Shown here in pieces: positions 1-24,000 of a stretch of DNA of 24,000 bases. Numbering within the stretch: the first letter of the stretch is position 1; each line of letters begins with the position of its first letter. Where the stretch lies: NCBI GenBank assembly GCA_029856045.1, contig JAHQWG010000016.1:227921-251920 (forward strand), read 5' to 3'. This DNA comes from Promethearchaeia archaeon. GTDB taxonomy: Archaea > Asgardarchaeota > Lokiarchaeia > Sigyniarchaeales > SOKP01. The position numbers were made by a program, and so were the translations under genes. The notes under the pieces are model-generated. The model did no database searches, was not told the DNA's origin, and saw only the letters and a program-made list of their open reading frames with translations.

Positions 1-16
1 TTCATTAAAAATTATT

Positions 17-1291
17 TTATTCGATTAATTTATTATAGATTTTAAATATTTTTTCAGATACATGACTCCATAAATACTTCTTATCCTTTATTTTCTGATA
101 TCCTGCTTTGCCAATTTGTCTAGCATATTTTTTATTTTTCAAAAGATATAATATTTTACTGCAAATTTCTTCAGTATTATCAAATTCTACTAATAACCCA
201 TTTTTTCCATTATCAATAACCTCTGGAGTGCTTCCAATATTGGCACCTATAACAGGTTTCTTGAATACCCAAGCTTCTAAAAATGATATGCCAAAAGCAT
301 CTGAGCGGGAAGGCATAACATAGATATCACATTCTCTAAATGCAGATATTTTTTTTGTATCAAAATAACCTTTCAAATTTGAAGGTGTCAAATTAACGAT
401 AAATTTATTTTTAAGTTTTTTAACCTTTTTTAACTCTCTATTAAAAGCCTCAGTGCTGGGACCAATAAATGTAAAAATTATATTTTTCTTTTTTTTTAAA
501 ATTAATGGAATTGCTTTAAGAAGAGAGATTGCTCCTTTTTCAAAATTTTTATTCCCGCAAAAAAAAATCATTGGAAATTTTTGTTGGTTATTACCAAAAA
601 AAGTCCTTTTAAAATTAATTTTTTTACACTTTTCATAATATTTCAAATCTATACCCATAGGAACAACTTCAATTTTATCCGATTTTATCCTCTTTTCTAT
701 TAAATACTTTCTTTCTAAATAAGTGCAGCAAATAATCAAATCAAATTTCTTTAGAAGTTCAATAAAATTTGAATTTTGATATCTAGGATTTTTAAAGTGA
801 AAAAATGGAGTGCATATTGTTGGAATACTCCACATTTTACCCAAAATAAGACTTAATACAATATTAGAATATGGAAAATAAGTAGTGTGTATCAATTCAT
901 AATAATATTTAATTTCGTTTTCACAAAAATCTAAAACTTGGCAAATATTAGGACCATTATTAAGAAAAGTTTTCAATACATCTCGAGAGATGTTTAAATC
1001 TTGATAATATTTGTTCTTCTCTATGATGTCGATTTGTTTTTCGATTATTAAATCATAAGTAATAGGAAAACGCTTAATCTTCAAACCATTTATGTTGTTA
1101 TAATCTCGATTATTTCGAGATATTTTCTTTCCTTTTGGATTTTTTAAAGCTGAAAAATCAAGAGCATCTGAACATAATATATCGATTTCACAACCGAAAT
1201 TTTTAATTAAAATCTCAGAAATCCTTTTAAAGTATAATTCTGCACCTGAAATCGCCGGAAAATATCTCGTTGGCAAATGTAAAACACGCAC
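17..1291 (-). CDS. GT-B fold glycosyltransferase, family 4-like
   Basis: Complete 424-aa ORF. The C-terminal nucleotide-sugar binding signature typical of GT1/GT4 enzymes is present: SRSDAFGISFLEAWVFKKPVIGANIGSTPEVIDNGKNGLLVEFDN. Confidence 0.8.
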   Translation of the reverse strand: MRVLHLPTRYFPAISGAELYFKRISEILIKNFGCEIDILCSDALDFSALKNPKGKKISRNNRDYNNINGLKIKRFPITYDLIIEKQIDIIEKNKYYQDLNISRDVLKTFLNNGPNICQVLDFCENEIKYYYELIHTTYFPYSNIVLSLILGKMWSIPTICTPFFHFKNPRYQNSNFIELLKKFDLIICCTYLERKYLIEKRIKSDKIEVVPMGIDLKYYEKCKKINFKRTFFGNNQQKFPMIFFCGNKNFEKGAISLLKAIPLILKKKKNIIFTFIGPSTEAFNRELKKVKKLKNKFIVNLTPSNLKGYFDTKKISAFRECDIYVMPSRSDAFGISFLEAWVFKKPVIGANIGSTPEVIDNGKNGLLVEFDNTEEICSKILYLLKNKKYARQIGKAGYQKIKDKKYLWSHVSEKIFKIYNKLIE

Positions 1292-1411
1292 TATTAATAA
1301 ACATCCGCAATTTTTAATAATCTGATTAATAATTAATTTTCTTTCTTGAGATTAAAATTTATTTTACTAAAAAACTATGGACTTTTTAAGACTTTTTAAA
1401 ATTAAAATGTT

Positions 1412-3208
1412 GTGAAAGCAAAAAAACTTGGATCAGATGAGATAATTCAAGCAGAAAGTTTGAAGTTTGCAAAATATTTATCGAACAATATGAATCAAGA
1501 ACAAATAAATCATACTATAAGAGATTCCCCATTCCAAGAGTTTAAATCATTACCAAAATTATTTAAAGATAAATCAAATCATCCTAATAATACGATCCTT
1601 CGAATTTATTCTATACTTTTATCTTCCTTCAAAAATTCTTCGTTTAAAATTATACAATTTCCTTTTATTAAAACCCCATCTTTCATTTTTATTATTCATG
1701 GCAAGATTTTCCATAAAAACAGGATAATATTTAGAGCTTTTGGAAAAGGATTAACAATTGCGTTATCAATGGCTAGTCTTTACGGAGAATTTATTGAAAG
1801 AATTCAAGCAGGGTTTTTTTTTTCCCAAAATCCTTACAAACCTCGGGTTATCCCTTATTATGAACCAAGTAATTCTAAAATAATTACAGAGCAAATGAAA
1901 AAACTCAATTTTCAAGATTTTTTACCTCTTTTTAAAGAAAAATGCTATCCATTTGTAGAGAAATTACTACCTTCTGAAAAAGAATTATTATATTACTGCC
2001 CTTATCAAGATTTAACCTCTAAAAAAATTACCTGGATAATGACTAGGGTGAATAGATTCACTACTGGATTTGCAAGCGGAAATTCCTACGAGGAAGCACT
2101 TGTACAAGCATTTTGTGAAATTATTGAACGTTATTCTTCATTTATGGTTTTAAAAAATCAAATTAAATTGCCAACAATTCCTAACCATAAATTATCTTCA
2201 CAGATTCAAAATATCATTAAAAAATTCGAGCAAGAAGGCATACAGATTATAATTAAAGATGCTTCTCTTGATTTGAATATTCCTTCCGTTGCAGTATTAT
2301 TTATTTTTGAAAAAAGAAAATCAAAAAGATTCTTAATTACTTTTGGCGTCGCTTCTTCTCTAGATGTTGCAGTAGAACGATGCCTCGGCGAAGCTGAACA
2401 AGATGCAAATAGTATAACAACACGTAGTATATTTAATCACCAATATTGTCGTTCAATTATTAACCTATACAACACATTTCCGCATTTAAAGAAGATTTTA
2501 CCTCTTAGGGATTATTTTGGTGAATCTTACGCACAAAATAACTTTTACCCTTCTGAATATGTAGAATTTTTAAAAGAGGATTATGGAGCCCCTGAATATG
2601 AAGAATTTTATAAAATTGATTTATTGGATGAAATTAATTATATTTTTCATTTCCTAGGTAAAAAGGGTTATCGAATTTACATGAAAGATTGTAACTGGTT
2701 AGGTTTTCCTTGCATAAAACTTTTTATACCAGAATTAAATGTTGGTTACGGCCAATTGATTAAATATTCTAATTTTAAGTTCGAGAAATTTAAACAGAAA
2801 TTATTAACTAACTTTTCTGATATTACTAAGGATGATTTAAAAATTTTGGATACTCCTGAATTCATCTTATTGCTTTCTCATTTAAAAACTTTAAATAGTT
2901 TTTTTCAGATTGATTGTGAAAGTTTAGAGCGATATAGTTCGTGGAAGTTTTTTGGACTATTGGCATTTGCACTAAATCGTGAAAAATTAGCAATAAAATA
3001 TCTCAAACAGGTTGCACTTTCAGTTCCAAAATCTAAAAATAAAAAGGAAATACTTTCTGAATTAGGAATAATTCTTCCAAATTGCCAACAAAAATCATGT
3101 GAATCTTGTAGATTTAAAAGAGAATGCAAATTTCCTATTCTAAAAGATTTTGAATCAACGGTTGTAAAGGAATTTCCAAATCATTTACGCAGATTAGAAG
3201 AAATATAG
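1412..3208 (+). CDS. ycaO: YcaO-domain protein (ATP-dependent amide-activating enzyme family) with a C-terminal helical, Cys-rich extension
   Basis: 598-aa ORF with two YcaO hallmark segments: GKGLTIALSMASLYGEFIERIQ and GFASGNSYEEALVQAFCEIIERYS. The C-terminus contains CQQKSCESCRFKRECKF. The track start is GTG at 1412; the first in-frame ATG is at 1490. Confidence 0.8.
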   Translation: MKAKKLGSDEIIQAESLKFAKYLSNNMNQEQINHTIRDSPFQEFKSLPKLFKDKSNHPNNTILRIYSILLSSFKNSSFKIIQFPFIKTPSFIFIIHGKIFHKNRIIFRAFGKGLTIALSMASLYGEFIERIQAGFFFSQNPYKPRVIPYYEPSNSKIITEQMKKLNFQDFLPLFKEKCYPFVEKLLPSEKELLYYCPYQDLTSKKITWIMTRVNRFTTGFASGNSYEEALVQAFCEIIERYSSFMVLKNQIKLPTIPNHKLSSQIQNIIKKFEQEGIQIIIKDASLDLNIPSVAVLFIFEKRKSKRFLITFGVASSLDVAVERCLGEAEQDANSITTRSIFNHQYCRSIINLYNTFPHLKKILPLRDYFGESYAQNNFYPSEYVEFLKEDYGAPEYEEFYKIDLLDEINYIFHFLGKKGYRIYMKDCNWLGFPCIKLFIPELNVGYGQLIKYSNFKFEKFKQKLLTNFSDITKDDLKILDTPEFILLLSHLKTLNSFFQIDCESLERYSSWKFFGLLAFALNREKLAIKYLKQVALSVPKSKNKKEILSELGIILPNCQQKSCESCRFKRECKFPILKDFESTVVKEFPNHLRRLEEI

Positions 3209-3239
3209 TTGGAGAAGCAATCTTAAAATTTCAATAATT

Positions 3240-3671
3240 ATGAAAAAATTTTTAAATTTTATCTACCCGATATTTTTAATGAGATATACTTTTAATTCCC
3301 TTTTAAAAAAAATTGAAGAAAAGAGTGAATTAACGGCGGATATAATAGAGGAATTAAAAGAACTTTTTCCAGATAAAATCGAAAAAACCTTAGAAATTTT
3401 GAAAAAAGGAATAATCCAATATACTTTTTCCCCTTCGGGAAGAAAAATATGGGCAGTAGTTGGTAGTAAAAATGATTTACATCTCATTTATCCTAGTTTA
3501 TATTGCGACTGCATCGATTTCTACAAGAGTGTAGTTATAACTAGAAGAAATACTTTATGTAAACACATCTTAGCACAATTAATCTCCTTCAGTTTGAAAA
3601 ATTTTGAGTTAGTTTCTTTAAATGATAAGGATTTCAGTAAATTTTTAAAACAATTTAAAGTTAAGATTTAA
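3240..3671 (+). CDS. SWIM zinc-finger protein
   Basis: 143-aa ORF lying 32 nt downstream of the YcaO gene on the same strand. YCDCIDFYKSVVITRRNTLCKHILAQL fits the SWIM CxCx(n)CxH pattern. Confidence 0.7.
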   Translation: MKKFLNFIYPIFLMRYTFNSLLKKIEEKSELTADIIEELKELFPDKIEKTLEILKKGIIQYTFSPSGRKIWAVVGSKNDLHLIYPSLYCDCIDFYKSVVITRRNTLCKHILAQLISFSLKNFELVSLNDKDFSKFLKQFKVKI

Positions 3672-4303
3672 ATCTCTAATATCTCTGCTTCCTTTATTGA
3701 TTTATTAATTAATGATAAAATTGGAATATTTTTTTCTGATTCCTCAATTACTGGAACTTTGGCATGGGTTTCGGGGAATTCTGGAAAATATGTGCAAAAA
3801 TCTGATTTCTCTGAGCAAATTTCATATAAACCTATCTTTCTACTAATTTTCATTACTTCTAATTTATCAAAACCAATTAGTGGTCTTAAAATAGTAGTGT
3901 TTCTCACTATTGATTGATAAGAAAAAATATTATCAAGGGTTTGACTCGCTTGTTCTCCTAAAATATCACCCGTAACTAGTAAGTTTGTTCCTTCTATTTG
4001 ACCAATCTTAGAACCTACTCGATACATAAATCGTTTGCATAAAATACATGTGAGTTTTCTTTCACAATTTTCTTTAAATAATATTAAATTTGAATTTTGA
4101 TCAATAAAATAGACTTTTAAATTTTTTTCGATATAAGTGGAAAGGATTTTGACAATTTTAAGTATTTTTTCTTTAAATTTATCAATATTTTCATAATTTG
4201 TAATAAATGAAACACAAACTGGGAGAAAGCCTTGTTTTATCATCAAATAGGTTGCAACAGGAGAATCAAATCCTCCGGAGATTAAACTGATAATTTTTTT
4301 CAT
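3668..4303 (-). CDS. ThiI-like PP-loop ATP pyrophosphatase (sulfurtransferase), catalytic domain only; no THUMP or ferredoxin-like N-terminal domains
   Basis: The PP-loop SGGFDSP lies at residues 9-15. The segment LLVTGDILGEQASQTLDNI...ILRPLIGFDKLEVMKISRKIGLYE...DFCTYFPEFPETHA runs colinear with the ThiI catalytic domain as I recall it from Bacillus ThiI. A CxxC (CILC) is present. At 211 aa the protein begins directly at the PP-loop. Confidence 0.8.
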   Translation of the reverse strand: MKKIISLISGGFDSPVATYLMIKQGFLPVCVSFITNYENIDKFKEKILKIVKILSTYIEKNLKVYFIDQNSNLILFKENCERKLTCILCKRFMYRVGSKIGQIEGTNLLVTGDILGEQASQTLDNIFSYQSIVRNTTILRPLIGFDKLEVMKISRKIGLYEICSEKSDFCTYFPEFPETHAKVPVIEESEKNIPILSLINKSIKEAEILEI

Positions 4304-4905
4304 ACTCTAATTTCAACCCTTTCCCATTGTTTTAGATATTTATTGAAATTTATGTTTGAAATTTTCCTAAATATTTTAATCTTATTTGAACTCTCTAATT
4401 CTTTTAATTTTAACATAATACTCTTGTTTCTATTTAGATGTTCTTGTGCATATATATATTCGTGAGGAAAGATTTTTTTAATTTGCTCAAAATCAATATT
4501 GCATAAATTATCATAGTTTTCAATGACCCATTTACATAAAGGATCTATGCTAATTTTAAAATTAAACGCATCTTCTTGCTTAATCGCCAATGGATATGCC
4601 CGACACGTCAAAGGTTTTACATCATGGACTTGGCATTTATTATCAATATGAAAGGGACATTGCTTTCTTTCATTATCTAACCTAATTCTCCATGTAACCA
4701 CTAAAATTTTTTGATTTTTTTCATCAGGAAAAACTAAATCTTCAATTATCTTAAAAGAAGCATTATTCTTTTTTGCAATTTCAATTAATTTATCTGCTTC
4801 ATCTGGATAAAGTGGAATCCTTTTATAAGTAGGATATTCGATTATCCCAGGTACCTCTGAGCAACAAGTACCGCAATTTTTGCATCTATACTTTAACTCT
4901 TTCAT
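4300..4905 (-). CDS. YkgJ/UPF0153 family cysteine-cluster (CxxCxxCC) protein
   Basis: N-terminal CKNCGTCCS (CxxCxxCC) plus CPFHIDNKCQVHDVKPLTCRAYP. Its stop overlaps the ThiI-like start by 4 nt (4300-4303), which implies co-transcription and translational coupling. Confidence 0.75.
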   Translation of the reverse strand: MKELKYRCKNCGTCCSEVPGIIEYPTYKRIPLYPDEADKLIEIAKKNNASFKIIEDLVFPDEKNQKILVVTWRIRLDNERKQCPFHIDNKCQVHDVKPLTCRAYPLAIKQEDAFNFKISIDPLCKWVIENYDNLCNIDFEQIKKIFPHEYIYAQEHLNRNKSIMLKLKELESSNKIKIFRKISNINFNKYLKQWERVEIRV

Positions 4906-5076
4906 TAAATATCATCTTAGAAACATTATTTTGCATACTTAAATATTATGTTGGTATTTTTGTAAAGTTATTTTAAATCTTATCTGAATACTCTCTTCGA
5001 TATTACATCATTTAAATAAGAATAGTTATAGCATTAATTTTAGATAGAATCGTTTTTTTAAAGGTAAAATAAAAAT

Positions 5077-5883
5077 ATGAGAGATTTTAGAATTATTCAG
5101 CATATCAACCTCTCACTGGATTCATTAAAAGATCCTATTTGTCTCCTCGGTATGCCTGGCATAGCCGATGTAGGCAAGTTCGCAATCGATCAAATCATTG
5201 GTCTCTTAAAGGCAAAACCATATTTAGAAATTATATTTAATGATTATCCAGCAGGAGCTATCGTTGATGATAGTATATTATCTGCCCCTAAAGCAGAAAT
5301 AATGTTTTGGAAGGATCCAAACAATATAAGAGATCTTTTGTTAATTACTGCTGATTCCCAAGCACTTAATCCCAAGGGAATTTATAAAATATCAGATTTT
5401 ATAGCAAGTCTAATGTATAAATTTAGAATAAAATTAATAATTTCTCTCGGAGCTTTTCCAACTAATAGTCCATCAAAATCTCCTTCGATATTTTTTAGTA
5501 CAACAAATAAAGATTTTATTGATCAATTTATCAAGGACGGAAAATGTAAAAAGATTAAAAAAGGAGTTATCGTTGGAGCGAATGGTTTAATTCCCACATT
5601 AGTAAAAGCCAGATTTAATATTGATGGAATTGTATTTTTAGCAGAAACCGATAATATTGCGGTAATTAATGATGAGATTACAGACTTGAAGGCGTCTATT
5701 ACTTTAATTAATTTATTAAAAGATAACTTTAATTTACCAATTGAAAGAAAATATACATTAGAAAAAATTGATGAGATTACTAAAAATCTACAAATCAAGA
5801 AAGAGAAATTAGAGCGTGATTTAGATAATTTCCACCTAATGGATAAAAATTCCGAAGAAAAAAGGAAATCATTATATATTTAA
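5077..5883 (+). CDS. PAC2-family proteasome assembly chaperone (PbaA/PbaB-like)
   Basis: The N-terminal ICLLGMPGIADVGKFAIDQIIGLL is typical of PAC2/COG1938 proteins. A coiled-coil-like C-terminal tail ends in ...KSLYI, a hydrophobic-Tyr-X (HbYX-like) terminus. Confidence 0.65.
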   Translation: MRDFRIIQHINLSLDSLKDPICLLGMPGIADVGKFAIDQIIGLLKAKPYLEIIFNDYPAGAIVDDSILSAPKAEIMFWKDPNNIRDLLLITADSQALNPKGIYKISDFIASLMYKFRIKLIISLGAFPTNSPSKSPSIFFSTTNKDFIDQFIKDGKCKKIKKGVIVGANGLIPTLVKARFNIDGIVFLAETDNIAVINDEITDLKASITLINLLKDNFNLPIERKYTLEKIDEITKNLQIKKEKLERDLDNFHLMDKNSEEKRKSLYI

Positions 5884-5959
5884 AATATTTATAGAATTTC
5901 TTATTTCTAAATCCAATAGAGTAAAATTTTTTAATAATAAATTATTATTGAATTTAGTT

Positions 5960-6106
5960 ATGTATTATTGTGCAAGAAAAGGTTGCAATAAAGAAGTTAC
6001 TCCTGATGAATTAAAGGCATTGCCTGGCATTAAATGTTCTCACTGTGGATATAGAATCCTTTATAAAAAAAGACCTGGGGTAATTAAACGAATCAAGGCT
6101 AATTAA
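5960..6106 (+). CDS. rpoP: DNA-directed RNA polymerase subunit P (Rpo12/RpoP)
   Basis: I translated this 48-aa ORF by hand; it is too short for the supplied track. The product is MYYCARKGCNKEVTPDELKALPGIKCSHCGYRILYKKRPGVIKRIKAN. The zinc-ribbon CxxC...CxxC and the LPG(I/V)(K/R)CxxCGY(R/K)I(L/I) core match archaeal RpoP. Confidence 0.85.
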   Translation: MYYCARKGCNKEVTPDELKALPGIKCSHCGYRILYKKRPGVIKRIKAN

Positions 6107-6121
6107 AAATATTAGGATGAT

Positions 6122-7057
6122 TTAATGTTCAATATTAAAATTTAATTTTAATATTAGCTCTTTATACCGAGTTCTTACGGTTGCTTCTGTTATTCCAGCA
6201 ATATCTGCAATTGCTTTTTGGGTGCGACGTTCATCAGTTTGAATTGCAGCGATGTAAAGTGAAGCTGCAGCTAAACCTGTAGGCGCTTTTCCTACAGTAA
6301 TATAATGTTTTTGAGCTAACTGTAGGATTTTTGCAGCTTTATTTTGAGTTCTACCTGATAAACTCAAATCCGCACAAAATCTTGGAATAAAGTCGATTGG
6401 TGATGATACTCTCATATTTCTTATTTTTAATTCTTTTAATATTAATCTATAGCAACGCCCCAACTCTTTTTTTGTAATAGAAGAAAATTCGATAAAATCG
6501 TCTAAAGTCTTTGGTAAACCCTTTATTCTACAAGTAGTGAATAAGGAAGCTGCTAACATAGCTTCAATCGATCGACCCCTTATTAAATTCTTATAAGCCA
6601 TCTTTCTATATACTATCGCAGCCGATTCTTTAATAGAACCTGGCAGATTTAATTGAGAACAATATCTATCTAGTTCATTCATAGCATTTGCCAAATTTCT
6701 ATCAATTGATTTATGTATCCGTGATCTAGTATGCCATTTTCTTAATCTATGAACTTCTGCTTTCATTTTTGGACTAATTTTTTTGCCATGTGCATCTTTA
6801 TCTTTCCAATCTATTGTTGTACTTAATCCTTTATCGTGTAGTGTAAATGTAGAAGGAGCTCCAACTCGAATTTTTTTAGCTTTCTCTTCTGATGAAAACG
6901 CTCTCCAATCTGGTCCGGAATCAATAATTCTTTGATTAATTACTAATCCACAAGTGTTACAAATGATTTCCCCTCTAGATAAATCTGAAATAATCGAGAA
7001 ATTACCACATTCCGGACATTTCTCAAAATTTATCTCGTTTTCATCTTTAGTAGTCAC
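6122..7057 (-). CDS. tfb: Transcription initiation factor IIB (TFB)
   Basis: N-terminal Zn-ribbon CPECGN...CNTCGLV, followed by two cyclin-fold repeats (GRSIEAMLAASLFTTCR..., GKAPTGLAAASLYIAA...RTQKAIADIAGITEATVRTRYKEL). GTG start, preceded on the - strand by GAGGGT 8 nt upstream (SD-like). Confidence 0.95.
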   Translation of the reverse strand: MTTKDENEINFEKCPECGNFSIISDLSRGEIICNTCGLVINQRIIDSGPDWRAFSSEEKAKKIRVGAPSTFTLHDKGLSTTIDWKDKDAHGKKISPKMKAEVHRLRKWHTRSRIHKSIDRNLANAMNELDRYCSQLNLPGSIKESAAIVYRKMAYKNLIRGRSIEAMLAASLFTTCRIKGLPKTLDDFIEFSSITKKELGRCYRLILKELKIRNMRVSSPIDFIPRFCADLSLSGRTQNKAAKILQLAQKHYITVGKAPTGLAAASLYIAAIQTDERRTQKAIADIAGITEATVRTRYKELILKLNFNIEH

Positions 7058-7228
7058 AAAAAGTTAACCCTCAAACCAAGAAATCAACCTATTATTACAA
7101 AAAAAAGAAATAAACACTTTTAAATGTTTGGCTTTTGTTATTGTGTAAATTAATAATTTTCTTTAAAGATTTTGAAGATTTAATATCGACAAAAAATTTA
7201 AATAACTTTTATAGTTTTTAAATATTGA

Positions 7229-7717
7229 ATGACATTAAATTTTTTTAATCGTATTCATGGAAAGCATTGTTTATTAAGGGCTTTTAAAACTGTTTGTCCT
7301 AGATGTAAAAATGATGTGTTCTATTGGGAATGTTCTCATGGATCTAAGGTATTTTTTGAATATCCAATATATGGGCGATTAATCCGACATAAATGTAAAA
7401 AACACTTAAATATAGAAAACTTAAAAAAAAAAAATCATATTGAGGTAAAAATCCCTTTTTTTATAGAAAAAGATAATTTTGGTTGCCCAATTTGCGGAAA
7501 AATTTTTAATAAAAAAAATCAACTTGTTGATCACATAAAACAGTTAAAAAAAAGTGATGAAGCTCATCATAGCTTCTATAATAATAAACTTAATTTTAAG
7601 ACGGAGTCAGAAATATTCAATTATAATTTAACCAAAAATTTAAATGAAAATGATAATAAAAATCATTATAAACCGACTTTCGGTAAGATTACAATTATCA
7701 ATAAAAAATCAAGTTAA
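7229..7717 (+). CDS. Zinc-finger protein with one C2H2-like finger; function unknown
   Basis: FGCPICGKIFNKKNQLVDH fits the classical x-C-x2-C-x3-F-x5-L-x2-H pattern, but the second His is not at the canonical +3-5 spacing. The N-terminal half has additional Cys/His clusters (CPRCKN...CSH...HKCKKH). Confidence 0.45.
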   Translation: MTLNFFNRIHGKHCLLRAFKTVCPRCKNDVFYWECSHGSKVFFEYPIYGRLIRHKCKKHLNIENLKKKNHIEVKIPFFIEKDNFGCPICGKIFNKKNQLVDHIKQLKKSDEAHHSFYNNKLNFKTESEIFNYNLTKNLNENDNKNHYKPTFGKITIINKKSS

Positions 7718-7807
7718 TATAAAAATAATTACATTAAAAAATTAAAAATTTAATATATTTTAACAAATTTATTTTTAATACAAACAAAAAAATAATTATT
7801 GATTTTT

Positions 7808-8413
7808 ATGTCTATTGATTATGAAGGAATTATATCTGAATTGATGCAAAGAGATCCATCTATAATTGCCATTGCGGTTATAACAGGAGCTCGAGATATT
7901 GTTTATTCAACAGATAATTGGGATATTAGCTCAGATATTAGTAAAGTTTCATCTGCATGGAGTTCAATGAATGCTCAGTTTGTAATGATTTCTGGTGTAA
8001 AATACTCCATGTTACAATGTACTATTGAAAGAATGGTATGTACTAACATAAAAGGGCAGGGACACATTGTTGGGGCTAAGGATGATGAGCATAAAATTAT
8101 TGCATATGTCGAACCCGAAGCGGATATAAATGGTGCTTATATGGATACAGCTCGAACCTTATCTAAACTAAGTTCAAAAACCCCCTATTTGGAAGAAAAT
8201 GCCCGATTAGGAACTTCCCAACCAGTAGCTCCCGTTTCTGGAGGAGAAACTATTGATCCTCAACTAAAAAGTGAAATTACGGCTTTTCTTGATTGGATAA
8301 AAGCCGAAGATGGGCTTTCGGGATATCTAAGTTATTATCTTCAACAAAATAATGCAAATATCATGAGCGAATTGGCAAAAATTTATAATGATTTACGCAA
8401 TATTTGTCAATAA
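7808..8413 (+). CDS. Profilin-like domain protein with ~70-aa C-terminal extension
   Basis: Residues 1-125 follow the profilin pattern. An N-terminal helix (DYEGIISELMQ) is followed by AIAVITGARDIVYSTDNWDIS..., then GVKYSMLQ...IKGQGHIVGAKDDEHKIIAYVEPE...NGAYMDTARTLSKL. Compare plant profilin G.KYMVIQ...KKG.GG...K....L....Y.EP......C....E.L.DYL. The track start is TTG at 7799; ATG at 7808 is the likelier start. Confidence 0.55.
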   Translation: MSIDYEGIISELMQRDPSIIAIAVITGARDIVYSTDNWDISSDISKVSSAWSSMNAQFVMISGVKYSMLQCTIERMVCTNIKGQGHIVGAKDDEHKIIAYVEPEADINGAYMDTARTLSKLSSKTPYLEENARLGTSQPVAPVSGGETIDPQLKSEITAFLDWIKAEDGLSGYLSYYLQQNNANIMSELAKIYNDLRNICQ

Positions 8414-8638
8414 TTGGTATTTAACACAATTTTTTAAGTGAATATACTTGTATTTTCTTTTTTCCTTTAAAATTCTTTTTTAACAATTTCTAATTTTAAA
8501 TTTTTATTATGAAAATAAAAAATTATTTTAATCTCAATGTTTCTTAAATTAAATAAATAGTAATGAAAACAAATTAAGTGGTGAAATCAAATAAAGCTAT
8601 ATATAATTCAAGATAATAAAATCATATCTTCTAAAAAA

Positions 8639-9772
8639 TTGTCTTATGATAATTTTATATTTATATTTGATGCTCAAAATGAAATTGGGGGTTTTTGGAA
8701 AGGTGAATTTGCTGAAGAATTTGATGAAATTTTTGCTAAGGAAATTATAGAAAAAATTATTAAGAAATTTGGTGAATTAGATTTTAGGATTTTCGATACA
8801 TTAGATCCAAAAAATGAAGAAGATAATAATAACAAAATCTTAAAAATTGAAATCTTAAAAAGATTACCTAATAAGACCCTTTGGAAAATTAAAAGAAGAA
8901 TTTCGTCCTTATTTGTATCTAAAAAAATTATATCTAAAATTGGAGAATTTCGTACATTTGATAGTTCATGGAAATGGCGTAGAGACTTATTAAATTTAGA
9001 TAATATTAATAAATTGTCAATTACAAATATATTAATTATGTTTTTTACCATATTCTTTATTTATAATATAGGAATTTTACAATTGTATGATGGAACTCTT
9101 TCTTTTTTGTTTATTATTTTTATTTTATTAGCTTTAACTATAGTTAACTTAATATTTGTTTTATTTCCAATGAGATTTCCTGGAATTATAAAAAAAATAA
9201 TTAATTTAGAAGATAAGGAACATGAAGAGGAAGAAGTCCAGACAAGAAAAATTGAAGAAATAAAGGTCATTAAAGAACCTCTTAAACCATCTGTCCCTAT
9301 CTTACCTTCAGAGCAGAAATTCGAAGTATCGTCAAAACTTCTATCTTTAATTAAATCTAATACTTCATCAAAAAAAAATGAAAAGGAAAAAACAAAAAAA
9401 GAAAAAGAAAAATCATTAGAATCTCTTAAAGATGGAAAATCTGACCTAAAAATCCCAGAAGTTCCAGTAGCTCCTCCAAAACAGATAGTAAAACTCGATT
9501 CCCCCGAAATTTCTCCCGAACTCTTAAAAAAAATAACTAAAGGAGAAACTAAAGAAATAAAATATATGCTTGTTAAATGTGATAGATGTAATAAAATAAT
9601 TGCATTTCCTGTTCCAAAGAAAAAAGTTCTTAAATCAGAATTACCTGTTGTTCCCATTTCATATATTCATGGAAAGGGAAAGGAAAGACACTGTTTAACA
9701 GCTCATGTTGATCATGATTTTGATATTAGACGACGGCGGGTTTCTGATGTTGTATTTGAAGAATTGGAGTAA
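8639..9772 (+). CDS. Membrane protein: N-terminal soluble domain, two TM helices, a K/E/P-rich linker and a C-terminal Cys/His domain; function unknown
   Basis: Hydrophobic segments are ILIMFFTIFFIYNIGILQLY and LSFLFIIFILLALTIVNLIFVLF. The low-complexity linker has Pro-containing stretches (PLKPSVPILPSE, IPEVPVAPPKQ). The C-terminus reads VKCDRCNKIIAFPVP...SYIHGKGKERHCLTAHVDHDFDIRRRR. TTG start, with no early in-frame ATG. Confidence 0.5.
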   Translation: MSYDNFIFIFDAQNEIGGFWKGEFAEEFDEIFAKEIIEKIIKKFGELDFRIFDTLDPKNEEDNNNKILKIEILKRLPNKTLWKIKRRISSLFVSKKIISKIGEFRTFDSSWKWRRDLLNLDNINKLSITNILIMFFTIFFIYNIGILQLYDGTLSFLFIIFILLALTIVNLIFVLFPMRFPGIIKKIINLEDKEHEEEEVQTRKIEEIKVIKEPLKPSVPILPSEQKFEVSSKLLSLIKSNTSSKKNEKEKTKKEKEKSLESLKDGKSDLKIPEVPVAPPKQIVKLDSPEISPELLKKITKGETKEIKYMLVKCDRCNKIIAFPVPKKKVLKSELPVVPISYIHGKGKERHCLTAHVDHDFDIRRRRVSDVVFEELE

Positions 9773-9807
9773 TTATGGATAATATATTATACCTTTTAAT
9801 TCCTTCT

Positions 9808-10023
9808 CTATAAGAAGTAAATAAATATTAATGCAATTGAAATCGGTACAATACATAAAATAAGAAGAAATAATAACCAACTCTTGGTCCAATTTATAAA
9901 ACTATTTGGATATAAAATTGCGTTACATTCTGGGCATCGCTGAATACTCTTATCAATAATTTCTAATTTACAATTCCAACAAAGAGTCTTTTTAAAATAT
10001 TCTTCTTTTTTCAATGAAAACAA
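9808..10023 (-). CDS. Small zinc-ribbon membrane protein (hypothetical)
   Basis: CWNCK...CPECN zinc ribbon followed by one hydrophobic helix (SWLLFLLILCIVPISIALIFIYFL). TTG start and short length, so confidence is low. Confidence 0.35.
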   Translation of the reverse strand: MFSLKKEEYFKKTLCWNCKLEIIDKSIQRCPECNAILYPNSFINWTKSWLLFLLILCIVPISIALIFIYFL

Positions 10024-10117
10024 TCTTAATTTTATTGAATATTAATTAAAACCAATAAACATTAATACTTATATTATTGGAATAAAATATTTTATATAAA
10101 AAATTTAGTTGTTGATA

Positions 10118-10939
10118 ATGTCTGGTTATATAGGTAAATCAATTAGACTTGAAAGAATTATGGATAGAAATACCAGAAAAACAATCATTATACCCTTAGA
10201 TCACGGCTTAACTGTTGGACCTGTTAAAGGATTAGAGAATAATTTAGGAGAAATAGTTAATAAAATTGCTGAGGGTGGTGCAAATGCTGTTTTAGGTCAT
10301 ATAGGCATACCATTATATGCCCACAGGAAATATGGTCAAGATATTGGTTTAATACTTCATTTATCAGGTTCAACTAATTTAAGTCCTAATCCAAATTATA
10401 AGGTTTTGACTAATAATGTTAATGATGCCTTGAAAATGGGTGCTGATTGTGTTTCAATTCATATTAATTTGGGAACAGATACAGATCCAGAGATGCTTCA
10501 AACTTTGGGCTCTCTCTCAAGAGAATGCAGAGAATGGGGAATGCCACTTTTAGCAATGATGTATCCTAGAGGTGAAAAAATCATAAAAGATGGCAAAGAT
10601 GAATATGATGTTGATGTGGTTAAAATTGCCGCAAGAGTTGCTGCTGAACTCGGTGCAGATATTGTAAAAACAAACTGGACTGGTGATATTGATTCTTTCA
10701 AAGAAGTTGTGAAAGGATGTATGGCTCCCGTGATTATTGCTGGAGGTGAAAAGCGAGGTCTTTGGGGGATTTTAGAGATAACTAAAGCATCAATAGACGC
10801 AGGAGGTTCAGGTGTTGCTTATGGTAGGAACGTGTTTCAAGCAGATGATCCAACGGCAGTTGTAAAAGCATTAGCCCTTATCGTTCATCAAGGGTACGAA
10901 GTGGAAGAAGCGGTAAGAGAAGTAAATCTTTCAGTATAA
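10118..10939 (+). CDS. DhnA-family class I aldolase: 2-amino-3,7-dideoxy-D-threo-hept-6-ulosonate (ADH) synthase / archaeal fructose-bisphosphate aldolase
   Basis: The sequence runs colinear with my recollection of the MJ0400-type protein. Matching segments are RLERI..R...KT.I.P.DHG...[62 protein letters not shown] and [13 protein letters not shown]. The ATG at 10118 is preferred over the TTG at 10109. Confidence 0.85.
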
Positions 10940-10971
10940 ATTTAAATAGAAATGAGAAGAGAATAGTAAAG

Positions 10972-11337
10972 ATGAATATAATTGCTGAAAAGAAGGTTCA
11001 AATAGATAATATTACTATTTATCTTACTTTACTAAAATTATATCGAGGCTATGTTCTTTTTATATCTGATCAAGAAAATTTTGGATTAGGTTCTATTACT
11101 TTAAGCACACCACCTTTAAATGATGTTCTAAAATCAACATCTGTTTCGTATCAACTGTTTGGAATGGAACATAACTTATTATCTAAAATGATTGTAGAAA
11201 AAGCAGCGAGTAATTTAAAAGAACCAGTTATATTATTATTTTTTTTAAAGGAAAAAGAAAAGGAGAAGGAACTCATTAAGCCAATTATAACATTGCTCAA
11301 TCAAATTTTAGAGGAATATGAGAATTTTAAAAAATAA
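10972..11337 (+). CDS. Hypothetical protein, possibly PAC4-like proteasome assembly chaperone
   Basis: 121-aa ORF with host-like composition. The pattern YVLFISDQENFGLGSITLSTPP...STSVSYQLFG...LLSKMIVEKAASNLKEPVILLFFL loosely resembles the PAC4 (PSMG4) family. This is a recollection only. Confidence 0.3.
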   Translation: MNIIAEKKVQIDNITIYLTLLKLYRGYVLFISDQENFGLGSITLSTPPLNDVLKSTSVSYQLFGMEHNLLSKMIVEKAASNLKEPVILLFFLKEKEKEKELIKPIITLLNQILEEYENFKK

Positions 11338-11438
11338 TGACAATAGGAATAAATTAGTATGATACTTCAAATTCCTCCTTCAAAATTTCTTTGAATTTAA
11401 TAAATATCATCCAAAAAATCTAGAAAGTAGGGATATAA

Positions 11439-11654
11439 ATGAGTATTGATTGGATTCCAGCAAGAAAAATTACTCCAAAAGAAAGGGGGAATAGAGGAAT
11501 TTTTCCATCACATAAAGTTCCAAGCGGATTTGCGGGATATGAGTCGTGCTTAGAACGGGATATCATACTATTGTTACATCACGCTCCTGATGTTAAGAGA
11601 TTCCAACATCAACCTAAAACAATAGTCTATAAGAATAGCAAAGGTTGGTTCTAA
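11439..11654 (+). pseudogene. Truncated TnsA-endonuclease N-terminal-domain gene (Tn7-like or restriction-endonuclease-like), 71 codons only
   Basis: GYESCLERDIILLLHHAPDVKRFQHQPKTIVYKNSKG matches the ES.LE.D....LE.DP.V..F..QP..I.Y signature of TnsA_N-domain proteins. The ORF stops before the catalytic core that normally follows. Its GC content is visibly higher than the flanking host genes. Confidence 0.6.
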
Positions 11655-11689
11655 AAAGGTAGAAGAAAAAGCATAAAGAAAGATAAAGG

Positions 11690-12661
11690 TTAAGGCCTAA
11701 GCAGTCTCACCGTGGAGGATCCACCCCAACTCCTAGTGCAAAGCCTATTGCCTGGACGGTGCGAATCCAAACGAGCCCGCCCAAAGTCTCGATGCCACCA
11801 CCCAGTCGGCACAAGGTCACTTTTTACACGTTTTACATATTTTACATATTGACCAAGAAACCATAAGGCATTGTTATCATACCTGTCATTACTTACTTCA
11901 TTGGTTGTTTCGAGGTGGAAAAGAAATTTTGTAATAAAATCTTCAAGTGTTTTTCCTGTTTCTCCTTGATAAGCTTGCGTCTGTAATGTTCGTAAGTAAT
12001 CACGAGGAGAAGAGCCTATTTCTAATTGTCTTCTGCCTCCTAATGTCTTTCCTCGGCCTTGTTGAGGCATAATGGGTAAACTTTCAACTAATCCCACAGA
12101 CCAGCCTGGAACGGCACAAATACGTCCATTATTGACTACTTCTAATTTGGTCTGTCCCCGATGATTGCTTGAATATTCTTGAGGAAAATATACAAGCTCG
12201 TCTGTATCTAGTGCCTGTCTTAAGGTATCCCATATCCAGACATGTTTTTCGGTATTGACACGAACAGGTATTAAAGGATCAGAAGGAGAATGTCTGGTTT
12301 GATAAATCTTTCCTTCTGCTGCGTGTTTAAGAATAGCTGCTTTCATTCGATCAATAAGAAGGGATGTTGGCATTGTCATGGGTGTTAGCTCTAAACGATC
12401 AAACCCTTGTGGAACTTTTCTACCTACAAGCTCTCTATTATGATCAAATAGTTCTACAACCTGTTCTTGGGTTGGTATTGGATACTCTTTTCCATCTATT
12501 CCAATCACCCCAATGCTTTCTGATTTCGGAAGAAGCGTGAGAATGCCGGTGCGGTTTAAGGCGGTAACGCAACGGGCATATTCCCTTTCAACAGGAAATA
12601 ACTGTTCTGATTGAGGATCTCCTTCCATGTGCGCTGATGCGTCTATAGGTTGTTTTGACAT
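11690..12661 (-). CDS. Orphan 323-aa protein of foreign composition; no family recognised
   Basis: Uninterrupted ORF with an ATG start. Hand-counted GC is 35/60 (11701-11760), 23/60 (12241-12300) and 30/60 (12541-12600). Neighbouring genes give 17/60 (11041-11100) and 16/60 (13021-13080). The protein is R/G/P/Q/V/T-rich, unlike the K/I/N-rich host proteins. Confidence 0.6.
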   Translation of the reverse strand: MSKQPIDASAHMEGDPQSEQLFPVEREYARCVTALNRTGILTLLPKSESIGVIGIDGKEYPIPTQEQVVELFDHNRELVGRKVPQGFDRLELTPMTMPTSLLIDRMKAAILKHAAEGKIYQTRHSPSDPLIPVRVNTEKHVWIWDTLRQALDTDELVYFPQEYSSNHRGQTKLEVVNNGRICAVPGWSVGLVESLPIMPQQGRGKTLGGRRQLEIGSSPRDYLRTLQTQAYQGETGKTLEDFITKFLFHLETTNEVSNDRYDNNALWFLGQYVKYVKRVKSDLVPTGWWHRDFGRARLDSHRPGNRLCTRSWGGSSTVRLLRP

Positions 12662-12971
12662 ACCCTATTATACCATTTTTTAGTTAGATTGTCATAACTA
12701 ACTAATATATTTAAAGATTATTATAAAGTGTTAGTTGTGTCAATAAGTTTCGATTATAAACATACAGGAAATGACAAAAAGTTTATTGAAGTTAAGTATT
12801 TGTATTGATTAGTATAAAACTATTAGGAAGTTGGATATTTAAATTCATTACTAAAATTTGGACATTCATTGCCAATAATTACCAAGTGCATTGCTATTAT
12901 TATTTAAAATAATCAGAATATAAAAGTAAAAAAAAATTAATAAATTTATTATATTACGAGGATTTCCTGAA

Positions 12972-13280
12972 TTGAAAAAATTCATTCTTACAAATATCTT
13001 TGGAAATACGGTTCGAATTAAAATTCTTGAACTTCTTCTCGATAATATTTTAAAAAAAGAGGTTGAATGGGAGTTTATCTCTAAAATTGCTAAAGAAGCC
13101 GGAATATCTACTTCATCTTCAAAGCGGGTTATTGATTCACTCATAGAATCTAATATTGTCGATGAATTACCAATTAAAACTCATGCAAAAAATCCAAAAA
13201 GAAGCATTCGATTAAATTTAGACAATAAAATCGTTAACGAGCTAATCTTTTTTTACCGGAAAATCCGAGCCTTTAAATAA
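12972..13280 (+). CDS. Small winged-helix DNA-binding protein (ArsR/MarR-like archaeal regulator)
   Basis: VRIKILELLLDN...EWEFISKIAKEAGISTSSSKRVIDSLIESNIVDEL has the helix-turn-helix plus wing layout. TTG start. The gene is divergent from the orphan ORF across a 310-nt spacer. Confidence 0.5.
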   Translation: MKKFILTNIFGNTVRIKILELLLDNILKKEVEWEFISKIAKEAGISTSSSKRVIDSLIESNIVDELPIKTHAKNPKRSIRLNLDNKIVNELIFFYRKIRAFK

Positions 13281-13296
13281 ATATTCATTTTTTAAA

Positions 13297-13461
13297 TGCA
13301 GGGAGTGGGATTCGAACCCACGAAGAGCTATCTCACCGGATATCCCATCTGAAATTAGTAAGATCAACGGAAATCATATTAATTAGATCTTGAGTCCAGC
13401 TAATGAGAAAGTTTTTTTCCCAAAAGAGTCCGGCACCGTTGACCAACTTGGTTATCCCTGC
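13297..13461 (-). tRNA. tRNA-Leu(CAA), class II, with two putative introns (~34 nt and ~47 nt)
   Basis: The - strand reads GCAGGGA-TA-ACCAAGTTGGTCAACGGT-GCCGGACTC[34 nt]AAG[47 nt]ATCCGGT-GAGATAGCTCTTC-GTGGGTTCGAATCCCAC-TCCCTGC-A. Removing 81 nt gives an 84-nt class II cloverleaf. It has a perfect 7-bp acceptor stem, a T-arm GTGGG/TTCGAAT/CCCAC, a variable arm and the anticodon loop CT-CAA-GA. Confidence 0.8.
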
Positions 13462-13567
13462 TTGAAGAATTTTTAAATAAAATAATATTTCAATAAATAA
13501 AAATTATTTTATAATCACTTTTAACAGTCTTAGTCATAACACCTTATTCATAGGATTTATATTTACT

Positions 13568-13585
13568 AAGCTTGGTTATCTCTGC
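13568..13585 (-). repeat. Partial copy of the tRNA-Leu 5' end (15/18 identical)
   Basis: aagcttggttatctctgc (13568-13585) against caacttggttatccctgc (13444-13461). No tRNA body follows the copy. Confidence 0.5.
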
Positions 13586-13761
13586 ACTTTTTTAAATAGT
13601 ATAATTTATTTTCATTAAAAATTCTTACGAATAATTATTAGTTTAACATAGTTTTAAATTCAAGATCAATCGAAAAAAGAAGATAACCTGTGACGTACGC
13701 CTACGGGGGTTGGAATCCCTCATATTGCATATTTTAAATAATCTTTTCTTTTGATTTAGAA

Positions 13762-13983
13762 CTATTGTAAAAGGAACATGACAATGAAGATAACTACCAT
13801 CATACCAATTAAAAAATACATCTGAATTTTGGATTTTTTTTTCTTTTTTTTCTCATAAGATTTTGCAGAATCCTTACATCCTTGACCACAATATTGCTTA
13901 CCTTCTGGTATAGCCCTTCCACAGACAATACAATGTTCATGGGGACCGTATTTTTTTTGTATTTTTTCTTTCCAACTTGACAA
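13762..13983 (-). CDS. Small Zn-ribbon membrane protein (DUF2116-like)
   Basis: HCIVCGRAIPEGKQYCGQGCKDSAKSYEKKKKKK followed by one TM helix (MYFLIGMMVVIFIVMFLL). It lies directly downstream of pyrH on the same strand. TTG start. Confidence 0.5.
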   Translation of the reverse strand: MSSWKEKIQKKYGPHEHCIVCGRAIPEGKQYCGQGCKDSAKSYEKKKKKKSKIQMYFLIGMMVVIFIVMFLLQ

Positions 13984-14043
13984 TAACTTAGACTCCTAAT
14001 AATAATTATAGATAAATAATAAAATAAAATTAAAAAGGTTTGT

Positions 14044-14751
14044 TCAATTATAACCAGGTTTAATAACCGTACCAATTCCAGATGGATTTCCATCTAAAAT
14101 GTTTTTTAGCTGGGTTAAATCCTTCCCCGAAAAAATTCTTACATTTAAATTACTTCTTTTTAATATTTGCAAGGATACAGCATCAAATATGCGATATTCA
14201 CCAGCTGCTGCTTGATTATTGCTAGATGATTCCAGAATAAGATTTTGAAGTTCAGTTTTTGTTAATTCATCAAACTTTGTAGCATCTGGGAATTTCTTTG
14301 GATCTTTATTAAAAATGCCTTCAACATCGGTCATAATTAAAAGCTCATCTGCATTTAAAAATTCTGAGACTTCTAATGCAACTGAAGTAGTAGATTGACC
14401 CGGTTGTAATCCGCCAAGCACCAAAATTTTATTAAATAACATATTTTTTGCTAAATCTTCTATTGTTTCTAATACTATAGGAAAAGATGCATTTCCCAGT
14501 CCTTCAATTATCAATTTAGCATTTAACCTTGAGATGTAAATACCCATTAAATCACATTTTGATTCATTTACGCCAAATTCCTTGAGTGTTTGAATATATT
14601 TTCTAGCAATATTTCCCCCCCCACAAACAATGGCTAAAATATTATCTTTAGATCTGATCAAATCGCAAAACTTTTTAATTTTTATAGAATTAATATTATC
14701 TCCTTTAAATAAAAGGGATCCTCCAATTTTTATAACTCTTTTAAGAGACAT
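14044..14751 (-). CDS. pyrH: Uridylate (UMP) kinase, archaeal type
   Basis: Amino-acid-kinase fold motifs are present: VIKIGGSLL, IVCGGGNIARKYI, GGLQPGQSTTSVALEVSEFLNADELLIMTDVEGIFNKDPKKFPDA. Length is ~235 aa. The ATG at 14751 is preferred over the GTG at 14760. Confidence 0.8.
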   Translation of the reverse strand: MSLKRVIKIGGSLLFKGDNINSIKIKKFCDLIRSKDNILAIVCGGGNIARKYIQTLKEFGVNESKCDLMGIYISRLNAKLIIEGLGNASFPIVLETIEDLAKNMLFNKILVLGGLQPGQSTTSVALEVSEFLNADELLIMTDVEGIFNKDPKKFPDATKFDELTKTELQNLILESSSNNQAAAGEYRIFDAVSLQILKRSNLNVRIFSGKDLTQLKNILDGNPSGIGTVIKPGYN

Positions 14752-14829
14752 TAATTTCACAATAACTTATTTAGATTATTAAAACCTTGTAATATTAATT
14801 AGAAAATATATAAAAAAAGCTTTCTATAT

Positions 14830-15789
14830 ATGTCAGTAAATAAATCAGAAATTTTAGTTAAAGTACCTCTCAGAATTTCTGGGTTTTTTCAAATTGTTGA
14901 TGAAATTAATGGAGTTAAAATTAAAAACCCAGAGAAAATCGGTTCTCGAGGAGCAGGTTTTTGTTTAACTGCATTTGGATATACAAGAATCTCAATCCAA
15001 GATATAGAATCTTCTAAAGAAAATAAAGTTGAAATTTTTATTAATGGACAAGAGCAAACTGAGAATGCACAGACTACATACTATATATACTCATATCTAA
15101 GGGATTTTTTTAAAAAAAACGTGAAATTGAGAATTGATCACAAATTTGACCTTCCTGTTGGTTGTGGTTATGGAGCAAGCGGTTCAGGAGCCATTGGTAC
15201 AGCATTAGGAATTAATTTTCTTATGGATTTAAATTTACCCTATGATGATCTTGGAAAAATTGCTCATATTGCAGAAGTAGAGAATAAAACTGGATTAGGT
15301 ACTGTAGCAGGTCTATGGCATGGAGGATTTAGTATAATTTTAAAAGCAGGATTTCCATTTTTTGTAAAAAAAATTTCTTATCCTCAAAACTTAAAGATAA
15401 TATGTGGTACATTTGGTGAAATACAAACCAAATCAATTTTATCAGATCCTTTATTAAGTTCAAAAATAAAAGAGGTTGGAAAGAAAGCTATGAAAAATAT
15501 ATTAAAATCTCCTGATATTTTCACTTTTTTGGATGAATCCATTAATTTTGTAAAGAAAACAGATTTTTTAAATCTTCTAAATCTTTCTGAATGTCAAGAA
15601 TTAATGAATTCTCTAAATAAACTGAAAAATGTGAAAGCAAGTATGAATCAATTAGGAAAATCAATATTTACTATATGTTTTCCTGAAGAATTCATTGATA
15701 TTATTGAAATTTATGAATCCTACAAACCACAAGTTAAAATTTTCGATTTAGAAATAAATCCTAGTGGACCGGTAATTTTAAATCAGTAA
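14830..15789 (+). CDS. Pantoate kinase (archaeal CoA pathway; GHMP kinase superfamily)
   Basis: GHMP motif PVGCGYGASGSGAIGTAL, plus AEVENKTGLGTVAGLWHGGF, typical of COG1829 pantoate kinases. It lies close to the phosphopantothenate synthetase and ketopantoate reductase genes. Confidence 0.75.
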   Translation: MSVNKSEILVKVPLRISGFFQIVDEINGVKIKNPEKIGSRGAGFCLTAFGYTRISIQDIESSKENKVEIFINGQEQTENAQTTYYIYSYLRDFFKKNVKLRIDHKFDLPVGCGYGASGSGAIGTALGINFLMDLNLPYDDLGKIAHIAEVENKTGLGTVAGLWHGGFSIILKAGFPFFVKKISYPQNLKIICGTFGEIQTKSILSDPLLSSKIKEVGKKAMKNILKSPDIFTFLDESINFVKKTDFLNLLNLSECQELMNSLNKLKNVKASMNQLGKSIFTICFPEEFIDIIEIYESYKPQVKIFDLEINPSGPVILNQ

Positions 15790-15819
15790 TTACTGTAATT
15801 TGATTTAAAAATTATATTT

Positions 15820-17091
15820 TTAAAAATCAATTATAAATCTTAATATTCCTACAACCCCACCAAAAGTGTGTAGTATCATCTCCCCATCTTCTGTGTTTGT
15901 AGATATAATTTCAATATTTGTTCCTGAAGTCTCAGCCAATTCGCCTAATTCTTCTATTAATGATTCTTCTTTAGTAATATTAAACAAACTAGAATGGCAT
16001 TTTGGACATGAAGTATTTTGAATTTCTTCCTTTACTTTTTTTAACTTTTCTAATTTCACAGTTCTTGTTTCTGAATATTTACATGCCTGGCATTCAATTT
16101 TTAAATTAATAAGATCTAAATCCTCTGAGAATATTAAATATTCTAATGATCCATAATTTAAAGCTTTTCTAATCTCCTCTTCACCATAAACTGCTTTACC
16201 TGTTTCTCTTGCTAATTCCCCCAAAAATCTTTGAACAATTTCTTTTTCGCGTATATATTTTACATTTTTAATATCATCTTTTATTTTTAAAACTAAAGGT
16301 CTTATTCCTTCCTTACCACCATAGCCGAGATCAACGGTATTTATAATTTCTTCTCTTAGTCGATAATCTAAACTCCCATCCTTTACAAATTCATTTTTTG
16401 TAAAACCTGGACCACCAATAAAGATCCCTTTTAATTCATCAATATTTAAAAAAACCTCGTTGCAATAATTAGCAACGCGTCTAATAAATCTTATTTTTCC
16501 TTCTTCTATAAGCCGAGAGAATCTTACCGATGATTGACCTCCAGCTCTATGTTTACTATGTGTTCCAGAGGTAAAATCCTTTAAAATTTTTATATAACTT
16601 CCTTTCAAATATCCAACGGCTGCTTCCCCTCTATCAATAACAATCAAACCATATACATCATGTTCCTCTACCATATATTCTAAAGGTTCTAAAAAAAATT
16701 CACTAGCACAATGATACTTGAAGATAGTAACTTTTTCAGGAGGCTCTAATAAATAGATCTCATTTTTTTCCGTACCTGGAGCATTTCCTTGTGGTATTGC
16801 TCCAGAAAACATTATAAATCCATTTTCAGGAATTTCTTTAAAATTTTTTAACTGCCCTTGTAAACTTGCAATGCTATCTAAAACATTCTTTCGAGTTAAT
16901 TTTGACTTGATATTTTGACTTTCAGCAATCTCGTTTTTAAGATAATTGGTAACGTCTGAAAGTTTTCGATCATGGGGGATGTATAAACTAATTAATTCTG
17001 TATGAAAGCCTTTCTTTTTACGTAAAAAATCTAATAATTTTTTTGTCTTAAATCTCTTTAAGTCTTGACTCTTTATTGATCTTTCTGACAT
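15820..17091 (-). CDS. prf1: Peptide chain release factor aRF1
   Basis: NIKS motif (SQNIKSKL), YxCxxxF (YHCASEF) and GGQ (HRAGGQSSVRFSRL). The C-terminal domain has a CxxC...CxxC mini-domain. 423 aa. Confidence 0.95.
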   Translation of the reverse strand: MSERSIKSQDLKRFKTKKLLDFLRKKKGFHTELISLYIPHDRKLSDVTNYLKNEIAESQNIKSKLTRKNVLDSIASLQGQLKNFKEIPENGFIMFSGAIPQGNAPGTEKNEIYLLEPPEKVTIFKYHCASEFFLEPLEYMVEEHDVYGLIVIDRGEAAVGYLKGSYIKILKDFTSGTHSKHRAGGQSSVRFSRLIEEGKIRFIRRVANYCNEVFLNIDELKGIFIGGPGFTKNEFVKDGSLDYRLREEIINTVDLGYGGKEGIRPLVLKIKDDIKNVKYIREKEIVQRFLGELARETGKAVYGEEEIRKALNYGSLEYLIFSEDLDLINLKIECQACKYSETRTVKLEKLKKVKEEIQNTSCPKCHSSLFNITKEESLIEELGELAETSGTNIEIISTNTEDGEMILHTFGGVVGILRFIIDF

Positions 17092-17158
17092 TTAATAACC
17101 TTACTAAAAAAATATCTGTAATAAAATTAATATTTTTTTATATTTTATTATATTTAAG

Positions 17159-17962
17159 ATGAACCAACCGAATGAAGATATTGACTTCATCCCAGATTCA
17201 CATCCTCGTGCAAAATCTCTTAGAGAAAGACACAAAATAATAAAAGGAATGAAAAATTCAGTAGTTGCAGAAGCCGGATTAATTGCTCATGGTAGAGGTG
17301 AAGCTTTTGATTACATTCTTGGAGAAAAAACAAATCCACCGGCGGTAAAAGCAATGAATGCTGCTATAGCTATGTTAATACTTGCAAAAAATCCTATAAT
17401 AAGTGTAAATGGAAATACAGCAGTATTAATTTCTAAGGAATTAGTTAAGTTATCCAAAATGCTCAATTCTAAATTAGAAATAAATTTATTTTATCGAAAA
17501 GAAGGACGAGTTGAAGCGATTAAAAATATGTTAGTAAAGGCAGGTGCAGAAGAAATTTTAGGAATAAACGAAACCGAAATGGTCGAGATTGAAGAATTGA
17601 TGAGTAATCGTAGAAGAGTTGACCCTAATGGAATAAAAATCGCAGATGTGGTATTTGTTCCCTTAGAAGATGGTGATAGAACAGAAGCATTGAAGAAATT
17701 AGGAAAAAAAGTGATTGCAGTTGATCTTAATCCATTAAGTCGAACATCCATTAATGCTGATATAACTATTGTAGATAACATAATCCGAGTAGTACCTAAA
17801 ATGATTGAGATCGCCAAGAAATTAAAGGAGTATACCAAAAAAAGATTAAATGAAATAATATTAAAATTTAATAATAAAAAAAATATTAACACTATGTTAA
17901 ATTTAATAAAAGAATATCTAGAAAAACAAAAAGAAGATACTTTCAAAATATTAGAGTATTAG
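17159..17962 (+). CDS. Phosphopantothenate synthetase (4-phosphopantoate--beta-alanine ligase; archaeal CoA pathway)
   Basis: HPRAKSLRERHKIIKGMKNSVVAEAGLIAHGRGEAFDYILGEKT matches the conserved N-terminal signature of COG1701 enzymes. Length is ~267 aa. Confidence 0.8.
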   Translation: MNQPNEDIDFIPDSHPRAKSLRERHKIIKGMKNSVVAEAGLIAHGRGEAFDYILGEKTNPPAVKAMNAAIAMLILAKNPIISVNGNTAVLISKELVKLSKMLNSKLEINLFYRKEGRVEAIKNMLVKAGAEEILGINETEMVEIEELMSNRRRVDPNGIKIADVVFVPLEDGDRTEALKKLGKKVIAVDLNPLSRTSINADITIVDNIIRVVPKMIEIAKKLKEYTKKRLNEIILKFNNKKNINTMLNLIKEYLEKQKEDTFKILEY

Positions 17963-18048
17963 CCTAATATTATGGAAATAAAAAAAAAATCATTATTTAA
18001 ATTAAAAAAAAAATTTATATCTAGTAAATCTTTAAATATATTAAGAAC

Positions 18049-18597
18049 ATGGTTATTGATAATAAATTTTATTTGCACACATTATATCACGATAAAGAAG
18101 ATAACTTCTTTGAAGTAGTTCCATGTCAAATAAATGATATAAATAAAGTAGAAAAAATAAATAAGGAGACATTACCAGAAAATTATCCTTATTTTTTCTA
18201 TAAAAGTATTTTAGACTCATTTTCGAATACCTTTTTAGTAGCTAAGTTAAAAGGAGAGATAAATAAAATCATTGGATATATTATGTGGCGTATCGAAAAA
18301 GGAATTTCTAATTTTGGACTTAAGGTTGTAAGGAAAGGACATTTAGTTTCTATAGCAGTTGACAAAAAATTTCAAGGAAGAGGAGTCGGAACGGTATTAT
18401 TAGCAAAAAGTTTACTTCAAGTAAAAAAATTTGATGTTCAAGAATTTGTTCTTGAAGTGAGATTATCAAACTTTAAAGCCATAAATCTTTATCAGAGAAA
18501 ACTACATTTTGAAAAACAAAGAATATTAAAAAATTATTACAAAGATGGGGAAAACGCATACTTTATGGCTCTTCAAGCAGATTTAATTGAAGAATAA
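18049..18597 (+). CDS. GNAT N-acetyltransferase, RimI/Ard1 (N-terminal acetyltransferase) type
   Basis: Acetyl-CoA binding motif HLVSIAVDKKFQGRGVGTVLLAKSL, then LEVRLSNFKAINLYQRKLHFEK...YYKDGENAYFMAL. Confidence 0.8.
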   Translation: MVIDNKFYLHTLYHDKEDNFFEVVPCQINDINKVEKINKETLPENYPYFFYKSILDSFSNTFLVAKLKGEINKIIGYIMWRIEKGISNFGLKVVRKGHLVSIAVDKKFQGRGVGTVLLAKSLLQVKKFDVQEFVLEVRLSNFKAINLYQRKLHFEKQRILKNYYKDGENAYFMALQADLIEE

Positions 18598-18605
18598 ATT
18601 AATAA

Positions 18606-19613
18606 TTAATCATTAGCTTTTTCTAATCCATGAATCAAATATGACACAACTTCATTAATACTAACATCCACACCCAATTGTTTTCCATAAGATACTATTT
18701 TTTCATTAATAAAAGAGATTTCAGTTTTATTCTTACCACTTAAGATATCCTGAAGCATAGAATTTTTATTCATTGCAGTTTTTTTAGCAATCTCTAACAT
18801 AATTTTAACATAATTTTTTGCCTTAAGTTCAATCCCCTTTTTCTTAGCGACTTTCACTGCTTCTATAACGGCTCGTTCCATAATATCCCTTAACCCTTTA
18901 ATTTTAAGTAAATCTCCATTTCTTAAACCAGTTAAAGCTCCAAATGAATTAATTCCAACATTGATAAAAATCTTTTCCCAACAGACACTTTCTATATTAT
19001 CAACTATTTCTGTTTCTAAATTAGCTAAACTTAGAATAGTTTTCAAGGTTTCAAGGTTTTTCTTATCTTCTTTATTTATTTTAACCGTTTCTTTTTCCGA
19101 ATTCTCTATTTTTATAAAACCAATTTTGGTGATACCTTCCCCTGTACGCATTACATAGCCATCTCTTTCCATTAATGCACCATTACTTGTGACTGCTCTC
19201 AAAATTTTAAGATGTGAGATTTTTTTTTTAACTATTTCTTCGTTTCCTATCCCATTTTGAAGTATTATAAAATATTTAGAATTTTTTATAATCTCATAAT
19301 ATTCATCTATTACAGATTCAAGATCATAAGTTTTAGTTGTTAAAAAGAGATACTGAAATGGAAATTTATCATCAATATTTAGATGATTTGGATATTTTGG
19401 TTTAGTATAAATATTTAGGTTTAATAGGTTCTCTTTTTTACCGTCTTGTTCGATTATTAAACCATGATCTCTAATTGCTTTTTTATATCTTTCACGTGTA
19501 TATAAATACACATTTATTGTGACATTATTATATTTTACTTTAGAAATATTCCCTCCGAAAAGACATCCAATTGCTCCAGCTCCAATAATTCCAATATTAA
19601 TACCATCTGTCAT
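18606..19613 (-). CDS. panE: 2-dehydropantoate 2-reductase (ketopantoate reductase, PanE/ApbA family)
   Basis: Rossmann motif IGIIGAGAIGCLFGG and the C-terminal SMLQDILSGKNKTEISFINEKIVSYGKQLGVDVSINE, typical of PanE. The ATG at 19613 is preferred over the TTG at 19631. Confidence 0.8.
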   Translation of the reverse strand: MTDGINIGIIGAGAIGCLFGGNISKVKYNNVTINVYLYTRERYKKAIRDHGLIIEQDGKKENLLNLNIYTKPKYPNHLNIDDKFPFQYLFLTTKTYDLESVIDEYYEIIKNSKYFIILQNGIGNEEIVKKKISHLKILRAVTSNGALMERDGYVMRTGEGITKIGFIKIENSEKETVKINKEDKKNLETLKTILSLANLETEIVDNIESVCWEKIFINVGINSFGALTGLRNGDLLKIKGLRDIMERAVIEAVKVAKKKGIELKAKNYVKIMLEIAKKTAMNKNSMLQDILSGKNKTEISFINEKIVSYGKQLGVDVSINEVVSYLIHGLEKAND

Positions 19614-19650
19614 GAAAAACAGTCTTTCCAACTTTTATAATCTTTTTTTT

Positions 19651-20511
19651 TTAAAAAAATTTCTCTAAATCTGTTTGACTTTTAGGAATAGCTCCTGATT
19701 TTTTTTTAATTTTAGTCAATTTAATACTCCCGAGAGAATTTCTGGGATTAATTTTCAGCTCCTTCATAAATACCAATGAATTTTTAGGTGCATATCCTGA
19801 AAAGTGGTTATTAAAATAAATACCAATTTGTTTAACCTTGCCAAATAATTTCTTAATTTCTTTAGCCCATTTTTCAATCTCTGTATTCGAAAAATTATAA
19901 TTAAACCATGGTTTAGTCCCATATCCATGAAATCTAATATAAGACAAATTTGGATTTGTTATATCCATTCTAGGAGGTAAAAGTGGTTCTATCACTCCAC
20001 AATAGGTTATTTGGTTTTCTTTTAAAAATGAAAAAATTTCATCATCCATCCAAGATTTATGCCTAAATTCGATTACTCGTTCGTATTTTTCTGAACGATT
20101 CCAATACTCAATAAAATCTTTTAAATCTTTAAAATTATCCTCTTTATTAAATGAAGGGGGTAATTGTAATAAAAGTGCTAAAAGTCTATTTGAATCAATT
20201 AATGGTTCTATAACATCTAAAAATTTTTTTAATATAGATGAACATTTATCCAAATTTAACTTAAATTGATGTGTAACGTCTCGGGGAATTTTTGCAGAAA
20301 AAATAAAATCATCAGGTGTATTTTTAACCCATTTTTTGATTGTTTTTTGAAGGGGGATTTGATAAAACGTAGTATTAATTTCAGTTGTATAATATATTTC
20401 AGAATAATATAATAAAAACTCATTTGGTTCTAATATACGAGGATAAAAAACCCCTTTCCATTCTGAGTAACCCCATCCTGAAGTTCCAACATAAATTTTG
20501 TCCATAATCAT
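19651..20511 (-). CDS. DUF72 (UPF0759) family protein
   Basis: The N-terminal YVGTSGWGYSEWKGVFYP is the family signature. 286 aa. Confidence 0.8.
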   Translation of the reverse strand: MIMDKIYVGTSGWGYSEWKGVFYPRILEPNEFLLYYSEIYYTTEINTTFYQIPLQKTIKKWVKNTPDDFIFSAKIPRDVTHQFKLNLDKCSSILKKFLDVIEPLIDSNRLLALLLQLPPSFNKEDNFKDLKDFIEYWNRSEKYERVIEFRHKSWMDDEIFSFLKENQITYCGVIEPLLPPRMDITNPNLSYIRFHGYGTKPWFNYNFSNTEIEKWAKEIKKLFGKVKQIGIYFNNHFSGYAPKNSLVFMKELKINPRNSLGSIKLTKIKKKSGAIPKSQTDLEKFF

Positions 20512-20989
20512 TAAAACCTAATTAATATTTATTATCTCTTTAAGAATATAAAAAACATAAAATTTATAATTTCAAAGATCTTTTAATACTATGTTAGTAT
20601 TAAATTTATAAGTTATTGGGAGCAAACTATTTCATCCTCGCCCCAAAAAGGGATGCAATATCCTAATAACTAGCACAAATATCATGGAAGAAAATCAAAA
20701 ATCTCGGGGCATTTGATTTATCGGGAAATGATGTTTAAGCTAGGCACAAGGAATTTAAAATTTTTATAATTACATAATAATTAACTTGGAAATACACTTT
20801 AGAATATTAAGAATTTTGATAATTATTGATTTTTTTAACTCCAAGCTTTCCATATATCTCTTAATCTTGTGCTCATAGGAATATATTCTTCCAAACAGGT
20901 AATCGTCTTAGGTATTAAAAATATTTAAGAAATTAAATAAAACAAACTAATCCTAAATATAAGCACTCTAAATCTTCCTCTGAGTATTA

Positions 20990-24000
<3,011 letters not shown>

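Follow-up and report, generated by a model that had tools for sequence, protein, structure and literature searches.

Among characterised proteins, the closest relatives of the one described here are the profilins of Asgard archaea. Odin profilin (5ZZA) and Loki profilin-1 and -2 (5YED/5YEE and 5ZZB) were reportedly described by Akil and Robinson in 2018, and a survey of Asgard profilin variants is said to have been published by Ponlachantra et al. in BioEssays in 2023. Neither Loki nor Odin profilins bind poly-proline, and no machinery that nucleates or recruits actin is yet known from Asgard archaea (PMC9433394; PMC8410842). Heimdall and Thor profilins (6YRR, 7PBH) carry a disordered N-terminal extension of about 20 residues; about 5% of Asgard profilins have such an extension, and these probably arose independently (PMC8410842).

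The 24,000-nucleotide stretch of Asgard DNA that we analysed (the window) encodes a profilin of a different build. Odin and Loki profilins are single-domain proteins of 119-136 residues, whereas the window protein adds 80 residues, comprising a short motif, a spacer and a helical module. Its three-part architecture consists of a profilin domain (residues 1-121), a linker (122-147) and a three-helix module (148-201), and we refer to proteins of this kind as long profilins. The features of the gene are as follows.

7808..8413, + strand: complete coding sequence of the long profilin, stop codon counted in; 201 residues, 22.2 kDa (22.21 kDa), pI 4.6
7808..8170, + strand: profilin domain, residues 1-121, with an N-terminal helix, a beta-sheet and a C-terminal helix (107-121)
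7979..8047, + strand: three-strand motif FVMISGVKYSMLQCTIERMVCTN, residues 58-80, with model strands 58-61, 64-71 and 75-80
8171..8212, + strand: post-helix motif SSKTPYLEENARLG, residues 122-135, semi-conserved and predicted disordered; family consensus SSKxPYLDxNAQLG
8213..8248, + strand: Ala/Ser/Gly/Pro-rich spacer, residues 136-147, variable
8249..8410, + strand: three-helix module, residues 148-201 (54 residues), with helices at about 151-165, 170-179 and 183-200; no known family

The reading frame runs from an ATG at 7808 to a TAA at 8411-8413 of the window; a mechanical ORF list had placed the start at a TTG at 7799, and we prefer the ATG because all homologues open with M-[PS]-x-D. With 201 residues and a folded C-terminal domain, the product lies outside the single-domain profilin type of about 120-150 residues. 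The extension noticed in the original prediction is real, and at about 80 residues (122-201) it is longer than the roughly 70 proposed. Like the window protein, Heimdall and Thor profilins are Asgard profilins with an extra segment that possibly modulates or directs function (PMC8410842). The extension of the window protein, for its part, is C-terminal and highly conserved, and it contains a folded domain of 54 residues that is shared with non-profilin proteins. A disordered N-terminal extension of the Heimdall/Thor type is absent from the window protein, in which helix 1 begins at residue 5 and the N-terminus is the same as in its homologues.

A more distant likeness is architectural. In Ena/VASP and CAP/Srv2, flexible linkers join a domain that handles G-actin to a small helical element for oligomerisation or docking, an arrangement that clusters the delivery of actin monomers at one site. 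The resemblance ends there, as the window protein has no sequence relation or detectable fold relation to either.

The profilin domain

Residues 1-121 are a bona fide Asgard-type profilin domain, closest to Odin profilin. In phmmer searches of PDB sequences the only significant matches were Asgard profilins: Odin (5ZZA, E 2.5e-14), Loki-1 (5YED, 4.2e-11), Loki-2 (5ZZB, 5.6e-11) and Thor (7PBH, 3.2e-10), with the next match at E of about 0.5. Identity to the homologous Odin and Loki-1/-2 domains is about 30-32% (E 2.5e-14 to 5.6e-11; TM 0.79-0.91), and the Odin core, GVKYS...ER..(A/C)TN..GQGHIVGA, is closely similar in the window protein; as in Odin profilin, the alignment contains no extended loop of the Loki type. 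The Pfam profilin family PF00235 scored 16.7 bits (E 0.0084), under its 25-bit gathering cut-off. Sub-threshold scores against this family are typical of Asgard profilins, and precomputed PF00235 matches are present in few members of the long-profilin family (P0061, P0287).

Structure prediction gave the same answer. The AF2 model of the domain (pLDDT about 85) comprises helices at 5-15, 44-53 and 107-121 and strands at 19-26, 30-34, 58-61, 64-71, 75-80, 86-91 and 95-101. Its best Foldseek superposition was on Odin profilin (5zza_P, TM 0.91, rmsd 1.4 Å), and eukaryotic profilins superposed with TM 0.75-0.79. As expected of the profilin fold, the terminal helices lie on one face of the sheet and three strands replace half of the central helix of Roadblock. 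The original prediction, which assigned the first 125 or so residues to the profilin fold, is thus borne out by sequence search and structural comparison alike, and all the motifs on which it drew were found: DNWDIS (36-41), GVKYSMLQ (63-70), KGQGHIV (82-88) and IIAYVEPE (97-104), followed by the amphipathic helix AYMDTARTLSKL at residues 110-121. The Roadblock/LC7 family, to which the profilin fold is related (PMC10933270), was rejected as an identity for the domain: it gave no sequence match, its structures rank 23rd or lower (TM 0.67-0.73, rmsd 3.9-6 Å), and the continuous central helix is absent from the AF2 model, half of it being replaced by the three strands.

The three-strand motif is the best-conserved portion of the domain (top-residue frequency 0.87) and closely resembles the same stretch of Odin profilin, which has been crystallised on actin. 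In solved complexes of Asgard profilins with actin, this profilin-specific element touches actin (PMC10933270). By analogy with the solved Odin and Loki profilins, we infer that the window profilin binds actin monomers through its three-strand face. No actin gene occurs among the ORFs of the window itself.

The linker and the C-terminal module

Between the profilin domain and the module lie about 25 residues of flexible linker. Its first part, the post-helix motif, has a wider form SSKxPY[LIM][DE]xxxQLG; in our family alignment (A1) Y127 is invariant, S122 and G135 are nearly so, and the top-residue frequency is 0.64. The same motif accompanies the module in two GTPase fusions (P0184 and P0186). 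The spacer that follows varies in length from 1 to 21 residues among 224 family members, with a top-residue frequency of 0.33, a pLDDT below 50 in the AF2 model and, from small counts, a pN/pS of about 1 among close relatives. The Pro/Gly/Ser linker that had been pointed out is present as TSQPVAPVSGGET at residues 136-148, and the helical stretch beyond it at 150-198.

Modelled alone, the C-terminal 54 residues form three compact helices with a pLDDT of 91.1, compared with 60-70 within the full-length model (pTM 0.55), in agreement with the helical module foreseen from the sequence. Because the linker is variable in length with a pLDDT below 50 and the module alone reaches 91, we treat the module as a separate domain. 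Mean pairwise identity is 0.81 in the module as against 0.70 in the profilin domain, and its pN/pS among close relatives is 0.12-0.18 (small counts), which together indicate that the module is functionally important. It is acidic (pI 4.4) and lacks a KKEK-type basic patch. The exact C-terminus is not essential, since the window's own clade ends in ...RNICQ and the family in ...RQIFGV.

The module is predicted to fold autonomously and is without known relatives. Searches of the whole protein and of the extension against Pfam and NCBIfam returned only the sub-threshold profilin match and a spurious match to CymA; the module gave zero matches in Pfam, its profiles (A2, A3) found nothing significant among PDB sequences (best E 0.019-0.03, to unrelated proteins), and its model gave zero Foldseek matches in the PDB. 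Three families were tried and rejected: the RII-alpha (RIIa) docking domain of PKA (hhalign probability 0.9%) and Dpy-30 (0.2%), neither with profile matches in Pfam or the PDB, and the villin headpiece (HP67; 0.5%), with no match to Pfam VHP and none in Foldseek. The C-terminal helical region of Helarchaeota long profilins aligns with the module in register but weakly (hhalign E 0.0023, probability 12.6%). That the module is foreign to described profilins, as originally supposed, agrees with the profilin literature we consulted, a set that did not extend to the survey of Ponlachantra et al.; a literature search for a "Loki profilin-3" likewise found nothing.

Distribution and domain fusions

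Full-length homologues of the long profilin form about 600 protein clusters and are present in at least 130 Asgard species genomes. Members of the family are far more alike (50-95% identity) than the characterised Asgard profilins are to one another. The extension had been called unusual, a description that does not hold within the lineage, where it is the conserved, syntenic form of Lokiarchaeia-type Asgard genomes.

A profile search with the module against 1.84 billion (1.84e9) proteins gave 56 matches, about 52 of them true and most of these long profilins. Four giant proteins (P0147, P0155, P0175, P0176) were discarded as carriers, since they are adhesin-like repeat proteins in which weak matches to a recurring TDADGLSGPISYQWQRDG motif add up. 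Beyond the long profilins, the module sits at the C-terminus of Ras-like GTPases (P0125, P0126, P0134, P0182, P0184, P0186), of an LRR protein (P0166) and of a beta-propeller protein (P0189). It also precedes a poly-proline tract and a profilin domain in P0127, and a single protein, P0131, has the order GTPase-module-gelsolin-profilin; a GTPase-polyPro-profilin architecture is seen in P0185, P0187 and L083:2335-3327. On the evidence of these fusion proteins, GTPase, profilin and module have each been fused pairwise. Several of the fusions recur in a second, independent data source. GTPases fused to the module are rare, at about 10 clusters as against about 600 for long profilins, and are mostly on short contigs, probably from few lineages. 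The module family, a new and portable 54-residue domain that folds confidently in prediction, is so far confined to Asgard archaea.

Gene neighbourhood

The long profilin lies between two genes that accompany it in other genomes, with a TFB gene beside them.

7229..7717, + strand: zinc-finger protein of 162 residues, the upstream partner; weak sub-threshold C2H2 matches in Pfam, asCOG "Zinc finger protein (C2CH type)"
8639..9772, + strand: membrane protein of 377 residues (orf377), the downstream partner, recognised by homology to its orthologue in genome L002
6122..7057, - strand: TFIIB/TFB gene (Pfam TFIIB, 2.3e-41), a synteny anchor beside the trio and outside the system

In 78 of 82 loci the zinc-finger gene precedes the profilin gene by about 575 nt, and the closed Lokiarchaeota genome L087 has it as well. 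At 68 of the 82 loci there is a homologue of orf377, mostly in a short form that lacks the N-domain. In the window copy the N-domain is a shortened, divergent one resembling the gelsolin-homology domain; TM segments follow, then a spacer rich in Lys and Glu and, at the C-terminus, a CxxC...H..C domain. The window copy, which is shorter by about 22 N-terminal residues, gives no gelsolin match by itself, and its link to gelsolin comes solely from its homology, along the whole length, to the orthologue in L002 (34% identity, E 9e-56), whose N-domain matches villin (2e-6) and gelsolin (1.5e-4). A profile of orf377 orthologues (A5) retrieved almost only gelsolin-family chains, among them villin (5e-7) and the Thor gelsolin 7C2F (3.7e-3). 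The N-domains of orf377 orthologues thus match the gelsolin family, including 7C2F from the Asgard gelsolins described from Thor (ProGel, 2DGel and 2DGelX; PMC7444086). The orf377 protein differs from these gelsolins in its TM segments and its C-terminal CxxC domain, and the gelsolin-like domain of the window copy is shortened and undetectable on its own.

The conserved trio consists of a zinc-finger protein, the long profilin and a membrane protein with gelsolin homology. TFB is present in 80 of the 82 loci and lies on the opposite side of the trio in L087; the trio stays together even where TFB and RpoP change sides, as in that genome. We considered a functional link to TFB, RpoP and PAC2 on the grounds of synteny and dropped it, since conservation extends over the entire housekeeping block and only the trio survives the change of sides.

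A probable counterpart in Lokiarchaeum ossiferum

The window gene probably corresponds to B35_Pro1 of the cultured Lokiarchaeum ossiferum, a correspondence made by mass and synteny, not by sequence. Two sources deal with this protein (bioRxiv 10.1101/2025.11.30.690169; PMC9834061). B35_Pro1 (GNAMCCOK_02671; UYP46361.1) is labelled profilin, falls in asCOG "Profilin" cog.005416 and has a mass of 22.82 kDa, which fits the long-profilin range of 20.4-23.2 kDa and compares with 22.21 kDa for the window protein. The orthogroup table for L. ossiferum and MK-D1 shows the trio order again, running zinc finger, uncharacterised, Profilin, Gelsolin domain, TFIIB; the same order is seen in L087, which bears a long profilin. 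The profilin part of the protein has thus probably already been labelled as such in L. ossiferum, and the text consulted from the two sources contains no description of a C-terminal domain.

According to the same sources (bioRxiv 10.1101/2025.11.30.690169; PMC9834061), B35_Pro1 was detected by proteomics; when Lokiactin was co-immunoprecipitated, its enrichment was not significant (log2 ratio 0.31, p 0.17), whereas the short profilin B35_Pro2 did show enrichment (log2 1.07, p 0.0018). Because L. ossiferum is in culture and probably expresses the protein, experiments are feasible.

A proposed tethered profilin and its alternatives

Our preferred reading, to which we give a probability of about one half, is that the long profilin is a conserved, Asgard-specific two-domain paralogue in which a profilin is tethered to a putative protein-docking module. 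We infer the docking role from the domain architectures in which the module occurs. The conserved three-strand face of the profilin domain would bind Lokiactin monomers, and the module would either self-associate, in a homotypic manner that could include module-bearing GTPases, or bind one shared partner; profilin-actin would in this way be concentrated or positioned at a particular site instead of diffusing freely. The part played by the module would be analogous, not homologous, to that of the poly-proline tracts of formins and VASP, which recruit eukaryotic profilin. As to the site, the conserved zinc-finger and membrane-anchored, gelsolin-homologous neighbours suggest the cell membrane or cortex. 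Against this reading stand the rarity of the GTPases fused to the module, the lack of significant enrichment of B35_Pro1 with Lokiactin, the deviating C-terminus of the window's clade and, for the downstream neighbour, the shortened gelsolin-like domain of the window copy and the absence of that domain in most genomes. A further step, which we offer tentatively and hold to be doubtful, is that the module docks homotypically and brings the Ras-like GTPases that bear it together with profilin-actin at the membrane, beside the membrane-anchored gelsolin-type protein.

The fusion had originally been proposed to tether or regulate the profilin domain, and the tethering part agrees with the presence of the module on other proteins. 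A regulatory tail, in which the module or the 122-135 motif folds back and tunes binding to actin, phosphoinositides or poly-proline, strikes us as unlikely. There is precedent in Heimdall and Thor profilins, whose disordered N-terminal extensions modulate poly-proline and PIP2 binding (PMC8410842); the flexible linker would permit folding back, and the semi-conserved motif adjoins the last profilin helix. The module exists, however, without a profilin domain on GTPases and on the LRR and beta-propeller proteins, and it is better conserved than the profilin domain it would regulate; moreover, the full-length model shows no confident packing between the domains (pTM 0.55), with the module at a pLDDT of 60-70 in context and 91 alone.

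The fusions with GTPases could also be read in another direction. Roadblock/MglB and longin domains, structural relatives of the profilin fold, are partners of small GTPases, and the domain might have been repurposed in the same sense, serving GTPase signalling instead of actin, with the module linking it to the GTPase. The repeated fusion of the long-profilin-type domain and the module to Ras/Roc-type GTPases is in keeping with this, as are the relationship of the profilin fold to Roadblock (PMC10933270) and the lack of significant enrichment of B35_Pro1, the probable orthologue, with Lokiactin. We nevertheless think it rather improbable: the sequence homology is specifically to actin-binding profilins, the actin-contacting strands that stand in place of the Roadblock dimerisation helix are the most conserved and Odin-like, the fusions include gelsolin and poly-proline, both elements of the actin pathway, and one of the conserved neighbours bears a gelsolin-homology domain.

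Villin is likewise an actin-binding protein with a small three-helix domain at its C-terminus, and the module co-occurs with gelsolin and profilin domains in P0131; it might then be a second actin-binding site, on the filament side and resembling the villin headpiece, that bridges G-actin and F-actin. With the headpiece at 0.5% in hhalign, an empty Foldseek search of the PDB, an acidic module (pI 4.4) that lacks the KKEK-type basic patch, and LRR and beta-propeller carriers with no obvious actin link, this appears very unlikely. That the gene is an artefact, two neighbouring genes merged or a read-through into non-coding DNA, is suggested by the disordered linker alone and is effectively refuted by an ORF that is preserved over its full length, without a stop in the linker, in at least 130 genomes and about 600 clusters, by purifying selection on the module, and by the annotated profilin of matching mass (22.82 kDa) that proteomics found in L. 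ossiferum.

Returning to the tethered profilin, the Asgard actin regulators characterised so far are only single-domain profilins and gelsolins. The long profilins make up a second, more strongly conserved class, and are a candidate for positioning profilin-actin in Asgard cells. If the assembly with module-bearing GTPases were true, it would provide an archaeal link from GTPases to actin assembly, one that fills the role of the eukaryotic axis from Rho-GTPases through formin or WASP (poly-proline) to profilin-actin with another recruitment device, and the rare GTPase-polyPro-profilin(-gelsolin) mosaics would represent that pathway in fused form. The long profilins are likewise a candidate for the way in which small-GTPase signalling might have become coupled to actin before eukaryotes arose.

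The long profilin and its gene

The long profilin is encoded in an Asgard archaeal region whose GC content is about 27%, where neighbouring genes include those for TFIIB/TFB, RNA polymerase subunit P, a PAC2 proteasome chaperone and aRF1, CoA-biosynthesis genes and the archaeal 23S rRNA. With its two closest neighbours, it lies in the window as follows:

7229-7717, + strand: zinc-finger protein, 162 aa (asCOG "C2CH type"; Pfam C2H2 matches sub-threshold only)
7808-8413, + strand: long profilin ORF, 201 codons (ATG at 7808, TAA at 8411-8413)
8639-9772, + strand: downstream membrane protein, 377 aa (homologous over its full length to the orthologue at the related locus L002)

The 90 bp 5' of the long profilin ORF are extremely AT-rich; given the T-runs after its stop codon and the 225 bp that separate it from the next ORF downstream, the gene looks monocistronic. 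The original prediction had read this ORF as a profilin-like protein with a C-terminal extension of ~70 residues, and all the motifs it quoted were found where it had placed them.

Searched with phmmer against every PDB chain sequence, the protein gave four significant matches, Asgard profilins in every case (Odin 5ZZA, E = 2.5e-14; Loki profilin-1 5YED, 4.2e-11; Loki profilin-2 5ZZB, 5.6e-11; Thor 7PBH, 3.2e-10), with the next matches only at E ~0.5. The Pfam profilin model scored sub-threshold on the long profilin (16.7 bits against a 25-bit threshold), and the NCBIfam search gave no match. In the full-length AF2 model, built from an alignment of 26 family members, the elements predicted for residues 1-121 (pLDDT ~85) come in the same succession as in profilins, and among them is the three-strand motif (E58-61, E64-71, E75-80) that stands in for half of the central Roadblock helix. 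Foldseek against the PDB ranked Odin profilin first (TM 0.91 on target, rmsd 1.4 Å), followed by Loki and Thor profilins and then yeast, Acanthamoeba, plant and human profilins, while Prometheoarchaeum Roadblock dimers appeared at rank 23 at the earliest (rmsd 3.9-6 Å). On these sequence matches, the model and the structural ranking, the profilin reading withstands the Roadblock/LC7 alternative that the original prediction had raised; sequence and predicted structure show the N-terminal domain to be a bona fide profilin domain.

A conserved three-helix module at the C-terminus

Alignments of the extension, at first with 26 members and later with 224, divide it into three parts:

Residues 122-135: semi-conserved motif SSKxPY[LIM][DE]xxxQLG
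Residues 136-147: Ala/Ser/Gly/Pro-rich spacer of 1-21 residues, conservation almost nil
Residues 148-201: the module, a 54-residue block

Sixteen module positions are invariant among 17 members sampled (D150, L153, F160, W163, G169, L170, G172, Y173, Y176, Y177, Q180, L189, Y193, L196, R197 and I199). Mean pairwise identity in the 224-member alignment is 0.81 for the module against 0.70 for the profilin domain, and conservation of the module is about that of the three-strand motif. Relative to the three closest relatives (92-95% identical; small counts), pN/pS is 0.12-0.18 in the module and ~1 or undefined in the linker. The full-length AF2 model gives pLDDT <50 for linker residues 125-148 and three helices at pLDDT 60-70 for the module; when the module was modelled in isolation from 38 diverse sequences, pLDDT rose to 91.1 and the 56-residue construct showed helices at 6-20, 25-34 and 38-55. 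The analysis shows a flexible linker joining the profilin domain to a three-helix domain that is new, folds autonomously and is very strongly conserved.

The profilin part is not new biology and has probably been annotated already in L. ossiferum. The only extensions of Asgard profilins reported are N-terminal, in ~5% of Asgard profilins, and a C-terminal domain is not mentioned in the literature examined, which excludes the survey of Ponlachantra et al. (2023). Neither the module nor its distribution appears to have been described so far.

The module in other Asgard proteins

The module profile, run exhaustively with HMMER against 1.84 billion representative proteins, gave only 56 matches. 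Four were spurious repeat proteins; the majority of the others are long profilins, or fragments of them, that carry the module at their very C-terminus.

Architectures of proteins combining the module or a long-profilin-type profilin with other domains (database protein handles)
P0125, P0182, P0134, P0126: Ras-family GTPase + Zn-ribbon + module
P0184, P0186: GTPase + last profilin helix + 122-135 motif + spacer + module
P0131: GTPase + module + gelsolin repeat + profilin (truncated by contig end)
P0127: coiled coil + module + poly-proline + profilin + Zn-ribbon
P0166: LRR + module
P0189: beta-propeller + poly-proline + Zn-ribbon + module
P0185, P0187: GTPase + poly-proline + long-profilin-type profilin, without module

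These architectures show the module to be portable: in Asgard archaea it sits on GTPases, on LRR and beta-propeller proteins and on actin regulators, and in P0184 and P0186 the last profilin helix, 122-135 motif, spacer and module travel as one C-terminal unit. Occurrences of the module without a profilin speak against the module being an autoinhibitory tail, which we consider improbable. The fusions are rare (~10 clusters); several of them were seen in both of two independent sources, and one is encoded on a 76-kb contig with many Arf/Ras GTPases. On contig L083 the P0127 gene comes directly after a GTPase-Zn-ribbon-profilin gene and overlaps it by 44 nt (L083:2335-4231). All three pairings are seen (GTPase-module, GTPase-profilin and profilin-module), a pattern that is classic for components belonging to a single pathway and for a portable interaction domain.

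The mosaics (L083:2335-4231; P0125, P0127, P0131, P0134, P0182, P0184-P0189) form a small Asgard protein set in which a Ras-like GTPase, Zn-ribbons, a poly-proline tract (for example, PPLPPPSLHPPPPPKQPGDP), a long-profilin-type profilin, a gelsolin repeat and the module are mixed in varied order; a frequent C-terminal end is YPYIFxPPxPPDDF...APQVQLRAPLK with CQYCGxKLTKEEQxTHSCKKKP. A poly-proline tract lying immediately in front of a profilin domain, on a GTPase, recalls the FH1-profilin logic of formins.

Distribution of long profilins

The initial homologue search yielded 597 clusters, the best 120 of which are all 188-212 aa long (query coverage 93-100%, identity 57-94%). Scanning one genome per GTDB species found relatives in at least 130 genomes; the best 80 are full-length in every case and all from Asgard MAGs, one contig being labelled as an actinobacterial bin. 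That contig, L034 (DATKTW010000006.1, deposited under the name "Candidatus Nanopelagicaceae bacterium"), encodes an Asgard long profilin that is full-length (59% identity) and has its usual neighbours; the contig was probably mis-binned into an actinobacterial MAG. A profile built from divergent members extends to Lokiarchaeon CR_4, a closed 4.36-Mb Lokiarchaeota genome and Helarchaeota. The Helarchaeota proteins (L088:8001-8744; P0362, P0365, P0370) are 238-258 aa long, with a shared profilin core, a Gln/Pro-rich linker of ~70 residues and a different-looking three-helix C-terminus (IIWEVEEFRKYVERGDFEAFLRNLLSEGDQVKIWEILKLIRHFKSL), whose alignment to the module is in register but weak (hhalign E 0.0023, probability 12.6%).

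Genomic context

The housekeeping block around the gene is kept whole across the 82 related loci (one side: GT4, ThiI, PAC2, RpoP and TFB; opposite side: aldolase, UMP kinase and pantoate kinase), so that most of the synteny is uninformative. The ~160-aa zinc-finger protein, the long profilin and the downstream membrane protein are co-oriented and behave as a unit. In 78 of the 82 loci, as in the closed Lokiarchaeota genome (L087), the long profilin is directly preceded by the zinc-finger gene, which remains beside it where TFB/RpoP swap sides; in L087 the trio is intact although TFB and RpoP are on the opposite side.

A YcaO cyclodehydratase-family gene (1412-3208, + strand, 598 aa), between the GT4 glycosyltransferase and a conserved 143-aa ORF, is found in just two of the 82 otherwise syntenic loci and is therefore a lineage-specific insertion into the block. 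Another such insertion may be the 323-aa ORF at 11690-12661 (- strand), where GC rises slightly (0.33-0.35); it matched nothing in Pfam, and none of the 82 loci has a homologue. The 121-aa ORF at 10972-11337 (+ strand; 78 of 82 loci), in the same block as a clear PAC2-family gene (5077-5883, + strand), may encode an Asgard PAC4-like chaperone, judging from a weak sub-threshold match to proteasome assembly chaperone 4 (PF16093, E 0.009). A complete archaeal 23S rRNA gene (20988-23991, + strand; GC 45-50% against the 27% background) is directly preceded by the protein-coding genes DUF72 and PanE; the 21 kb before it hold no 16S rRNA, so the two rRNA genes appear unlinked in the source genome.

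The long form of the downstream protein comprises an N-terminal domain, TM segments, a charged spacer and a CxxC...H..C domain. It occurs in only six of the 82 loci, the window's clade included, whereas most have a short form without the N-domain. In the L002 orthologue this domain matches villin (2e-6), gelsolin (1.5e-4) and adseverin, and a profile of four N-domain sequences matches almost exclusively gelsolin-family chains, including Asgard gelsolin-like 7C2F; orthologues with the gelsolin-homology domain are L002:8717-9841, L007:2844-4019 and L087:8709-9410. The window copy is homologous to L002 throughout (34% identity, E 9e-56), but lacks ~22 N-terminal residues, its gelsolin-like domain being shortened and divergent; searched alone it gave no gelsolin match. 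The C-terminal domain (VVLVNCERC...HC.T.H.DHDFDIRRRR), the part kept in most genomes, has no Pfam match. A membrane-anchored gelsolin-type protein is absent from the Asgard gelsolins described in the literature examined.

The probable counterpart in L. ossiferum

In genome order, the L. ossiferum orthogroup table (PMC9834061, supplement) lists PanB, DUF72, PanE, "Zinc finger protein (C2CH type)", an uncharacterised protein, "Profilin" (asCOG cog.000262;cog.005416), "Gelsolin domain" (cog.006527), TFIIB and, further on, HD and PAPS reductase, every one of them shared by L. ossiferum and MK-D1; this is the exact gene order around the L087 long profilin. A 2025 preprint on Asgard motility names two L. 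ossiferum profilins. B35_Pro2 (14.47 kDa) was significantly enriched with Lokiactin (log2 ratio 1.07, p 0.0018); enrichment of B35_Pro1 (22.82 kDa) was not significant (log2 0.31, p 0.17), and in the proteome B35_Pro1 exceeded B35_Pro2 about four-fold (mean log2 19.51 vs 17.38). Its mass fits the long profilin range of 20.4-23.2 kDa, and from mass and synteny we infer that B35_Pro1 is probably a long profilin.

Proposed role

The actin-contacting strands are the best-conserved part of the profilin domain and closely similar to those of Odin profilin, which has been crystallised on actin; the domain would therefore be expected to bind Lokiactin monomers. The GTPase fusions and the weak co-IP of B35_Pro1 with Lokiactin are what a profilin-fold protein repurposed as a GTPase partner might produce, yet the specific homology to profilins and the conserved actin face make this somewhat less credible even than an autoinhibitory tail. 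Least plausible is a second actin-binding site in the module, which has an acidic pI and no similarity to known F-actin binders. We favour, with a probability of about 0.5, a Lokiactin-binding profilin whose module would be a docking domain, either homotypic or aimed at a shared partner, and would thereby position profilin-actin, plausibly at the membrane, next to the gelsolin-like neighbour.

What the first reader, a model, noticed from the sequence alone, without database searches (positions are those of the whole stretch)
11439..12661. Compositionally foreign island: a GC-rich 323-aa orphan ORF tail-to-tail with a truncated TnsA-like gene
Within an approximately 27-28% GC genome, this ~1.3 kb stretch reaches 38-58% GC in the 60-nt lines I counted by hand. 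The 323-aa protein uses an R/G/P/Q/V-rich alphabet completely unlike its K/I/N-rich neighbours. Next to it lies a 71-codon remnant with the TnsA-endonuclease N-terminal signature (ES.LERD...L...PDV..FQ.QP..I.Y); the two genes are convergent, with stop codons 35 nt apart. AT-rich host-like sequence resumes on both sides. A tRNA-Leu gene and tRNA-like debris lie 0.6-1 kb away, which is the classic setting for an integrated or decayed mobile element. I cannot assign the ORF to any family from memory. It is intact, so it may be a retained cargo gene acquired from a higher-GC donor, possibly bacterial.
Basis: partly seen in the sequence, partly recalled or inferred. Interest (0 to 1): 0.75.

Follow-up and report, generated by a model that had tools for sequence, protein, structure and literature searches.

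The report
Cross-domain hitchhiker gene in dead transposon
The GC-rich island is a 1.6-kb gutted Tn7-type transposon in an AT-rich archaeon, and its surviving cargo is an uncharacterised gene found almost unchanged (95-98% DNA identity) in many bacterial and archaeal phyla.

Summary
The 323-aa ORF is 42% GC in a 27.5% GC archaeal genome, with foreign GC3 and amino-acid usage.

The island is larger than reported, at window 11319-12915. Related genomes have the two flanking host genes directly adjacent, so they show the empty site. In the window these genes are split by a 1,597-bp insert. The insert is bounded by 26-nt terminal inverted repeats and a 5-bp target duplication (GAATA). A TnsA-like gene remnant sits just inside one end. 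This is the layout of a Tn7-family transposon that has lost its interior.

That interior is now an approximately 1.15-kb block (11646-12790) holding the 323-aa gene and its own near-consensus extended -10 promoter, which ends 5 nt before the ATG.

The ORF is not an orphan. More than 550 close relatives exist. The gene is 95-98% identical at DNA level in Chloroflexota, Actinomycetota, Atribacterota, Caldisericota, Gammaproteobacteria, Asgard, Micrarchaeota and methanogens. It keeps 40-47% GC in hosts of 28-59% GC and is under purifying selection. It travels alone with ragged flanks, and in one subfamily it sits at the ends of host tRNA-Ser genes beside a serine-recombinase remnant.

The protein has no Pfam, PDB-sequence or Foldseek match despite a pLDDT of 95. 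Distant relatives, mostly from candidate phyla radiation (CPR) bacteria, are fused or adjacent to AAA_5 ATPases. Its function remains unknown.

The parts
10972..11337 (+). Host 121-aa gene (the insertion target). Its last five codons and stop (ENFKK*) are supplied by the transposon's left inverted repeat.
   Evidence: Homology to relatives L095/L097 ends at 11319. Translation. Relatives have this gene directly followed by the 102-aa gene.
11314..11318 (.). Target-site duplication, copy 1 (GAATA)
   Evidence: The empty site in L095 reads ...AGAAGAATATAAAAG... with a single GAATA. The window has GAATA on both sides of the insert.
11319..11344 (+). Left terminal inverted repeat, TGAGAATTTTAAAAAATAATGACAAT
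   Evidence: It is the longest inverted repeat in 11280-12960 and lies exactly at both synteny breakpoints, matching 21 of 26 positions. None of 400,000 random AT-rich 26-mer pairs reached 21/26. The same end motif lies upstream of a paralogous TnsA-like remnant in the same genome, at L090 4916-4930.
11439..11654 (+). TnsA-like endonuclease remnant. The first ~69 codons are homologous. The last two codons and the stop are read from the cargo block.
   Evidence: Homology with all other copies of the cargo block starts at 11646, inside this ORF's last codons.
11646..12790 (-). Cross-domain conserved cargo block: 44-nt 3' flank, the 323-aa gene, the promoter, and about 129 nt of shared upstream sequence
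   Evidence: blastn against 60+ loci gives 95-97% identity to copies in other phyla. The block ends at 11646 (8 loci) and at 12709-12790.
11690..12661 (-). 323-aa gene of unknown function. The family is uncharacterised and the confident predicted fold has no structural match.
12667..12695 (-). Promoter-like site: ATGACA, 17 nt, TG-n-TATAAT. It ends 5 nt before the ATG, which implies a leaderless or near-leaderless mRNA.
   Evidence: It is the best sigma-70-type match in the region, at 11/12 with TG. TGnTATnAT is conserved in most other copies. Function is inferred, not shown.
12791..12889 (.). Interior of the transposon's right end. It is AT-rich and contains the motif ATTGCCAAT.
   Evidence: It is absent from relatives' empty sites and is not shared with other copies of the cargo block. 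Sequence.
12890..12915 (-). Right terminal inverted repeat (reverse complement TGATTATTTTAAATAATAATAGCAAT)
12916..12920 (.). Target-site duplication, copy 2 (GAATA)
12916..12971 (+). Stranded original 3' end of the 121-aa gene, plus the spacer before the 102-aa gene
   Evidence: It aligns with L095 6342-6400, the end of the orthologous gene.
12972..13280 (+). Host 102-aa winged-helix-like gene. In relatives it is the immediate neighbour of the 121-aa gene.
   Evidence: Only weak HTH-type Pfam hits.
13297..13461 (-). Host class-II tRNA gene with an 85-nt intron. It is not part of the island.
   Evidence: Rfam RF00005 at 42.2 bits. It is conserved at 91% in relative L095.

Best explanation
Window 11319-12915 is a single 1,597-bp insertion: the shell of a Tn7-family (TnsA-type) transposon.

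Shown by comparison with the empty site:
- The transposon landed in the last codons of a host 121-aa gene and duplicated 5 bp (GAATA).
- It kept its two 26-nt inverted ends and the first ~69 codons of tnsA.
- It lost everything else needed for transposition.

Shown by comparison with over 100 other loci:
- The interior is now a ~1.15-kb cargo block that exists almost unchanged in many bacterial and archaeal phyla.
- The block is one gene that needs no partner gene.
- It carries a near-consensus extended -10 promoter that ends 5 nt before the start codon.

Inferred: this promoter would give a leaderless mRNA, which can be translated in both domains.

Inferred mode of spread: the gene does not move itself. 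It is picked up by different integrating elements. Here the carrier is a TnsA-type transposon. In another subfamily it is a serine-recombinase element that integrates at the 3' end of tRNA-Ser genes. The carriers decay while the gene stays intact under purifying selection, so it presumably pays its way in any host.

Inferred function, low confidence (about 0.25): a cytoplasmic effector or enzyme from an NTPase-coupled conflict or defence-type system. Distant relatives are fused or adjacent to McrB/MoxR-type AAA_5 ATPases. One mobile subfamily is headed by a small XRE-type controller gene.
For: Insertion:
- Relatives L095/L096 (78-85% DNA identity) and L097 (about 72%) have DeoC, the 121-aa gene and the 102-aa gene contiguous. 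Window homology stops at 11319 and resumes at 12915.
- The longest inverted repeat of the region sits exactly at these two points. No random AT-rich pair reached its score in 400,000 trials.
- GAATA flanks both ends and occurs once in the empty site.
- The TnsA remnant starts 95 nt inside the left repeat (120 nt from the element's left terminus) and reads inward.
- The end motif recurs upstream of a second TnsA-like remnant in the same genome that has no 323-aa gene. It is absent from all other loci carrying the 323-aa gene.
- A 5-bp duplication is the hallmark of Tn7-family elements, and such elements occur in DPANN and Asgard archaea (bioRxiv 10.1101/2025.07.27.667033).
- The insertion is not an artefact. 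Ten independent assemblies share the junction, and L080 spans both ends at 99.6% identity.

Cargo:
- There are 556 relatives, and the top 120 are 72-97% identical.
- 62 genome loci and 205 metagenome loci were found.
- DNA identity to copies in other phyla and in the other domain is 95-97%.
- The nearest relatives of 7 of 9 archaeal copies are bacterial, and the pattern is star-like.
- Gene GC is 40-47% in hosts of 28-59% GC.
- dS is 0.04-0.09 and dN/dS is 0.16-0.59.
- Flanks are ragged and no common vector is shared beyond about 400 bp.
- No mobility or partner gene family recurs among 148 neighbouring genes.
- The promoter is supported.
- tRNA-Ser/serine-recombinase subfamily: the same element-side sequence abuts the CCA end of different host tRNA-Ser genes, and a Resolvase fragment and an XRE gene are present.

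Function leads:
- AAA_5 fusions occur in P0159, P0168 and P0257, and an AAA_5 gene is adjacent in L054.
Against: - The terminal bases are TGA...TCA, not the canonical Tn7 TGT...ACA.
- No TnsB or TnsC gene was found in the sequence available to me, so 'Tn7-family' rests on TnsA-N, the 5-bp duplication and the layout.
- A 5-bp repeat in 20% GC DNA is weak evidence on its own.
- The shell-plus-cargo combination is seen only in this one population. I cannot tell whether the cargo was captured before or after the internal deletion.
- The functional proposal has no direct support. There is no recognisable catalytic motif. Nearly invariant residues are K82, Q85, Y158, K172, R210, Y222, Y231, E234 and E240.
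- The neighbourhoods show little defence-island signal.
- The XRE gene is often truncated while the 323-aa gene stays intact.
- Host labels for short MAG contigs could be mis-binned, although long contigs and one complete chromosome support both domains.
Confidence: 0.72

Rival explanations
1. The 323-aa protein is itself a new kind of transposase or recombinase, and the block is an autonomous one-gene mobile element.
For: It is a lone gene with extreme host range and a star-like phylogeny resembling a burst from a master copy. Contigs often break at it. Insertions can be very tight, for example between era and glnE with about 10 bp of flank. Conserved K/R/Y residues are present. The fold is unknown.
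Against: Copies more than 95% identical have no fixed ends. Their borders range from -10 to -233 upstream and from +21 to +397 downstream. No inverted or direct repeats flank the gene elsewhere. It is single-copy in every genome except L107. The inverted repeats in the window belong to the TnsA family, because the same motif sits beside a paralogue without this gene. No transposase or recombinase family matches. CPR homologues sit in conserved synteny like ordinary chromosomal genes.
Confidence: 0.1
2. The block is a genomic island placed by a tRNA-targeting integrase next to the nearby tRNA.
For: A class-II tRNA lies about 380 bp from the island's right border. In other hosts one subfamily of the gene does sit at the 3' end of tRNA-Ser genes with a serine-recombinase remnant.
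Against: In the window a host gene (12972-13280), syntenic in relatives, separates the tRNA from the insert. The junctions lie in the 121-aa gene and carry inverted repeats plus a 5-bp duplication. There is no tRNA-derived direct repeat. The island contains no integrase.
Confidence: 0.03
3. The island is an assembly chimera or contaminant: a widespread sequence mis-joined into an archaeal contig.
For: Many assemblies break inside or next to the gene. The sequence is shared by many community members.
Against: The left junction is identical in 10 independent assemblies from JGI, Logan and ENA. L080 (a 108-kb contig from another sample) and the 598-kb source contig span both junctions. Polymorphism inside the gene (5 of 972 positions) matches that of the flanks. 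The junctions have transposon-type structure. Long-read MAGs, including a closed 2.7-Mb chromosome, also carry the gene.
Confidence: 0.02
4. The gene is the toxin of a type II toxin-antitoxin or addiction module and persists because losing it is lethal.
For: In subfamily B a 71-aa XRE/HTH_3 gene sits 4 nt upstream, as in HipBA-like pairs. The module is mobile. AbiE and ParE genes lie nearby in some loci.
Against: The window copy and all of subfamily A have no upstream partner. In subfamily B the HTH gene is often truncated to 24-31 codons while the 323-aa gene stays intact. PADLOC gives no significant hit, only three weak PDC-S05 matches at E about 0.03, and Pfam gives no toxin-family hit.
Confidence: 0.05

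Closest known systems
Tn7-family transposons and their cargo, including the recently described archaeal Tn7 elements (bioRxiv 10.1101/2025.07.27.667033; Benler et al. 2021, PMC8649781)
   Same: A TnsA-N-terminal gene is the first gene inside one end and reads inward. There is a 5-bp target duplication. The terminal inverted repeats begin TG and end CA, and a GCAAT-type motif repeats in the ends. The element carries an unrelated cargo gene. Hosts include DPANN and Asgard archaea.
   Different: Only about 69 codons of tnsA survive. There is no tnsB, tnsC, tniQ or tnsD. The termini are TGA/TCA, not TGT/ACA. The insertion lies in the 3' end of a small host gene rather than at a known attachment site. 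The element is 1.6 kb, whereas typical Tn7-like elements are tens of kb (my own knowledge; one archaeal element is 15.8 kb).
Broad-host-range cargo genes that leave near-identical DNA in distant phyla (Sheinman et al. 2021, PMC8270642)
   Same: The gene keeps its own composition whatever the host, is 95-98% identical at DNA level across phyla, has its own promoter, and rides on different integrating elements.
   Different: It crosses the bacteria-archaea boundary repeatedly. It occurs in uncultivated anoxic-sediment, peat and groundwater lineages. It has no match in the plasmid or phage collections. Its function is unknown. Synonymous divergence of 4-9% indicates spread that is old on a human timescale.
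Archaeal and bacterial integron cassettes as cross-domain transfer platforms (Ghaly et al. 2022, PMC9668308)
   Same: A single promoter-proximal ORF of about 1 kb moves between domains and is found in Asgard and DPANN genomes.
   Different: There is no attC-like palindrome after the stop codon. The gene is not in cassette arrays, no integron integrase is nearby, and the borders are ragged rather than fixed.
McrBC/MoxR-type AAA_5-coupled systems and controller (C-protein)-headed restriction genes. This comparison rests on my own knowledge of those systems.
   Same: Distant family members are fused C-terminally to, or encoded next to, AAA_5 ATPases. One mobile subfamily has a small XRE gene immediately upstream, as C proteins precede restriction genes. 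The gene is mobile and stands alone.
   Different: No PD-(D/E)xK, HNH or other nuclease motif was found. There is no Pfam McrC match and no significant PADLOC match (only weak PDC-S05 hits, E about 0.03). No ATPase partner exists in the window or in any mobile-clade locus. No structural similarity was found.

Membership tests
Tn7-family (TnsA-type) transposon | TnsA endonuclease gene next to one end, reading inward | tested here: met
   The 71-aa ORF aligns with a TnsA-N family whose longer members hit PF08722 at E=1.5e-10 and 1.8e-14. NF033179 matches at E=0.0025. The ORF starts 95 nt inside the left repeat (120 nt from the element's left terminus). Only a remnant survives, cut at about residue 69.
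Tn7-family (TnsA-type) transposon | 5-bp target-site duplication | tested here: met
   GAATA is present at 11314-11318 and 12916-12920 and occurs once in the empty site of L095.
Tn7-family (TnsA-type) transposon | Terminal inverted repeats with TGT...ACA termini and several transposase-binding repeats | tested here: inconclusive
   A 26-nt inverted repeat matching 21 of 26 positions lies at the exact junctions. The termini are TGA...TCA. The motif (T/A)RRCAAT occurs once or twice per end in the window and four times upstream of the paralogue in L090.
Tn7-family (TnsA-type) transposon | TnsB DDE transposase and TnsC ATPase genes | tested here: not met
   The 1.6-kb insert holds only the TnsA remnant and the 323-aa gene. 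The rest of the genome could not be searched.
tRNA-targeted integrase island | Integrase gene, a tRNA 3' end at the junction and a direct repeat of that end | tested here: not met
   There is no integrase in the island. The tRNA at 13297-13461 is separated from it by a syntenic host gene. The junction repeats are inverted, with only 5 bp repeated directly.
Insertion sequence encoding its own transposase (the 323-aa protein) | Fixed element ends in all copies, several copies per genome, and a transposase-family match | tested here: not met
   Borders vary from -10 to -233 and from +21 to +397 among copies more than 95% identical. The gene is single-copy except in L107. There is no Pfam, NCBIfam or PHROG match.
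Integron gene cassette | attC recombination site after the ORF, with an array or IntI context | tested here: not met
   The conserved 3' flank (TAAcctttatctttctttatgc...) has no imperfect palindrome. Neighbouring genes are ordinary chromosomal genes.
Type II toxin-antitoxin module | An adjacent, co-maintained antitoxin gene | tested here: not met
   There is none in the window. The XRE gene of subfamily B is frequently truncated while the 323-aa gene is intact.
McrBC-like / AAA_5-coupled conflict system | AAA_5 NTPase partner plus a nuclease effector | tested here: inconclusive
   An AAA_5 domain is fused or adjacent only in distant CPR homologues. None is present in the window or in mobile-clade loci. 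No nuclease motif or fold was recognised.
Any curated protein family or solved fold (for the 323-aa protein) | A significant sequence or structure match | tested here: not met
   Pfam gives 0 hits for the protein and for 100 family members. NCBIfam, PADLOC and PHROGs give only noise. PDB sequence and profile searches give 0. Foldseek against PDB and BFVD has a best E-value above 0.3 for a model of pLDDT 94.9.

The most novel reading that the evidence does not exclude
The 323-aa protein may found a new fold and a new functional class. It would be a single, self-expressing gene whose activity is useful, or selfish, in essentially any prokaryotic cell. Possibilities include a new stand-alone defence or conflict effector derived from an AAA_5-coupled CPR system, or a protein that promotes its own uptake or integration. 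On this reading it is one of the most promiscuous bacteria-archaea shuttling genes yet seen, spreading from a 'master' source in anoxic sediments.
Probability: 0.3. Interest if true: 0.88.

Novelty: new variant of a known kind. Interest (0 to 1): 0.74.

Why it matters
**The locus.** This is a clean, fully resolved case of a Tn7-family transposon fossil in an AT-rich archaeon. The empty site, inverted repeats and target duplication are all visible. It adds to very recent evidence that such elements operate in archaea.

**The cargo.** The cargo is the more important finding.
- It is one uncharacterised gene with a confidently predicted but unmatched fold.
- It is kept intact under selection.
- Its DNA is 95-98% identical across at least ten bacterial and five archaeal lineages, including Asgard, DPANN and methanogens.
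- It appears to carry expression signals that could work in either domain.

A gene that is worth keeping in, or able to impose itself on, such different cells points to a target common to all of them. It also gives a concrete marker for measuring how, and how often, DNA crosses the domain boundary in sediments and peat. It is small, self-contained and easy to test in E. coli and in a model archaeon.

Tried and rejected
- **Phage or plasmid carriage.** No hit in IMG/VR with three different queries, in PLSDB or in INPHARED.
- **Exact look-up of the window protein.** It is not on record.
- **att-type direct repeats flanking the gene at seven tRNA-adjacent loci.** None flank the gene. L066 has a 16-nt repeat of the tRNA end that lies before the gene.
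- **TnsA-like sequences near the gene in other loci.** None found.
- **Shared mobility, partner or defence genes among 148 neighbours.** No enrichment.
- **P0274.** This is another TnsA-like remnant that ends at the same residue. It turned out to be an unrelated internal deletion with no 323-aa gene.
- **N-terminal domains of long fusion proteins.** The 'GKVGVEIEFG...HLHLD' motif reminded me of amidoligases, but Pfam gave no support. It remains an untested lead.
- **Rfam on the island.** No RNA family other than the neighbouring tRNA.
- **Names from source databases.** All are 'hypothetical protein'.
- **Host lineage of the window.** It could not be assigned beyond Archaea.
Full report
**1.

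The window is archaeal. A complete archaeal LSU rRNA lies at 20988-23991. Outside the rRNA the window is 27.5% GC.
- GC rises to 38-43% across 11550-12750.
- The 323-aa ORF (11690-12661, minus strand) is 42.2% GC. Same-size background windows average 27.5 +/- 2.2% and never exceed 35%.
- The deviation appears at synonymous sites (GC3 0.29 vs 0.19 +/- 0.03) and in encoded amino acids (GC1+2 0.49 vs 0.36). R, G, P, Q and V are raised; K, I and N are halved.
- The 71-codon ORF at 11439-11654 is convergent with the 323-aa ORF, with 35 nt between the stops.
- The 71-codon ORF belongs to a TnsA-N-terminal family. Its longer homologues hit PF08722. Their alignment continues with the catalytic '...KYTPDVYVEF..EIKYE' segment, which the window copy lacks.
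- The nearby tRNA is real. It lies at 13297-13461 on the minus strand, is class II and has an 85-nt intron. ARAGORN does not call it.

**2. The island is a transposon insertion with defined ends.**

Homologues of the small host gene 10972-11337 led to two related genomes. In both, that gene is immediately followed by the 102-aa gene, which in the window starts at 12972. The gap is 29 nt in L095 and a 4-nt overlap in L097.
- Window-to-relative homology stops at 11319 and resumes at 12915. The window therefore carries a 1,597-bp insert, larger than the finding's coordinates.
- The longest inverted repeat in the whole region lies exactly at these two points. The arms are 11319-11344 (TGAGAATTTTAAAAAATAATGACAAT) and 12890-12915, matching at 21 of 26 positions.
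- None of 400,000 random pairs of equally AT-rich 26-mers from the window reached that score.
- Immediately outside the arms is GAATA on both sides. It is present once in the relatives' empty site.
- The insertion cut off the end of the 121-aa gene. The gene now finishes in the left repeat (ENFKK*), and its original 3' end is stranded at 12916 onward.
- The TnsA-like remnant starts 95 nt inside the left repeat (120 nt from the element's left terminus) and reads inward.

A 5-bp duplication, TG...CA ends and tnsA as the first gene make up the Tn7-family layout. Such elements have just been reported across archaeal superphyla, including DPANN and Asgard (bioRxiv 10.1101/2025.07.27.667033).

The same end motif (AAAAAATAATGGCAAT) sits about 70 nt upstream of a second TnsA-like remnant elsewhere in the same genome (L090). 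That locus has no 323-aa gene. The motif occurs in none of the other loci that carry the 323-aa gene. The ends therefore belong to the TnsA element and not to the cargo.

No tnsB or tnsC is present, so the element is a dead shell.

A chimeric assembly is excluded.
- Ten independent assemblies share the left junction.
- A 108-kb contig from another sample spans the whole island at 99.6% identity.
- Polymorphism is spread evenly over island and flanks.

**3. The interior is a gene that shuttles between phyla and domains.**

The 323-aa protein is not an orphan.
- A search of 5.8 billion proteins gave 556 relatives, the best 120 at 72-97% identity.
- A species-representative genome scan gave 62 loci.
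- A metagenome scan gave 205 loci.

Copies at 93-96% protein identity and 95-97% DNA identity occur in the following groups:
- Archaea: Micrarchaeota, a closed 2.7-Mb euryarchaeal chromosome, Promethearchaeota, Halobacteriota, Methanosarcinales, Methanoregula and Methanoperedens.
- Bacteria: Chloroflexota, Actinomycetota, Atribacterota, Caldisericota, Gammaproteobacteria, Bacteroidia and a CPR Nealsonbacterium.

Further properties of the gene:
- The nearest relative of 7 of 9 archaeal copies is bacterial. Most copies are closest to a few 'central' sequences, giving a star-like pattern.
- The gene keeps 40-47% GC (one exception at 53.5%), and GC3 near 0.29 in the core clade, in hosts whose flanks range from 28 to 59% GC.
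- It is protein-coding and under selection. dN/dS is 0.16-0.59 and falls with divergence. dS to copies in other phyla or the other domain is only 0.04-0.09.
- A minority of copies are internally deleted remnants: L035, L040, L043 and L062.

**4. How the gene moves.**

What is shared between unrelated hosts is the gene plus short, ragged flanks.
- Among copies more than 95% identical, the shared flank runs from 10 to 233 bp upstream and from 21 to 397 bp downstream.
- In 178 loci, unrelated pairs share no more than about 420 bp upstream. Downstream the limit is about 540 bp, apart from one 1,031-bp L005/L101/L106 pair that I take to be the same organism.
- In the window the block runs from 11646 to 12790. 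The left limit is shared by eight loci and falls inside the last codons of the TnsA remnant.
- No direct or inverted repeats bracket the gene elsewhere.
- It is single-copy per genome except in L107.
- A Pfam census of 148 neighbouring genes from about 50 distinct loci shows no recurrent integrase, transposase, conjugation or partner family.
- A PADLOC census shows only scattered defence hits.
- It is absent from the phage, viral-contig and plasmid collections.

tRNA genes are over-represented within about 0.6 kb of the gene, and most are tRNA-Ser upstream in the same orientation. Those tRNAs differ between hosts, so they are host genes.
- In this 'subfamily B' (N-terminus MQKKKTQSEQ) the same element-side sequence (RTTGGAAAA...) abuts the CCA end of different tRNA-Ser genes.
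- L158 keeps a Resolvase N-terminal fragment there.
- The gene is preceded at 4 nt by a 71-aa XRE/HTH_3 gene.

The gene is therefore cargo picked up by at least two unrelated carriers. One is a serine-recombinase element that targets tRNA-Ser. The other, here, is a TnsA-type transposon. In both cases the carrier decays while the cargo stays intact.

Some insertions are stripped to the bare ORF. An example is the era-glnE insertion in L072, where homology begins at glnE's start codon and ends about 8 nt after the stop. The joining mechanism in such cases is not established.

**5. Expression signals.**

Upstream of the window copy is the best promoter match of the region: ATGACA, 17 nt, then TG-n-TATAAT, scoring 11/12 with TG. 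It ends 5 nt before the ATG. TGnTATnAT is conserved in most subfamily-A copies from both domains. This predicts a leaderless or near-leaderless mRNA.
- Residues 1-23 are disordered in the model.
- Many copies start at Met12.
- I infer, without direct evidence, that the same AT-rich box could serve as a -10 element in bacteria and as a TATA-like element for a Met12 transcript in archaea.

**6. What the protein is.**

No curated family matches the protein.
- Pfam, NCBIfam, PADLOC and PHROGs gave nothing for the protein.
- Pfam gave nothing consistent for 100 family members.
- PDB sequence and profile searches found nothing.

The wider family has 713 clusters at 50% identity.
- Its deep members (29-43% identity) are mostly in Saccharibacteria and Parcubacteria.
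- In one CPR lineage the gene sits in conserved synteny between tsaD and a SET-domain gene, like a vertically inherited gene.
- Several members are fused C-terminally to AAA_5 (McrB/MoxR-type) ATPases, or follow an AAA_5 gene in an apparent operon.
- None has a signal peptide or membrane segment.
- Nearly invariant residues are K82, Q85, Y158, K172, R210, Y222, Y231, E234 and E240. I could not map them to a known catalytic signature.

My best guess is a cytoplasmic effector or enzyme descended from an NTPase-coupled conflict system, with a probability of about 0.25. In the mobile clade it would have become independent of its partner.

A toxin-antitoxin reading is unlikely. The XRE gene is absent from subfamily A and is often truncated in subfamily B while the gene stays intact.

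**7. Verdict.**

The details need correcting on five points.
- The island is 11319-12915.
- The TnsA remnant is part of the island.
- The tRNA is irrelevant to the insertion.
- The ORF is not an orphan.
- The donor was not GC-rich.

The transposon fossil is a new member of a known kind. The cargo is a one-gene, self-promoted unit of unknown function and unmatched fold that crosses the bacteria-archaea boundary repeatedly. It is unusual enough to deserve experimental follow-up.

Noticed in passing
window 13297-13461 (-): A class-II (long variable arm) tRNA gene has an 85-nt insertion in the anticodon loop. Rfam calls it at 42 bits, but ARAGORN finds no tRNA anywhere in the 24-kb window. It is 91% conserved in relative L095.
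   Followed up: partly
L107 5983-6924 and 8823-9764: This is the only genome fragment seen with two copies of the gene. The proteins are identical, the copies lie 2.8 kb apart, and each follows an XRE gene (one truncated). A TdeIII-type restriction endonuclease gene (PF09520, E=5e-57) lies 5 kb upstream.
   Followed up: partly
L066 4807-4822 and 4963-4978: The last 16 nt of a tRNA-Ser gene are repeated 156 bp downstream, just 23 bp before the gene's start. This looks like the att scar of an almost completely deleted integrative element.
   Followed up: no
L006 ~4700-4762 and L011: A tRNA 3'-half fragment lies about 240 bp upstream of the gene in a Pelolinea MAG. Part of it is shared at 98% identity with a gammaproteobacterial MAG, so a tRNA fragment seems to have travelled with the block.
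   Followed up: no
L158 5465-5665; L007, L013, L055 and L058 downstream of the gene: The ~30-nt sequence TTTGCCGCCAAAGAAAAACTTGAAATCGTC lies inside a resolvase N-terminal fragment upstream of the gene in L158. It recurs just downstream of the gene in other subfamily-B loci. It may be a recombination core or a split recombinase gene.
   Followed up: partly
P0155, P0210, P0252, P0200 (670-854 aa relatives): Long family members share an N-terminal domain with the motifs 'GKVGVEIEFG' and 'HISSLHLHLD' and have no Pfam match. From memory it resembles carboxylate-amine ligase or amidoligase motifs, which I did not verify.
   Followed up: partly
L090 4830-4970 and 5001-5315: A second TnsA-like remnant (104 aa, 80% identical) occurs in the same genome. 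It is preceded by four direct copies of a TTGGCAAT-type motif and lies 1.4 kb from a 475-aa tyrosine integrase gene. All 13 database members of this TnsA-N family are 120 aa or shorter, so the whole family looks decayed. Some are 84% identical between this genome and Promethearchaeota.
   Followed up: partly
L048-L051 (CPR genomes): Distant homologues (34-37% identity) sit in conserved synteny (valS, tsaD, the homologue, a SET-domain gene). Their divergence is similar to that of their neighbours, which suggests vertical inheritance in that lineage.
   Followed up: partly
L163, L164, L167: In one bacterial lineage the gene lies 140 bp upstream of the tmRNA gene (ssrA), on its 5' side. This is not the side where islands usually integrate.
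   Followed up: no
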